From a virus (taxonomy: Duplodnaviria; Caudoviricetes): a stretch of 50,488 nucleotides of DNA. Positions 1 to 50,488 of this stretch are shown here, piece after piece. Both the position numbers and the translations under genes were made by a program. The stretch covers positions 1-50,488 of IMG/VR virus record IMGVR_UViG_3300005326_000058; one strand, given 5' to 3'. The notes under the pieces are model-generated. The model worked only from the letters and a program-made list of their open reading frames with translations. It had not been told where the DNA came from and searched no databases. Numbering within the stretch: the stretch's first letter is position 1; every line of letters starts with the position of its first letter.

Positions 1-123
1 CGGCTTCTTGAATTGTGGTCATATTCTTATTCCTCCTGTGTGAATGATTCTAAAAAAATTAAATTAGGCTGATTTTAATCCTTTTCTTTCAGCGTGCATT
101 TCAGCGGCTTTGCGGGTGGAAAC
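1..123. repeat. Terminal direct repeat, copy 1 (circular assembly overlap)
   Basis: 1..123 is identical to 50366..50488. The join places the protease gene directly upstream of the capsid gene. Confidence 0.97.
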
Positions 124-1425
124 TCCGTTGCCTTTCTTCTTGTCAGGTTCTGCAGGTGTTTCTTCTGGTAGGTCAAACTTCCCAGTGGCTACTGATTTAG
201 CCCTTTTTTCACCCTGTCTTTGGCTGGCTATTCCAAGGATGGTTTTCTGGATAGTGTCGGCCTGTAAATCTTCAAGGGCTTTGGAGTCCATGATGATTAT
301 TTTACCATCTTCAGGTTCGGGGGTTTCTTCTTCGATTCCAAAACTTTTCAGTAAACCTTTGGTCACCCTGTCAACTAATGCATCTTCATCTATTGCTTTA
401 ACTTCAGTAGGTGCGGGGTCTGCGGGTTCTGCGGGTTTCATTATCCCTTTGATTTCGTCTAACAGTTTTGCGTTGCTTTTGTCAATCATTTCTTGAACTT
501 TAGTTTCATCCATATTCTCACTTCCTTTAGTTTTCTTTTTATAATCTGCTGGTGGTTCGTGCTCCATTGCTTTAGTCTTAAACACTTCCAGCTTCTTTTC
601 AACATACTGTTCCTGTACTTCGATAGGTTCTCCAAGGGTCACTTTGCCCTCTTCATCGATACTGTACGGTAGTTCATAGGTCTTGCCTTCCTCCCAGTTC
701 TCATAAATAACACTGTCCGGGAAGGTTAAGCGAATCCAAGTAGGGCTGTACCCATCTCCAGTGTAGGCTTCTTCCATGGCTGCCTCTACTGCAACCCTTA
801 TGGCTTCATAAGATTCATCCTCTGTTCTGGTCACATTTTTAACCTCCAACTTTTCTTCTGGTAAATCATACTTGTCACGTATTGATTTCACAATCTGGGT
901 GCATAGGCCGTTCTTACACTCCTTAGTAGTCTCTTCAGCCGTTCCGAGAGTGTCCCAGTTGACAGGCAACGGAGTTAAGCTACCTTCGAGAAGTAAGATT
1001 TTTTTAAGTATTCTAATGCCGTCAACCATTTCATCCTCTAAACACATACCTCCAAAACTACCACCCAGGCGTACGCCCGCATCTACCAATTCTTTAATCT
1101 TCGATTTGAGAGATGGGACCACCCGGACCTTTATCATCATGATGTCAAGGCCATTTTTGGTTTTGTCTTTCCATGAATCGACGATTGGTCCTAATACATC
1201 ATCTAGACCGTATTGGTGACATGCAAATGAGTTAATAGCCTTAGCCTGTTTTATCATGTCGTCAATGGCTTCAGGAGCAACCTGTTCATTTTCCAGGTCT
1301 GTTGTTTCGGTAGATAGGCCAAATTTAAGATAATAATAGCCATCGTCCTCCATCTTTGCCTTGATTAATGGCATGATGAATTTGAGCTTTTTATTTACAA
1401 AATTACTAGTTTTAAGTTCTGGCAT
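64..1425 (-). CDS. Prohead protease fused to a scaffold-like C-terminal region
   Basis: N-terminal HK97-type protease-like motifs (DLENEQV, CHQY, GSFGG, LLEGSLTPLPVN); acidic, Pro-rich C-terminus; directly upstream of the capsid gene across the circular join. Confidence 0.8.
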   Translation of the reverse strand: MPELKTSNFVNKKLKFIMPLIKAKMEDDGYYYLKFGLSTETTDLENEQVAPEAIDDMIKQAKAINSFACHQYGLDDVLGPIVDSWKDKTKNGLDIMMIKVRVVPSLKSKIKELVDAGVRLGGSFGGMCLEDEMVDGIRILKKILLLEGSLTPLPVNWDTLGTAEETTKECKNGLCTQIVKSIRDKYDLPEEKLEVKNVTRTEDESYEAIRVAVEAAMEEAYTGDGYSPTWIRLTFPDSVIYENWEEGKTYELPYSIDEEGKVTLGEPIEVQEQYVEKKLEVFKTKAMEHEPPADYKKKTKGSENMDETKVQEMIDKSNAKLLDEIKGIMKPAEPADPAPTEVKAIDEDALVDRVTKGLLKSFGIEEETPEPEDGKIIIMDSKALEDLQADTIQKTILGIASQRQGEKRAKSVATGKFDLPEETPAEPDKKKGNGVSTRKAAEMHAERKGLKSA

Positions 1426-1458
1426 AGGCTAACGGCTCCTTTAAAAATGGTTTAAATC

Positions 1459-1490
1459 GAACTTCGATATATTTAGGTTTAACGAAGTAG
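1459..1490. other. dif/loxP-like imperfect palindrome (11-6-11), copy A; recombination site or operator
   Basis: ACTTCGATATA-TTTAGG-TTTAACGAAGT; 27/32 identical to the reverse complement of 29056..29087. Confidence 0.6.
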
Positions 1491-1638
1491 CAAATTATCT
1501 TAGAAAATAGATTTTAAATTGTGTGGATTGTTTGAAATTGGATAAAAAAATGAATAATGTTTAAAAATAAATGGGATTGGTGAACAATTTGGTTTCAGTA
1601 GGGGATGAAAATCATGGATCTATGGATTGAACAAATCA

Positions 1639-2487
1639 TCAAGAATAGGCTATGTCATGGTACATCAATTCCATGGCATCCTCATTCATAGTCAAATCCT
1701 TAGCTAATACCACCTTACACCTGCATCTGAGGTGCAATGGAGTGTATGGCATCTTAGACAATGGCATTGGTGATTCAAATTCCAACCTAACACAATGAGG
1801 GCACACCCGGCCATCTCTCTTAGTCACCCAGTAAGCATCTGGATCATCATATAAGAATATCTGTGCTGCCCTTTTTGCTTTGGCCTTGGTGGTCTGGTAG
1901 CCATTCCCAGCCATCTGTTTAGTTCTATTAGCAGCACGGTTAAAATTAGATTTAACATTGAATATTTCTTCAGCGGCACGGTTCTTCAGGAAGTGTGCCT
2001 TAGCCTTGATATTGTTGGACAGTTCACTGGTTATACCTTTCAAGGTTGTTTTCTGTTCCAGTATGCCTTCCTTGACGTTCAATTCACTTTTAACCTTATT
2101 CAGGTTGTCTTTCAGTATGCCAGTATCCAGTAGTACCTGGTCCCTGGCTTGGTTGAATATTTCTTCCAGCTGGTCAACCTTTGGGGTGAGTTCTTTCAGG
2201 AGCGACTTTGTATCTTTTTCAATGTTTGATATAGCATAGTCCACGTCTTTACCCTTGTAATCCTGGTATAGTGTGGAGAATGCACCGAGGAATAATAAAA
2301 CATAGATCATCTCATTAATATCATCAGAATCATAGGTGAAGTCTGGTTCTGGAGTGTCATTGGAGGGTTCTACTTCATAGGTTGTGCCCACCTTCAACTC
2401 CTTGGTTACATTGCCCTGGAGTAATGAGTAGTAAAGGTCAGTATCAACTACTGTTTTACCCTTAAGGTTCTTGCAGACTTCGCACAT
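1639..2487 (-). CDS. Minor head morphogenesis protein (SPP1 gp7 / Mu gpF-like)
   Basis: C-terminal WVT-DGRVCPHC...PLHLRCRC motif; lies between portal and protease. Confidence 0.8.
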   Translation of the reverse strand: MCEVCKNLKGKTVVDTDLYYSLLQGNVTKELKVGTTYEVEPSNDTPEPDFTYDSDDINEMIYVLLFLGAFSTLYQDYKGKDVDYAISNIEKDTKSLLKELTPKVDQLEEIFNQARDQVLLDTGILKDNLNKVKSELNVKEGILEQKTTLKGITSELSNNIKAKAHFLKNRAAEEIFNVKSNFNRAANRTKQMAGNGYQTTKAKAKRAAQIFLYDDPDAYWVTKRDGRVCPHCVRLEFESPMPLSKMPYTPLHLRCRCKVVLAKDLTMNEDAMELMYHDIAYS

Positions 2488-2500
2488 TTAATGGACTCCT

Positions 2501-3847
2501 TCAATACATCTGTACTAAACCTTTTTCCTGTAAAAGACTGTCAAGGCTCATAACTCTGTCAATTGCTTTTTGTGGTTCTGTTGGTTCCGGTTGGGTCATG
2601 GCCTTACCGTAACCAGTGACACTCTGGGCGTAAGGTAACGGCTCATCACCGTAAGGTTTAGGTTCCAATCCGTAACCTGTACGGACTTCATTCACTAATT
2701 TAACACCGTTCCTTAGTTGTATGTTTTCGATATTAGCCCTCTGTAACTTGTCTTCGAGGTCTATGTCTCCGAAATGGAACCTTTCTTCAAAACCCCATAG
2801 GTCAAAGGATTTACCCATGACTCTGTTAAATTCATCCTCGACTGGTTGCAGGACTTTACCGACTAATCGTTTCTTGAATTTCTTATCAGCGGTGTTATCC
2901 TTTTCATTCCCTAGGCTTCCGGCGGTGTAGATTCCCACGTTCTGAGGTGGTACTCCGTAGGATGCTACTATCCGGTCTCTTATCCTGTCTTGTAGGTCGG
3001 TGAATTGCATATCCCTATTTGATAAACCGGCTTCCTGGAAGGTTCCACCCTTCAGGAAATAGGTACCTTGAGGGTTATCCTGGGCTTGTTTTTTAATCCT
3101 AGCTATGTTGGCGTTGAATGTTTCATCCTTCATTTCTGAATCAAATATCATGAAGTTTTTAGGACTCATTCCACTGTCAAACCAGCCCTTATTAAAGTCC
3201 ATGGAAAGAATATCCAGGGTGATTGATTTGGCGGCCTTGTCAATAGGGCTCTTCCCATACAATTCATTCCACGGATCCGGGTTCATGATATGGATAAGTT
3301 CATCATTCTCATAGCGAACCTTAGAATTAATCAGGCCCCATTGATCAGTATCGTAATGATAAGTCAACCGGTGCGGTTGTATGAAGTAGAAACCCACCGG
3401 CATTCCCTTAATCACATCATCATGGACGCATTCAGCGAACCAATCACCCGGCCCTAACTGCGATGATACTCCACGCATGATGAACTTTGTAAAGGTATCC
3501 ACGCCATCCGGTCCATCTGGCCTGTTGAATAGGTCCTTAATATAGGCCACCACATCCGGATCGTCCTTCTCCTTCTCATCACTGTAAACATCAAAACCAG
3601 CTGCTAGGGTGTCAATCACATAAGCATCTATGCAGGCACTTATCCATTCATTGTCCATGGCCATGTAGTAGGTGGTCCAGGTTGGTTTAGCCTGTTTAGA
3701 CCGGTCCCCGTAACTGTAATGGATGAATGGGTTAAGCCATCCTAAAGGTCCATAACCTTCCCTTACTGGTTTGGGTTCTGGTTTCCTTACTATCTGGAAT
3801 GGTAAGGCTTTGCTTATGGTATTGAATATTGACATGGTTTTCCTCAT
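2501..3847 (-). CDS. Portal protein (HK97-like)
   Basis: Motifs ELIHI-NPDP-ELYGKSPI, DMQFTD, IVASYGVPP and NEVR-GLEP-GDEP; follows terminase. Confidence 0.92.
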   Translation of the reverse strand: MRKTMSIFNTISKALPFQIVRKPEPKPVREGYGPLGWLNPFIHYSYGDRSKQAKPTWTTYYMAMDNEWISACIDAYVIDTLAAGFDVYSDEKEKDDPDVVAYIKDLFNRPDGPDGVDTFTKFIMRGVSSQLGPGDWFAECVHDDVIKGMPVGFYFIQPHRLTYHYDTDQWGLINSKVRYENDELIHIMNPDPWNELYGKSPIDKAAKSITLDILSMDFNKGWFDSGMSPKNFMIFDSEMKDETFNANIARIKKQAQDNPQGTYFLKGGTFQEAGLSNRDMQFTDLQDRIRDRIVASYGVPPQNVGIYTAGSLGNEKDNTADKKFKKRLVGKVLQPVEDEFNRVMGKSFDLWGFEERFHFGDIDLEDKLQRANIENIQLRNGVKLVNEVRTGYGLEPKPYGDEPLPYAQSVTGYGKAMTQPEPTEPQKAIDRVMSLDSLLQEKGLVQMY

Positions 3848-5289
3848 AGTTGTATAACTTCTAAATCCATTGACTTTCCTTCATCTGGATTTCTCAAATA
3901 ATTGAACCCCTGACTTAAACTATCCATAATGTTAGGAGATATTTGCATTACTGGGGCCAATCTCCCTATCTCTTGCTTTAATAATTCAAAATAAGATTCG
4001 TTATAACTTGATTCAACATAATACTTATATTCTAAGAGTTTGTTAATTAAAATCAATCCCTGACTCATCTCACGAATCAAAGGCCGGGCTCGGTTAAACT
4101 TGGATCCTTTAGGGCTCCGGGGCTCTACTATGATATCCATCTGATCAAAAAATTCTTTCCAATACTTTTCTGTATCAACCCAGCTGCCAGGTTCAATCTC
4201 AAGTATGCAGGTTGAAGGATATACTCTATGGTTATTATCTTCCATCACATGTTTTTCAATAAGTAACTCTGTACTTGTACCTACAGTTTGACTAATATTG
4301 TCAATCATGATTCTGTTGGTACTTGCATCAAGGGTAAGGGTAGATACAACAAATTTATCACGCCCACGCCCAGCAAGGTCAATACTTAAAATTGAAGTTG
4401 ATTCTGAAGGATAATTAGAAGTTAAATAATTTTTAATCAGATTTATATCAATTAATCCACCCTGAGCATAAGTATAATGCCAGTTCCCTTCCTTCTGACT
4501 TTGCTTATCAATCTCATCCAAGTCTTCCAGGCTGGCTTCAAATTCAACCTGGTTAATGTATGGATTAGTACGCCATCCCATAGGGACATAAACATATTGC
4601 CCTTCGACATATTCATTCAAAAATCGTTTACTGCTATCATTCAAAACAAATGTTTTAGGGTCAAATTGAGGGTTTCCAAAGTTTATAATTGCTTTAGGGA
4701 ATCGTGATTCACTCTGTTGTCTTAAGCTTCTTCCTTGAAATGTTAATATTGATTTTTCAAGTTCCGGGGCTTCGTCATTTTCTATTACTTGATAAGATTT
4801 ACTCCGAGTCTTTTCCTTCTTAGTAACATGTTCAAAGGCACGGAAAGTTAATAATCCTCCCTCTTTGCTTTTTATCCTTGGAGGGTGTGATTGTTTAATA
4901 TTTAATTTTCTTTCATTCCCATACTCATCAACTAATTCTTCATTCCATAAACCAATATATCCCCAAATACTGTCTTCTCTCTCTTCTAATAAGTCATCAT
5001 AATTCTTTCGAGTAACTAAACCTTTAAATCCTTTAATAGGCATGAATCTAAGACCTAAAGCGGCACCAAAAAGAGTCTTACCCCCAAATGCTTCACCACC
5101 TATTAAAATACGATGGTAATCTGTAGGAATAGGCCTATTTAAATAAATCCAACTTTTCAATTGTTGAGGATAACCTAAAATCCCTTTTTTTATTCTATCT
5201 GGTAAGTAAGGATTATCAATTAATGTGAGCTTTAACATGTCCCGATCATACTGAGTAATAGGTCCTATGTCTAAATTTGCCAAAAGCAA
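3844..5289 (-). CDS. terL: Terminase large subunit
   Basis: Walker A GGEAFGGKT, Walker B VIENDEA, FGNP motif, nuclease-domain SIDLA..DK and DSLSQG; TTG start. Confidence 0.9.
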   Translation of the reverse strand: MLLANLDIGPITQYDRDMLKLTLIDNPYLPDRIKKGILGYPQQLKSWIYLNRPIPTDYHRILIGGEAFGGKTLFGAALGLRFMPIKGFKGLVTRKNYDDLLEEREDSIWGYIGLWNEELVDEYGNERKLNIKQSHPPRIKSKEGGLLTFRAFEHVTKKEKTRSKSYQVIENDEAPELEKSILTFQGRSLRQQSESRFPKAIINFGNPQFDPKTFVLNDSSKRFLNEYVEGQYVYVPMGWRTNPYINQVEFEASLEDLDEIDKQSQKEGNWHYTYAQGGLIDINLIKNYLTSNYPSESTSILSIDLAGRGRDKFVVSTLTLDASTNRIMIDNISQTVGTSTELLIEKHVMEDNNHRVYPSTCILEIEPGSWVDTEKYWKEFFDQMDIIVEPRSPKGSKFNRARPLIREMSQGLILINKLLEYKYYVESSYNESYFELLKQEIGRLAPVMQISPNIMDSLSQGFNYLRNPDEGKSMDLEVIQL

Positions 5290-5295
5290 ATCCCC

Positions 5296-5898
5296 CTATT
5301 CCCCATTTGGCTGATCTACTTTGTTTAAAGCATTGTCCATGATCTGGTTAAATTTGTCTGAATATGTATTCTCGGTTTTACCTTCAACTTTGCTAATCTC
5401 TGAAGGTTCACCGGCTGCGGTCTTACTAATTTTCTGAGCACTCTCAAGGGCCCTACCTGCATTCATCAGGTAATAAGCAGCGTTCTTAGGAGTTCCAAAG
5501 ATTAGATCTCCTTCTTTAGTCACCGCAACAACAAGTTTTCCTTCTGTAATTTTTTCTATTTCCTTTACAGCTGCCCGTCTCAATTTGTTAGCAGCTTCAT
5601 TAAAGTGATAGTCCTCTACCACTATGGCTTCAGCTTCAGCTTCACTGATTTCTTCATCATTTCTTTGTTTTTTTTCTGCAACTTTTGTGCGTACTTTGGC
5701 CACGTAGTCTTTTCTTCGCTGTTCCCAGTTAAGTGGCCCAACTTTCCTACGTAGTGTATTGTATGAGACTTTGTACCATTCGGCAGCTTCTTTGACTTTA
5801 GGGTAGATTTTGTTTCCTTCTTCATCCCTGTAGCCCCTTACTAGATCCCGGTCTATGGTTTCTAGTAGTTTTTCTGTGATTGGTTTATAGTCTGTCAT
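5296..5898 (-). CDS. terS: Terminase small subunit (putative)
   Basis: N-terminal HTH (KEAAEWYKVSYNTLRR...W.QRR) plus coiled coil, directly upstream of terL. Start moved to MTDYKP (5898) because the longer ORF overlaps a small upstream ORF. Confidence 0.7.
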   Translation of the reverse strand: MTDYKPITEKLLETIDRDLVRGYRDEEGNKIYPKVKEAAEWYKVSYNTLRRKVGPLNWEQRRKDYVAKVRTKVAEKKQRNDEEISEAEAEAIVVEDYHFNEAANKLRRAAVKEIEKITEGKLVVAVTKEGDLIFGTPKNAAYYLMNAGRALESAQKISKTAAGEPSEISKVEGKTENTYSDKFNQIMDNALNKVDQPNGE

Positions 5899-6371
5899 GA
5901 TGTGATCATCCTTTGTGCTTCTGTGTTTGATCTGTGTCTGTTGTGTTCTGTGTTTCATCTAGTGTATCACAGAGCACTTGGTAAAAATTAGTTTCTTCCA
6001 TGGGGGGACTGAGTTGTTGGTATTGAGTTATGGTATCTCCAGGGAATGTCATAATAGTCACTTCTTATGCACACTTTCAAGATACTTATTCATGTTAATC
6101 TGTTCATCCCTGGTTGGTCCTTTGACTGTTCGGAGTTGGTCAGGGTACTTGTAAGGATTGTAAACAGTTTCATGGAAAATAGAATTAGTCATAAGTATTC
6201 ATCCATAATTTGGTCCTGGATCTGTTTTTATTTCCTGGACTTCATCTAGTGCCTTATGGTATCCATCCTTAAAACCCTCCAGATAACAGTCTGCCATTTC
6301 TTTAGCAGTGTATAATCTTTCATCTTCTGGAGTTTTGGTGTCTTCTTTCATGAGGAAACCTTCAATTAATT

Positions 6372-6940
6372 AAGGGTTTAAGGAGGTGTTAATGTATTCA
6401 CTATTTCCTTTCATTTAGGGAAGGGTTTAATGAGAATAATAAGTAATGGTTAAATCCTTTCATGAGTTATGGGTTTTAGTGGAGTTTCAACTTTTCACTA
6501 TTCCCTTTACTTTGGTGTGGGTTTTAGTGGTCACTATTGTTTTTGTTAATCCCTTTCACTTTGTGATCGGATTAGTGGGATCAATAGTGTCACCTTATTC
6601 CCTTTGATGAGTTGTGAAAATTAAAGGGGTCTTAATTTTTTTTAGTGGCCCTTTGTTGTGATTGTCATGGTGTGGGAATTAAGGTGGGCTTATTTTTATT
6701 TAGTGAGATCTTATTCCCTTTGTGATTTTGTAGGGTTTAGTGAAAACTTCAAGAGGTGCTTATTTCCTTTGAGGTTGCAATGGGTTTAGTGACTGTTATT
6801 GTTTCTCTTATTTCCTTTGGTGTTGTGATCGGTTTAAGGATGTTTTGTTAATCGTGTTATTCCCTTTTGAGAAGTAAGGGTTTTAGTTAAAAGTATAAGT
6901 GATGCTTATTTCCTTTTATTTCATAAGGATTTTAGTGGAA
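6372..6940 (-). repeat. Non-coding dual-box tandem array, ~12 units of 48-49 bp
   Basis: Minus-strand unit: CACTAAA(A)CCC-N10-AAAGGRAATAA-N15-17. The plus-strand TAWWYCCTTT box starts at 6402, 6451, 6499, 6547, 6596, (6645), 6712, 6761, 6809, 6858 and 6907. No ORF spans the region. Confidence 0.9.
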
Positions 6941-6985
6941 TTTTATAAAAAGTATTACTTCATTTATAAGTAAAAATTAAAAAAG
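6941..6985 (-). promoter_or_regulatory. Putative TATA element(s) upstream of the array, preceded by an oligo-T tract
   Basis: Minus strand reads TTTTTTAATTTTTA-CTTATAAA (6963-6970), ~25 bp before the first unit; a second TTTATAAA lies at 6942-6949. Confidence 0.45.
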
Positions 6986-7029
6986 GTCTAAGAGTGCTTG
7001 GATTCCTATGGTAAACATTTCTGAAAGTA

Positions 7030-7503
7030 TTACATCTTTAGGAATAATGAAATGATAATAGCAGCCAAGGACAATGATATGAATATAAGGGATGTGGTGA
7101 TTGATATCTTCCTATCCAACCATTTATCAGACTTTAATTCATCCTTAGACTCTTCATCTTCATCTTTATGAGTCTTGTCTTCCATCCTACTTATGCGGCT
7201 GTTGAAATCAATTAACCTTTGCTCTTCCTGGTTAACAGCCCGGCCCAGGTTAACAACTCTACGGGCTAACTGTAAAGATTCACTGGCCAGATCATCCACC
7301 ACGTCTTCAGCCTCATGTATCTTTTTCTCTATCCGGGTTAATCGTTGGCTGTCTGTGAATGAATCATCAGACCTTCCATCAGTGATTGCGTGTTGTATGT
7401 CTCTTTTACGTTCGGTTCTGTCTATTGCTTTCTCTTTTTTTTGAACCATTTCCTCATCCGTGGAACCATTCATGTGTTCTGGTTGGGGTGTCATGTGATT
7501 CAA
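7030..7503 (-). CDS. Coiled-coil protein with C-terminal transmembrane helix
   Basis: Heptad-rich body; hydrophobic C-terminus ISITTSLIFISLSLAAIIISLFL. Confidence 0.7.
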   Translation of the reverse strand: MNHMTPQPEHMNGSTDEEMVQKKEKAIDRTERKRDIQHAITDGRSDDSFTDSQRLTRIEKKIHEAEDVVDDLASESLQLARRVVNLGRAVNQEEQRLIDFNSRISRMEDKTHKDEDEESKDELKSDKWLDRKISITTSLIFISLSLAAIIISLFLKM

Positions 7504-7517
7504 ATCCTTAAGAGATA

Positions 7518-8006
7518 TTAACCGAAATAGATTTTCAGGATAAATTCAACAATCATAGTTCCAATGATACTGAGTATTGCTACTATAATCAGCCATTTGT
7601 TCCGGTGTTTGTTTTGTTGTTTATCCCATTCCTTATCTCTTTTATCTTGGTGCCCTTCTTTCATTTCCTGTTTAATACAGTCAATGTCTTTGTCTTGTTT
7701 ACCATTAGTTATACCTATCTTCCCTAATCCTATTGAGATTTCATCGACTTTGCCGTCGATTTTGTTTAGCATTTCCCAGAGTCCTATGTCTAGTTTTTTC
7801 AAGTCCTTTCCCTGTTGTTCTGATTTGCTTTCCAAGATTGTTATACGGTGTTCATGGTCACGGTGTATTTCTTCATAGGTGCATGGGTTATGATTGGAAG
7901 TAGTGTTCGTGTCCTCCATTCTTTCTTTCATAGTATCATCTTGCTTGGCTTTAGAATCGGAAAGTATATTCGATCGTTTTTGCATAATAGTATTCACCTC
8001 TGCCAT
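7518..8006 (-). CDS. Coiled-coil protein with C-terminal transmembrane helix (XhlA/holin-like architecture)
   Basis: HEHRITILE coiled coil and KWLIIVAILSIIGTMIVEFIL transmembrane segment. Confidence 0.65.
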   Translation of the reverse strand: MAEVNTIMQKRSNILSDSKAKQDDTMKERMEDTNTTSNHNPCTYEEIHRDHEHRITILESKSEQQGKDLKKLDIGLWEMLNKIDGKVDEISIGLGKIGITNGKQDKDIDCIKQEMKEGHQDKRDKEWDKQQNKHRNKWLIIVAILSIIGTMIVEFILKIYFG

Positions 8007-8043
8007 GGGTGTATCATGGGAGGGGTCATCTTTTTCACTGTTT

Positions 8044-8247
8044 TTAAGCCTGTTCTTCTGTTTTGTTTTCTTCCTGGCGTGGGTTCAGGTAGTTGTAAAC
8101 TGCAACTAATATGGCTGCAAAGATAGGTACGTACACCTGCAACTGTACTGGTAAGATTCTTGGTAGAAGAGTTGGGTCTGCTACAAATACACCTAACACT
8201 AGGACCGAAATGGTCACTATTAAGGTTGATAATTTTCCATTGTCCAT
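8044..8247 (-). CDS. Putative holin (two TM helices, charged C-terminal tail)
   Basis: 67 aa with two hydrophobic helices and a charged tail PRQEENKTEEQA; GGAGG RBS. Confidence 0.55.
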   Translation of the reverse strand: MDNGKLSTLIVTISVLVLGVFVADPTLLPRILPVQLQVYVPIFAAILVAVYNYLNPRQEENKTEEQA

Positions 8248-8343
8248 ATAGATTCCTCCATTCTTTTTAGTTTAAAAATAACATGAGTGTGATATAGCTT
8301 AACGCTAGAGTTAAGCAAATAATAGTAATAGTGTAATCAAGGT

Positions 8344-8478
8344 TCATCTGTACTTCCCTGCCTTAACTTTCTGTACTTCTAGGTCCACTTCTCCATGTTG
8401 TAAGCATACCCATTTTTCAATGTAAGCGTCCCAGACTAATATTCTGGAACAGTAAGGGCAGTTAGAACCTTTTTTCAT
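8344..8478 (-). CDS. Small zinc-ribbon protein (44 aa)
   Basis: Hand translation MKKGSNCPYC...WVCLQHG; GAGTGA RBS upstream; below the ORF-track cut-off. Confidence 0.55.
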   Translation of the reverse strand: MKKGSNCPYCSRILVWDAYIEKWVCLQHGEVDLEVQKVKAGKYR

Positions 8479-8638
8479 CGTATCACTCTTGTAAAATAAA
8501 TATTAAAGTAGGTAGGGTGTAAGGTGATTTGATTTGAAAACTACAGGGGGTGTGTTGTTTTATTTATCCAAGTATGGTTTTTTTTAATATACAAAAATAT
8601 GGCTTTCCCTACCTACTCCTCATAAAAGAGGGGGTTTT

Positions 8639-9049
8639 TTATGAGCTTAAATTAAGTATCTCATTGCTCTTATACACTGCATGGACTATCTGCCATGGAC
8701 TTTGAGGTTCTGGTTGAACTGTTTCCATTTTGGAAACTGTTGGTTCTGGTTCAACATAGGATGTTAACCATGCTCTGGGATTGTATGTTTTATCCTTCCC
8801 TGAGAAACTGTAATCGGCCCCGCATCTATGGCAGCTTATTTCATCATTGCGTTTTAAACCACGCTCTAAACAGTTATAGTGGTCACATAAAGGGCAGTAT
8901 GAAATAAATGAATAGTGTGTGTAATATCCTTCATTAATGCCTGTAGTATATCCTGAGCCACTTATAACCTCATAATCAACTGCATTAACTCCATGGACGG
9001 TTAAAAGTCCTATGCATAAGACAATCCAGAATAAAAGTAATCTCTTAAT
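8639..9049 (-). CDS. Secreted or membrane-anchored protein with CxxC motifs, probable ATT start (136 aa)
   Basis: Hand translation (I/M)KRLLLFWIVLCIGLLTVHGVNA...YCPLC...ISCHRCGADY...GKDK. In-frame TAG lies just upstream; GGAGAGTGA RBS precedes ATT. Absent from the ORF track. Confidence 0.7.
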   Translation of the reverse strand: MKRLLLFWIVLCIGLLTVHGVNAVDYEVISGSGYTTGINEGYYTHYSFISYCPLCDHYNCLERGLKRNDEISCHRCGADYSFSGKDKTYNPRAWLTSYVEPEPTVSKMETVQPEPQSPWQIVHAVYKSNEILNLSS

Positions 9050-9532
9050 TCCATCACTCTCCTAATGGTTTTAGGTTTTCTAGTTTTTGCATTGCAATAA
9101 ACTAGTAGCCACGGCCACTTTGGAGTATTTAAGGCCCTTTAAAAGGCCGTTAGTGTCATTGTCATCACCCTTTAAAATGATTTAAATCAATAGAATTAAC
9201 ATGATATGTGATTTGTATTTCATCACTTCCGCAGCTTATACAGAACCTATGAGGTCCGTCACCGGTGGAGGTGTTCTTCTTCCAGCATTTTCTGCATAGG
9301 ATAGTAGTATTAACCATTTTCAAACCACTGTTTATTAGGAAGGTGTGGGGCCTTAACCCGGCCCAGAGGTGGTGTTTTAATATGGCTTACAAAGCAAGTA
9401 TGTGATGAAAATTAAGGAGGTAGGCAGATCTTTATCGACTGTACCAACATTTGCTAAGGACCTGCCAGAATGGGTTTGAAGAAAGGGCAGCTGATATAGA
9501 AAAGCGGGTTTTATAATTCCCTCTCTTGAATG

Positions 9533-10444
9533 TCAATGCTTAACTCTGACTTTATTTTTATAATACTTCCAGTAACTAGGATTCATAGGGTCATTGTCAG
9601 AGTAGTCTTTAGGGTTCTGTTCTTCAAAAATCATCCCAGTTTCAGCTTCATACTTTTTATAAGCTTTATCATGGGCTTCTTTGATTACATTACGTTTTTT
9701 TGGAGTCCTTTTCCTAGATTTTCTTTGGGTGAAATCAACTGGTGGAAAATCTTGAACAGTTGCAGCAACCTTTTTAATAGGAGTTAAGTCATAAAGAGTA
9801 AACCCTGGATGAATAATTGGAGCTTTAAGAACCAGCCCACACCTTGGATTGGAACAAATCAAGAGGGCTCTTTCAACTAAGCTTTGGTTATTCCCACATT
9901 CAGGGCATTTTAAAGAGTTTTCTTTCAAATATGAAGTACTAATATGGTACAGGTCATCGGCTGTAACATATTGGTGTGAAGGGGATGACCCCGTGTCGGG
10001 GTCTTTTTGTCTTCCCTTACTATACCCTGTATGAAAAGTCTCTTTTTTCTCAGATTGTAGGTTTAACCATTCACTATAAAATGAAAGGTTATATGTTAAT
10101 TTGGTTTCATATATTATTGTATGGGTAAATCCTAGGTATGTTATTGTTTCTAATTTGTAAATAAACCCAATGCTACACCCATTTATTGTTATAGTTGGTA
10201 TTAACTTTCTTTGTTTGATTGTGCCTAATGGTTTTAGATTCTCCCTTTTCTTATTTTTTAAATAATTTTTTCTCCTTGAAGCCCGGTTACTTTCCAGAAT
10301 AGAATGGTGCCTACACTTAGCAGAACAATATTGTTTATTTGGTTGGGTGGTGAAGAATAGTTTAATGCAGCTTCTTTTAGACCCTCTACAATTTTTCAAA
10401 TATACTTTTGTTTGCTTTGGGTTGGATTGAACATGAGCAGTCAT
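9533..10444 (-). CDS. Zinc-finger protein with a TFIIB/TFB-like zinc ribbon; candidate transcription regulator
   Basis: N-terminal C..C/YCS..C finger; CPECGNNQSLVERALLICSNPRCGLVL resembles the TFB N-terminal ribbon. Confidence 0.55.
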   Translation of the reverse strand: MTAHVQSNPKQTKVYLKNCRGSKRSCIKLFFTTQPNKQYCSAKCRHHSILESNRASRRKNYLKNKKRENLKPLGTIKQRKLIPTITINGCSIGFIYKLETITYLGFTHTIIYETKLTYNLSFYSEWLNLQSEKKETFHTGYSKGRQKDPDTGSSPSHQYVTADDLYHISTSYLKENSLKCPECGNNQSLVERALLICSNPRCGLVLKAPIIHPGFTLYDLTPIKKVAATVQDFPPVDFTQRKSRKRTPKKRNVIKEAHDKAYKKYEAETGMIFEEQNPKDYSDNDPMNPSYWKYYKNKVRVKH

Positions 10445-11400
10445 TGGATCCCTCCATTACTTCCCATAGTCTCTCCGAACCATTGAATAATATAATTTGA
10501 GAAAAGTTGAACCCATGTTTTACGTTTGTAATTAGTTTTAGGATGGCAGGATTTGCACAAAGTTATTAGGTTAGTTGGTTCATTGTTTTCTTTATTGTAG
10601 TCAATGTGATGTATTACTAAGTCTTGCTTAGCCCCGCATAATTGGCATTGGTTGTTGTCTCGTTTTTTAATCTTGGATTTTAATATCTCATTGAAATCAT
10701 GAGGATAAATCTCATCACTGATTCCTTCGTAATAGTAGGGCCTTTCCTGAAGTATTGCACATTTGTTACTGCAATAAATCATTTCACTTTTTATGAACCT
10801 ATGATTCAATCCCTTTTTACCTAATCGGACTTTATCTTTAACTATTTCATAATTATGAGAGTTTACAACATATTTTCGTTTCTTTTTGATTGGCTTACCG
10901 CACTCCTGACATTTAGTTACAAATTGTAAATCATAGCAATCAAAACAGTAAGGCACGAACTTATTATATTTAAAAATGGTTCCACATTTTTTGCATTTCT
11001 GTGTTCTTAATCCGGAGTCTCTGCAATGAGGATCACAAAAAATATTTTCAGAATCTTCATATTTTTTATGCACCACACGATCTTTTCCACAATATTTACA
11101 TTTCTTTATTATGAAATCCGGATCATTTTTTTTATAACAGTTCCAGGAACAATATTCTTTCTTCCAAGCGTCCTTCTTTCTTAAACTCTTTGTTGGAATA
11201 AACTTAGAATTGCAAGTAAGACACCTATCTTCACTTTTACTAATTTCTATTATCTCCTTGCATTCATCCCTATAATTACGACATGAACTGCAAACCTTTA
11301 CTTTCCTACTCCTCTTTTTTGGATAAATTTCCCCACACCATGAACATATAAAAATGGATCCTATATTTAATGCTAATTCTTGTGCTAAATCCAATCTCAT
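10441..11400 (-). CDS. HNH endonuclease with multiple CxxC zinc-finger repeats
   Basis: C-terminal RDNNQCQLCG...IHHIDY-K-NN...NLITLC.SCH; repeated C..CG / YCS..C motifs; AT-rich. Confidence 0.88.
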   Translation of the reverse strand: MRLDLAQELALNIGSIFICSWCGEIYPKKRSRKVKVCSSCRNYRDECKEIIEISKSEDRCLTCNSKFIPTKSLRKKDAWKKEYCSWNCYKKNDPDFIIKKCKYCGKDRVVHKKYEDSENIFCDPHCRDSGLRTQKCKKCGTIFKYNKFVPYCFDCYDLQFVTKCQECGKPIKKKRKYVVNSHNYEIVKDKVRLGKKGLNHRFIKSEMIYCSNKCAILQERPYYYEGISDEIYPHDFNEILKSKIKKRDNNQCQLCGAKQDLVIHHIDYNKENNEPTNLITLCKSCHPKTNYKRKTWVQLFSNYIIQWFGETMGSNGGIQ

Positions 11401-11997
11401 TATTATAAAATCCCCCTATGAAGATTTTAGTTATGATTATATATTAAATTAACCTAATATATAACATTTTCGGTTCTTTTTGATTTTTAATAATTTATTA
11501 AGTTTGTATTAATGATTCAATCAATTAGAAAAAATATTTTGTTTTTTAAAGATGATAATCGCCTCCGTTGCTCCCCTTAAATAAGTTTAAATCAAATGTA
11601 TTTCAATAAATAAAACCTACCGATCATTTTCTCCTATGGGTTGTAAAAAATTAATCAACCCGGTTTCAATACCCTAACAGTTTAGTTGCAGTGAGCATCC
11701 CTAGATAAAAAATGAATGCTGCAATTCCAATCAATCCTAGAATATCGCCAAAGCTTGGGTTCTTATTTGTTTTTTCAGCCGGCCTTACCCATGGTTTAGG
11801 AGTGCCTAACCAATGCTTCTGTCTAGGGTCCATTATCAACCCTCACTTTCTTTTGAGGCCGTATATTCTTTTTAACCACTGTCTGACCTTCTAAATGTTC
11901 GCATAACCCCTCAATGTCTTCAGGTTCACCCTGGACGGTGACGAACATAAACCCATTGGTTTTATCATTCCTCATTACGTATTCAATCTCCACCCCC

Positions 11998-12873
11998 TTA
12001 CACCTCCACCTTTATATCCAACTGATAAGTGTCATCTCCAGGTATTGCAGTCATCTCAGTACGGCCCTGCAGCTCTATTGGCAGATCACCATGGCCCCTT
12101 AATATTTCATCCTTACCCTGGAACTTTGCTATTACAATGGTCCTTGGTTTCACTATAATTTCACTGGCAGTGTTCTTCAGGAAGCCAACAATGTCACATT
12201 CATTGAATATTGTGTTGCCGTTTGGGTAGTGTGCTGGGAATATCGGATCATCTATTCCATTTACTAGCTCCACCTTTACAGTTCCAGACATATCTTCCAC
12301 CATGCCCTTGTTTTCTGGGAGGTCCTTGTATTCTTCTTTCAGTTGCTTGTATTTCTTTTCCATCGTAGTGTTTCTAGATGTATCAACCTCTCTATTTTCA
12401 GTGGGTTCTTCAACACCAGGTAGTGCATAGGCATTCTTCCGGCCCACCTTTTCAATCTGGATCCGTTCCTCTTCAACCATGGTTGCCAGGGTCTGGTAGA
12501 TGGCATCCTTAGTCACTCCACTGAATTTGTTTGCAATGTCCTGCACACCAGCCCATGGCATTTCTTCCAGGTAGTTTAAAATCCTATTTTCCCTATCTTT
12601 TAATTCATCCGTTTTACCAGTATTCACTTCATCAGCCTCCTTTTTACTCTCATCGTTTTCTATGAGTCTTAAACCATTCTTTGTTAAAGTACAATAATTC
12701 GGATCTATATTATGATCATATTCTACCAGACCAATGTTCACCAGGTAATCTATAACCCTCTTCTTCCTATCCCAATCACCATCTACGAATGATTTACTCT
12801 TGTAAACTGAAACCGGGCATTCATGGTCATCAATTTTCTTTAAGATAATTTTAGTTTCACTTTCTGGAATCGT
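11998..12873 (-). CDS. Winged-helix/HTH protein; the frame extends upstream to an ACG/ATT start
   Basis: HTH-like RILNYLEEMP-GVQDIA...AIYQTL...GRKNAY. The frame is open for 44 codons upstream of the called GTG, up to ACG-ATT after a GGAGG RBS. Confidence 0.6.
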   Translation of the reverse strand, partial: TIPESETKIILKKIDDHECPVSVYKSKSFVDGDWDRKKRVIDYLVNIGLVEYDHNIDPNYCTLTKNGLRLIENDESKKEADEVNTGKTDELKDRENRILNYLEEMPWAGVQDIANKFSGVTKDAIYQTLATMVEEERIQIEKVGRKNAYALPGVEEPTENREVDTSRNTTMEKKYKQLKEEYKDLPENKGMVEDMSGTVKVELVNGIDDPIFPAHYPNGNTIFNECDIVGFLKNTASEIIVKPRTIVIAKFQGKDEILRGHGDLPIELQGRTEMTAIPGDDTYQLDIKVEV

Positions 12874-12874
12874 T

Positions 12875-13186
12875 TTAAAGCCTCCCTTTCCTGTACTCCA
12901 CTATACACAATAAACAATAATTAGCCATATCCAGTAAGGTGTCCTCGATTGATTCATCCTTAACGGCGTTGAAACCCTTCCTGGCGAAACTACAACACCG
13001 GCTGAACTTATCTGAGATTCTGATCATGATTCCCATCCATGGATCCACACCCATGAACTTAGACATCTCGAAATTATTAACATCTCCAGCGTTGTAATCT
13101 TGTCTTTTTGCCTGTCGAATCTTCCACATCTGCTTTAAAAGGTCTTTAAATTCCTCATCGTCGTCTTTTATTTCATACGTTGTCAA
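12875..13186 (-). CDS. DUF1599 / nucleotide-modification-associated domain protein
   Basis: K.QDY...IRISDKFSR...DESIEDTLLDMANY signature. Confidence 0.8.
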   Translation of the reverse strand: MTTYEIKDDDEEFKDLLKQMWKIRQAKRQDYNAGDVNNFEMSKFMGVDPWMGIMIRISDKFSRCCSFARKGFNAVKDESIEDTLLDMANYCLLCIVEYRKGRL

Positions 13187-13197
13187 TTGAGAGCCCC

Positions 13198-13431
13198 CTA
13201 TTTATTCTTTATTTCAACTTTTCCATTTTTGAAAGTTATAGTCCGTTTCAATTCCTTTTCCCAACCATTCTTTGAACGAATGGTTTTCTGATAAAGTGCA
13301 CCACAGATAACACATTTATCAGGCCCTATTATTGTTAGTGAATCTCCATCGCTGACAGTTGTCACTTCACCTTCCTTAAATTCCTGATAATAACCACAAT
13401 TATGGCAGTGCTCATAAACCCTCCCTACCAT
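13198..13431 (-). CDS. Small zinc-ribbon protein
   Basis: CHNC and CVIC pairs; overlaps the upstream gene. Confidence 0.6.
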   Translation of the reverse strand: MVGRVYEHCHNCGYYQEFKEGEVTTVSDGDSLTIIGPDKCVICGALYQKTIRSKNGWEKELKRTITFKNGKVEIKNK

Positions 13432-13685
13432 GTTATCAATCCCAAAACACTAGTGGAAAAATACATTAAAAAAACAAAAGTCATCCAATTATTATGGTCC
13501 TTGTATGCAGAAATAGCGAAAATAGAATTGCATATTAACCATATAGGGAAACAAAGAATGTTTCCAATTGCGTTTAAATAAGCTCCTGCCAGGGCAAAAA
13601 TAGAAGCTAATGTCATTATAATTGTTTGCGTACTCTTAAATCGGGTTAAATTTATTGTATCGCCTCCCAAGTACTGCCATTCCAT
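13425..13685 (-). CDS. Small PnuC-like / SemiSWEET-like three-TM membrane protein
   Basis: GAYLNA...CFPIWLICN pattern with three hydrophobic helices. Confidence 0.55.
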   Translation of the reverse strand: MEWQYLGGDTINLTRFKSTQTIIMTLASIFALAGAYLNAIGNILCFPIWLICNSIFAISAYKDHNNWMTFVFLMYFSTSVLGLITW

Positions 13686-14095
13686 GTTTTATTGTAACAT
13701 TTTTCCATGACAAAGCAAAGCCAGAGAACATTCCAACTCCCAGTTTCAAACATGTTGAAGGCAGAAAAGGTATGTTCAAACTCTACAAACCGATACATAA
13801 ACGCATCCCATTTTTTGAATTGTTTGTAGCAACAATCAAATGACAGTTCTTTTATTTGTTTATAGGTTGCTTGGAGGTCCTCTTGTCGGGGGAGCCAGTA
13901 TATTCTTTCTTCGTTTAATTGCTTTGGTTCCCATTCTTTAGCATCCATATCTAAATAATCACAATGGCAATTTCCTTTTATACCATAAGGATTTCCTTCT
14001 AATTTAAAAAGAACTATTTTATCAGCGGGTTTAGGTTCCCATTCTTCCTGAATCTCTACCGCTTCTTTACACATTTTTATAAATGTTTCATCCAC
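13652..14095 (-). CDS. Conserved phage hypothetical protein
   Basis: FIKMC..A.EIQ...WLPRQEDLQ...LWLCFVM..YNKTWNG..W, a pattern recalled from phage hypotheticals; coupled within the operon. Confidence 0.7.
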   Translation of the reverse strand: MDETFIKMCKEAVEIQEEWEPKPADKIVLFKLEGNPYGIKGNCHCDYLDMDAKEWEPKQLNEERIYWLPRQEDLQATYKQIKELSFDCCYKQFKKWDAFMYRFVEFEHTFSAFNMFETGSWNVLWLCFVMEKCYNKTWNGSTWEAIQ

Positions 14096-14107
14096 CTTAT
14101 CAGCCCC

Positions 14108-14425
14108 TTACTTCGTCCGTCCCCATCCTATTAAATACTTATTCGGCCTTGTATTGTCAGCTAATTGTAATTGTAAGTATAAATTTAGCATTGCGGGTAC
14201 AGGGAATACTTTTTGAAGATTTAATTTAATCTGTTCAAATCCATTTTTAATACACTCAGAAGCCCGTTTAAGAGCGTCACAAAGGGGTTCAAAATTTATC
14301 TTGAGGGTGATAAATGGTTTGTCCCTTAATTGTTTGCTGTATTTCTTTTTATTAGATAATTGCCTTCTTTTAAACCTCATTTTTTGTCTTTGTGCTTTAA
14401 TACTTTTATTTCCAGTTTTTAACAT
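14108..14425 (-). CDS. Basic hypothetical protein
   Basis: ORF within a tightly packed operon. Confidence 0.55.
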   Translation of the reverse strand: MLKTGNKSIKAQRQKMRFKRRQLSNKKKYSKQLRDKPFITLKINFEPLCDALKRASECIKNGFEQIKLNLQKVFPVPAMLNLYLQLQLADNTRPNKYLIGWGRTK

Positions 14426-14429
14426 AACA

Positions 14430-14615
14430 TCATACCTTTATCCTTTCTATTTCAACCAACCTTAACGTCCCAAATCCTTTTTCTTCATCTTCAAGGTAAA
14501 TATGGAACCGTGCTTTGCAGTGGTCACATTCATTCTCAGGCATTGTCTTTAACGTTTCCTTAACTAACTGCAACACCCCAACCCTACATTTAGGACATAA
14601 TATACTTCCAGACAT
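14430..14615 (-). CDS. Small zinc-ribbon protein
   Basis: CPKC and CDHC pairs. Confidence 0.65.
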   Translation of the reverse strand: MSGSILCPKCRVGVLQLVKETLKTMPENECDHCKARFHIYLEDEEKGFGTLRLVEIERIKV

Positions 14616-14617
14616 GT

Positions 14618-15364
14618 TTAAAACACCTCCAAGGTTGATTGTTTATCTGGTTTCATAATCGTGAATCCGGGTAAAGGCTCTTCCGGGGTAGCCATGGCTT
14701 CTATCATTTTAATATATTTAATTTCCCTTTCAGAAACCATCCTACAATGAGGGACACCATTATATTGATTCATACTTTCATTAACCCTCCACGCACTATA
14801 GAAGTCTTGACTTAACGTATTATGCCAAATAACCAAGCCATCAACACCATGCAAAAGGAAGTTTACAACTGTCATCAGTACGCAGGTATGGTCAAGATCT
14901 TCAGCAACCATGAATGATCCAGGGTGTTTGACATGTGCTGATAATAGGCACCGGCCACTTCCAACTGTAGGGTCATTAATCCTAATCCGGCCCTGACATG
15001 TTTTCGGTAAACTAAGGGCAGTGAGTAAGTCTGATATGTCTGGAGGTGTGAAAAACTGACCGGCCTTCTCACGCTGATAAGGAGTGCTCACGCATGGCTC
15101 ATAATATGTACCTGGGAAATCAAACCATGATTTATCAGTGACTAATCTTTCTTCTAAAACCATGATCATCTCCACGTACATATCCCAGAGAATCTTGATT
15201 TCAGATTTAGAATAATTCTTATCCCATTTTGGAAATTCTCCTATGGCATGAGCGAGAATAATGTATTCTAACCAGTCATCGAAGACCCTGGCCAGGTCAT
15301 GCTTATCAGTGAGCTTACCGATCAGTTTATGGAAGTTTTCAAATCCTGTTGGAACATCAACCAT
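14618..15364 (-). CDS. N6-adenine methyltransferase-like (HsdM-type) protein lacking the NPP(Y/F) motif
   Basis: GQFFTP, DPTVGSGRCL and EDLD motifs present; no NPPY/F found. Confidence 0.8.
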   Translation of the reverse strand: MVDVPTGFENFHKLIGKLTDKHDLARVFDDWLEYIILAHAIGEFPKWDKNYSKSEIKILWDMYVEMIMVLEERLVTDKSWFDFPGTYYEPCVSTPYQREKAGQFFTPPDISDLLTALSLPKTCQGRIRINDPTVGSGRCLLSAHVKHPGSFMVAEDLDHTCVLMTVVNFLLHGVDGLVIWHNTLSQDFYSAWRVNESMNQYNGVPHCRMVSEREIKYIKMIEAMATPEEPLPGFTIMKPDKQSTLEVF

Positions 15365-15698
15365 TAAACCCCTCCAAAGGGCACCGTTTAGGAAATCCGT
15401 TTAGCTGTTCCTTAAATTCAGGTTGCTTATCGAAATCAAACATAATATCAGTTCCATCATACCAGGAAGACTGCCAGATGATAAAATTCAAAGAATTGTA
15501 TGCACGGCCCCTGACATTATCTCTTAAACTCTTTTTAGGATCATACCAACACTCCAATTGTGGCCCACCAAAAGAAGTTCCGAAATATTCCTGGAAATTA
15601 TATCCCAGGTAAGATTCCATTATTGGAACTTTGTCTTCTTGACCATGGTCATTAAAGGGGCAATCACAACACCTGGTTATTTTAAAGACTTTATTCAT
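15357..15698 (-). CDS. Cys-containing hypothetical protein
   Basis: CCDCPF...CPL; start reassigned to MNKVFK (GGAGG RBS; TAATG coupling). Confidence 0.6.
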   Translation of the reverse strand: MNKVFKITRCCDCPFNDHGQEDKVPIMESYLGYNFQEYFGTSFGGPQLECWYDPKKSLRDNVRGRAYNSLNFIIWQSSWYDGTDIMFDFDKQPEFKEQLNGFPKRCPLEGFNG

Positions 15699-15856
15699 TA
15701 AAAACCCTCCAGTAAAGGTAAGCAATCGTTTTCCCCTGATTTCCTGAAATGGTAACACTGTCCAATTATGCAACCTTCCCATCTTTCGTGAGGAACTCCA
15801 TGGTTACATGCAGCTGCATTACTGCATTTGTCAGCATGTTCACAGATCACTTTCAT
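15698..15856 (-). CDS. Small Cys/His-rich protein (52 aa)
   Basis: Hand translation MKVICEHADKC...CNHGVPH...C...CYH...C; start and stop coupled to both neighbours. Confidence 0.6.
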   Translation of the reverse strand: MKVICEHADKCSNAAACNHGVPHERWEGCIIGQCYHFRKSGENDCLPLLEGF

Positions 15857-15999
15857 TCACTCCCTCCTTCCTGTCCTATGATATGCTTTTGATACCATTT
15901 GCTGTTCTTTCTCCATTCATCCATGCAGGGCGGGCAGACATTATGCACCTTAGATTCGCTTTCAAAAGGTTCTTTGCAGACAATGCATTTAACTTTCAT
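15853..15999 (-). CDS. Small zinc-finger protein (48 aa)
   Basis: MKVKCIVCKEPF...VCPPC; ATGA coupling. Confidence 0.6.
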   Translation of the reverse strand: MKVKCIVCKEPFESESKVHNVCPPCMDEWRKNSKWYQKHIIGQEGGSE

Positions 16000-16202
16000 T
16001 CAAACACCTCTTCACCTTCGCAAATAAGGTAAACTTCACCATAACCAACCGTATAGGATTCTACAACTCCGTTAAAATTATAAATGGTGCCGTTGCTTAA
16101 CTCTCCTTTTGTTTTAATCGGCATCCCTATTCTTTCCTCTTCATCTATAGAAAAGAAAGCTTCAGCTTGTTCTGGGCTTAACATGATTTTATGTTTCATC
16201 AA
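15996..16202 (-). CDS. Hypothetical protein
   Basis: ORF in the operon with GGAGG RBS. Confidence 0.6.
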   Translation of the reverse strand: MMKHKIMLSPEQAEAFFSIDEEERIGMPIKTKGELSNGTIYNFNGVVESYTVGYGEVYLICEGEEVFE

Positions 16203-16287
16203 TACCCATCCTCCCTGTACTGTTCTAACTCTTCCCTTGCCTTCTTTCTACGAATCATGGCCTTATGATGGAGCCTGTTACCCTCGT

Positions 16288-16602
16288 CTATGCAGTCTTT
16301 GAAGTCTTCTGACATCCGCAACCCTCCAAGGTAGCCTGTGCATTAACTCCCTTAACCTCTGCCAGTTTAAACATAGCAGCCAATACATGTTTACAAGCGA
16401 AACTACCATTAGCCTTCTTATGCCGGTTATTGAAATCAGGGCAGATGCACCTCCAAACCCCTTCTTCAACATCATAATCAACCATATAAGTCTCCTTCTT
16501 TGATTTCACATTGAAAAACATGTAATCAGAATCAGAATAATCTAATTCAACATTCCCTTTCAAATATAATTGGAAACCTTTGGTTATTCTATCTTGTTTC
16601 GT
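16288..16602 (-). CDS. SWIM zinc-finger protein, possible ACG start
   Basis: CxC...CKH motif (WRCICPDF...ACKHVLA); frame extends from the TTG at 16563 to ACG after GGAGGGAGG. Confidence 0.8.
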   Translation of the reverse strand, partial: TKQDRITKGFQLYLKGNVELDYSDSDYMFFNVKSKKETYMVDYDVEEGVWRCICPDFNNRHKKANGSFACKHVLAAMFKLAEVKGVNAQATLEGCGCQKTSKTA

Positions 16603-17428
16603 GTTCCTCCCTCCCTTTTAGAACTGCATTATATGCCTCTTCCTCGGTTTTGAATGATCCAAGGTATATCCTTTTTTTATTAATATTGATATTAGCTTGC
16701 CACTTTTTAGTGGATTTATTATAGCTGACTCCTTTGAATCTGCTTGTATTATTGGGATTGATATATCTGGGAGGCTCATTACCTAATTTCAATTCTTTTT
16801 TTGCTTTGTTGTATGCCTTAGAGGCATCTATCTCTGAATCAAAGCTTCCAAGATAATAATATTTCCCGTTTTTATTAATAGCTGCTTGCCACGATTTATA
16901 TGAATGTCGAACCCCTAAATATTTACTAGATTTTTTTAAATCTCCTCTTTTTAAAAAGGTGCATCCTCTTTTATATCCTTCATTTGCTAATTCAAAATGT
17001 TCAGCAGCTGTTTTTTCATTGCTAAAATATCCAAGTTTATAAGTAACCTTATCTTTTACAATTTGAACACCCCATTTTTGCATATTAACATCCCATGTAA
17101 CCCCTGGGTATTTAGATGATGTTGTATGCTTATTCAGGGCATTTTCTCTTGCAGTTACAATCCTTAAATTAATTCTTCTGTTATCTAATGTGTTTCCATT
17201 TATATGATCTACATGTTTCCCGTTAGGAGCGTTAGTTATTACTCTATGCATTTTAACCTGTTTGCGTTCGGCCCTGGTTGTGTATTCATCTTTTAATTGG
17301 GGTCTAACAACATAAAATCCTTTAACACCAGGACTCCATGCCGCCTGCCATTTCCATTGCATTAAATATTCATAATCTTCATCGTCTACCAACGTTTCTT
17401 GGCTTTGAGTTAATGGGATTTTTTTCAT
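16589..17428 (-). CDS. HNH-AP2 homing endonuclease with three AP2 domains
   Basis: MHRVI...VDHINGNTLDNRR.NLR followed by three SKY.GV...W.A.I....Y.LG.F..E.A repeats. Confidence 0.92.
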   Translation of the reverse strand: MKKIPLTQSQETLVDDEDYEYLMQWKWQAAWSPGVKGFYVVRPQLKDEYTTRAERKQVKMHRVITNAPNGKHVDHINGNTLDNRRINLRIVTARENALNKHTTSSKYPGVTWDVNMQKWGVQIVKDKVTYKLGYFSNEKTAAEHFELANEGYKRGCTFLKRGDLKKSSKYLGVRHSYKSWQAAINKNGKYYYLGSFDSEIDASKAYNKAKKELKLGNEPPRYINPNNTSRFKGVSYNKSTKKWQANININKKRIYLGSFKTEEEAYNAVLKGREEHETR

Positions 17429-17430
17429 TC

Positions 17431-17763
17431 TTAAACCTCCCCTTCAACTGATAAGTCCTGGTCACCGGTGGTGAAATAGCAGAGCTTCACCAAGTCAAGG
17501 GCATTCAGATCCGGGTAGAACTGTCTGAGAGTGTCCATGGCCTCATCCCTGGAAGATGTGTTCGTGTCCATCAAGAGGATGGCTTCAGGTATCTCACACA
17601 CCTGGACCAATGTCATGGAGAATAAGAATGCTTTAAACTGCCTTGTAGGTGTTTTTATATTGTAACCCTGGCCGGGTTTTATGGATTTACTCGCCTTCCT
17701 GATGGTTGGAAAGATGGTTTCCTGGAGCTTAGGGAAGTCTTCTTTGAAGGTTATTGTTTTCAT
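17431..17763 (-). CDS. ASCH/PUA-like domain protein
   Basis: ITF...TIR...KPG...FYP pattern resembles ASCH. Confidence 0.5.
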   Translation of the reverse strand: MKTITFKEDFPKLQETIFPTIRKASKSIKPGQGYNIKTPTRQFKAFLFSMTLVQVCEIPEAILLMDTNTSSRDEAMDTLRQFYPDLNALDLVKLCYFTTGDQDLSVEGEV

Positions 17764-17766
17764 AGG

Positions 17767-18192
17767 TTAGTCCTCCAACAATTCAGGATTCTCAAATTTA
17801 TTCCCAATCACTTTGACGCATGCTTTTGTAACTTTTGGATTGGTAATGGTATCAAACCAGACCATTCCATTCTTAGTCTTACCTTTAAAAGCAAATGCTA
17901 AAGCTCCGTATTCTACAACCCCCTTAACTTCTTCTATGTAATGGGGTGGTTTCCCAGCAACTATGTCTCCCTGATATATTTCGGTGCCATTGCGGTCCTT
18001 TAGGCCTGTGAATTGAAGTAACTCACAATTCTTTGCTTTAAACTCATAGGAGGTGTTACCATCAAAACAATCAATATACTCAATGCACAATGGTTCTAAA
18101 TTTAATTGAGTTTCATAAACCCATTCAATTCCATCAACTGGGAACATTTTTTTTAATTCTTTATGCCAGGCTTTGAATTTTAGTATTGACAT
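17767..18192 (-). CDS. YopX family protein
   Basis: KFKAW...QFTGLKDRNGTEIYQGDIV...VIGNKFENPELLE. Confidence 0.93.
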   Translation of the reverse strand: MSILKFKAWHKELKKMFPVDGIEWVYETQLNLEPLCIEYIDCFDGNTSYEFKAKNCELLQFTGLKDRNGTEIYQGDIVAGKPPHYIEEVKGVVEYGALAFAFKGKTKNGMVWFDTITNPKVTKACVKVIGNKFENPELLED

Positions 18193-18540
18193 CTATTTCC
18201 CCCTTTCCTTATTCCCCAGCCCTGCAAAGAAATTTAAAATCATACTGGTAATATTAGACAGTTTAGAAAGGATATAAGTGAAAATAGAACCTTCTTTCCG
18301 GCTGTTAATAATATGCCATCTACTCTTAACTCCAGGTACAGTTCTCTCCAGGTTTTCTGCAATCTCTTCCCAGGTTAAATCCATACTCTTATAATGCCTT
18401 AACATGGTGTCGTCTGAGTCATTCCATGATTTCTTATACATCACTGGTTTATCCTCACTTCCAGGTTGATCAACTGGAAGGTCGTAGATGTGCCTCTTAA
18501 CAGCTTCCGGGCTTCTTTTATGGTAGCCTTTGATGTTCAT
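18193..18540 (-). CDS. Myb/SANT-like HTH protein
   Basis: WNDSDD..L...TWEEIAENLERT...VKSRW. Confidence 0.75.
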   Translation of the reverse strand: MNIKGYHKRSPEAVKRHIYDLPVDQPGSEDKPVMYKKSWNDSDDTMLRHYKSMDLTWEEIAENLERTVPGVKSRWHIINSRKEGSIFTYILSKLSNITSMILNFFAGLGNKERGK

Positions 18541-18653
18541 CTTAGTTCTGACATGGAACTCCTTGCTAATCTGAAACTTATCCTTACCAGCCTGTACGCA
18601 TTCAGTAAGGAACTCATCTTCGATTGGACTCCACCGTGGCCCCTTCCCGATAC

Positions 18654-19145
18654 TTACACCCCCTTCTTAGCCATGCTTTTTGGTTGATTCAGTTCAACAT
18701 ACTTCTCTAAAACTCTGAATAAGATTGATTCAGTGTCTTCTCTTTCATCTTCAACATCATTCAAAAGATAGATGCCTATGAATCGGTTGAGTTTATTCTG
18801 TAATCTTAAAGCATTTTCAACCCGGTTCATCATGTGCATACGTTCTATGTCCCTGAGTGATTGGTGCAACTTATTGATCACCTCTAATCTCTTATCAAGT
18901 ATGATTCTAAGAGGTTCAACTGCAAAGAAAGAGAGATTATAATAATTAGAATAAATATCTTGAAGTATTTCTTCCATCTGCCTGTTAACAGTTATTAATT
19001 CATTGAATAATACAGGCGTGTCTTCATGGAAAACTTTATTATAATTAGGAATGATTCTATCCTGCCTATCATAGAGGCTGTTCATCTTTTCAACCCATTT
19101 CTCCATCCCTATGTCTTCAATATGTTCTTTCAATTTTTCATCCAT
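18654..19145 (-). CDS. Helical hypothetical protein
   Basis: ORF with GGGTGA RBS. Confidence 0.6.
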   Translation of the reverse strand: MDEKLKEHIEDIGMEKWVEKMNSLYDRQDRIIPNYNKVFHEDTPVLFNELITVNRQMEEILQDIYSNYYNLSFFAVEPLRIILDKRLEVINKLHQSLRDIERMHMMNRVENALRLQNKLNRFIGIYLLNDVEDEREDTESILFRVLEKYVELNQPKSMAKKGV

Positions 19146-19175
19146 CTTTTCACCCCTTTTAAAAAAAAAGTAAAA

Positions 19176-19730
19176 TTAGCCCCCTTTCTCTTTAAGGTGG
19201 GCCTCCAGTTGTTCCCCTGGCAGTAACTCAGGTTCGGATTCTGGAACTGCATTGGATGTTTCAGCTGCCAGGTAGGCAGATTCCAGTAACGGCTTAATCA
19301 CTGGTATAGCTCCCTCTGTAGTCATGCCCTTGGAAGCTGGTTTGATATACGCCTTCCCACTGTAAGGGTCCGTCTGCATGATTAAACCTTTCTCAGGGCA
19401 GATTTCAGCCAGTTGGAGTAAGTTATATTGATCCATCTCTATTCTGACTCCTTTCTCTGAGACTTGGTAAGGAACCGTTCTACCCTCTTTAAGGATTTCA
19501 TCAATCCTTGCCGTGATTTTCTGATCAATAATTCTCTTCTGGATTGCCAGCTTCTGCAGATCCTCATCCTTGACAATGGAATCAATCTCCATAGTGGTGA
19601 TCTTATCCACCTTGAGGGTTTCCACCTGGGCCCCGGTCCAGGTAGATCTTAAAGGAGTGAGTAACTTCTTAACCTCACTCTCCTTCATTTCTGCCAGTTT
19701 CTCTTTTGCTAAATCTTCTATTGATTGCAT
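19176..19730 (-). CDS. Hypothetical protein
   Basis: ORF with RBS, coupled to the SSB-like gene. Confidence 0.65.
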   Translation of the reverse strand: MQSIEDLAKEKLAEMKESEVKKLLTPLRSTWTGAQVETLKVDKITTMEIDSIVKDEDLQKLAIQKRIIDQKITARIDEILKEGRTVPYQVSEKGVRIEMDQYNLLQLAEICPEKGLIMQTDPYSGKAYIKPASKGMTTEGAIPVIKPLLESAYLAAETSNAVPESEPELLPGEQLEAHLKEKGG

Positions 19731-19732
19731 GT

Positions 19733-20317
19733 TTATTCCCCCTCCTTAGCAGGGTACCGTTTAACTATCTCGGGCTTAACCAAATTCCAGAATGCATCAT
19801 CATCACCAATCTGTTCCTTAGCCTCCTGGAGCATGTTAATCTCAATTAGAATCATGCCCTTACCTTTGACATCCTCTTCAACCCCTTGGATGAAGGCTGC
19901 AACCTCTCCAGGATCGTAATTGTTCAAAGTAGGTTTATTGTTCTCAGGCTCCAGATCATCACCTGCAGCTCCTGAAGTAGTGTCCTGACCGGCTGGCCGG
20001 TGGTGAACTTCATAAAGCTTAGTAGGAGATAATGGAGGTTTATTAGTTTTAGTACCTGTAAATTCAATACACACCTCATGTCCTACTGGAATATCCTTAA
20101 ACAAGTCATCAAGGACGGTGGTCCCATAGACTGTAATAAGGTCTCCTTCGCTTTCGACAATGTACCTTTTCAATTCTTCTTTGGGATTGTTTGGGTTCTT
20201 ATCAACCTCAGTCTTCTTATAAACCCCTATAATGAAGTTTCCAACATCAGGGTTCCATTTACGACCTTGGGCTTTAACCCATCCATCCTCTCCGTGTTTT
20301 ACACCTTTTACTACCAT
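19733..20317 (-). CDS. Putative OB-fold single-stranded DNA-binding protein
   Basis: WNP..G..I.GVY...TVYGTTVLDD.F..IPVG.EV.I.F.G pattern with an acidic tail. True start MVVKG follows an AGGTGA RBS; the longer ORF would run through the tRNA. Confidence 0.6.
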   Translation of the reverse strand: MVVKGVKHGEDGWVKAQGRKWNPDVGNFIIGVYKKTEVDKNPNNPKEELKRYIVESEGDLITVYGTTVLDDLFKDIPVGHEVCIEFTGTKTNKPPLSPTKLYEVHHRPAGQDTTSGAAGDDLEPENNKPTLNNYDPGEVAAFIQGVEEDVKGKGMILIEINMLQEAKEQIGDDDAFWNLVKPEIVKRYPAKEGE

Positions 20318-20339
20318 ATTAATCACCTTTTTATGTGAA

Positions 20340-20421
20340 CGCCTGGACCCGGATTTGAACCGGGGAGTTGCATTGCAGCACGGCTTAGCAGACCGTCTCC
20401 ATACCACTTGGATACCCAGGC
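20340..20421 (-). tRNA. tRNA-Ser(GCT)
   Basis: Acceptor GCCTGGG/TCCAGGC, D arm TCC-AAGTGGTAT-GGA, anticodon arm ACGGT-CTGCTAA-GCCGT, extended variable region, T arm CCCGG-TTCAAAT-CCGGG, discriminator G; no encoded CCA, no intron. Confidence 0.92.
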
Positions 20422-20435
20422 AAAAGAATAATAAA

Positions 20436-20834
20436 TTAAAAGTCAATCACTCCAGTTATATACCATTCTGGAGGCTCACCCGCCGGTGGGGAGTAATATA
20501 AACTCCTAGTATGCATCCTATTATGAATCTGAGTCTTAGACAAGCCCCCTAACCGTTCGCCTATTTCAGTGGCGTTAAGATTCTCCTCATTACGCAGGTA
20601 ATAGATCTTCCAATCCACGTCTTCAATCAAATCACATGGAGTATATTGAGACCGTGGCCTTGGATGGTACCCTGGACGGCTGACCTTAATAATTCTAGCC
20701 CTGGCATAAATAGAAGGTAAAGTCCTATCCAAGTCATTTTGAAGGTCTTTAACGTGTGCAACTTTGGGGTAGTTCTCCCTGAGATAATCATCCTCTTTCG
20801 GATCCCATGCGTTCCAATTCCCATTTCTAGACAT
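20436..20834 (-). CDS. Myb-like plus HTH DNA-binding protein
   Basis: WDPKEDDYLRENY...L.RT..SIY.RA, then LNATEIGERLG. Confidence 0.7.
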   Translation of the reverse strand: MSRNGNWNAWDPKEDDYLRENYPKVAHVKDLQNDLDRTLPSIYARARIIKVSRPGYHPRPRSQYTPCDLIEDVDWKIYYLRNEENLNATEIGERLGGLSKTQIHNRMHTRSLYYSPPAGEPPEWYITGVIDF

Positions 20835-20837
20835 ACA

Positions 20838-21098
20838 TTACACCCCTATCATCACAGTTTCAGTCACTAATAAAACCGCTGCAGCCATAGGGAGGACCAC
20901 GCATGCTATACGTAAAATGGTTTTAAGGCTCTTTAAATTCCTGGTAAACCAGGACGGCCTCTTCTTGAATAAATTGCGTTTCTCCTTAACCCATACTGAA
21001 GGCTTCCAGATAGCCTGGCATTTAGGACATTTAAACATGCCATTCTTTTCCTCAATTCTGATTTCGCATATCGGACATTTACTTTGCATTTCCATCAC
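20838..21098 (-). CDS. Zinc-ribbon protein with C-terminal TM helix
   Basis: CPIC and CPKC pairs; hydrophobic C-terminus. Confidence 0.6.
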   Translation of the reverse strand: MMEMQSKCPICEIRIEEKNGMFKCPKCQAIWKPSVWVKEKRNLFKKRPSWFTRNLKSLKTILRIACVVLPMAAAVLLVTETVMIGV

Positions 21099-21303
21099 CT
21101 TTTTTTAAAAACGTGTCTTCCTTCCAGGACTTTCCACACTTCCCATGACAATTTAACATCGTATCTCCGTTTGAAGGGTAATAGCAGTACGCCCCACATT
21201 CAGGGCACACTGCGGGCTTAGTCACCTTATGCTCGGTAATATCATGCTCCAAATCATTATCCTTGAATCTGATTCTAGGCATGTTTGCGGGCAAACTCAC
21301 CAA
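21079..21303 (-). CDS. Zinc-ribbon protein
   Basis: CPECG...CHGKCG; GGAGG RBS. Confidence 0.6.
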   Translation of the reverse strand: MVSLPANMPRIRFKDNDLEHDITEHKVTKPAVCPECGAYCYYPSNGDTMLNCHGKCGKSWKEDTFLKKGDGNAK

Positions 21304-21598
21304 TCCTCCTAAACTCAGTTATAACTAGGTTGCAGAAGTCTTCGCAGGTCCTTTGAAGTTCATCCAGGAAGACACCCTCATTGATAACTTCCTGTTCCCT
21401 GATATGACGCTCCCATGAAGTCATCTATGATCCCCCTTTAAACGGGCACTCCTTCAAACAAGGCAGGCCCTGGCAGTCGGAACATTCATGCTGAAATGCA
21501 TCCTCTTCTATAACTCCATGCTTTTCCATTAGGTTTTGACATTCCTGTTCTAAGGCCACGGCCACGCTAGCGGCGTATATTTCATGATTCATAGGCAT

Positions 21599-21910
21599 TT
21601 AGTTCACCCCTTTTTCTCGAATAATATCTACATGCAATTTGAACATCTCAGGATCCGTGTACTTCCTGAGTTCAACCTTCCAATCCAGGTCAGATTTAAG
21701 TATCATCACCTGTTCACCTTCATCAATCCAAGTAGTGTCAGCTATCCCTGGTTTAACTTCTTTAGATTTGATTTCATAGTAGTCTTCAATCATCTGGAAA
21801 TCAACCTTATCTGGGTTGAACTTCCCAAGGTGAGCCTCATAACCTGGCATCACCTGGGGTTCACCACTACAAAGGCTCATTAAAACCGTGTACGCCTGGC
21901 TGACTATCAT
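21599..21910 (-). CDS. Hypothetical protein
   Basis: Start reassigned to MIVSQAY because a separate 45-aa ORF (21912..22049) occupies the upstream sequence. Confidence 0.55.
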   Translation of the reverse strand: MIVSQAYTVLMSLCSGEPQVMPGYEAHLGKFNPDKVDFQMIEDYYEIKSKEVKPGIADTTWIDEGEQVMILKSDLDWKVELRKYTDPEMFKLHVDIIREKGVN

Positions 21911-22050
21911 CCTAATCATCTCCCTGGAAGAGTTCAACCGGCTGGACATGTGCACCTTCAATATTAGCAGCCATGCATTCAGCCTGTTCTTTATCACTAG
22001 TGGAGCCGTAAACTTTGGCCGTGTCTAAAACTAAGTACTTGTATTTCATT

Positions 22051-22272
22051 CTAAAACCCTCTTAAAATGCAGATTTCAAATATTCTACCATCCTGGAACC
22101 GTTGATAACAGCGGGTTCCATTGGTGACCTCTTTGTCTGGGAAGTCTGGCAGGTCCTCCGGTGTCACCCTGGCATAATCATCCTCGGTGACATCATGTAT
22201 CTTAATAGTCTGATCTTTTCTCAGGACCCTCTGGACCCTGTCCACGGTGTCCACCTGGTATTTGGTTAACAT
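22051..22272 (-). CDS. Hypothetical protein
   Basis: ORF in the packed operon. Confidence 0.6.
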   Translation of the reverse strand: MLTKYQVDTVDRVQRVLRKDQTIKIHDVTEDDYARVTPEDLPDFPDKEVTNGTRCYQRFQDGRIFEICILRGF

Positions 22273-22611
22273 TTAAACCCGCTCCATTTCCAGGACTTCA
22301 TAAACCTTAACTCTCATGGAGTCATTGTCTCTGTTCTGGATAAAATCAAGTAAATCTTTCAAAGAGTTTCTCTGGAAGGATGGCATCATACCAGTCCTAG
22401 TATTATGGTCTATTACTGCAGTCCACCATTCTTGGTCATCAAAAAAATAGAATTGAATAAAACCTTTCCAGGTGTGAGAACTTCCAGGTTTTTTTACTAG
22501 GATTTTATAAATGGTGTCTGGATGTCCCATACCGGGCCATCCTTGGTGTTGTAGCTGCAGTTTTCTCCCTGGTATTGGGATCTGTTGTTTGACTTCTTTG
22601 GCTGAAATCAT
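22273..22611 (-). CDS. Hypothetical protein
   Basis: ORF in the packed operon with RBS. Confidence 0.6.
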   Translation of the reverse strand: MISAKEVKQQIPIPGRKLQLQHQGWPGMGHPDTIYKILVKKPGSSHTWKGFIQFYFFDDQEWWTAVIDHNTRTGMMPSFQRNSLKDLLDFIQNRDNDSMRVKVYEVLEMERV

Positions 22612-22807
22612 AACTTATTCCCCCTCTTTCCTCCCAAATGCAGCGTAGTCTATTATTATAGGTTCGATATCATCCCAGTCCATGTCTGCAACACTTTTTT
22701 TTCCGTTCATAGTTTTCACAACCGTTTATGATAAGAATCTGGGAAGGAGTTCCAGGCATGGCGGGCCTGTTGGGTTTCTTCCCACACTATAACATTGGTG
22801 TTAATGG

Positions 22808-22845
22808 TATAAATACTTTACTGTAAATGCTGTATTTACTGTAAT
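22808..22845 (-). promoter_or_regulatory. Archaeal promoter with tandem TACAG operator boxes, copy 1
   Basis: Minus strand TTACAGTAAATACAGCATTTACAGTAAAGTATTTATA (BRE-like AAAG plus TTTATA); nearly identical to 24535..24572. Confidence 0.7.
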
Positions 22846-22930
22846 ATAATAATATAAATATAATATATATAATATAATAATAATTATAATAATATAAATA
22901 ATAAATAAATAATAAAGTAAAAAAGAGTAA
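22843..22930. other. Near-pure A/T tract; candidate origin unwinding element
   Basis: About 70 consecutive A/T bases (ATA/AATA microrepeats) in an intergenic region beside replication-related genes. Confidence 0.55.
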
Positions 22931-23045
22931 AAGCGTGTGTATAGCTTGGCTGCATATCTGTATACCTTATACACATGTCGAAAAAAGATATATAAATTTG
23001 AGATATGTGTAGTGTGTATACTACCTACAGCCATCATGAGGAGTT

Positions 23046-23636
23046 TCATGATCGAAATTCCTCTTCTAAAATTGATTGGAGTTTATCAGATTCTAAATTC
23101 AAACCATAAGCCCATCTTTTTACATCACTCTGGTTTAATTTTCCTTCATTCTCATATTGCCTTTTAAAAAAAGCTTTAGCTTTATCAATCTCGTCCTTAG
23201 GTTTTTCAGTGCTAAAATAAGATTCTAAATTCAACTTAGTTAATTCTCCAGAATTAACAGGATCTATAATTTCCTTTTTGACAAGTTTCTTAATATCTCC
23301 CATACTCAAATTCAGTTGAACCCGCCTGACATCAAGTACAGGATCATGAATAACATTATCATTCAAATAACCTCTAGCCAGGTCCTTGAGAACTTCGGCC
23401 TGGGAATCGGGATCGATTATAATTTCATCCCTAAGTTTATCCATTTCATTTTCAACATTCGTCAATTGTTTCAATAATACGTCCCTTTTTTCTTCTAATA
23501 CTGCATAATTACTATTTTTACCCATTAAAAATTTATATCCTTCAATTAATGCTTTAGATGGACCAATACCTTTCTTCTTTCCTGCTTCTATCAATTCCTC
23601 ATGTTCTTTCTTAATATATACGTTGAGACGAGCCAT
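23046..23636 (-). CDS. Protein with N-terminal RHH-like domain and coiled coil; possible regulator or initiator
   Basis: MARLNVYIKKEHEELIE...PSKALIEG beta-alpha-alpha pattern. Confidence 0.55.
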   Translation of the reverse strand: MARLNVYIKKEHEELIEAGKKKGIGPSKALIEGYKFLMGKNSNYAVLEEKRDVLLKQLTNVENEMDKLRDEIIIDPDSQAEVLKDLARGYLNDNVIHDPVLDVRRVQLNLSMGDIKKLVKKEIIDPVNSGELTKLNLESYFSTEKPKDEIDKAKAFFKRQYENEGKLNQSDVKRWAYGLNLESDKLQSILEEEFRS

Positions 23637-24490
23637 TATGCCACCCTCAGATAGCCTTTTTGAGGTTCATAAACTATTCCTCGCCTTTTTAAATACATTA
23701 TATGATTACTAGTTCCTTCTCCACACAAATTATGATTATCCTCCATTATTTCAATTAAAACGTTAATAGGAGCCCTACCTCCATATTCTCCTTCCAATTC
23801 CAGAATATGCTTTTTCATTAAATTTATTTTTTCACCATCAATCCTAGAAGCCTCTCTTTTTTTAATAACTTCCTCATATTCTTCTTTATACTCAGATTTA
23901 TCAATAATTACCCGATATAATCCTCCTTTGGCCCTATAAATCCACCCCATTTCGATTAAATCTTTCAGAATAGATAAAGTAAATCCTTCAGATTTCTGGT
24001 AATCCTGGGCCATTACTGCAATTATTGTAAACTTATTGATTCCTACATCAATAGATTCATCAAAAAGAATATCATTATTTTTTTCAAATTCTTTAAGAAC
24101 TTCCCAGACTAAACAGTGATTCTGTGTAGCAGTAATTCCATTAATTTTAAATACATCGTCAATATCATCATTGATTACATCATGTGAACTTATTGGTGCA
24201 ATATCTAAATTTTCACCATGGATTGAATATTTATTCACTCTAAAACAATCAATAAATGATTTCAACCCATATTCATACCTAAACCATTCCCCTGATTCTC
24301 TATACTCGTCAAATATTAGATGTAATGTTTTTTCTAGTGTTTCGTCTCCAGGAATTGTATAAAGTAAATTAAGTTTAACTGGATTAGCAGTTTGTAAATC
24401 CCTTAAACGTTTTTTAGGATTCTTAGCAATCCCTATTTTAACAAATTCTCCAGCAAGAATAAAATAAATTTGTTTAATCTCAGAACCCAT
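23636..24490 (-). CDS. GIY-YIG (T5orf172/MUG113-like) domain fused to MCM-type winged-helix domains
   Basis: IYFI...VKIG.A.NP.KRL.DLQTANP...E..LH..F...R..GEWF; C-terminal YGGRAPINVLI...GIVYEPQKGYLRV. Confidence 0.8.
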   Translation of the reverse strand: MGSEIKQIYFILAGEFVKIGIAKNPKKRLRDLQTANPVKLNLLYTIPGDETLEKTLHLIFDEYRESGEWFRYEYGLKSFIDCFRVNKYSIHGENLDIAPISSHDVINDDIDDVFKINGITATQNHCLVWEVLKEFEKNNDILFDESIDVGINKFTIIAVMAQDYQKSEGFTLSILKDLIEMGWIYRAKGGLYRVIIDKSEYKEEYEEVIKKREASRIDGEKINLMKKHILELEGEYGGRAPINVLIEIMEDNHNLCGEGTSNHIMYLKRRGIVYEPQKGYLRVA

Positions 24491-24534
24491 GAAATCCCTC
24501 CTTGACTTTCATGGTTAATATTTTATTTAAATAA

Positions 24535-24572
24535 TATAAATACTTTACTGTAATGTCTGTATTTACAGTAAA
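24535..24572 (-). promoter_or_regulatory. Archaeal promoter with tandem TACWG operator boxes, copy 2 (divergent control region)
   Basis: Minus strand TTTACTGTAAATACAGACATTACAGTAAAGTATTTATA. Confidence 0.7.
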
Positions 24573-24651
24573 TAAATAATAAGTATAAATAGTTGAAAAC
24601 ATAAAGAATATAAATAGTAATTGCGATATAACCTGTAAAGGAGGTGAAGCT

Positions 24652-24819
24652 ATGGGAAAAATATACTTCCAACCAGAATTAAGTGATTCGACTGAAGCTG
24701 AATTTAGAGAGAAAGCAAATAAACGATATAAAAACAAACATGGAGCATTCAATAAAACCATTATAGATCTGATTGAAGCATTTGTTAATGGAGATATTGA
24801 ACTACCTGTAGTAGAATAA
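24652..24819 (+). CDS. Small RHH-like regulator (55 aa)
   Basis: Hand translation MGKIYFQPELSDSTEAEFREKA...GAFNKTIIDLIEAFV; strong AGGAGGTGA RBS; absent from the ORF track. Confidence 0.75.
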   Translation: MGKIYFQPELSDSTEAEFREKANKRYKNKHGAFNKTIIDLIEAFVNGDIELPVVE

Positions 24820-24969
24820 CCCTCTTCCTTTTCAATTTCACAACCATTCTGGCCCTGGTTTTCCAGGGCTTCACTATCATAACTATTTTCAACATGTTCC
24901 AAAATGGAACATACTCCCAGGACCTGGATCCTACCTGCAGCTGTAATCATAGATCTACACCTGCAGTGG

Positions 24970-25209
24970 TTAGACTTGTTTCAGTAGTTGTTCACTTTCT
25001 TCCTTGAGCACCTTACACTCTGCAAACAATTGCCGGGTTTGCAGGCTGCCAGGATCTATAATTTTCTGGACTCTATACTCATGGAATTTTTCAAAAAAAG
25101 TATCCTGTAATTCTATGGTTTGCTGTAATAGCTTTAACCGTTTAGAGCTATCGCTAATACTGCTACTATTCCCCGCCTTTCCGTTAAATATATATTGCTT
25201 GGATTCCAA
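24970..25209 (-). CDS. Hypothetical protein
   Basis: ORF downstream of a hairpin leader; start uncertain. Confidence 0.45.
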   Translation of the reverse strand: MESKQYIFNGKAGNSSSISDSSKRLKLLQQTIELQDTFFEKFHEYRVQKIIDPGSLQTRQLFAECKVLKEESEQLLKQV

Positions 25210-25546
25210 ACCTTTTGTTAGCAGACTTGCACTCCCCTGTGCTGTTTGTTAGAGGTTAGGGTGTTCATATCATGGGTTGCAGCCCATGTATGATAGTTAG
25301 TCCTAACCTCGACCTTACTTACTTATTTTTGTATTACATTTTTCGGGTATATAAGTATTGTTAAATAGTGTCAGCGTCTGAGAACTATTAGGATTATTTT
25401 AGGCTGTTTTTTTATTAACCGGGGCAGTTATGGCATTTTAAACATTATATTCATACGTTAAAAATTGTTCATCATAAGCAAGATTTAATAACGAACAATC
25501 AAAGATGAAAGTAAAGACTTACAATTACTAAAGGAATGACATTAAA

Positions 25547-25816
25547 ATGAAAAAGGTAAATGTGTGTGGAAGGGTTGATATTGAAGTCCTGCAAACATTC
25601 AACGAAAACATCAAACAATTAAAAGGCAAACCATTTGGCAGTAAAGGCCGTGGCCTGGAAACATCAATGAGAATCATGAACAATTATTTCAGGATCTATG
25701 AGGATAGAACACTCATCAGCATTGCAGAGGAATTAAACCTGCAACCCTGGGAACTTGGAGAGGTGATAATAAAACAGTGGATTGAAATGTATAGGAAAGT
25801 ACATGAAGATAATTAA
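25547..25816 (+). CDS. RHH-like regulator
   Basis: MKKVNVCGRVDIEVLQTF...KG..LETSM pattern; convergent with the integrase. Confidence 0.55.
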   Translation: MKKVNVCGRVDIEVLQTFNENIKQLKGKPFGSKGRGLETSMRIMNNYFRIYEDRTLISIAEELNLQPWELGEVIIKQWIEMYRKVHEDN

Positions 25817-27003
25817 CCGTTTAATTCATTTTCTTCACGTTCTAATTCTTCCCTTATCTTATCACGGTTTTCCAGGGCCTTGATTTTAAGTTTATGCTCC
25901 TTTAATTCCTGGAGAATCTGTTGATTGATTTCTTTCATTTCCTGCAGGGCTTCACTTTCCCGCTCTACCGTGGTGATATTTTCTTTGAATGTAATCCGGT
26001 GTAATCCTTTCTTATATTCTTCTAATAAGTTTTTATCATTCTTCTTAAAGTAATTACGGTCCACCCCTGCCATTTTATGACCCATCATGAGCCTTATCTT
26101 TCGGTAGTCAAGGCCTTCATCATCCAGTTCATTTGCAAAGAACACCCTGAAAGATTTTGAAGTTACATAGCTGTAATTCCCCACCTGTTTACCTTTCCAT
26201 CCTAGATTTTTGTTCTGTCTCAGGAGATAAACCCGTACAGCTTCATAACCTAACCTGGTTTGTTTCCCCCGGGCCCTGAATAATGGTACCTCCAGGTTTT
26301 CAGGTGGATGGCTCGTCATGTAAAATAGAATGTTGTGCAAGGATTCAGGACTGCTATATGTGATGTGTTGCTGATCTGTTTTGATTCTCCACATACGCCA
26401 TACTGGTATGATTTCAGGGTATTTCTCACTAATTTCATATAGACCTTCCAGGCTGTTTACTTCGGTTTCTTCAATCTCGGATAATTTGAAATAGTAATTC
26501 ACTGCCCGGATGAGTTCTTTCACTGTGATACTGCTGGCGTCTGCATAGTTCATTGCAGTGCTGGCCATGAATGTGAACAGTGCCTCGTATTGTACGTTGC
26601 AGAACTGGAATAATCTTTGCATGTCCTGGTATTGTGGGAGGTCTTCATAGAGTACATAATATGATTTGGGTACTCCTTTAATTTCCTTCTCGGGAGTTTT
26701 AACTTCAAAGTAACGGTAGAACATCTTTATTATTGTCATTATGTTCTTTATATTCGCATTCCCGAACTCCCTATCATTCTGGAGGTAGTCAACGAAAGAA
26801 TCAAAATGGTCACTGATTTCCCGTTCATCCATCCAGGGGTGTTTTGTCTGGTCTTCCCTGGCTTCCCGGATTAATTCAGTGGGTGTTTTATTTAAATAAG
26901 AAGTGTAATAATTTATTTCCTTAATATACCGCCCAATTGTGCTTTGTTTTCGCTGTTTTGCTTTGAGGAATTTCTGGAGTTGGCGGTCCTGGGTGATGTC
27001 CAT
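25813..27003 (-). CDS. int: Tyrosine recombinase / integrase
   Basis: Core-binding N-domain; KSFR.FFANEL and MMGH...NY catalytic region; coiled-coil tail; TATA ~25 bp upstream of the ATG suggests a leaderless mRNA. Confidence 0.9.
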   Translation of the reverse strand: MDITQDRQLQKFLKAKQRKQSTIGRYIKEINYYTSYLNKTPTELIREAREDQTKHPWMDEREISDHFDSFVDYLQNDREFGNANIKNIMTIIKMFYRYFEVKTPEKEIKGVPKSYYVLYEDLPQYQDMQRLFQFCNVQYEALFTFMASTAMNYADASSITVKELIRAVNYYFKLSEIEETEVNSLEGLYEISEKYPEIIPVWRMWRIKTDQQHITYSSPESLHNILFYMTSHPPENLEVPLFRARGKQTRLGYEAVRVYLLRQNKNLGWKGKQVGNYSYVTSKSFRVFFANELDDEGLDYRKIRLMMGHKMAGVDRNYFKKNDKNLLEEYKKGLHRITFKENITTVERESEALQEMKEINQQILQELKEHKLKIKALENRDKIREELEREENELNG

Positions 27004-27237
27004 GGAACTATGTATTGAAAAAAGGAGTATATATTATATTTCCAGGTGGGTTGTTTCCCGAACAATAAGTGATGGGACTTCTTTAGTTTCTAGGCATATT
27101 TTGTTCGGGACAGTTGGATTTATGGAATTTTTCATAGTGATAGTTTTGTTGGTTGCAGGTTAAAAATAATGATCTAACTATTAGGTTCCATGGTGTTGGT
27201 AGGTTCCTTATCCTTGGGTTGCAACCTAATGGTTAAT

Positions 27238-27567
27238 TTAATCAACCCATTCAAGAAAACTAAATCCAAAATCTTTAATCCCCTCTAAATAAACAATTCT
27301 ACAATTAAAAAGTTTAAGTAACCTCATATCATGATAAGGCATTGCATTCTCAATAAATTGTTTTTCAACATGATGTTCCCATTCTCTTGGAATGAAAATA
27401 GTGTTTACTCCTTCAGGACTGCAAGCCATGGCTTTTGTATATTTTTCACCTGCAATGCTTATTAAATCCCTAAATTCTTCTGTTTTCAGGAATTTAATTT
27501 CATCCCCATTGTTAAATACATTTATACTATGTTTTTCTGGTTTCATGGTTATCTCCTTATTCTCCAT
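27238..27567 (-). CDS. Hypothetical protein
   Basis: ORF in the minus-strand operon. Confidence 0.55.
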   Translation of the reverse strand: MENKEITMKPEKHSINVFNNGDEIKFLKTEEFRDLISIAGEKYTKAMACSPEGVNTIFIPREWEHHVEKQFIENAMPYHDMRLLKLFNCRIVYLEGIKDFGFSFLEWVD

Positions 27568-27793
27568 TTATACAATCACCACAAACAAATCCAAAATCAA
27601 ATTCAATCCCTTTGCTAACGTCTTTAAGTTCATGACATTTACAACATTCTTCTGGTTTCATTCAATCCCCTCCTTTACACCCTCCAAAATAATTACATTC
27701 TTCATTATGTTTATCATAATGTTCACAGGAGCCTTGACAATAGGTATATTCTTCCCACATCTTTTTAAGGATGCAATATACCCATATTTTCAT

Positions 27794-28030
27794 TCAATGT
27801 CCCCCTTCATCGTCAATAACCCTTACCCATTCTCCATTTTTCCAGACGAGCTTATATCTATTTGTAGTCAAAAGACTAAGTTGTTCCAATGCGTTGTTGA
27901 TGTGTTCAATGGCTACTTTAAACTCCGATTCCCATATTCCCCCTAATGCTTCCCAGTTTTTACGCATGGCTTCATTATTCTTTTTAATGTTCTCTTCATT
28001 GTAGGCAACCATTTTGTGTCCCTCCTTCAA
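27794..28030 (-). CDS. Hypothetical protein
   Basis: ORF in the operon; the likely start is MVAYNE after GGAGG. Confidence 0.55.
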   Translation of the reverse strand: MKEGHKMVAYNEENIKKNNEAMRKNWEALGGIWESEFKVAIEHINNALEQLSLLTTNRYKLVWKNGEWVRVIDDEGGH

Positions 28031-28371
28031 ACCCCTTTCTTTTTAACGCCCATTAGTCCATAACCGGTACTTTAAAACCTCATTAATTGTATCAATTGTT
28101 ATCAATTCAATTTTTCTTTGTATTGTTAAACCCCTTCCAAACCTGTGATTCAATAAATATTGGATGGATTCTCTCATGTTTTTTCATCCCCCTAATCAAT
28201 CCCCTTAATAATACAATTTATTAAACTTCCATTCTTCATTATTTAAGCCCGATTCTTTTTTAATAGAACATGCGATACACAATGTTTTATTCCCAGATTT
28301 ACAATGTCCTACGGTTACATTACCACATTCATCACAGTACGTTACTCCATTTACCATAGTTCCCATTTTAA

Positions 28372-28548
28372 TCATTCCCCTTTATCATCTTCCTTTTCAC
28401 CCCTTTCCAGAAGCAACACTTGTACTTTACAACCTATCCATTCTTTAGGGAGGTACACAGCCCCGGCGTTGCCTCCTTTACGGACTATTTTGGTTTCCAT
28501 GTCGTAGATTTTGGATTCTATCTTTGATGGGAGAGTGTCTTTACTCAT
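28372..28548 (-). CDS. DUF2080 / AbrB-like small protein (58 aa)
   Basis: Hand translation ...KIVRKGGNAGAVYLPKEWIGCKVQVLLL; the only frame shown in the ORF track is the antisense one. Confidence 0.8.
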   Translation of the reverse strand: MSKDTLPSKIESKIYDMETKIVRKGGNAGAVYLPKEWIGCKVQVLLLERGEKEDDKGE

Positions 28549-28549
28549 G

Positions 28550-28966
28550 TTAACAATGTCCTAAGGCTCTATGTTCGTCATAACTTATCCCTGCAAATAT
28601 TTTAAATGAATTTGAAACCTCAATATTAAGTTTATCACATACTTCAATTATAGCAGGAGCACCATACGGATCATATAAAGAATCATCATTGATTATTTTA
28701 GCCAGATCATCACGCCCCATCGCTACAAAAAAATCTTGTAAGTATTCAATATTAAAACCAGCACTGATGCCCCTACATCCTTTTGATTTTTCAAATGAGA
28801 ATATTAAGCGACTGGCAAAGTCTTTTACTATACTATTTAAACTAATATCCCTAAATTCTTCTTTATAGGTCTTATTTATTTGTTCTTGATTTCTTTTTAA
28901 TTCATTCTGTTCTATAAATTCTTCGACCTTTTTTCCTTCTTTAAGTTCATCTGCTTTGAATAACAT
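28550..28966 (-). CDS. Hypothetical protein
   Basis: GGTGA RBS; TATA-like element at ~28985-29005. Confidence 0.65.
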   Translation of the reverse strand: MLFKADELKEGKKVEEFIEQNELKRNQEQINKTYKEEFRDISLNSIVKDFASRLIFSFEKSKGCRGISAGFNIEYLQDFFVAMGRDDLAKIINDDSLYDPYGAPAIIEVCDKLNIEVSNSFKIFAGISYDEHRALGHC

Positions 28967-29055
28967 GGTTTATCACCATGATTTATTATATACTTCATAC
29001 TATAAGTATTTTTCCTTTATATTTCCCATGAAGTTTTAAGATGAGTTTTAAAATT

Positions 29056-29087
29056 CTACTTCGTTAAACGGTACTATACCGAAGTTC
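29056..29087. other. dif/loxP-like imperfect palindrome (11-6-11), copy B; attP or operator candidate
   Basis: ACTTCGTTAAA-CGGTAC-TATACCGAAGT in a divergent intergenic region. Confidence 0.6.
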
Positions 29088-29183
29088 AACCTGTTACAAT
29101 TTGTAATGGTTTCAACTATTCTCAATATGGAAACAACTAAATTAACCATTAAATATATTAACTATGTGAATCTAATAATTATT

Positions 29184-29303
29184 ATGAACACCACAATACC
29201 AATAACTAAAAAGACAAAGGAAAGGTTAAAAAAGTATGGGAAGATGGGAGAAACTTGGGACTCACTTCTTAATAGAATATTAGATGAATGTAAAAAGAAA
29301 TGA
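29184..29303 (+). CDS. Small RHH antitoxin-like protein (39 aa)
   Basis: MNTTIPITKKTKERLKKYGKMGETWDSLLNRILD; TAAATATA ~27 bp upstream suggests a leaderless mRNA. Confidence 0.8.
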   Translation: MNTTIPITKKTKERLKKYGKMGETWDSLLNRILDECKKK

Positions 29304-29315
29304 TGGGGGAGTTAA

Positions 29316-29621
29316 ATGAGTAATTTGATAGTTAAAAATTTAGATTTACAGCAACTATACAGTCATCTATTCACATTAGAAAAGAATGATGAAAAAATTG
29401 AGTATATAATAACAATCAATGCAGATTATGAAGAAACCAAATTATTAATTAACGCCCATATAATCAAGAGTGCAAAAAACTTTATAGAAAATAAGGAGAT
29501 TGGAGATGTATTCAAATTCATTAAAGATAAAGGATATTTTATTAAGGTTGAATATGCAACTGAAACTGATAAATACTCTGGTAAAATCAAACAGTTTCAA
29601 GATATTTTAAATAAAGATTAA
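29316..29621 (+). CDS. Hypothetical protein
   Basis: GGGGAG RBS; AT-rich plus-strand operon. Confidence 0.65.
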   Translation: MSNLIVKNLDLQQLYSHLFTLEKNDEKIEYIITINADYEETKLLINAHIIKSAKNFIENKEIGDVFKFIKDKGYFIKVEYATETDKYSGKIKQFQDILNKD

Positions 29622-29644
29622 AGTATAAAAAAGGTTTGATTTAA

Positions 29645-29869
29645 ATGGAAAATGCAAACAATGATTTAGATACTTCTTTAAACGATATAATCAAGGAATT
29701 AGTTAATAATGGAGAACTTGAAGAACTAAGAAGAATAAAGGAGGCATTATATAATAAATATGTTTTTCTCGAAGATTTAATTGAACAGATTGAAAAATCA
29801 AGGTTTGAAAAGGATCTGATTAGTAGCTGTCTTGGAGATTTGGAAGGGATTAAGATAATCAAAGATTAA
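29645..29869 (+). CDS. Hypothetical helical protein
   Basis: Third gene of the plus-strand operon. Confidence 0.6.
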   Translation: MENANNDLDTSLNDIIKELVNNGELEELRRIKEALYNKYVFLEDLIEQIEKSRFEKDLISSCLGDLEGIKIIKD

Positions 29870-29874
29870 AAAAG

Positions 29875-29908
29875 AAGGGATTAAAAGAAGTTAATCCTTT
29901 AATCCCTT
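29875..29908. terminator. Hairpin between convergent genes
   Basis: AAGGGATTAAA...TTTAATCCCTT 11-bp inverted repeat, followed by oligo-T on the minus strand. Confidence 0.65.
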
Positions 29909-29932
29909 AAATATATTGGTTCTAATTGTTTA

Positions 29933-30619
29933 TTATGTGATCCCATCATCCGTGTTGACCCAATGTTCATCAATCACCACTGGTTTAGCATAACTCGAAC
30001 ACCAGTAACTCCCAATATCATAATCACTACTGGCAGCAGCTGCTAAATCAACATTAACCCAATTGCTCCCTAACTCGTAGCCTTTAACTTGGAGTATGAT
30101 GTGTCCCCCGCTTTTGCAGGTTACACGGCAGTAACGGACATCATACCATAAGTCCTTAGCCACTGCAAAGCCTAACTGGGAGTGGTCAGTACAATTAAGG
30201 GATTGGTTGTTGGTTAATCGTTTAATCTCATCACCTAAACCGTACACGTCATTGTAGTAGCCTTCCCAGGACTTCTTTTTGATTTGGTTGTAGTATTCTG
30301 TGAAGGTTGTATAGGTTCCTACGGCTTTTTCTACGGCTTGGTGTAGGCTTGATTTCTCTGTTGGAGGTTTATTGGTTGGTGTTGGGGGTTGGAAGTAGAT
30401 TTTAGTCGGTTCAACTCCGTTATCATTGACATATTTCATATAACGCATACGCATTGACTGGAAGGTTGGGAATAACACCCAATCCTTCTTAGTTGCAATG
30501 TCAATATAGACTTTTTCCGGGTCCGTTCCTTTAGTGTTAAACCAGTTATCTACACGATTTGCCATGTCCCATAATTTAGAAAGTGACACGTAGCCATCTG
30601 TTTTACTTAAATCAGCCAT
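29933..30619 (-). CDS. Pseudomurein endoisopeptidase-like endolysin (PeiW/PeiP-type)
   Basis: LNCTD...YC.V.C..GGH..LQV.G..W..VDLAAA Cys-His-Asp triad; N-terminal region resembling pseudomurein-binding repeats; Pro/Thr linker. Confidence 0.85.
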   Translation of the reverse strand: MADLSKTDGYVSLSKLWDMANRVDNWFNTKGTDPEKVYIDIATKKDWVLFPTFQSMRMRYMKYVNDNGVEPTKIYFQPPTPTNKPPTEKSSLHQAVEKAVGTYTTFTEYYNQIKKKSWEGYYNDVYGLGDEIKRLTNNQSLNCTDHSQLGFAVAKDLWYDVRYCRVTCKSGGHIILQVKGYELGSNWVNVDLAAAASSDYDIGSYWCSSYAKPVVIDEHWVNTDDGIT

Positions 30620-30632
30620 AAAACAACCCCTA

Positions 30633-32273
30633 TTAAGCTATTTTATTAAGATCAGATTTGTAGAAGATTGTGAAATCATCACCATCTGATATGGTGCTTA
30701 AATCCACTGTTCCATTGGTCGCTGATACCGTTGGGATTGTAAGGTTAGCATTTGCCTTCTTAACCTTATAAACATCAGTTGTGGCAGTTATACGGTTACT
30801 TAACCCTACAACATCATTCCATCCTACAGATAATGTTTCGTCGGTGTTTGCAGCGAACCCAACAACATTAGTCACCGTTGCAAATGGTATAATTCCTGCA
30901 ATGGTTGTATTATTCGCAGTCATGGCAATGGTTTCCGTTCGACTAATTCCACGTGCATCAACCCCAGTAACAACAACATTCCCGGATTTAGGTGTTCCGG
31001 TTCCTGCTTGAGTCACTGTTAAACATCTGGGTACATCTGGGCTGGTTACATCTGTATGAGTTCCTGATAAGTCTTGTATGGCTGTGTGAACCCCATCAAC
31101 ATCTGTAACCTGGCAGTCCATGAACATGTCTTGATGACGGTCATAACTTTTACTCCCCCCTCCTTGAGTTCGCACAGCCCCTGTAGTTGCAATTATCCCC
31201 ATGTTTCCTTCAATCACGTTCAAATCACAATTCGCATCTGACTCATTAATATTATATCTTGCTTTTTTAGTGAGGGCGTAGGAACTGACAATATTTCCAA
31301 TGATCGTGTTATATACAGACGGAGTCCCTGATTCTGAAGCTAAACATATTTCGTCATACGCATGATCGGTGTTGTTATCATTTGCAGATATAGTATTTCC
31401 CATTATAGTGCAATAGGAAGCCCCATCCAAAAATAAGCCGTGCTGAGTGTTTGCTATTATGTTTGAGTTCATGATTGATACTTTACTGTTTTTATAGATG
31501 TGGACTCCGTGTGTGGTGTTATGATTTATATGTGAGTTTCCGATAGTGATCTTTGTAGGATTAGACCCAACACTCCCATCTGCATATACCCCTATTACGT
31601 TGCTGTTAATACTTGTGTTGTTGATAGCTATGTTTCCCGCCCCATTAACCCAAATTCCTTTATCTGAATTGCTGTTTATTTGGCAATTGTTGATTTTTAA
31701 GTATTCTCCTTCATCCCCAAGGATTATTCCGTTTCGGTTGTTGTTGAAAAAACATTGTGATATAATGTGTCCAGGGATGTTTGAAGCATTCCCATAATAG
31801 TAAAGGCCGGCGTTAACCCCATAAAATCCCCAGATGTTTCTGATCATTATCCCTGCACATTGATATATTGTGAGTAATGATTGTATGTTCACAGCGTCGT
31901 ATGTTTGATGAGTTTTATCCCCAAAGAGGTATAGATCAGAAACTCGTGCATAGCTCACGTTATTCAGGTGAATAAGGGGGTTTACGTTAGTTGATGTTTG
32001 GGGTTGTATTTTGGTGGCGTTTCCTGTTCCTTTAAGGTGGCAGTATGATGGCACATTTATTGTTGCTGAAACCGTGTATATCCCTTCGGTTAAATACACG
32101 GATCCTGTGCCTATTGTGGTTAATGCGGCGTTGATTTCCACTTCATCAGCGGTTCCATCACAAACATAATCCGCTCCCCTTTTACTCCGTGCACTTGCGT
32201 TACTGGCAGCGACTATGAGCGTGGCACTTCTCCCCCGGCTTAATGCTCGGTTAAGTGATAGGTTAGTGTTCAT
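30633..32273 (-). CDS. Tailspike/adhesin with right-handed beta-helix
   Basis: ADYVCDGTADEVEINAA.....G.V.L.EG.Y cap followed by Asn-ladder repeats (I.NC.I..N...GI). Confidence 0.85.
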   Translation of the reverse strand: MNTNLSLNRALSRGRSATLIVAASNASARSKRGADYVCDGTADEVEINAALTTIGTGSVYLTEGIYTVSATINVPSYCHLKGTGNATKIQPQTSTNVNPLIHLNNVSYARVSDLYLFGDKTHQTYDAVNIQSLLTIYQCAGIMIRNIWGFYGVNAGLYYYGNASNIPGHIISQCFFNNNRNGIILGDEGEYLKINNCQINSNSDKGIWVNGAGNIAINNTSINSNVIGVYADGSVGSNPTKITIGNSHINHNTTHGVHIYKNSKVSIMNSNIIANTQHGLFLDGASYCTIMGNTISANDNNTDHAYDEICLASESGTPSVYNTIIGNIVSSYALTKKARYNINESDANCDLNVIEGNMGIIATTGAVRTQGGGSKSYDRHQDMFMDCQVTDVDGVHTAIQDLSGTHTDVTSPDVPRCLTVTQAGTGTPKSGNVVVTGVDARGISRTETIAMTANNTTIAGIIPFATVTNVVGFAANTDETLSVGWNDVVGLSNRITATTDVYKVKKANANLTIPTVSATNGTVDLSTISDGDDFTIFYKSDLNKIA

Positions 32274-32795
32274 TTATGATGCAACCCCTATGATGGTTGT
32301 GTTGGCACTTGCACCTGTGAGTGTGGTTAAGTCCATTCTTATTTCTTCAAATCCTTCAATGTCAAAGAGCCATACTTCGCTTCCGGTTCCGGTTGTTCCA
32401 TCGTCTTCTGTTCCATAGTCGGGTGCTTTGAATCCGTTGATGGCTACGAATGTGTCGTCTATTGCTCCGAGGAAGTCCACTTGTCGGGTTGCCGGGGTTA
32501 CGGTTGATTTTATGAGTACTCGGAGTGTTTTGTATCCTGCGTTTGTGAAGTCTGTTCCATCGGCGGCGGCGGTTGCTGCGTTGTGGAATGTGTGTTGTGT
32601 GGTTCCGTTTTTAACGTTCACGGGGTCGGAGGCTCCACCCGACGGGGCCGCAGCTCCGGTGCTATCTATAAGTTGGGCCCTGGTGTCCAATGACATCCTA
32701 TCTTCACCATCACCATCTGTCCAGTTATGCCCTGTTAAGCTTCTAACGCCATTACTGGCGAGGTTCATTATCTTCGCTTTAATTCCTAATACCAT
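32274..32795 (-). CDS. Putative structural beta-sandwich protein
   Basis: Thr/Gly/Ala-rich; within the tail-fibre region. Confidence 0.6.
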   Translation of the reverse strand: MVLGIKAKIMNLASNGVRSLTGHNWTDGDGEDRMSLDTRAQLIDSTGAAAPSGGASDPVNVKNGTTQHTFHNAATAAADGTDFTNAGYKTLRVLIKSTVTPATRQVDFLGAIDDTFVAINGFKAPDYGTEDDGTTGTGSEVWLFDIEGFEEIRMDLTTLTGASANTTIIGVAS

Positions 32796-32890
32796 GGTTC
32801 AATTCCTCCTATATAGGGGTTTCTAACAATTTTTTTACAGATCTGTTTTTGAAAAAATTTAATAATAAGAAAAGGTAAGAAAATATAATC

Positions 32891-33373
32891 ATGAAAAGGT
32901 GGGGAATGATTTTAGTAATGATTGGATTGATTGGAGGTAGCCTGTATGCTGGTTTCTACACTACAACAGCCATAGCATTCCCTCAGAACCCATCCACTTA
33001 TGCTTACTTTGAAGAAATAGCTGACATGCCTTATGTCAGACATTCATATATTACCTCATTAGATGAGTATTGGCAAGATGGGGGGGACTGTGATGATAGG
33101 GCGTATCATTTCCGTAAATATTTAGAAAATAAGGGAGAAAGAAACATATACTCTTTGTCAGTACAAAGAGTAGTCAATGGTTCAATAGTAAAGCCATTTA
33201 ATGATACTCAAGGCCATAGTTTTATTTTATGGAATGGGAAAGTGTACGATGCTCAGAATTCTAAAAATAAAAGAATTTACAATGTAAATTTAGATGAGTA
33301 TTTAGCTAATCTTAAATCAGAATATGGGTATAACACCTTATATTTAGAAGATGATCCAATAGCCTCATTTTAA
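32891..33373 (+). CDS. Membrane-anchored transglutaminase-like cysteine protease, counter-oriented
   Basis: N-terminal signal/TM helix; GDCDD.A...GH.F..WNG..YD triad. Confidence 0.75.
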   Translation: MKRWGMILVMIGLIGGSLYAGFYTTTAIAFPQNPSTYAYFEEIADMPYVRHSYITSLDEYWQDGGDCDDRAYHFRKYLENKGERNIYSLSVQRVVNGSIVKPFNDTQGHSFILWNGKVYDAQNSKNKRIYNVNLDEYLANLKSEYGYNTLYLEDDPIASF

Positions 33374-34221
33374 ATATATCCTACAACCAATATTCGTACA
33401 TTATCATAATTCCATGCACTTGTGCTTACTGATGCACTATTCCAAGTAGAGGAACTGTTATTCCTAATATCTATTTCAACTTGACTAGTTGAAGGATTCC
33501 AATCAGCCCAGTTTAAAGTTAACTGGCCATTTCCATCTATAATAGTTGGATAGGCCCCAATAACCGTTTTGAACTTAGAATTGTATGACCACCCATAACT
33601 GCCCCCCGCCCCCGCTAATAAATTTCCTTTGAATTGCCCTCTTACTTGTTCGGTGATTAATTGAGTCCCATAAGTTGAAATATCTTGAGTACGTGCTAAA
33701 TTTCTCATCCCAATGTGGGCAGTGTATGGATCCCCATTCATTACCTCATTATTTCCCACTTTTTCAAACATAACATAGTCTAAAATAGCATCGTTTGAAA
33801 GTTGAGGGGAGGTTTTAACCACTAATCTATGACTTTTATTGGCATCTAAACTTTTGTTAATAAAAAGACCATAGTCATGTATGTGTTCAATAAAATTAAG
33901 GTCATATTGATACAATATTCCATTAGAATATATCGTTGTATCTTCTTCCATCAATGTGTCATCTTCGTATATTTCGATTCGCATTAAAGGAGTCCCTTGG
34001 ATTGTTGATGTTGTACTGTCATAAAAGAACCCAATGTTATAAGTTCCACCTAATACTCCCGCTGGTATTTCCCGGGTGTCCATTATAATAGTGTCTGGGT
34101 CAAATGCCATCACAGCCTGCCCATTGAAATATGCTCCTGTGATGGTTGAAACACTTTGTCCAGGGAATTTGGCTGCAGGGAATATGTTTGCACTGTTTCT
34201 TAGAATCCCTATACTTCCCAT
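33370..34221 (-). CDS. Putative tail fibre / receptor-binding protein
   Basis: Beta-rich; last gene of the tail-tip block; more AT-rich than upstream genes. Confidence 0.55.
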   Translation of the reverse strand: MGSIGILRNSANIFPAAKFPGQSVSTITGAYFNGQAVMAFDPDTIIMDTREIPAGVLGGTYNIGFFYDSTTSTIQGTPLMRIEIYEDDTLMEEDTTIYSNGILYQYDLNFIEHIHDYGLFINKSLDANKSHRLVVKTSPQLSNDAILDYVMFEKVGNNEVMNGDPYTAHIGMRNLARTQDISTYGTQLITEQVRGQFKGNLLAGAGGSYGWSYNSKFKTVIGAYPTIIDGNGQLTLNWADWNPSTSQVEIDIRNNSSSTWNSASVSTSAWNYDNVRILVVGYI

Positions 34222-34224
34222 TGT

Positions 34225-35907
34225 TTACACCTCAACTCCATATTCAATACTATTATACCTTACGTTGCATGTGTTGTCAGCTTCTACTACTATGTTTAAC
34301 TGCATTGCAGCGTACCTGTCCACACTATTATATCCTAAATCAAGTACATCCTCATCACTAACTTCTAAATCTGGAGTATCTTCTACTGTACTCCTGGCCT
34401 CGGTTACTTTCAGGAATGATGTGCATCCGGGGATCCAGTCTGCAGTTAAGGTGAAGAGTAATTCCGTGTCTTCTTCTGTTGCAGTGTCAGGGTCTATGCT
34501 GGTGTCTGAAAGGTCACTTTCCGGACCTAATACTTTCATTAGGCTGAAATCGTCAAATGTGAATGTTACTGGCTGGTTAGCTCCCCAGTGGTGAGCGTAC
34601 ATTCCAATATCTGTGGGGGTTATTCCCAGGCTGCTAGTCGTGTATAATGTTGTCCAGGCTGTTCCCCCAGCACTATAATCAAAGTAGTATGTTCCCCCAC
34701 GGTAGGTGATCCTCATCCAGTATGCCCCACCGGCCACTTCCGTATTTGTACCAGTAGGGTCTTGGAAGTAGTATTTACTATCTGTCCCATTCCTCCAGAA
34801 TTTAAATTCCTTCACATTTGAGCGGGTGTTCATTAAGAAAATTCCACCCTCCACATCCCCATTCAGGCTGCTGTTGGTGAATCGTATCTTAAACTGCCAA
34901 TCCCCATTATCTAATGGTGTGTAAACGATTGGTACGGTGGAGAAATTAGAAGTAGTAATTCCACTATCCACAATTACATTAAGCGTCCCTGAGCTTTCAG
35001 TTACATCAGTACCACTTGTAGGGTCGCTGACTGTCCAGATACTACTGTCTATGCTTGCATCGTTGAAATCATCCACGGCCACTTCTACCTGGTAAGGGTC
35101 TGGTTCGTCACTGGTTAATGCAGCACTGGTGAAGCTACTACTGATTGCACTTGCAGAACTGTTCCCATATATCATATAGATTGTTTTCATGGAGGGAGTG
35201 ATTGGTATCACTGGGACTTGTACTGTGACTATCGCATAGCTGCTATCTACTTTTGAGTCTATGTTATGGCATAGGAATGACCGACCATCAGTGTTTAGGA
35301 ATCTGAGGTCTGAGAAGTCCGTGTTCATATCGGCATCGTAGGGGATCAGTATCTTCTTCAACTGTCCAGGGACTAGTTCGGTACTCGCCCCTTCAAAAGT
35401 GATTGCAACCATCCGATCCCATCCAGTGGGGATGTACCTTTCAAGTGTGATAGAATCATAGTAAAGGTACCTTTTAGGGAGATTCACCTGTACTTTACCA
35501 GATGTGGCCGTGACTATGTTTGATTTGCTTAAAGATGCCATTGCCCGGCTCAGTCTGAGGTTGAATAGTATATCCTCAGTGACCTCTGTAGAGGGAATTG
35601 TAGTGGTTATATATTCCCCTATAATGTCAATTTCACCATTAGGGAGTATGCCATTCAAGGTTACAGTGGTTTTAAACCCATCCATTGGGGTGGCTGGAGC
35701 GTCCCGGGTCCAGTTCAAGTTCACATTGTCCCATGCAAAGTTCTTCCCTAAACTAGGGTTTAAGGTTTTATTGAACTCTGCAATCACCTTCCCATCTACT
35801 TGAGGGTTGTATAATACGCCTTCAAGGTCGTTGAAGATTATGTTACTGTATGGGAGATCTGTCTGGACCATGGCCTCCCCGGTTACTGGAATATTGTAAC
35901 TTACCAT
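34225..35907 (-). CDS. Tail protein with DUF2341-like and ConA/LamG-like domains
   Basis: DM..DFSDLRF...L.H.I....YMIYGN motif; DDFND...W...YWMRI...YS..G..WT...FDDF. Confidence 0.75.
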   Translation of the reverse strand: MVSYNIPVTGEAMVQTDLPYSNIIFNDLEGVLYNPQVDGKVIAEFNKTLNPSLGKNFAWDNVNLNWTRDAPATPMDGFKTTVTLNGILPNGEIDIIGEYITTTIPSTEVTEDILFNLRLSRAMASLSKSNIVTATSGKVQVNLPKRYLYYDSITLERYIPTGWDRMVAITFEGASTELVPGQLKKILIPYDADMNTDFSDLRFLNTDGRSFLCHNIDSKVDSSYAIVTVQVPVIPITPSMKTIYMIYGNSSASAISSSFTSAALTSDEPDPYQVEVAVDDFNDASIDSSIWTVSDPTSGTDVTESSGTLNVIVDSGITTSNFSTVPIVYTPLDNGDWQFKIRFTNSSLNGDVEGGIFLMNTRSNVKEFKFWRNGTDSKYYFQDPTGTNTEVAGGAYWMRITYRGGTYYFDYSAGGTAWTTLYTTSSLGITPTDIGMYAHHWGANQPVTFTFDDFSLMKVLGPESDLSDTSIDPDTATEEDTELLFTLTADWIPGCTSFLKVTEARSTVEDTPDLEVSDEDVLDLGYNSVDRYAAMQLNIVVEADNTCNVRYNSIEYGVEV

Positions 35908-38174
35908 TAGTAACCACTCCTTATGAATGCTCCAGGGCTTATGAAGTCCATGTTTGCCAATGACCGGCTGTCATACTGTCTTCTGTTTTCGATTCCAATG
36001 GCTTTCTTCATGGTTTTGTCCAGGTTGTCCATCATTTGATTATAGTAACTTCCCGGCCTGTTCACACTTACACGTGCCAAACATTTAGGTGAACCATCCT
36101 TTTTAAGAGTATATGTGACTGTTTTGGTGCTGTAATTGCCTGATAAACGTTCATTCATGAGCTTACTAACCACGTACTCGGAGGGATTTAACAAAGGACA
36201 CCCTAGTATTTCAAGGGTGAAACTGTTAATACAGTAACTGTTCTGTTCCACGAAACGACGGGTTTCAATGTCAGCATCTGTCTGATTGTTAATGTCTGAG
36301 TAACTCTCATAGGCTTCCCATGCTCCAGGGCCGTAGGCTAATACGCTTTCACTGTTTTCAGCATAGGACACTCCGGTTTCCTCATTCTCTCCTACCATGT
36401 ATTTGTAGTGGGCTAGTTTCGCATTCCGGAGGTCTTCCTGAGTGTCGTAGGTGATGTCTGTTATATTGGCATTCACCCCACTAACCGCCTCCACGGGCGC
36501 TGGTAGGTTCATTTCTGGAGCCACACATAGGACGTCTAAACCCCTACGTCTAGCATAATCAACGTAACCAACATAATCTAACCTGTTTAAGATTTCTGCT
36601 AAGTTTTCATAAGGGTAATTGGTTTCCTGGGCGAGTTCAAACTCCTTATTTATGTCCTCAGGGTACACCCCGAACTCTATTAAAGTGATTGCACTGTTTT
36701 TCCTTGCATCCACCTGATCACTGGTTAGTGTGTCGGTGAGCCTTATCTTGGTGATGTAATAGTTCCCACTGTTTGCTATGTTATCAAAAGCATTATTAAG
36801 GTCGAATTTAATAACCTGTTCCCTACCATTGAGGATCGGGGTTTCCTGCCCTATAACATTATTTTCCCCAGACTTCCCAGAGAATAATATGTTATATGTA
36901 ACTGCACTGGTTGGTGTTTCTCCAGCCTTGTACATGGTCACTTCTATGTTGAACTGTACTCTGTTGTTTTTGTTACAGCTTTCACCTGCAGCCATGTATT
37001 TTAAGTAATAAATATTATCTGTTGCTGCATCTATTGGGTTTGATGGGTTGTTATAGAGGGTTAAGTAACAGTTAAGGTCGGGGGTTACCCCACAACTGTC
37101 CACGGCCACCTTATCATAAGTGATTCTCATCCCAGTGGATGGGTCTAATGTTTTAATAAAACCACTGTTGGAGACACTGTTAAAATCTGAAACGCTCTTG
37201 AAGTTCTTATACACCTTGTAAGGGTAGCTTATCCCGTAAGCCATGACCCCGTATTCCTGGGTGTCTGAAAGGTGCCTTATGGCTTCAAATGCAGATCCTA
37301 ACTGCATCACTGGGAATGTGTATGTATTGTCACTGGAGGGGGTGATACCAATTGCATAGTTGGCATAGTTTGGCCGGCGGTATAGGTCGATCAGCCGGTC
37401 TGCAAAGTGGAGGGTAAGTTGGTTTAAATCGTTGCCTGTGGTCGTGCCTAAAAGGTAGCCTCCGAACCTTACTCTCATATTGTCCGGGCTATCTCCAAGG
37501 ATAATGTTTAAAATATCGGTGCGGTCAAATACTTTCAGGCTGTGAATGTTCCGGTTAGGGTCGTTCCATTCCTCACGCATGGGGAGGGTTATGTCAGCGG
37601 TGTTAATATCTCCCACGGTGTTCTGGGTGAACTCTGTATCAATCCAGTCAAGCCTGTATCTACTCTTTGTTTCTTCGCTACTGTAATAATCAAGCTTGTA
37701 AAGTATGAGGTGGTCAGCCCATGAATCTTTCCCATTGAAATCTATACGGAACTCATGGCTGCCACTTGAGAGGTCAATATGTCCAAAGTCAATGTACCGG
37801 TAATGCTCTGTCTGATGGTTGGTGTTTGCAGATCCAATGAGTGTACTGTCTATGGTGAGTGATACTGTTTTATCCCCGCACCACGGCTGTCTAAGTGTTC
37901 TTAAAAGTACCCAGTAGGTTCCGGCTTCATTTATGGTCCTGTTGGTGGTGATGTAAGCTGATGTTGTACTCCTGTAACTTGAAAGTCCAACCAGGTTGGC
38001 TCCATTTCTCTTCCAATTGTAAAGGTCGGTAGTGCTTTTTTCCCAGTTAGGGCATAGGAAGCGGTACTTATTAGCATGGTCTTTCGCCCACATTTCCAGG
38101 AAAATGTAAGGATCATCAGTGATAACTTGCTGCCCTTCATTGAATAATGAGGGTTGAAATTCAGCGGAAATCAC
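35907..38174 (-). CDS. Tail tip / hub protein with a carbohydrate-binding-like domain
   Basis: Second gene after the tape measure protein; AGTYWV.LR...L.SGSH..RI CBM-like module; F.GY...L.F.DRL hub-like motif. Confidence 0.65.
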   Translation of the reverse strand: MISAEFQPSLFNEGQQVITDDPYIFLEMWAKDHANKYRFLCPNWEKSTTDLYNWKRNGANLVGLSSYRSTTSAYITTNRTINEAGTYWVLLRTLRQPWCGDKTVSLTIDSTLIGSANTNHQTEHYRYIDFGHIDLSSGSHEFRIDFNGKDSWADHLILYKLDYYSSEETKSRYRLDWIDTEFTQNTVGDINTADITLPMREEWNDPNRNIHSLKVFDRTDILNIILGDSPDNMRVRFGGYLLGTTTGNDLNQLTLHFADRLIDLYRRPNYANYAIGITPSSDNTYTFPVMQLGSAFEAIRHLSDTQEYGVMAYGISYPYKVYKNFKSVSDFNSVSNSGFIKTLDPSTGMRITYDKVAVDSCGVTPDLNCYLTLYNNPSNPIDAATDNIYYLKYMAAGESCNKNNRVQFNIEVTMYKAGETPTSAVTYNILFSGKSGENNVIGQETPILNGREQVIKFDLNNAFDNIANSGNYYITKIRLTDTLTSDQVDARKNSAITLIEFGVYPEDINKEFELAQETNYPYENLAEILNRLDYVGYVDYARRRGLDVLCVAPEMNLPAPVEAVSGVNANITDITYDTQEDLRNAKLAHYKYMVGENEETGVSYAENSESVLAYGPGAWEAYESYSDINNQTDADIETRRFVEQNSYCINSFTLEILGCPLLNPSEYVVSKLMNERLSGNYSTKTVTYTLKKDGSPKCLARVSVNRPGSYYNQMMDNLDKTMKKAIGIENRRQYDSRSLANMDFISPGAFIRSGY

Positions 38175-38177
38175 TTT

Positions 38178-40541
38178 TTAAACCTCACTCTGTAAGACTA
38201 TCTTCTGCCAGGTGGGTCGGAACCATTCCCTAGCATTGTACAAATAACTGTCATCTGATGCCTCAGCTATAGTGCTGTCATACACTCCGATACCTGTCAG
38301 TTCTGCGGCTGGTATGCTGTCGCTCTTTATTGTCCGGGGTTCGGGGCTGATGATTTGCATTCTCCACCGGTCAGCTGGTGATGGGGTGGTACATGAACCA
38401 TACCCTTTATTCCATAGGTTGCAATAGAATTGTGTGAGCATTGAAATATCTGTATTAACTAAGGTAGTGTCCATATAGTTACTGTCTATTCTGAAAGTCA
38501 CTACCTCTGCACTATCATTTAAAATACCTATTGTGAGGCTTGTATCACCCGTGCTTGGAACCCCTACAATTGGTACAACTTGTTCATCTCCAGTGGTCAC
38601 GAACTCCACAGGGTCGCATAATCCGTTCCAGTCCTGATCCCACATGTAAAGGTGCATAGTCTTACCGGCAGTGTCTGCCTTAATATGGGTATGGAATGAG
38701 TGATCCACTCCTAAAACTGGAGTAACACCGGTTATCATAACTCCACTAAGGGCTGTGGCACTAGTCACACATTTAAGACTCTTACTCCCATCAACGAACC
38801 AATCGGTAACATTCGATAATGTGCTCCCATCTGTTGGACTGAAACCGTCCGTATTCGTTTCTGCCCCTGCTTGGTTTGTTGTTAAGATATTACTCGAAGT
38901 GGTAGTAGTTCCATCATGATAATAACACGTTTTTCCTGTGAACCCTAGAGCAGTAGTTGGATGTTTAACCCATATATGCCTTTTACCAGCCCGCATAGTC
39001 CATAAAGTCCTGTCAATTTGTAGGCTGAAAACCCATGGTGTAACCAAGAATGGCCTTACCAGTAAGATGTCACTGGGGAAAACAAAAGTATTCAGATCAA
39101 CCCATGCGGATCCATTATGGTATGCGAAGGTGACACTATCATCATCAGTGGTGAGTTTGATTAATCCATTAGTCACATTGAAATATAATGGGTCAAGGTC
39201 TATCTCATTTCCTGTGACTAACCTTGCAGTAGAATCAGCATAGTTACTGTTCCATGCTTTTATCGTACCTTTATAGAAATTAGCGGGTGTGACTTGGAAT
39301 GTTGGGAAAGATGTGGGGTTTACTATACATGGAATTGCCCCTTCACTACCAGTTCGTGTGAATGTAGAGGTCTGATCTACCACCGCACCGATAGGGGCTA
39401 CAGTTACGTTGGGTTTTAAGGCGTCAATGTATTCATAAATATTGAGATATGCAGCTCGGGTGGTTGCTGATGTGCTGCTAGCATTCTCCTGGGAGAGGAC
39501 CAGGTACCGGTCCAGGTCAAAGTTCACCCCTGTATTTGCAGGACCAAAGACTGGACTGCCATAACTAGGTGTGCCACTACTGTAATCTTTATCCACATAG
39601 ACTGTTAGGTTGCTTACCCCTGTCCCGCCACTGAGTTCAAACTTAATGGCAGGTGTCTTTTCAGTTGCACCTAAAGTTATGGGACTTATGAGTGCTGAAT
39701 CAACACCACGGACTCTTTTACCTATTTCCAGAGTTGCCCCGGTGTCCTTAACTCTTATCATTATCCGGATAATATCCTTGTATTCTATTTCTGTCTTATT
39801 AGAAGGTCTTCCATCCACTAAGAAGAGGTTTAAGTGGTGTTCTGCAGCCCCACTGGCAGGTAAGGCATCCCATTCTAGTGTAAATTCAGCGGTGAAATCA
39901 TCCGGAACTGTATCCTGTAAGATAGTCCAGAGGTAACCCCATGTCCAGTTAGTCGCAGACGCACCACTGAAAACTAGTTTACCTCCACTAGATACTATGT
40001 CTTCACCACTGGCCATGTTCTCATCATATTTGGCCTCCCATGTGCTGGTAGTGTCAAAGTCTGAGAAGTCCTCATCAAGGATAGTTTCCTGGATAAGGTC
40101 TGAGTAATCCTCTGACATTTCAATATCACTAGCATCCTCTCCACCCTGGCTGTGAAGGATAGTTAATATTTCACTAGTGTTCTGGCTGATCATTTCTCCT
40201 TCAATGGTCACCTCACTAAGTCTGTTGTTGAAATAGGAATCGGTGACCTTTCCAATGTTCATTAAACCTTTATGAACTTCTGTTAATTCATTTAAAATAG
40301 AAGCTACGGTACTAACTGGACTTTCAACTGGCATAACTCCCCAACGGCTGTTCTTACTGGATACAACTTTAACCCCTGATTCTGTTTTGGTTAAAGTTTC
40401 AGCCAATCCTTTCAACTGTTGGGCCTGTTCTGGAGGGCACCGGATGACTATAACCCTACTCCCATCACTCCCTTGGGGGTCACGGGTCACTTTATTTGGC
40501 CGGGTTAATTCAATTGGTCCAATCTTACTGAGCGTGGTCAT
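38178..40541 (-). CDS. Distal-tail-like protein with inserted lectin/CBM-like domains
   Basis: Directly after the tape measure protein; EDFSDF...W ConA-like and NIL..NQ...E...GF CBM-like segments. Confidence 0.6.
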   Translation of the reverse strand: MTTLSKIGPIELTRPNKVTRDPQGSDGSRVIVIRCPPEQAQQLKGLAETLTKTESGVKVVSSKNSRWGVMPVESPVSTVASILNELTEVHKGLMNIGKVTDSYFNNRLSEVTIEGEMISQNTSEILTILHSQGGEDASDIEMSEDYSDLIQETILDEDFSDFDTTSTWEAKYDENMASGEDIVSSGGKLVFSGASATNWTWGYLWTILQDTVPDDFTAEFTLEWDALPASGAAEHHLNLFLVDGRPSNKTEIEYKDIIRIMIRVKDTGATLEIGKRVRGVDSALISPITLGATEKTPAIKFELSGGTGVSNLTVYVDKDYSSGTPSYGSPVFGPANTGVNFDLDRYLVLSQENASSTSATTRAAYLNIYEYIDALKPNVTVAPIGAVVDQTSTFTRTGSEGAIPCIVNPTSFPTFQVTPANFYKGTIKAWNSNYADSTARLVTGNEIDLDPLYFNVTNGLIKLTTDDDSVTFAYHNGSAWVDLNTFVFPSDILLVRPFLVTPWVFSLQIDRTLWTMRAGKRHIWVKHPTTALGFTGKTCYYHDGTTTTSSNILTTNQAGAETNTDGFSPTDGSTLSNVTDWFVDGSKSLKCVTSATALSGVMITGVTPVLGVDHSFHTHIKADTAGKTMHLYMWDQDWNGLCDPVEFVTTGDEQVVPIVGVPSTGDTSLTIGILNDSAEVVTFRIDSNYMDTTLVNTDISMLTQFYCNLWNKGYGSCTTPSPADRWRMQIISPEPRTIKSDSIPAAELTGIGVYDSTIAEASDDSYLYNAREWFRPTWQKIVLQSEV

Positions 40542-40546
40542 CTAAT

Positions 40547-43500
40547 TTAGCCTCCAAAACGTGTTCTGTTCTTCCGTTTAACAGCCTCTTCCATCGTGGA
40601 TTTGGCTACTTCTTTCATCTGTTCCTTGTAGTCTTCCATCCCTATGAATGAACCTTGTATTTGTATAGCTCCTTCATGGAAGTGAACACCACCTGAGCTT
40701 GAATCTCCAGGGCCACTAGGTGGAGGGTTATAAGAACTTGATAAGGCCCTCATAGAAGGATCATACTCTTTATTCCCAGCTTTTAACCATACATGGCTGT
40801 TTCCACCCCATGTCCCCCAAACCATTTCAGAAGGCAATCCAAAGAGTCCGCTGGCTATTTGCATGAGTCCTAGGGTCATGTCGAAACAATTCCCTCCACT
40901 ATCGAGGGCTGCCATCGGATCCTTACCATGGCCCGGATATCCGAGGTATTCCAGTCCCGGGCCTATGTCAGTCATGAATTGTGCAAAATCCTTAGCACCG
41001 GGGCCACTTGGAGGGTTCCACTGCCCACGTAGTAACATTGCAGCCATGTCAAAAGGTTGGCCTCCTATTGTGGCCCATGTGTGAGGTATTGCTGTCCCAT
41101 TCCATAAACCGTTTGTAAGTCCGCCTCCGAGCCCCATTTTACGGTTAGCCTCTGTTAATAAAAATTCAGCTCCATCAAAACAGTTGCAAGTTCCGGAATC
41201 CCAAACTTCCCTGTTTGATTTTTGACCATTCATGTAAAATTCATAACTCAAATGGTCAGCCATCCCATTAGCAATATCAGTAAATGCACTAACACCTTGG
41301 AATCGTTTACCCATAGCACTGGCAATATTTCCCTGTCCGAGGCCGCTCATCCGAGATATTTCACCACTGACCATGTTAGTTAAAGGCCCACGTGGTCCGC
41401 TGGCAAGGAGTGCCCGGGCTCTTGAACCCACATCAGCAGCTACATTTACGGCTCGGGTTCCGCCTCCAGGCCCCCAAGGCCATGAGAATGGGGGAATTAT
41501 GGCTTTAATGTAATCAAGTATCTGCCCGGCTGTTGGTATGTCCCACCATAGTTCCTTTATTTTCTCCCATGTCTGGCTTAAAAACTGTCCTGGATTGGGA
41601 ATACTCCACCATAATTCTTTAATCTTGTCCCATGTCTGCCCTAAAATCTGGTTTACTCCAGGTATTTTCCAATTCAAAGGGTTAATCTTATCCCAAATCC
41701 CCTTTAATATTTGGCCAACATTAGGGACCTTCCAGTTGAAATTTGGAACTTTAGGGACTAATACGTTCTTAATCTTCTCTAATATTTGTTGAGGGGTGGG
41801 CCATTTAAGCCCTGCAAGTGGTGTTCCTCTTAGGATTCCTTTCTCCCCAAATATGTCATCACCTATTGACTTCTTACCATCTTTTCCAGCAGCTGAAGAA
41901 GTTCCAGGGAGTAACTTTTTAATTGTATCATAAGAAGTACCCATCACACCTATACCAGGAACACCAGCTCTAAGGAAGTCGAGGAAGCTCATCTTTTCCC
42001 CGCCAATCATGGCCCCTGCAAAGGCCCCAGGTCCCGTTCCTAGTGGCCCCTGTAACCCAATACTGCTCATGAGTTGGTTATGATCTCCACCTAAAAGGTC
42101 GTTGATTTGTTTTAAACCATAACCTCCAGCTACAGCTGCACCTCCTACCACCATTATACTTCCAAGGCCACCAGCTATGGTTGCAGCTGGAACTCCAAAG
42201 AACCCTCCTTGCTGTCCTGTGGTTCCGCCCACTGGTGTTGGAGAAGAAGGGCGTGGACTCCATTTGCTCTCAATCCAATCCTTTAAATCATTGAATTTAC
42301 CAATGACTGCATCTTTGAAGCTGGTTAAAGGTCCGCTTATCTTGTCTTTTAATCCACTGAAAAGCTCCCCAACCTTATCACTCATTGATGAGATCCCGTT
42401 ACTAGCTAAATCTTTAAGCTTGCCTAAAACTGTACTTATTTTATCCGTTGGAATCATTTGGGATAGTTTTTGAGCGACTTGTATGGCTCCAGAACCTATG
42501 GCTTTAAAGATACCAATAAATGGGCTGAAAAGACTACCTAATACTTTAACAGCACCTCCAGCCATTCCAAGTATTCCAGCGAAGAATATAAGATTCCCAA
42601 TGAAGTTTTGAGTTTCAGGATCCAATGCTATGAACCAGTCCATGATAGGTGAAATGGCATCCATGAACTTGTTAAAACCATCAGTCATTCCCCTCATGAG
42701 GGTGTCGGTGATGATAAGGGCCTTGTTATAATTAGCCATTGGGCCGGTGGTGAGCGTGGAGAGGTTTTCACCGGTTTCTGTCATGGAACCCTTGTTTTTG
42801 GCAATGGTTTCCATGGCTGCTATGCGTTCCTCTGGAGTTTTGGCAGCTTCGAGTATTTGGGCCTCTTCAGGGGTTACATCCCCACGGAAAAGGGCAGCTG
42901 AATAACCACTGGTAAGGTATTGACCATAGTTCCTGAGTAATTCCTGTCTTTGCACCGGGTCAGGTGTGAATGCTGCAGCATCTATGGCAGATAATGATCT
43001 ATATGTTTGGCTTGGTGGTGCTCCCTGAATGACATATTTCAGCACCCTTTGGATGTCAGTGTCTGGGGTGGATGAAGCTACAGTGTACTGTTTATATTGC
43101 CCCATGATGGTTTCAGCATCTTGAGGTGTTTCACTGTTAGAGAGCATGGCCTGAGTAGTTGCCCTTCCCATACCATACATGAATATTTCACGCAGTCCAG
43201 CCCCACCTGCAACAGTGGCGAAAATATCACCAAGGCTGGCCTCCATGCTGCTAAATTCACCCACGATAGATTTAACACCAGATGCGGCGGTGCTGTGCAT
43301 CTTATTTATCGTGGCTGCGAACCTACTATGTAAACCTCCAAAATCAACCGCACTTATGCCTGAACTTATAGTGTTACCAATAGTCCGAACTCCAGAACTG
43401 GTGCTGTTCTGCATTTTTTTCATCACAGCGTCAAGGGAGCTTGAGAGTTTATCGAACCTGGAATTGTTGATCTGTTCAATATCTGCCTTTGCTTTCTGGC

Positions 43501-43657
43501 CGGCTTTCCCTGCATCTGCCAGGTCCTTTTTAACTCCAGATAGATCAGGACCGTTCACTTTCTGGTTTAGATCTCCCAGGGCCTTCTTCCATCCAGCTGT
43601 GAACTCCCCAGTATCCAAGATGAGTTTTGCTTTTACAGTACCGCCGTCAGCAACCAT
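40547..43657 (-). CDS. Tape measure protein with two C-terminal transglutaminase-like domains
   Basis: 1036 aa, Ala/Gly-rich helical with TM-like stretches and Trp repeats; NCFD...H.W...D occurs twice. Confidence 0.9.
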   Translation of the reverse strand: MVADGGTVKAKLILDTGEFTAGWKKALGDLNQKVNGPDLSGVKKDLADAGKAGQKAKADIEQINNSRFDKLSSSLDAVMKKMQNSTSSGVRTIGNTISSGISAVDFGGLHSRFAATINKMHSTAASGVKSIVGEFSSMEASLGDIFATVAGGAGLREIFMYGMGRATTQAMLSNSETPQDAETIMGQYKQYTVASSTPDTDIQRVLKYVIQGAPPSQTYRSLSAIDAAAFTPDPVQRQELLRNYGQYLTSGYSAALFRGDVTPEEAQILEAAKTPEERIAAMETIAKNKGSMTETGENLSTLTTGPMANYNKALIITDTLMRGMTDGFNKFMDAISPIMDWFIALDPETQNFIGNLIFFAGILGMAGGAVKVLGSLFSPFIGIFKAIGSGAIQVAQKLSQMIPTDKISTVLGKLKDLASNGISSMSDKVGELFSGLKDKISGPLTSFKDAVIGKFNDLKDWIESKWSPRPSSPTPVGGTTGQQGGFFGVPAATIAGGLGSIMVVGGAAVAGGYGLKQINDLLGGDHNQLMSSIGLQGPLGTGPGAFAGAMIGGEKMSFLDFLRAGVPGIGVMGTSYDTIKKLLPGTSSAAGKDGKKSIGDDIFGEKGILRGTPLAGLKWPTPQQILEKIKNVLVPKVPNFNWKVPNVGQILKGIWDKINPLNWKIPGVNQILGQTWDKIKELWWSIPNPGQFLSQTWEKIKELWWDIPTAGQILDYIKAIIPPFSWPWGPGGGTRAVNVAADVGSRARALLASGPRGPLTNMVSGEISRMSGLGQGNIASAMGKRFQGVSAFTDIANGMADHLSYEFYMNGQKSNREVWDSGTCNCFDGAEFLLTEANRKMGLGGGLTNGLWNGTAIPHTWATIGGQPFDMAAMLLRGQWNPPSGPGAKDFAQFMTDIGPGLEYLGYPGHGKDPMAALDSGGNCFDMTLGLMQIASGLFGLPSEMVWGTWGGNSHVWLKAGNKEYDPSMRALSSSYNPPPSGPGDSSSGGVHFHEGAIQIQGSFIGMEDYKEQMKEVAKSTMEEAVKRKNRTRFGG

Positions 43658-43721
43658 GGTGTTATCTCCAATAATAATGAATAAAAAGTGTTAAAATGAA
43701 AAATAAAAAGAAATAAAGAAT

Positions 43722-44108
43722 TTAAAGAACTTTCCTTATATGTGCAGCCAGTATATCTTCTTCAAAGACAGCTGCAGTCCCCTTAGTCATGTAGTGATCT
43801 ATACCCTTCAATGGGTGGTCAAACTCAAATTCATGCTGTTTTTCAGCGTAATCAAAACCCTTATTGGATAATGCAGAGTACCATAGGTCTGCCTGGAAGT
43901 GTGGTGTTGGACTTAATATTTTACTCTGGAAGCTATCCTGGAGGTAACCATGCTTTAAAGGTACGTATGGAAAGGTTTCATGTTCCACCTTTTCAATAAG
44001 GTGGTCCGCTGCAATGTCCGTCTGTAGCTGGACCAGATGGTCAACGTTACTCATCTTCTCTTCAGAGTCAGAGGTGTCAAGTAGTACGCTAATCATCTTC
44101 AAGGTCAC
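43722..44108 (-). CDS. HK97 gp10-like neck / tail-completion protein
   Basis: PYVP...G.L..S...YAE.QHE...P..G...YM pattern. Confidence 0.7.
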   Translation of the reverse strand: MTLKMISVLLDTSDSEEKMSNVDHLVQLQTDIAADHLIEKVEHETFPYVPLKHGYLQDSFQSKILSPTPHFQADLWYSALSNKGFDYAEKQHEFEFDHPLKGIDHYMTKGTAAVFEEDILAAHIRKVL

Positions 44109-44413
44109 GTCCAGTTATCTTGTTAAACACATCCAGGGTTTCCGGGTCCTCTTCAATACCATACTTATTAGATGGTTTCCTATACTTGTCAGGGTTTTCT
44201 GCCATGTCTGCCCTCATTTCAAGGACTTCATTGGTCCAGGAGAGTAAAGAATAAGATGTGTAAGTATCAGTATCCCAGAAATCATTTATACTCCCTTTAA
44301 ATGCTTTATTCATGGTCATGATGAAGTAATGTCTTAGAAGGGTGTCTTCTATTAAAAGAGAAATTGTGGTTCCTTCATCATGGGTGTTGATGGATTCAGG
44401 CTTCTTCTCGAAA
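44089..44413 (-). CDS. Tail assembly chaperone C-terminal extension (gpT-like, +1 frame)
   Basis: Overlaps the chaperone 3' end in the +1 frame; FW..D motif; no clear RBS. Confidence 0.7.
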
Positions 44414-44947
44414 TTGAAACCGGCCTTCATGCTCAGCATCAATCAGTTGCCGTACCCTCATCTGTATCTTAGCTTCACTGAATCCAGTCATGTACATATC
44501 ATAGAATAAGGATAGGTTTTTAGCTATTACCATATCTGTACTGTCATAGTTAGCCTCAAATTCACCCTCTTCCATGGGTTCTAATAGAGTCATGCAGACT
44601 TTTCCATAGGCTTTGATGATCTTATCATCGTATTCATCCTGTTGGTCTTCTATGGATTTGGCGAACTCTTCTAGATCTGCCTCTATTTTTTCAGCCTTCT
44701 TAATATACCCGTCTGCCTTTTTCTTTTCTGCAGCGGTTGGTTCCTCTTTGGTGGTGATTTTATTGGCTTTTAAACGTAATTCACGGGATTCTTCACCCAT
44801 TTTAAGGCCGTTCTCCATCTTTTCCTGTAAATCTTTTTTGATGTCTTCAACGTCCTTGTTAGCATCTCTTAAGACCTTATTAGGGCATCTTTTGAATCTT
44901 CTTTTCTTCCCACAGAAATCTATCTCATTTTTACTTAACTTTAGCAT
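44396..44947 (-). CDS. Tail assembly chaperone (gpG-like)
   Basis: Follows the major tail protein gene; charged and helical; TTT-CGA close to the stop. Confidence 0.75.
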   Translation of the reverse strand: MLKLSKNEIDFCGKKRRFKRCPNKVLRDANKDVEDIKKDLQEKMENGLKMGEESRELRLKANKITTKEEPTAAEKKKADGYIKKAEKIEADLEEFAKSIEDQQDEYDDKIIKAYGKVCMTLLEPMEEGEFEANYDSTDMVIAKNLSLFYDMYMTGFSEAKIQMRVRQLIDAEHEGRFQFREEA

Positions 44948-45015
44948 TATAGTCCTCCCATTATTTGCCTAGAAAATAAAAGAATAGTTCCCCTCTACAA
45001 AACAAATAAGGGGGT

Positions 45016-46137
45016 TTATACTACAGCTGTTCCGTAATGTATAGCGGCTAATGGACTTATGATAGTAACTGCCATGGGGTCAGTGGTTCCATAGTTTACA
45101 ATTTCAAAGTCATACTCCACGGTCATCTTATCCTTACCACTCCTTGGACTGGTAGGCTTGATGATCTCCACTTTTGGCAGGAATATCTGTATGTCCATGT
45201 ACACATCAGTGGATGGGGCAACAGTTTCAATGAGCTTGCCGGTGGATTTAATCACCATGGCCTTGAATAAGCTTTCCTGAGTGGGGGTGGTTCCTGATTC
45301 TGACCCGGTGGCCCATTCTGCTTCCAGGTTCATGTTGCCAGTGTTGTAGTTCATGGTCAGTTTGCCTTTGCCACTGAATGGTTTCTGGTCCTTCTCAGAC
45401 TGACCGAAAGGTGTACCTCCACATACACTGTTTTCCATGTTGTTACTGGCGGTTAGGTTACATTTAGTGTAACAATCTGCTAGATAAGTGGTGCCTGATA
45501 TGATGGTGGCTTCTGCAGTACCCACTGGGGCTAGATAGACGCTTGTTTGCCCGGATTTAAATCTATATTCGGTTTCAGGGTATGTTAAGGTAGGTTCGTC
45601 CTGGTTGTACAATGGGAAATCTGATAAGAAATTAGCCTTATAAGTAGGTGCTTTATCAGCGTCAAAGGTCATATCCACTGAGTTGACCATGGCTTCCACA
45701 TAGGCTTCAGCTTTTGCAGTGTCCCAGTTGAAACCATTGTATAATGTGCACCATGCCAGGTCTTCAGGGTCTGAAACATCCCGGTATATGACCCATTTCT
45801 TAGCGGTTGCGGCTCCAGCTACGGCCGGAACTACAGTGTCATGCTTACCTAGGAGCATGAATAATATGTCCTCGACTCCTTCTGCAAGCCTTATCTTATC
45901 ACTGTAATTTGGTGATGCACTGGCATCTGTACGGTCCTTACCCAGGAGTAAGATGTCTGTTCCTGTATGCCCCTCGTCATCTTCTGTACCCATGTCTATT
46001 CCAGGGTCGAAGTCTTTATATTTGGGGAACACTGCAGGGGTGACCTGTCCTGCTATTCGTGACCCGGTTACAACGGGGTTAACTCCAAAGCCGGCGTAGT
46101 GTAAACTGCCAGGTGGTGTTGATGATGCTCCAGCCAT
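45016..46137 (-). CDS. Major tail tube protein
   Basis: Position, size and beta-rich composition; no sheath gene seen, so a siphovirus; followed by a CCCCT/AGGGG hairpin and T-rich tract. Confidence 0.8.
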   Translation of the reverse strand: MAGASSTPPGSLHYAGFGVNPVVTGSRIAGQVTPAVFPKYKDFDPGIDMGTEDDEGHTGTDILLLGKDRTDASASPNYSDKIRLAEGVEDILFMLLGKHDTVVPAVAGAATAKKWVIYRDVSDPEDLAWCTLYNGFNWDTAKAEAYVEAMVNSVDMTFDADKAPTYKANFLSDFPLYNQDEPTLTYPETEYRFKSGQTSVYLAPVGTAEATIISGTTYLADCYTKCNLTASNNMENSVCGGTPFGQSEKDQKPFSGKGKLTMNYNTGNMNLEAEWATGSESGTTPTQESLFKAMVIKSTGKLIETVAPSTDVYMDIQIFLPKVEIIKPTSPRSGKDKMTVEYDFEIVNYGTTDPMAVTIISPLAAIHYGTAVV

Positions 46138-46370
46138 TATTCATTCCCTCCCTTGGTTTTCTTTTCCTCTTTTTTAGCTTCTTTAATTGTTTTAACCTCT
46201 TCCCAGTTAGCGTTCATTCTCAGACGCTTAACTAGTGGGTCGTCCTGTTTAAGTTCTATTATCTTACCCTTTGGGATTGGGTCTTCCATGGGTAGCTTTC
46301 CAGCTAAAACCAGGGTAACGTCAACCATGTTCTCAGGGCCTATCCATTTGAATTTCATTGGTTTATTCAC
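46137..46370 (-). CDS. Small basic structural-region protein
   Basis: MKFKWIGP...Lys-rich tail; coupled to the tail tube gene. Confidence 0.6.
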   Translation of the reverse strand: MNKPMKFKWIGPENMVDVTLVLAGKLPMEDPIPKGKIIELKQDDPLVKRLRMNANWEEVKTIKEAKKEEKKTKGGNE

Positions 46371-46403
46371 CTCTGAATTTGTATAAATTGTTAAAATCAG
46401 TAA

Positions 46404-46871
46404 TTAGGTTGTTTCATTCACCTTATAGGACAATTCAAACTCTGTGATTATTCTATGGGCCACTATGTGCACCTCTCCAGATTTATCTCTGTAAGCCCAT
46501 GGCTTCCTGTACGCCTTTTTATAGGTGAATGAAGTTACCACGGTGAATGTGTCAAGGCGGTGGGCTGTTTTTAGGGCATTTCTAACCCTCTCCAGGTGTT
46601 CGTCTAATTGGTCGGGGAGTCCTTTTTTGATGTTCGGATCTAAGTAGGTGATAATAAAGCCACTGGTAGTGTAATCATCTGACAGTCCTCCACCGCACCC
46701 GTCCATGTCTTCAGTGTCCACATCGAAATCTATACTATGGCATGGTTTCTTACCGGTTGGTTTCACGTCCAGCCATGAGTAATAGAACCCGTGCCGTGCT
46801 AAGGTTTTATCCACCTTCAGGGCGTTTATGAGGTCAGTTTTAACCTTTTTCAGTTTACCTATTTCTCTCAT
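46404..46871 (-). CDS. Putative tail terminator
   Basis: Size and position upstream of the tail tube gene. Confidence 0.55.
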   Translation of the reverse strand: MREIGKLKKVKTDLINALKVDKTLARHGFYYSWLDVKPTGKKPCHSIDFDVDTEDMDGCGGGLSDDYTTSGFIITYLDPNIKKGLPDQLDEHLERVRNALKTAHRLDTFTVVTSFTYKKAYRKPWAYRDKSGEVHIVAHRIITEFELSYKVNETT

Positions 46872-46884
46872 AATAGTGCTCCTT

Positions 46885-47694
46885 TCAGGCGTAGAGTTTT
46901 AGAATATTCTTAGCCGTGCTTATCAGGTTGTCACCCTCTGTTTTAACATCCTTAAGAGTTCTGCCCTGTAAGTAGGTGTCCGCTGGTTGGTTTTTCTGTG
47001 CTATCTGGCGGTTCCATAGTAACCCTGCAGCCCAATAACTCAGGGCTTCTTCAAGGAATGTGATACTGTCTCCAGTGGTGGGGATGTCGTCAAGGTCAAC
47101 CAATCCAAGGTAAGTGGCTATGTCAATGGTTGCACTGGTAATGGCCTTATCCACCTCTACAGTGGATACTGCGTACTCTGAATTATAGCCCCGCACATCG
47201 TCTATATTGATGACTGCAGCTCCAAAGTCACGTGTTGATTTCAATCCTATACTGCAGATGTCCACCAGGTCCACGGGTTCATCAGGGTCAATAAGGTCAA
47301 TGGTATGCTGGTACCATATCGCCGGATCCATGGCAGGTATTGTCAAGGTCTTCAGCGGGCTTCTCAGTTGTGGGGAATCGGAGAGGATTAAGTTTAAATC
47401 GTCTTCTAAGAGTGCAATGTTTGATTTTAGTCTGAGTTTGATTTTATCGGATGTTCTAAGGTCAATTGAAGTAGTTAGGGCTTCAGATGCTATGTTGCCA
47501 GTGGTGAACCCGGCGGCTATGGTGAATTTAGCAGAACCTGAGCCTTTAATATAATCAGTGGTGTCTAATGTGCTGGTTACATTGGTAATAGTCTGTTCAT
47601 TCCATGCGGTTTCACATGCATCTATGGTGATGAAGTCAAGGGCGAAGAGTTCCTTATTGAGTTTATCCACCACGTCCTGAGCAGTTACTGTCAT
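46885..47694 (-). CDS. Head-tail connector-like protein with an inserted beta-sandwich domain
   Basis: MTVTAQDV...AI.SA...I..YL...AA..L adaptor-like helices interrupted by a GSGSAK...W....I.L...I.IDDVR CBM-like insert. Confidence 0.55.
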   Translation of the reverse strand: MTVTAQDVVDKLNKELFALDFITIDACETAWNEQTITNVTSTLDTTDYIKGSGSAKFTIAAGFTTGNIASEALTTSIDLRTSDKIKLRLKSNIALLEDDLNLILSDSPQLRSPLKTLTIPAMDPAIWYQHTIDLIDPDEPVDLVDICSIGLKSTRDFGAAVINIDDVRGYNSEYAVSTVEVDKAITSATIDIATYLGLVDLDDIPTTGDSITFLEEALSYWAAGLLWNRQIAQKNQPADTYLQGRTLKDVKTEGDNLISTAKNILKLYA

Positions 47695-47695
47695 C

Positions 47696-48178
47696 CTAAA
47701 TCGCCCCTATGTATGTCTTTACCAGTTTCCTTATGCCTTCTTCAACGGTGCTTTCCCTTCCCTTGATTTTGTCTAAAACCATGGTGCATAATACATCCTT
47801 AGCCAGGTCAACATCTTCAGGTTCGCTGGTAGTGTAACTCACCTCATACATGAAGGTGGCACTGTAAGGTGGTGATGATAATCTTATACTGCCTGTGGAT
47901 TCCTCCACTTCTTCATCGTCAAGGGTGTACTCCGAGCCGTTGATAAGTAATTCATCAACAGAATTAACCGGCCAGTATTTAAGCTGTATTAATGGGCTTT
48001 TATGTCCAATTACTTTCTCTTCAACCTCTGTTTCTTCAAACTTAGCCCCTGTTCTACTTTCAAGGTCAGTTTGACAGAGGGTTATCATGTTGTCCAGGTC
48101 CGTGTCGGACTGTAAAAGTATCCCTACCTTGGAAGTTTTGGCGGCTGTTCTGACCTCTGTTGCGGTTACCAGGCTCAT
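47696..48178 (-). CDS. Head-tail adaptor
   Basis: LVT..EV...D..L..MI.....LE..TG..F...L..WPV.SV...V.YT pattern. Confidence 0.7.
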   Translation of the reverse strand: MSLVTATEVRTAAKTSKVGILLQSDTDLDNMITLCQTDLESRTGAKFEETEVEEKVIGHKSPLIQLKYWPVNSVDELLINGSEYTLDDEEVEESTGSIRLSSPPYSATFMYEVSYTTSEPEDVDLAKDVLCTMVLDKIKGRESTVEEGIRKLVKTYIGAI

Positions 48179-48190
48179 AGGTTTACACCT

Positions 48191-48376
48191 TTACTTCTTC
48201 TTTTTCCCTTTTTTCTTTGGGTCGGTGAATGCTTTTAGGCTGTACTCTGGTTTTTTAGCCAGCTTAGCAGCTTCTTCATCCTCGATTTGAGCCTTACCAT
48301 CCTTGAAAGCTATGTTCTTTCCTTTGATATTGACGGAGTGGTTGGCCTTTTTGTTCTTAAAATAAACCGTTTTCAT
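48191..48376 (-). CDS. Small basic protein
   Basis: GGAGG RBS; I.F.DG.A pattern seen in small genes that follow capsid genes. Confidence 0.65.
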   Translation of the reverse strand: MKTVYFKNKKANHSVNIKGKNIAFKDGKAQIEDEEAAKLAKKPEYSLKAFTDPKKKGKKKK

Positions 48377-48410
48377 CGTGTTTTCCTCCTAAAAAATAGA
48401 AAAGATAGGG

Positions 48411-49373
48411 TTAGATACCTTCCAAGTAGAGTAACCAGACACGCATCTTACCAGCTGATATTTGATCATCTGCAATTGTAACCAGTAACTCCCTGGCTGC
48501 AGATAGTTTAATGGCAGTTGAACCGGTGTTATCGGGTACTATGTCACGGTTTCCAGCATCCCAAATATTCCCACCGGCACTTATTGCGGTTGCGGTTACA
48601 AGGTCATTGGCTCCCTGGATACTTAGTGCAAGGGTTGCACTGTCATCTGCACCATCTGCAAAGGTGGTTAATACCTCTACACCTCCACCAACTACAAGGG
48701 CATTGTCTGGGAGGGTAACTCCTAAGTAGTGTTGCCCTATAGCGGTCACTGAAGTAAAGGTCTGGTTGCCTGTTCCTGCAGCGGTGATGTCAACCAGTCC
48801 GGTTGCACCTCCAGCCACTGCATGGGCTCGGGTGTCGTAGAGGGTGAAAGTATCCACATCAGCCACACGGACGTAATAAGCCGTGTCAGCACTTATGCCA
48901 GTTGGTAAAGCGTCACTGGTGGTTGCGTTAACACAATCTCCAGTTGTGAACCCATGAGCATCAACACTTATCACATTGGTAGTGACGTTTATGTCGGTTG
49001 CTGATGCGGCCACTGCAGCTATTGCATCGGCTACGTCAAATTCCCCTATTGCTAGTTTTGGAAGTTTAGATATTCCCGGGGTGGAATGGTCAGTACCTTC
49101 CATCATGTCATCAGTGACTGCAGCTGCAGCTATTGTCACCGCACCATTGGCATCTATTGCAATGTCCCCACTTACCGTTTTCCAGCCCAAGTCTGCAGAT
49201 GAACCTTGACCTACCAGGAGCTTTGCACTGTCAGCCCTGGCCATGTCTGCCGGGGCTATGCTGTTAGCATCAATGGTCCCGGTCTGGATGTTCTGGATAA
49301 CTGTACCCAGGTTAAGCCCTGGGATTGGGATCCACCTGTCTAAAATATCCCTATGTTTGTTTGATATTGCCAT
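48411..49373 (-). CDS. Capsid decoration / head fibre protein
   Basis: Directly after the capsid gene; SGD.AI...G.VTI...AVT fibre motif and HGF.TGD.V...LPTG......YYV....TF.L module. Confidence 0.65.
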   Translation of the reverse strand: MAISNKHRDILDRWIPIPGLNLGTVIQNIQTGTIDANSIAPADMARADSAKLLVGQGSSADLGWKTVSGDIAIDANGAVTIAAAAVTDDMMEGTDHSTPGISKLPKLAIGEFDVADAIAAVAASATDINVTTNVISVDAHGFTTGDCVNATTSDALPTGISADTAYYVRVADVDTFTLYDTRAHAVAGGATGLVDITAAGTGNQTFTSVTAIGQHYLGVTLPDNALVVGGGVEVLTTFADGADDSATLALSIQGANDLVTATAISAGGNIWDAGNRDIVPDNTGSTAIKLSAARELLVTIADDQISAGKMRVWLLYLEGI

Positions 49374-49394
49374 GATTTTTCACCTCAAAAATAA

Positions 49395-49423
49395 AAATAA
49401 ACAGAGTTATAGTCTGTTTATTT
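49395..49423 (-). terminator. Hairpin plus T-rich tract after the capsid gene
   Basis: AAATAAACAGA/TCTGTTTATTT inverted repeat. Confidence 0.6.
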
Positions 49424-50387
49424 AGGCGTCTTTAGTTCCAATATCGTACATGCGGGCGTTGAATGATTCAGCACGGCACATGAAGGATTGGAAGGAAGCT
49501 AGTACACTGGATTCGGTAAGCTTGGTTTTAGCCAGGTCAATGACACGTGGCCTCATGAGGTATTTCAGCATCAAGGTGGAGTAATCCAGGATTAGGAGTT
49601 CCTGAGCGTCATCAGTGGTTGGCATTGCAGGGTCCACTATGATGGGTATAACCCCGGCGGGGCTGTCATAAGCGGTGACCTGGTAACCAAAGGCAAGCTC
49701 AGTCCTTGGTAGTAATGGGATGTTCACGTTAGGGTAAAGCACATCTATGAGTTGTGATTTAACATTTGCACTAGTTACAACAGCGGAAGGGATACCTCCA
49801 GCGTCCATCATGGAATGACAGAGGGTGTCAAGTTCAAACTGGGTGGTGATTTCTGCATCATTCATGTCCTTAGTGTTGGTGTCTAGAAGGTCGATCAATC
49901 CGTTCATTCCGTCGGATGCACCAGTACCGTTAAGCATTTCGTTATTTATTGCCTGGATACTGTACTCCAGTCCGTCCTGTATTTCCTGGTCCAGGATGTC
50001 AATTATACCATCTTGGCCTCCGAGGATCATCTGGTCAGATATTTCCAGAGGGAAGACATAGGTGGTCATGGCTCCAGTGAGTAGGTCGTAAACACTGTCA
50101 GTGGTAGATGGGATGGCTGCAGCTTCTGCTATGAAGTCACCAGCACCTCCAGTGACCTTCTTAATGTATGAAGGCTTGTTACTTCTGGTGTCGGTTATCC
50201 TTCCCATGCTTTCTAACCAGCTGTAGAAGGGATACTTTTTCACCACCATGTTCTGTAATTGTGGGTCTAGTTCTGGCTGGATTATATCTCCAGCACTGTT
50301 TGCAGCGGTGGTGACTGCTTTCTGTAATTCTACAAGTTCGGATTTAGTAGCGAAATGGCCTCTTACGGCTTCTTGAATTGTGGTCAT
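49422..50387 (-). CDS. Major capsid protein (HK97 fold)
   Basis: AG.II..ELD, F.AE, EISD, N.ML.G.G....G motifs; AGGAGG RBS; downstream of the protease/scaffold gene. Confidence 0.9.
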   Translation of the reverse strand: MTTIQEAVRGHFATKSELVELQKAVTTAANSAGDIIQPELDPQLQNMVVKKYPFYSWLESMGRITDTRSNKPSYIKKVTGGAGDFIAEAAAIPSTTDSVYDLLTGAMTTYVFPLEISDQMILGGQDGIIDILDQEIQDGLEYSIQAINNEMLNGTGASDGMNGLIDLLDTNTKDMNDAEITTQFELDTLCHSMMDAGGIPSAVVTSANVKSQLIDVLYPNVNIPLLPRTELAFGYQVTAYDSPAGVIPIIVDPAMPTTDDAQELLILDYSTLMLKYLMRPRVIDLAKTKLTESSVLASFQSFMCRAESFNARMYDIGTKDA

Positions 50388-50488
50388 ATTCTTATTCCTC
50401 CTGTGTGAATGATTCTAAAAAAATTAAATTAGGCTGATTTTAATCCTTTTCTTTCAGCGTGCATTTCAGCGGCTTTGCGGGTGGAAAC
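50366..50488. repeat. Terminal direct repeat, copy 2 (circular assembly overlap)
   Basis: Identical to 1..123. Confidence 0.97.

Follow-up and report, generated by a model that had tools for sequence, protein, structure and literature searches.

Upstream of the terminase genes in the virus genome analysed here lies a non-coding stretch in which two short motifs alternate with two variable segments. Does such an array hold guides, serve as a repeated binding site for a protein, or simply reflect duplication without function? The window, that is, the whole stretch of DNA analysed (50,488 bases), is the complete record G000, a circular virus genome with a 123-nt direct terminal repeat, and encodes capsid, portal, terminase, integrase and pseudomurein endoisopeptidase. 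Because homologues of the window's terminase carry names from Methanobacterium, a host in the Methanobacteriales is likely. The array sits between a 157-aa ORF and a 50-aa ORF, with the terminase genes further downstream, all on the minus strand (Table 1).

Table 1. The array, its parts and its neighbours in the window.
Feature	Position	Strand	Remarks
Dual-box array	6359..6965	minus	Nine full units plus a unit with box 2 alone, a degenerate box 2 at the 5′ end and a 3′ unit whose box 2 is truncated
Unit 1 (example)	6905..6937	minus	Box 1 6937-6927, N10 6926-6917, box 2 6916-6905
48-nt unit missing from L089 and from the deep contig of run X2	6759..6806	minus	
Central irregular domain, predicted long hairpin	6591..6686	minus	Box 2 and a linker recur, inverted, as the 5′ arm
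Last unit	6359..6383	minus	Box 1 whole, linker of 10 nt, box 2 cut short (AAGG)
157-aa ORF	7030..7503	minus	Upstream of array; hydrophobic C-terminus
50-aa ORF	6199..6351	minus	Accompanies the array in both viruses
44-aa ORF	6058..6192	minus	Also in array-less viruses and in 27/314 host-family genomes
Putative terminase small subunit (by position)	5296-5958	minus	Downstream of array
Terminase large subunit (TerL)	3844-5289	minus	Downstream of array
Two GTAATAC half-sites 75 bp apart, with TATA-like tract	6952..7033		Flanks the array

A reading made from the sequence alone had described two alternating motifs with a 48-49-bp period, and both the alternation and the period were borne out. The array covers about 12 unit lengths with a period of 48-49; nine complete box 1-N10-box 2 units were counted in the window versus 0-2 across 1000 Markov simulations, and the ten copies of box 2 follow one another at spacings of 49, 49, 48, 49, 116, 49, 48, 48 and 49. 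The array is longer than the 6372..6940 first assigned to it, extending from 6359 to 6965. It begins with box 2, its 5′ end being the degenerate copy at 6965-6954, and finishes in the 5′ half of box 2, where the AAGG of the last unit stands 8 nt before the ATG of the 50-aa ORF, at the expected ribosome-binding site. The irregular stretch noticed earlier is also present, although it spans about 6615-6710 rather than ~6645-6710, and is predicted to fold as a long hairpin. No ORF had been seen in the region, and all six frames are indeed closed by 13-20 stops each, with a longest stop-free run of 54 codons. A reading as micro-ORFs or as a gene for a repeat protein was rejected, since most periods measure 49 nt and stops occur in every frame.

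Outside the window, one of six matches in a metagenome scan proved to be a true homologue, in the contig L089; the other five were chance matches. L089 represents a different virus, with other upstream genes and another terminase family, but window positions 5952-6920 align with it at 85%, and the two have a near-identical array and three small ORFs in common. L089 lacks exactly one 48-nt unit and carries one 49-nt unit extra. Its array begins 3 nt after a stop codon and has an undamaged 5′ box 2; the linker of this box is almost a duplicate of the following one. Box 2 is degenerate in four of its units, indicating that single boxes are dispensable. Contigs from run X2 hold the L089 alleles and, in addition, a third, partial haplotype whose 10 changes fall in 345 nt of array, with 0 in 507 nt upstream (p = 1e-4); all 10 lie within 75 nt, so that one recombination tract may explain them, and they bring unit 4 closer to units 1 and 3. 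The array is thus known from two viruses and a partial haplotype, which may come from a single habitat. The window itself may derive from run X1.

A search with a model of the array units, of the kind that the sequence-only reading had proposed, detected no array in 10 other sources. Five syntenic relatives (L001, L056, L081, L082 and L314) are without the array, including L001, whose TerL is 89% identical to that of the window. It was not found by pattern or blastn in 314 host-family genomes, 0/314 of which contained two units. Pattern scans of IMG/VR returned 0, 54, 23 and at least 124 stretches (the last from 47 of 64 parts), none with clustered units, and annotated phage records gave short matches at most (E of at least 0.7). 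Periodicity peaks in G003 and G005 were rejected as coding or low-complexity repeats. Shared by two viruses, not found elsewhere and able to gain and lose units, the array is an accessory cassette that is rare and mobile and varies in length.

Box 1 and box 2 lie at a constant distance in all 16 aligned units of the two viruses, with linkers of 10 nt (N10) and 15-16 nt (the long linker). Among units, mean pairwise identity is 78% in box 1 and 87% in box 2, versus 40% in N10 and 33% in the long linker (30% when shuffled in either case); the inter-box sequence does turn over at a held spacing, as had been stated. Nor are the variable segments as conserved as the boxes between viruses, which, coupled with a lack of targets, would have told against the earlier reading: the window and L089 differ at 7/158 box sites and 29/199 linker sites (p = 0.0014, or p = 0.08 without the poorly alignable unit 2). 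Divergence between the viruses is greatest in the first units, and 9 of the 10 changes in the third haplotype fall in linkers. Boxes and spacing that are kept while linkers are free to vary bear the mark of repeated recognition by one protein.

Several linkers are related to one another, either directly or as inverted copies, and this kinship, together with the changes in the third haplotype, points to duplication and drift or exchange rather than spacer acquisition. The linkers contain 8.4% G, compared with about 16% in 475 host CRISPR spacers (p = 3e-4) and 12.4% in other intergenic DNA (p = 0.03). Because G-poverty is common to intergenic DNA, it sets the linkers apart from spacers without making them special. 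The search for targets of the paired segments that had been suggested found none in 204,675 bases of related viral DNA, a sample of low power, in which 0/28 segments beat shuffles at p < 0.05 and bipartite matches numbered 71 versus 76 ± 14 expected. Linkers that look like diverged duplicates, are poor in G and lack targets argue against acquired guides. A comparison of the 475 host spacers with the virus gave no convincing match, the best being 18 nt. We also considered and rejected an anti-Shine-Dalgarno role, as pairing by the linkers is no stronger than that of other intergenic 15-mers (p = 0.39) or of dinucleotide shuffles (p = 0.08) and the pairing signal stems from the start of box 1. 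A 10-nt stretch at 6377-6386, comprising parts of the last linker and box 1, matches the 3′ end of host 16S rRNA exactly and is unchanged in L089; matches to the 16S end are not enriched across the array.

Box 1 repeats box 2 imperfectly and in inverted orientation, with 13-nt arms around 8 nt (13-8-13), and the nine units are the nine best such dyads of the genome (23-32 bits, the next scoring 20.7). The centres of the half-sites lie about 22 bp, or two turns, apart at an invariant spacing. One 13-8-13 dyad alone lies outside the array (9043-9076, 20.7 bits), overlapping the beginning of a small gene rich in cysteine, which has homologues in L001, L056 and L089. Drawn as an RNA hairpin, the unit has two outer U-A/A-U pairs and two inner C-G pairs, which are kept in 11-16 of 16 units. 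At the two positions between the kept pairs A stands opposite A in 13/16 units, and wherever one of the four mismatch positions is not A, it is T. The first two A of the AAA in box 2 are invariant in the 16 units; the mirror T is found in 3/16. Covariation in the unit hairpin does not exceed that of shuffles (48.3% paired versus 49.3% shuffled; 415/500), and single units fold weakly (-0.5 to -8.2 kcal/mol).

Compared with linker shuffles in which the boxes were held fixed, the array as a whole folds with z = -5.4 on the minus strand and -3.5 on the plus strand, and the L089 array with z = -2.2 on each. This excess is owed to the central domain and units 7-11. The central domain reaches z = -4.2 with boxes fixed and is predicted to form a 14-bp stem in L089, whereas units 1-5 show no gain over linker shuffles (z = 0.04). 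Two L089 changes, one per arm, add two pairs to the stem of the central domain, and two others disrupt pairing in the hairpin of unit 7. Inspection by eye showed no bulge-helix-bulge, K-turn or pseudoknot motif in the array, and Rfam returned five matches at E 1.3-8.5, all far under the gathering score.

The array belongs to none of the families tested, and no family of Rfam and no definition of TIGR, CRISPR or type III antitoxins covers it. TIGR arrays have two alternating short repeats and two variable segments in 5-15 units with truncated end repeats, and occur in viruses (PMC12045711). They are described with a unit of 36 nt, two 8-12-nt spacers (9+9), box C/D pairs and a Nop-domain Tas gene (PMC12045711; 10.64898/2026.09.09.750476). 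The array resembles TIGR-Tas in its two alternating 8-12-nt repeats and two short variable segments, but differs in its period (48-49 versus 36), in its segment lengths (10 and 15-16 nt versus 9+9) and in the orientation of its boxes, which are inverted copies where those of TIGR are direct. Box C/D intervals in the array numbered 3 and 1 on the two strands, against 5.0 and 4.0 in shuffles, and no pair was chained, in L089 as in the window. The families PF01798 and PF02371 had no match in six frames, and no Nop domain was seen in 50 ORFs, two of which were examined by structural model. The earlier statements that box C/D motifs and a Nop-domain gene are lacking, and that the array is neither CRISPR nor TIGR, agree with these results.

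Viral mini-CRISPR arrays exist; unlike them and full CRISPR arrays, the present array has no single near-identical repeat and no acquired spacers of 30-40 nt. RNA anti-CRISPRs (Racr) are reportedly virus-borne, solitary repeat units. The array, too, is a virus-borne candidate for small repeated RNAs in a host group rich in CRISPR-Cas, but its units do not match host repeats and its linkers are too short and not acquired. In phage PhiTE, pseudo-ToxI is said to be a repeat-RNA decoy composed of viral tandem non-coding repeats that expand by duplication, and the array shares this layout, growth by duplication and perhaps a decoy role. Type III antitoxin arrays, with near-identical repeats of 34-57 nt, differ from it in that its units are far more divergent and no toxin gene is adjacent; ToxN was detected in 3/314 host-family genomes, and the repeats of 38 and 34 nt found at two of these three loci do not resemble the array. 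Sponge RNAs of the CsrB/RsmZ type carry many copies of a short purine motif, recalling the AGGA/AGGGA in box 2, its many copies and the A/C-rich, G-poor sequence. They differ from the array by its strict period and second box, and to our knowledge a CsrA partner is not expected in methanogens. Palindrome, operator and tethering arrays are known as REP/BIME arrays, NikR 6-16-6 operators and the EBV family of repeats. The tandem imperfect palindromes of about 34 bp, the short linkers and the half-sites two turns apart are reminiscent of these, but in contrast to REP/BIME the array occupies one locus, is not dispersed in hosts (8 matches versus 18 for the control in 201 genomes) and has asymmetric halves. 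A repeat decoy or a binding array, the probable way in which it works, has precedents. The array itself is apparently undescribed in the literature searched, subscription papers and preprint supplements lying outside that search, which accords with the proposal that the system is new.

The neighbouring genes offer no evident partner. The 50-aa ORF was rejected as a cognate effector: none of its 12 matches is named, and the homologous loci, found in 5/314 host-family genomes in gene-dense, provirus-like regions, are without arrays. The homologue of the 157-aa ORF in L056 (82%) is likewise not followed by an array. The 44-aa ORF, which has a TVYNP motif, is a small protein common to host and virus, with unannotated-looking chromosomal homologues mostly in one genus. 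A singleton, all-helical ORF (18654-19145, minus strand) matches the C-terminus of Cas8b (E 4e-4) and a ring nuclease model weakly; it was rejected as Cas8b, the structural model being of low confidence and without a fold match. The genome also encodes ribbon-helix-helix-like and Myb-like proteins, and ORF 23046-23636 gave leads below 0.9 to ribbon-helix-helix-like clusters and to nothing else. A 319-aa protein (10441-11400, minus strand) in a low-GC region combines repeated cysteine clusters with a C-terminal HNH domain and has a distant homologue in G003. Where the window has its terminase pair, L089 carries the other family, and the window terminase genes have no tblastn match there. Close viral relatives exchange whole terminase pairs in this region (window 5289-5958 versus L089 3328-5386, and L056), while the last TerL codons and the start of the portal gene stay identical.

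We tentatively favour, at somewhat less than even chances, the view that the array acts as a multivalent RNA, binding a host protein as a decoy or scaffold. It would be transcribed on the minus strand together with the neighbouring late genes, as it has no conserved promoter of its own, and the RNA would contain 11-12 box 1-N10-box 2 modules, each bound by one protein. Cleavage inside box 2 may yield RNAs of about 49 nt, which would work as a multivalent decoy or scaffold and not as a set of sequence guides. Since no candidate effector travels with the array, the partner is presumed to be a host protein rather than a viral one. The co-directional arrangement and the end of the array at the expected ribosome-binding site of the next gene in both viruses would suit such an RNA, as would the conservation of A on the same strand, the unequal halves, the structured central domain and the orphan half-units at both ends; by analogy, these ends could be compared with those of processed arrays with truncated end repeats. 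Pointing the other way, as judged from the sequences, are the lack of covariation, the weak single-unit hairpins, the unremarkable folding of units 1-5, the pairs disrupted around unit 7 in L089 and the similar z-scores on both strands; spacing this rigid would be expected of DNA binding and is seldom seen in a sponge. The loss of significance without unit 2, the clustered haplotype changes, the degenerate L089 boxes and the small sample of two viruses and a partial haplotype also weaken the case. If the array is a decoy, a pull-down would name the host protein that these viruses gain by titrating. Counter-defence is poorly known in methanogen viruses, and the array behaves as a selected, mobile, length-variable cassette.

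Whether RNA or DNA is the substrate is a close call. That the units are dyad sites on DNA, arrayed for a protein that binds as a dimer or tetramer and serving as a roadblock operator before the packaging operon, an episome tether or a DNA decoy, is a serious possibility, though by itself unlikely, and they would then constitute a new archaeal-virus cis-element. The inverted 13-8-13 half-sites that rank as the top nine dyads of the genome, their invariant spacing of about two helical turns, the weak hairpins without covariation and the exclusive change from A to T at the mismatch positions all fit it, and the ribbon-helix-helix-like and Myb-like proteins could provide a binder. Both Myb-like genes, however, are also present in G003, which is complete and has no array; moreover, the left and right halves hold different consensus sequences, the 48.5-bp period is out of helical phase, the terminal units are orphan halves and the bipartite site is not enriched in hosts. 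With decoy RNA and DNA-level binding leading, the sequence-only reading retains one half of its first option and all of its third; the guide half of the first has lost ground for want of an effector and targets. A new archaeal-virus dual-loop guide-RNA array with an unrecognised effector, neither Nop nor Cas, would represent RNA guidance through an effector of no known fold, and we regard it as improbable. A cut inside box 2 would then release RNAs of ~49 nt, with box 1 pinning both ends and guide loops of 10 nt and 15-16 nt, and the guides would have diversified by duplication or exchange between co-occurring viruses, a scheme no more probable than the reading it serves. The TIGR-like layout, the fixed N10 length, the unit-precise indels, the high divergence of the first units and the concentration of third-haplotype changes in the array speak for guides. 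The interrelated, G-poor linkers without targets in the low-power viral sample speak against them, as do a six-frame search without a Nop or IS110-like match and the absence of any Cas family above cut-off.

It is more doubtful still that the array is a functionless or decaying satellite, formed by slippage and inverted duplication of a 5′-UTR hairpin and hitch-hiking with the small ORFs. This would explain why the last unit merges into the ribosome-binding site of the next gene, why box 2 is similar to viral ribosome-binding regions, why inverted copies occur among the linkers and degenerate boxes in L089, and how five relatives manage without an array; yet boxes at 78-87% identity beside near-shuffle linkers, at exact spacing, are hard to obtain without selection, and 600 bp are kept in two gene-dense genomes. 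The second option raised earlier, an RNA anti-CRISPR whose units mimic host type I-B repeats and load or sequester Cas6/Cas7, has fared poorly and now seems very improbable. cas2 is present in 80/131 host-family genomes, and the units partially resemble the 30-nt host repeats, with ACTAAAATC at the 5′ end and GGATT close to the 3′ end (uncorrected p about 0.02 across five related repeats). Repeats were extracted at 29/32 cas2 loci. On a model of host repeats, the units reach -8 to 11 bits versus 17-29 for true host repeats, and 24 non-array sites of the genome outscore the best unit; the units also lack the ATTGAAA handle, and their gap exceeds that of the repeats by 3-4 nt. Least probable of all is a packaging site or replication origin, as might be suggested by the position just upstream of the terminase genes and by a local reversal of GC skew: in L089 the same array stands ahead of an unrelated terminase pair, and the relative with the closely similar TerL does without it. 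A separate TAA-rich tract (window 22817-22915; L090 19250-19340), with flanking sequence common to G003, is itself a candidate origin or control region.

The TATA-like element that had been placed ~25 bp before unit 1 is present but not specific to the array, since it occurs with the GTAATAC pair in the array-less G003 and G004 and is missing in L089; it is therefore not part of the array. A 137-nt contig of run X2 matches window 6948-6977 and then departs at 6948 into other sequence, which suggests that a further, array-less virus with this upstream element co-occurs. The GTAATAC half-sites (window 6952-6958 and 7027-7033) are kept in four viruses between lysis-like and packaging genes, with equivalents at about 8920-9000 in L001, at about 2277-2360 in L056 and at 9212 in L081. 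They match the host motif GTAWTAC-N25/26-GTAWTAC, from which the array sequence differs. In hosts, this motif precedes cbiM/nikM-like, cation-efflux, hypA-like and nikR-locus sequences (genes named from their translations). The pair is likely a NikR-type operator, judging from these matches, and the viruses that carry it may respond to nickel.

Follow-up and report, generated by a model that had tools for sequence, protein, structure and literature searches.

A gene on the minus strand of a virus that probably infects Methanobacteriales (23636..24490; 284 aa) encodes a GIY-YIG domain followed by two winged helices (wH), an inner one and a C-terminal one that derives, by its sequence, from the MCM helicase of a host clade. 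Positions refer to the window, which is the whole stretch of DNA analysed, 50,488 bases. Our preferred reading, to which we assign a probability of roughly 0.45, is that this MCM tail, cut from the host clade's helicase, docks on origin-bound Orc1/Cdc6-1 in the stead of MCM. With Orc1/Cdc6-1 occupied, helicase loading would be blocked, and the predicted nuclease would be brought to ORB-type origins, either on the host chromosome or on competing elements; the virus, having no ORBs, would be spared from its own nuclease. The fusion gene would be expressed with the early lytic genes under one repressor.

The fusion protein and its virus

The record carries genes for terminase, portal, capsid and tape-measure proteins, which mark a tailed virus. 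A tyrosine integrase (25813..27003, minus strand) suggests a temperate lifestyle, and a gene for the pseudomurein endoisopeptidase Pei (29933..30619, minus strand; PF12386, E 7.8e-11) points to Methanobacteriales as the host group; by its gene content, this is probably a tailed, temperate virus of that order. Pfam names no helicase, primase or polymerase among the 30 + 23 window ORFs scanned, which are a subset of its ORFs. A host Cdc6-1 query finds no viral match (best E 0.32). As originally predicted, the viral genome also encodes no MCM motor, since tblastn with host MCM matches the tail alone (host residues 604-670). The protein is therefore not an MCM, as both the N-terminal OB/Zn domain and the AAA+ motor are missing from its sequence. 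Two more HNH genes lie at 10441-11400 and 16589-17428, one of them with an AP2 domain, and a similar HNH gene occupies another position in the related locus L021. A related virus carries a PCNA-like gene (L002:15497-16285; 262 aa; PF00705, E 5e-5) whose counterpart is absent from the window.

An assembly chimera is ruled out for the fusion gene because a contig from a second study spans 23000-24844 without a gap and with 4 differences. Five full-length relatives were found, and reading frames are intact in all six family members. Scans of viral contigs using the fusion gene, the tail and two neighbours recovered a single related virus, and a genome scan using the whole fusion family as query gave no match.

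The T5orf172/MUG113 GIY-YIG domain occupies residues 6-80 (24251..24475, minus strand); residues 13-76 match MUG113 (PF13455, 5.5e-12) and T5orf172 (PF10544, 7.9e-8), both over the cut-off. Across 15 fusion proteins Y9, K18, G20, R28 and E68 are invariant, and E53 and H57 are at least 90% conserved. The active-site Tyr, Arg and Glu thus appear to be present as Y9, R28 and E53, with roles assigned from the motif; a catalytic role for the Arg and Glu is suggested by analogy with the protein described in PMC8263062. We consequently describe the fusion protein as a predicted nuclease. Between viruses, dN/dS of this domain is 0.12-0.26. A search for relatives of the nuclease domain of 498-2000 aa found none, which is weak evidence, as the 495-aa proteins L080 and L081 described below fall just outside that range.

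The C-terminal wH comprises residues 216-284 (23639..23845, minus strand). Pfam assigns residues 221-282 to PF21120, MCM_WH_arc (E 1.8e-17; 63.6 bits, with the cut-off at 26.1), and lists this family alone for the tail, with no generic wH family. The C-terminus of M. thermautotrophicus MCM (2ma3) is the sole PDB sequence match at E<=1 among 177,635 (E 3.5e-11). The tail model (pLDDT 83-91 over residues 221-284) has a wH fold truncated to three helices and is nearest to MCM tails: of the 48,161 solved chains compared, 2ma3 ranks first (Z 13.2, rmsd 1.5, 67 aligned) and the Sulfolobus MCM tail 2m45 second (Z 12.6), with the Rpa2 wH (10.8) and other wH domains behind them. Sequence and fold searches thus bear out the original prediction of a GIY-YIG domain joined to the MCM wH, and generic wH domains do not match equally well. 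On sequence grounds, the protein is a true member of both the T5orf172 and the MCM-wH families.

Over 67 residues the tail shares 55% identity with the MCM of a host locus (L027), and 78% identity is reached by the relatives P0002 and P0003. For all six family members the best match among the 9 hosts compared is the MCM tail of one Methanobacterium clade. Consistently, 18 of 328 Methanobacteriales genomes score 113-116 bits and the next scores 95.6, with a tail profile that is weighted to P0002 and P0003. This clade takes in M. ferruginis, Methanobacterium sp. MZD130B and, we assume, M. formicicum. Sequence comparison thus identifies the tail as derived from MCM of the host clade. A tail tree of 60 rows is mostly unresolved (8 of 57 branches starred). 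Synonymous sites of the viral tail are saturated against the sampled hosts while the protein is still host-like; saturation alone gives no capture date, because two hosts already differ at pS 0.59. In one chromosome record the mcm region occurs twice (L029 and L030), probably through assembly overlap, and single assemblies carry frameshifts in cdc6-1 (L075/L076) and mcm (L096) that are probably sequencing errors.

The viral tail is under purifying selection, with dN/dS below 1 in all six viral pairs (0.16-0.69). Its dN of 0.45-0.67, against 0.13-0.18 for the nuclease domain, corresponds to an approximately threefold higher rate of change, whereas the host MCM tail is almost frozen (dN 0.006 at dS 1.14). 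Conservation is concentrated in the block EGEYGGRAP, where helix 1 ends with GGxAP, and in the end of alpha3 and the beta-hairpin; many of the conserved residues (Gly, Pro, Leu, Tyr) may have been retained for the fold, as some surely have. Drift is seen in the turn between alpha2 and alpha3, and the tail remains close to neutral in net charge (-5 to +4 in 14 fusions versus -3 to +1 in 17 hosts). Purifying selection, a drifting turn and neutral charge indicate a tail that is maintained but relaxed, unlike a rebuilt DNA-binding wH.

This record of selection bears on whether the tail is a neutral, functionless remnant of a captured mcm fragment. Archaea are known to carry MCM copies that are truncated or degenerate (PMC7776575; also described in the available part of PMC3914693), and one frameshifted host mcm and two matches without an ORF turned up among the 20 secondary matches retrieved from host genomes (see below). 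However, the dN/dS values and the six intact frames, together with the C-terminal position of the tail in 56 of 60 non-MCM proteins among the matches listed, make such a remnant very improbable.

Between nuclease and tail lies the inner wH (residues 123-195; 23906..24124, minus strand), modelled with helices at 123-138, 153-164 and 168-181 and strands at 184-187 and 191-194. The original prediction had described it as a second, more diverged wH. The model upholds the wH fold, and we take the domain to be real in that sense; its likeness to MCM is weak, at 9.7 bits (iE 7e-4) against a host-MCM wH profile and 13.8-24.3 bits for five relatives. This domain is optional, being missing from P0004 and P0006, and is swapped between close relatives.

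Exchange of modules is also evident at the boundary of the nuclease domain. The locus L020 is 94% identical to the window through the end of that domain (up to 24233) and different thereafter, so that a constant nuclease is joined to swapped C-terminal modules. Such an arrangement would suit a free-standing homing-type endonuclease that reuses wH domains for DNA binding, with the MCM tail as raw material rather than a mimic. T5orf172 genes of ICP1-like phages are described in the consulted part of PMC10448857 as putative homing endonucleases with shuffled DNA-binding parts, and they resemble the fusion protein in nuclease domain and swapped accessory domains; they differ in that the accessory domain here is a host replication-protein module, with homing predicted at most. 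MacMCM without its wH was also reported to have lower DNA affinity in the absence of ATP (PMC13049513, available part). Against this reading, the tail is charge-neutral and wingless, its recognition-helix region drifts, and its protein sequence stays host-like despite synonymous saturation. No empty allele was seen, as all 4 distinct loci carry some version of the fusion gene, although they were located via that gene or its neighbour. Because the majority of tail fusions are also nuclease-free (next section), we consider a homing-type endonuclease unlikely.

Detached MCM tails in other archaea

A tail profile search of 1.84 billion representatives gave 399 matches. Among the 147 matches listed besides the fusion family, the MCM core accounts for 58 alignments, another 29 are short fragments, and in the remaining 60 the tail is preceded by at least 49 other residues; two of these 60 look spurious and four retain MCM remnants. 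A Pfam scan of 63 tail-bearing proteins found GIY-YIG in 7, HNH in 2 and Mrr in 3, the others having small or unnamed domains. With a PIN-bearing protein (L091) in addition to these 12, four unrelated nuclease folds bear the MCM tail. Cutting is nevertheless not a general function of tail fusions, because 51 of the 63 proteins scanned have no Pfam nuclease. Judged by sequence, the constant element across the archaeal fusions is the tail, not the nuclease.

A match to PF21120 occurs in 296 of 301 Methanobacteriaceae genomes. When 52 of these genomes with extra or weak matches were searched again, 20 secondary matches were retrieved: two GIY-YIG-AAA-tail proteins, one divergent full MCM, four AAA-tail proteins lacking the N-terminal part, two HEAT-tail, one PIN-tail, one tail-HNH and six small-domain-tail proteins, and the three degenerate cases mentioned above. 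About 40 weak PF21120 matches lie in frames of 155-210 aa (E 1e-8 to 1e-3), from which L098 and L099 were retrieved. A genome scan with the tail returned host-type mcm genes or fragments at 46 of 46 loci, a plasmid search gave no match, and five phage records match the host tail, every one within a long helicase-type gene.

The two GIY-YIG-AAA-tail proteins (L080:8036-9520 and L081:8196-9680) carry an MCM AAA+ domain that has Walker A and lacks the Walker B Glu, and each is possibly a dominant-negative subunit or a defence effector. L081 is surrounded by OLD-nuclease, MrfA-like helicase and Mre11/Rad50/HerA-type genes in a defence-like island. These forms invite a path from MCM through nuclease-AAA-tail to nuclease-tail, which we rejected: in the nuclease tree the AAA-bearing forms nest inside tail-only forms (93/91 and 93/86). 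Because of this nesting the direction of domain gain or loss is not established, and repeated recapture of the tail is at least as likely as a stepwise path from MCM.

The genomic settings of the other tail genes vary. The PIN-tail gene follows an HD gene; three others (L090, L094 and L086) have ordinary metabolic or signalling genes as neighbours. In one Methanobacteriaceae genome Pycsar adjoins BREX, with a small tail-bearing gene in between (L089:4497-15699). Two provirus-like regions contain a split MCM, one as an AAA+-tail gene followed by a separate N-terminal/OB gene (L087:869-3061), the other next to an HNH gene (L083:8006-9082). Gene 72 of the cultured halovirus HHTV-1 (L130:46924-47712) probably carries a detached MCM tail. 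Its tail match is sub-threshold (E 0.0019) and is accompanied by a fold match; ahead of the tail is a D...ExK motif, which we take to mark a PD-(D/E)xK-like nuclease family, and a methyltransferase gene adjoins.

We tentatively propose, as a possibility that falls well short of even odds, that across Euryarchaeota the MCM tail serves as a portable tag, which finds and docks on origin-bound Orc1/Cdc6 through protein mimicry. Repeated fusion of the local mcm tail to GIY-YIG, HNH, Mrr, PIN, PD-(D/E)xK-like and other domains, in viruses, proviruses and defence islands, would have yielded origin-directed nucleases in viruses and, in hosts, integrated-decoy sensors of foreign initiators.

Proposed docking on the initiator, and known relatives

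The original prediction drew on a contact between Orc1 and the MCM wH in Sulfolobus. This contact is stated in the accessible part of PMC12141716, where the MCM wH contacts ORB-bound Orc1-1, and origin-bound Orc1-1 is the one outside partner of an archaeal MCM tail that we found reported. The wH is also described as wingless, and Sulfolobus MCM binds DNA without needing it (PMC4357721, accessible part). Docking of the viral tail on Cdc6-1 is the most likely reading because of the Sulfolobus contact, the effects of the wH on MCM in cis, and the precedent of ICP1 Odn. Against it, the copy shares no more than 55% identity with the host tail and evolves faster than the nuclease domain. In addition, the wH-Orc1 contact is reported for Sulfolobus, and the part of PMC2553600 consulted describes other contacts: M. 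thermautotrophicus Cdc6 attaches to MCM through its wH, and with T. acidophilum Cdc6-2 no binding was seen to MCM's N-terminal or C-terminal part in isolation.

The cis effects could instead indicate that the tail acts in trans on MCM or on another replisome partner, damping ATPase or ring assembly or riding the fork and cutting. In MCM the wH damps activity, lowering ATPase and helicase activity and impeding oligomerisation (PMC4357721 and PMC13049513, in the parts available), and the proteins that combine GIY-YIG, a Walker-B-less MCM AAA+ domain and the tail could join MCM rings. However, the wH effects are intramolecular and need the linker and the start of helix 1, which are lost in P0001, P0004 and P0006. 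The virus moreover needs host MCM, because it has none of its own. We regard action on MCM as quite improbable.

ICP1 Odn (Gp88), which cuts satellite origins, is a T5orf172 nuclease with an acquired RepA_N domain (PMC8263062, in the part available). Like Odn, the fusion protein is a chimeric, modular product that joins a viral T5orf172 GIY-YIG domain to a module of a replication protein taken from an opponent. The two differ in that the RepA_N module reads iterons in DNA whereas the MCM wH is a predicted protein binder, and in that the fusion protein has an archaeal host, a reversed domain order and an activity predicted from sequence. The captured module is an MCM tail and not RepA_N, so the fusion protein is not of the Odn type by membership; by analogy, it may work like Odn, via protein mimicry.

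Archaeal MCM wH domains (PF21120; 2MA3, 2M45; PMC4357721, part available) share with the viral tail both fold and sequence, at the identities given above. The viral copy is unlike them in being detached from the N-terminal and AAA+ domains, preceded by a wH and a nuclease domain, and diverged in its linker, the start of helix 1 and the alpha2-alpha3 turn. Extra copies of MCM and Orc1/Cdc6 in archaeal viruses, plasmids and integrated elements likewise represent capture of replication-initiation genes (PMC3914693, part available), but these are whole helicases or initiators, whereas the fusion gene retains the tail alone. A staphylococcal phage inhibitor of the helicase loader DnaI targets a host AAA+ helicase loader, as is proposed here; that system is bacterial, and the accessible part of PMC4887207 indicates neither helicase mimicry nor a nuclease. 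A review mentions MCM homologues reduced to part of the C-terminus (PMC7776575). In literature outside subscription papers we found no description of nuclease-tail fusions or of MCM-tail mimicry, and the recurrence of the tail on unrelated archaeal proteins points to a putative, undescribed way of attacking or sensing replication origins.

How small archaeal viruses lacking a helicase take over host replication is largely open, and a detached tail under selection is a candidate weapon or adaptor at the loading step. If our preferred reading is true, the Odn principle of a nuclease plus a stolen replication module extends from DNA recognition to protein mimicry. Natural tail variants mark which surface of the MCM tail matters, and would probe the Sulfolobus wH-Orc1 loading mode in methanogens and haloarchaea. 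The probable HHTV-1 example makes tail function testable in a genetic system.

The locus and the candidate viral origin

The host ORB core TTACACTTGAAA occurs 115 times upstream of cdc6-1, at 21 of 21 loci. In the virus, 17 matches at 2 mismatches compare with 14.7 expected, none being perfect and none near the fusion gene, and matches at <=1 mismatch are absent from all four relative loci. The suggestion that host initiators are redirected to the adjacent viral origin is consequently disfavoured in its direct form, as ORBs are not above chance in the virus.

We compared four distinct loci: the window, L002 (equivalent to L017-L019), L020 and L021. Of these, L017 and L019 are identical stretches in one 95.9-kb contig, in which the virus is doubled, probably through assembly overlap. 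All four share the order of a small divergent regulator, the fusion gene and an overlapping RHH-coiled-coil gene, and all three of sufficient length continue with short repeats, an AT tract and a promoter. In the window the overlapping gene (23046..23636, minus strand; 196 aa) encodes a candidate viral origin-binding protein with a ribbon-helix-helix-like N-terminal part, a coiled coil and two small helical domains, an architecture offered as a lead only (scores <0.9); Pfam, PHROG and Foldseek gave no match. Directly after it lie four short TATACA/TGTATA repeats (22938..23021) and an AT-only tract (22846..22930), the candidate unwinding element of a viral origin. The downstream gene exists as two unrelated types, and the short repeats vary with them, relatives with the alternative type having TATACG in place of TATACA/TGTATA (3 loci compared).

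Upstream of the fusion gene is a TATA-like promoter with two palindromic TTACWGTAA operators (24535..24571, minus strand), and a second copy of this pair (22808..22844, minus strand) heads the downstream early-gene operon; the motif occurs at just 4 places in 50,488 bases. These repeats were rejected as ORBs, to which the likeness is superficial: they are palindromic promoter operators. A divergent 55-aa gene (24652..24819, plus strand), RHH-like by eye, is the candidate repressor of both promoters. The operator motif varies with regulator type: L021, which carries the operator pair at both places too, shares an identical 55-aa regulator, and L002 has a different regulator (an RHH_3 gene) and a different shared motif. 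We infer that one repressor governs both early promoters and that the downstream protein reads the viral origin.

This neighbourhood raises the alternative of a helper at the viral origin. Either the tail would bind the RHH-coiled-coil protein, which may stand in for Orc1 by recruiting host MCM through the MCM tail, or it would bridge to host Orc1; the fusion protein would thereby regulate helicase loading or nick the origin to switch replication mode. The overlap of the two genes, with repeats and AT tract directly downstream at the three loci, is consistent with such a role, as is the annotation, in two phages, of genes with T5orf172 domains as a replication initiator or a DnaD-like loader. 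The provirus L098 adds a convergent layout in which this arrangement recurs but the components differ, with a wH-HNH gene, an RHH-coiled-coil gene and, at the position equivalent to the window's, an AT tract flanked by ORB-like boxes. This convergence supports the assignment of the viral origin. The inclusion of ORB-like boxes and of the element's own Cdc6 speaks more for a role at the viral origin than for attack, and the layout may represent a natural target class or, alternatively, serve the element's own origin. However, the downstream gene types are unrelated, and which of them is present does not depend on the tail type: in L002 and L020 nearly identical fusion genes have different downstream partners, L020 combining a middle and tail as in L002 with a downstream gene as in the window. 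The virus also lacks ORBs, and most tail fusions of host genomes are not next to an RHH-coiled-coil-type gene. We therefore hold a helper at the viral origin to be rather unlikely, and docking on host Orc1/Cdc6-1 remains our preferred reading.

In L098 itself (7060-7345, 13450-13640 and 15126-16001) ORB-like boxes form two clusters, and the provirus carries a Cdc6 of its own besides the tail-HNH gene; this Cdc6 of approximately 291 aa has the lid and seemingly lacks the C-terminal wH. Finally, three viruses share some 100 bases of conserved non-coding sequence after the downstream promoter despite their differing operators (window 22700-22800; L002:9565-9680; L021:2690-2790), possibly a structured leader RNA.
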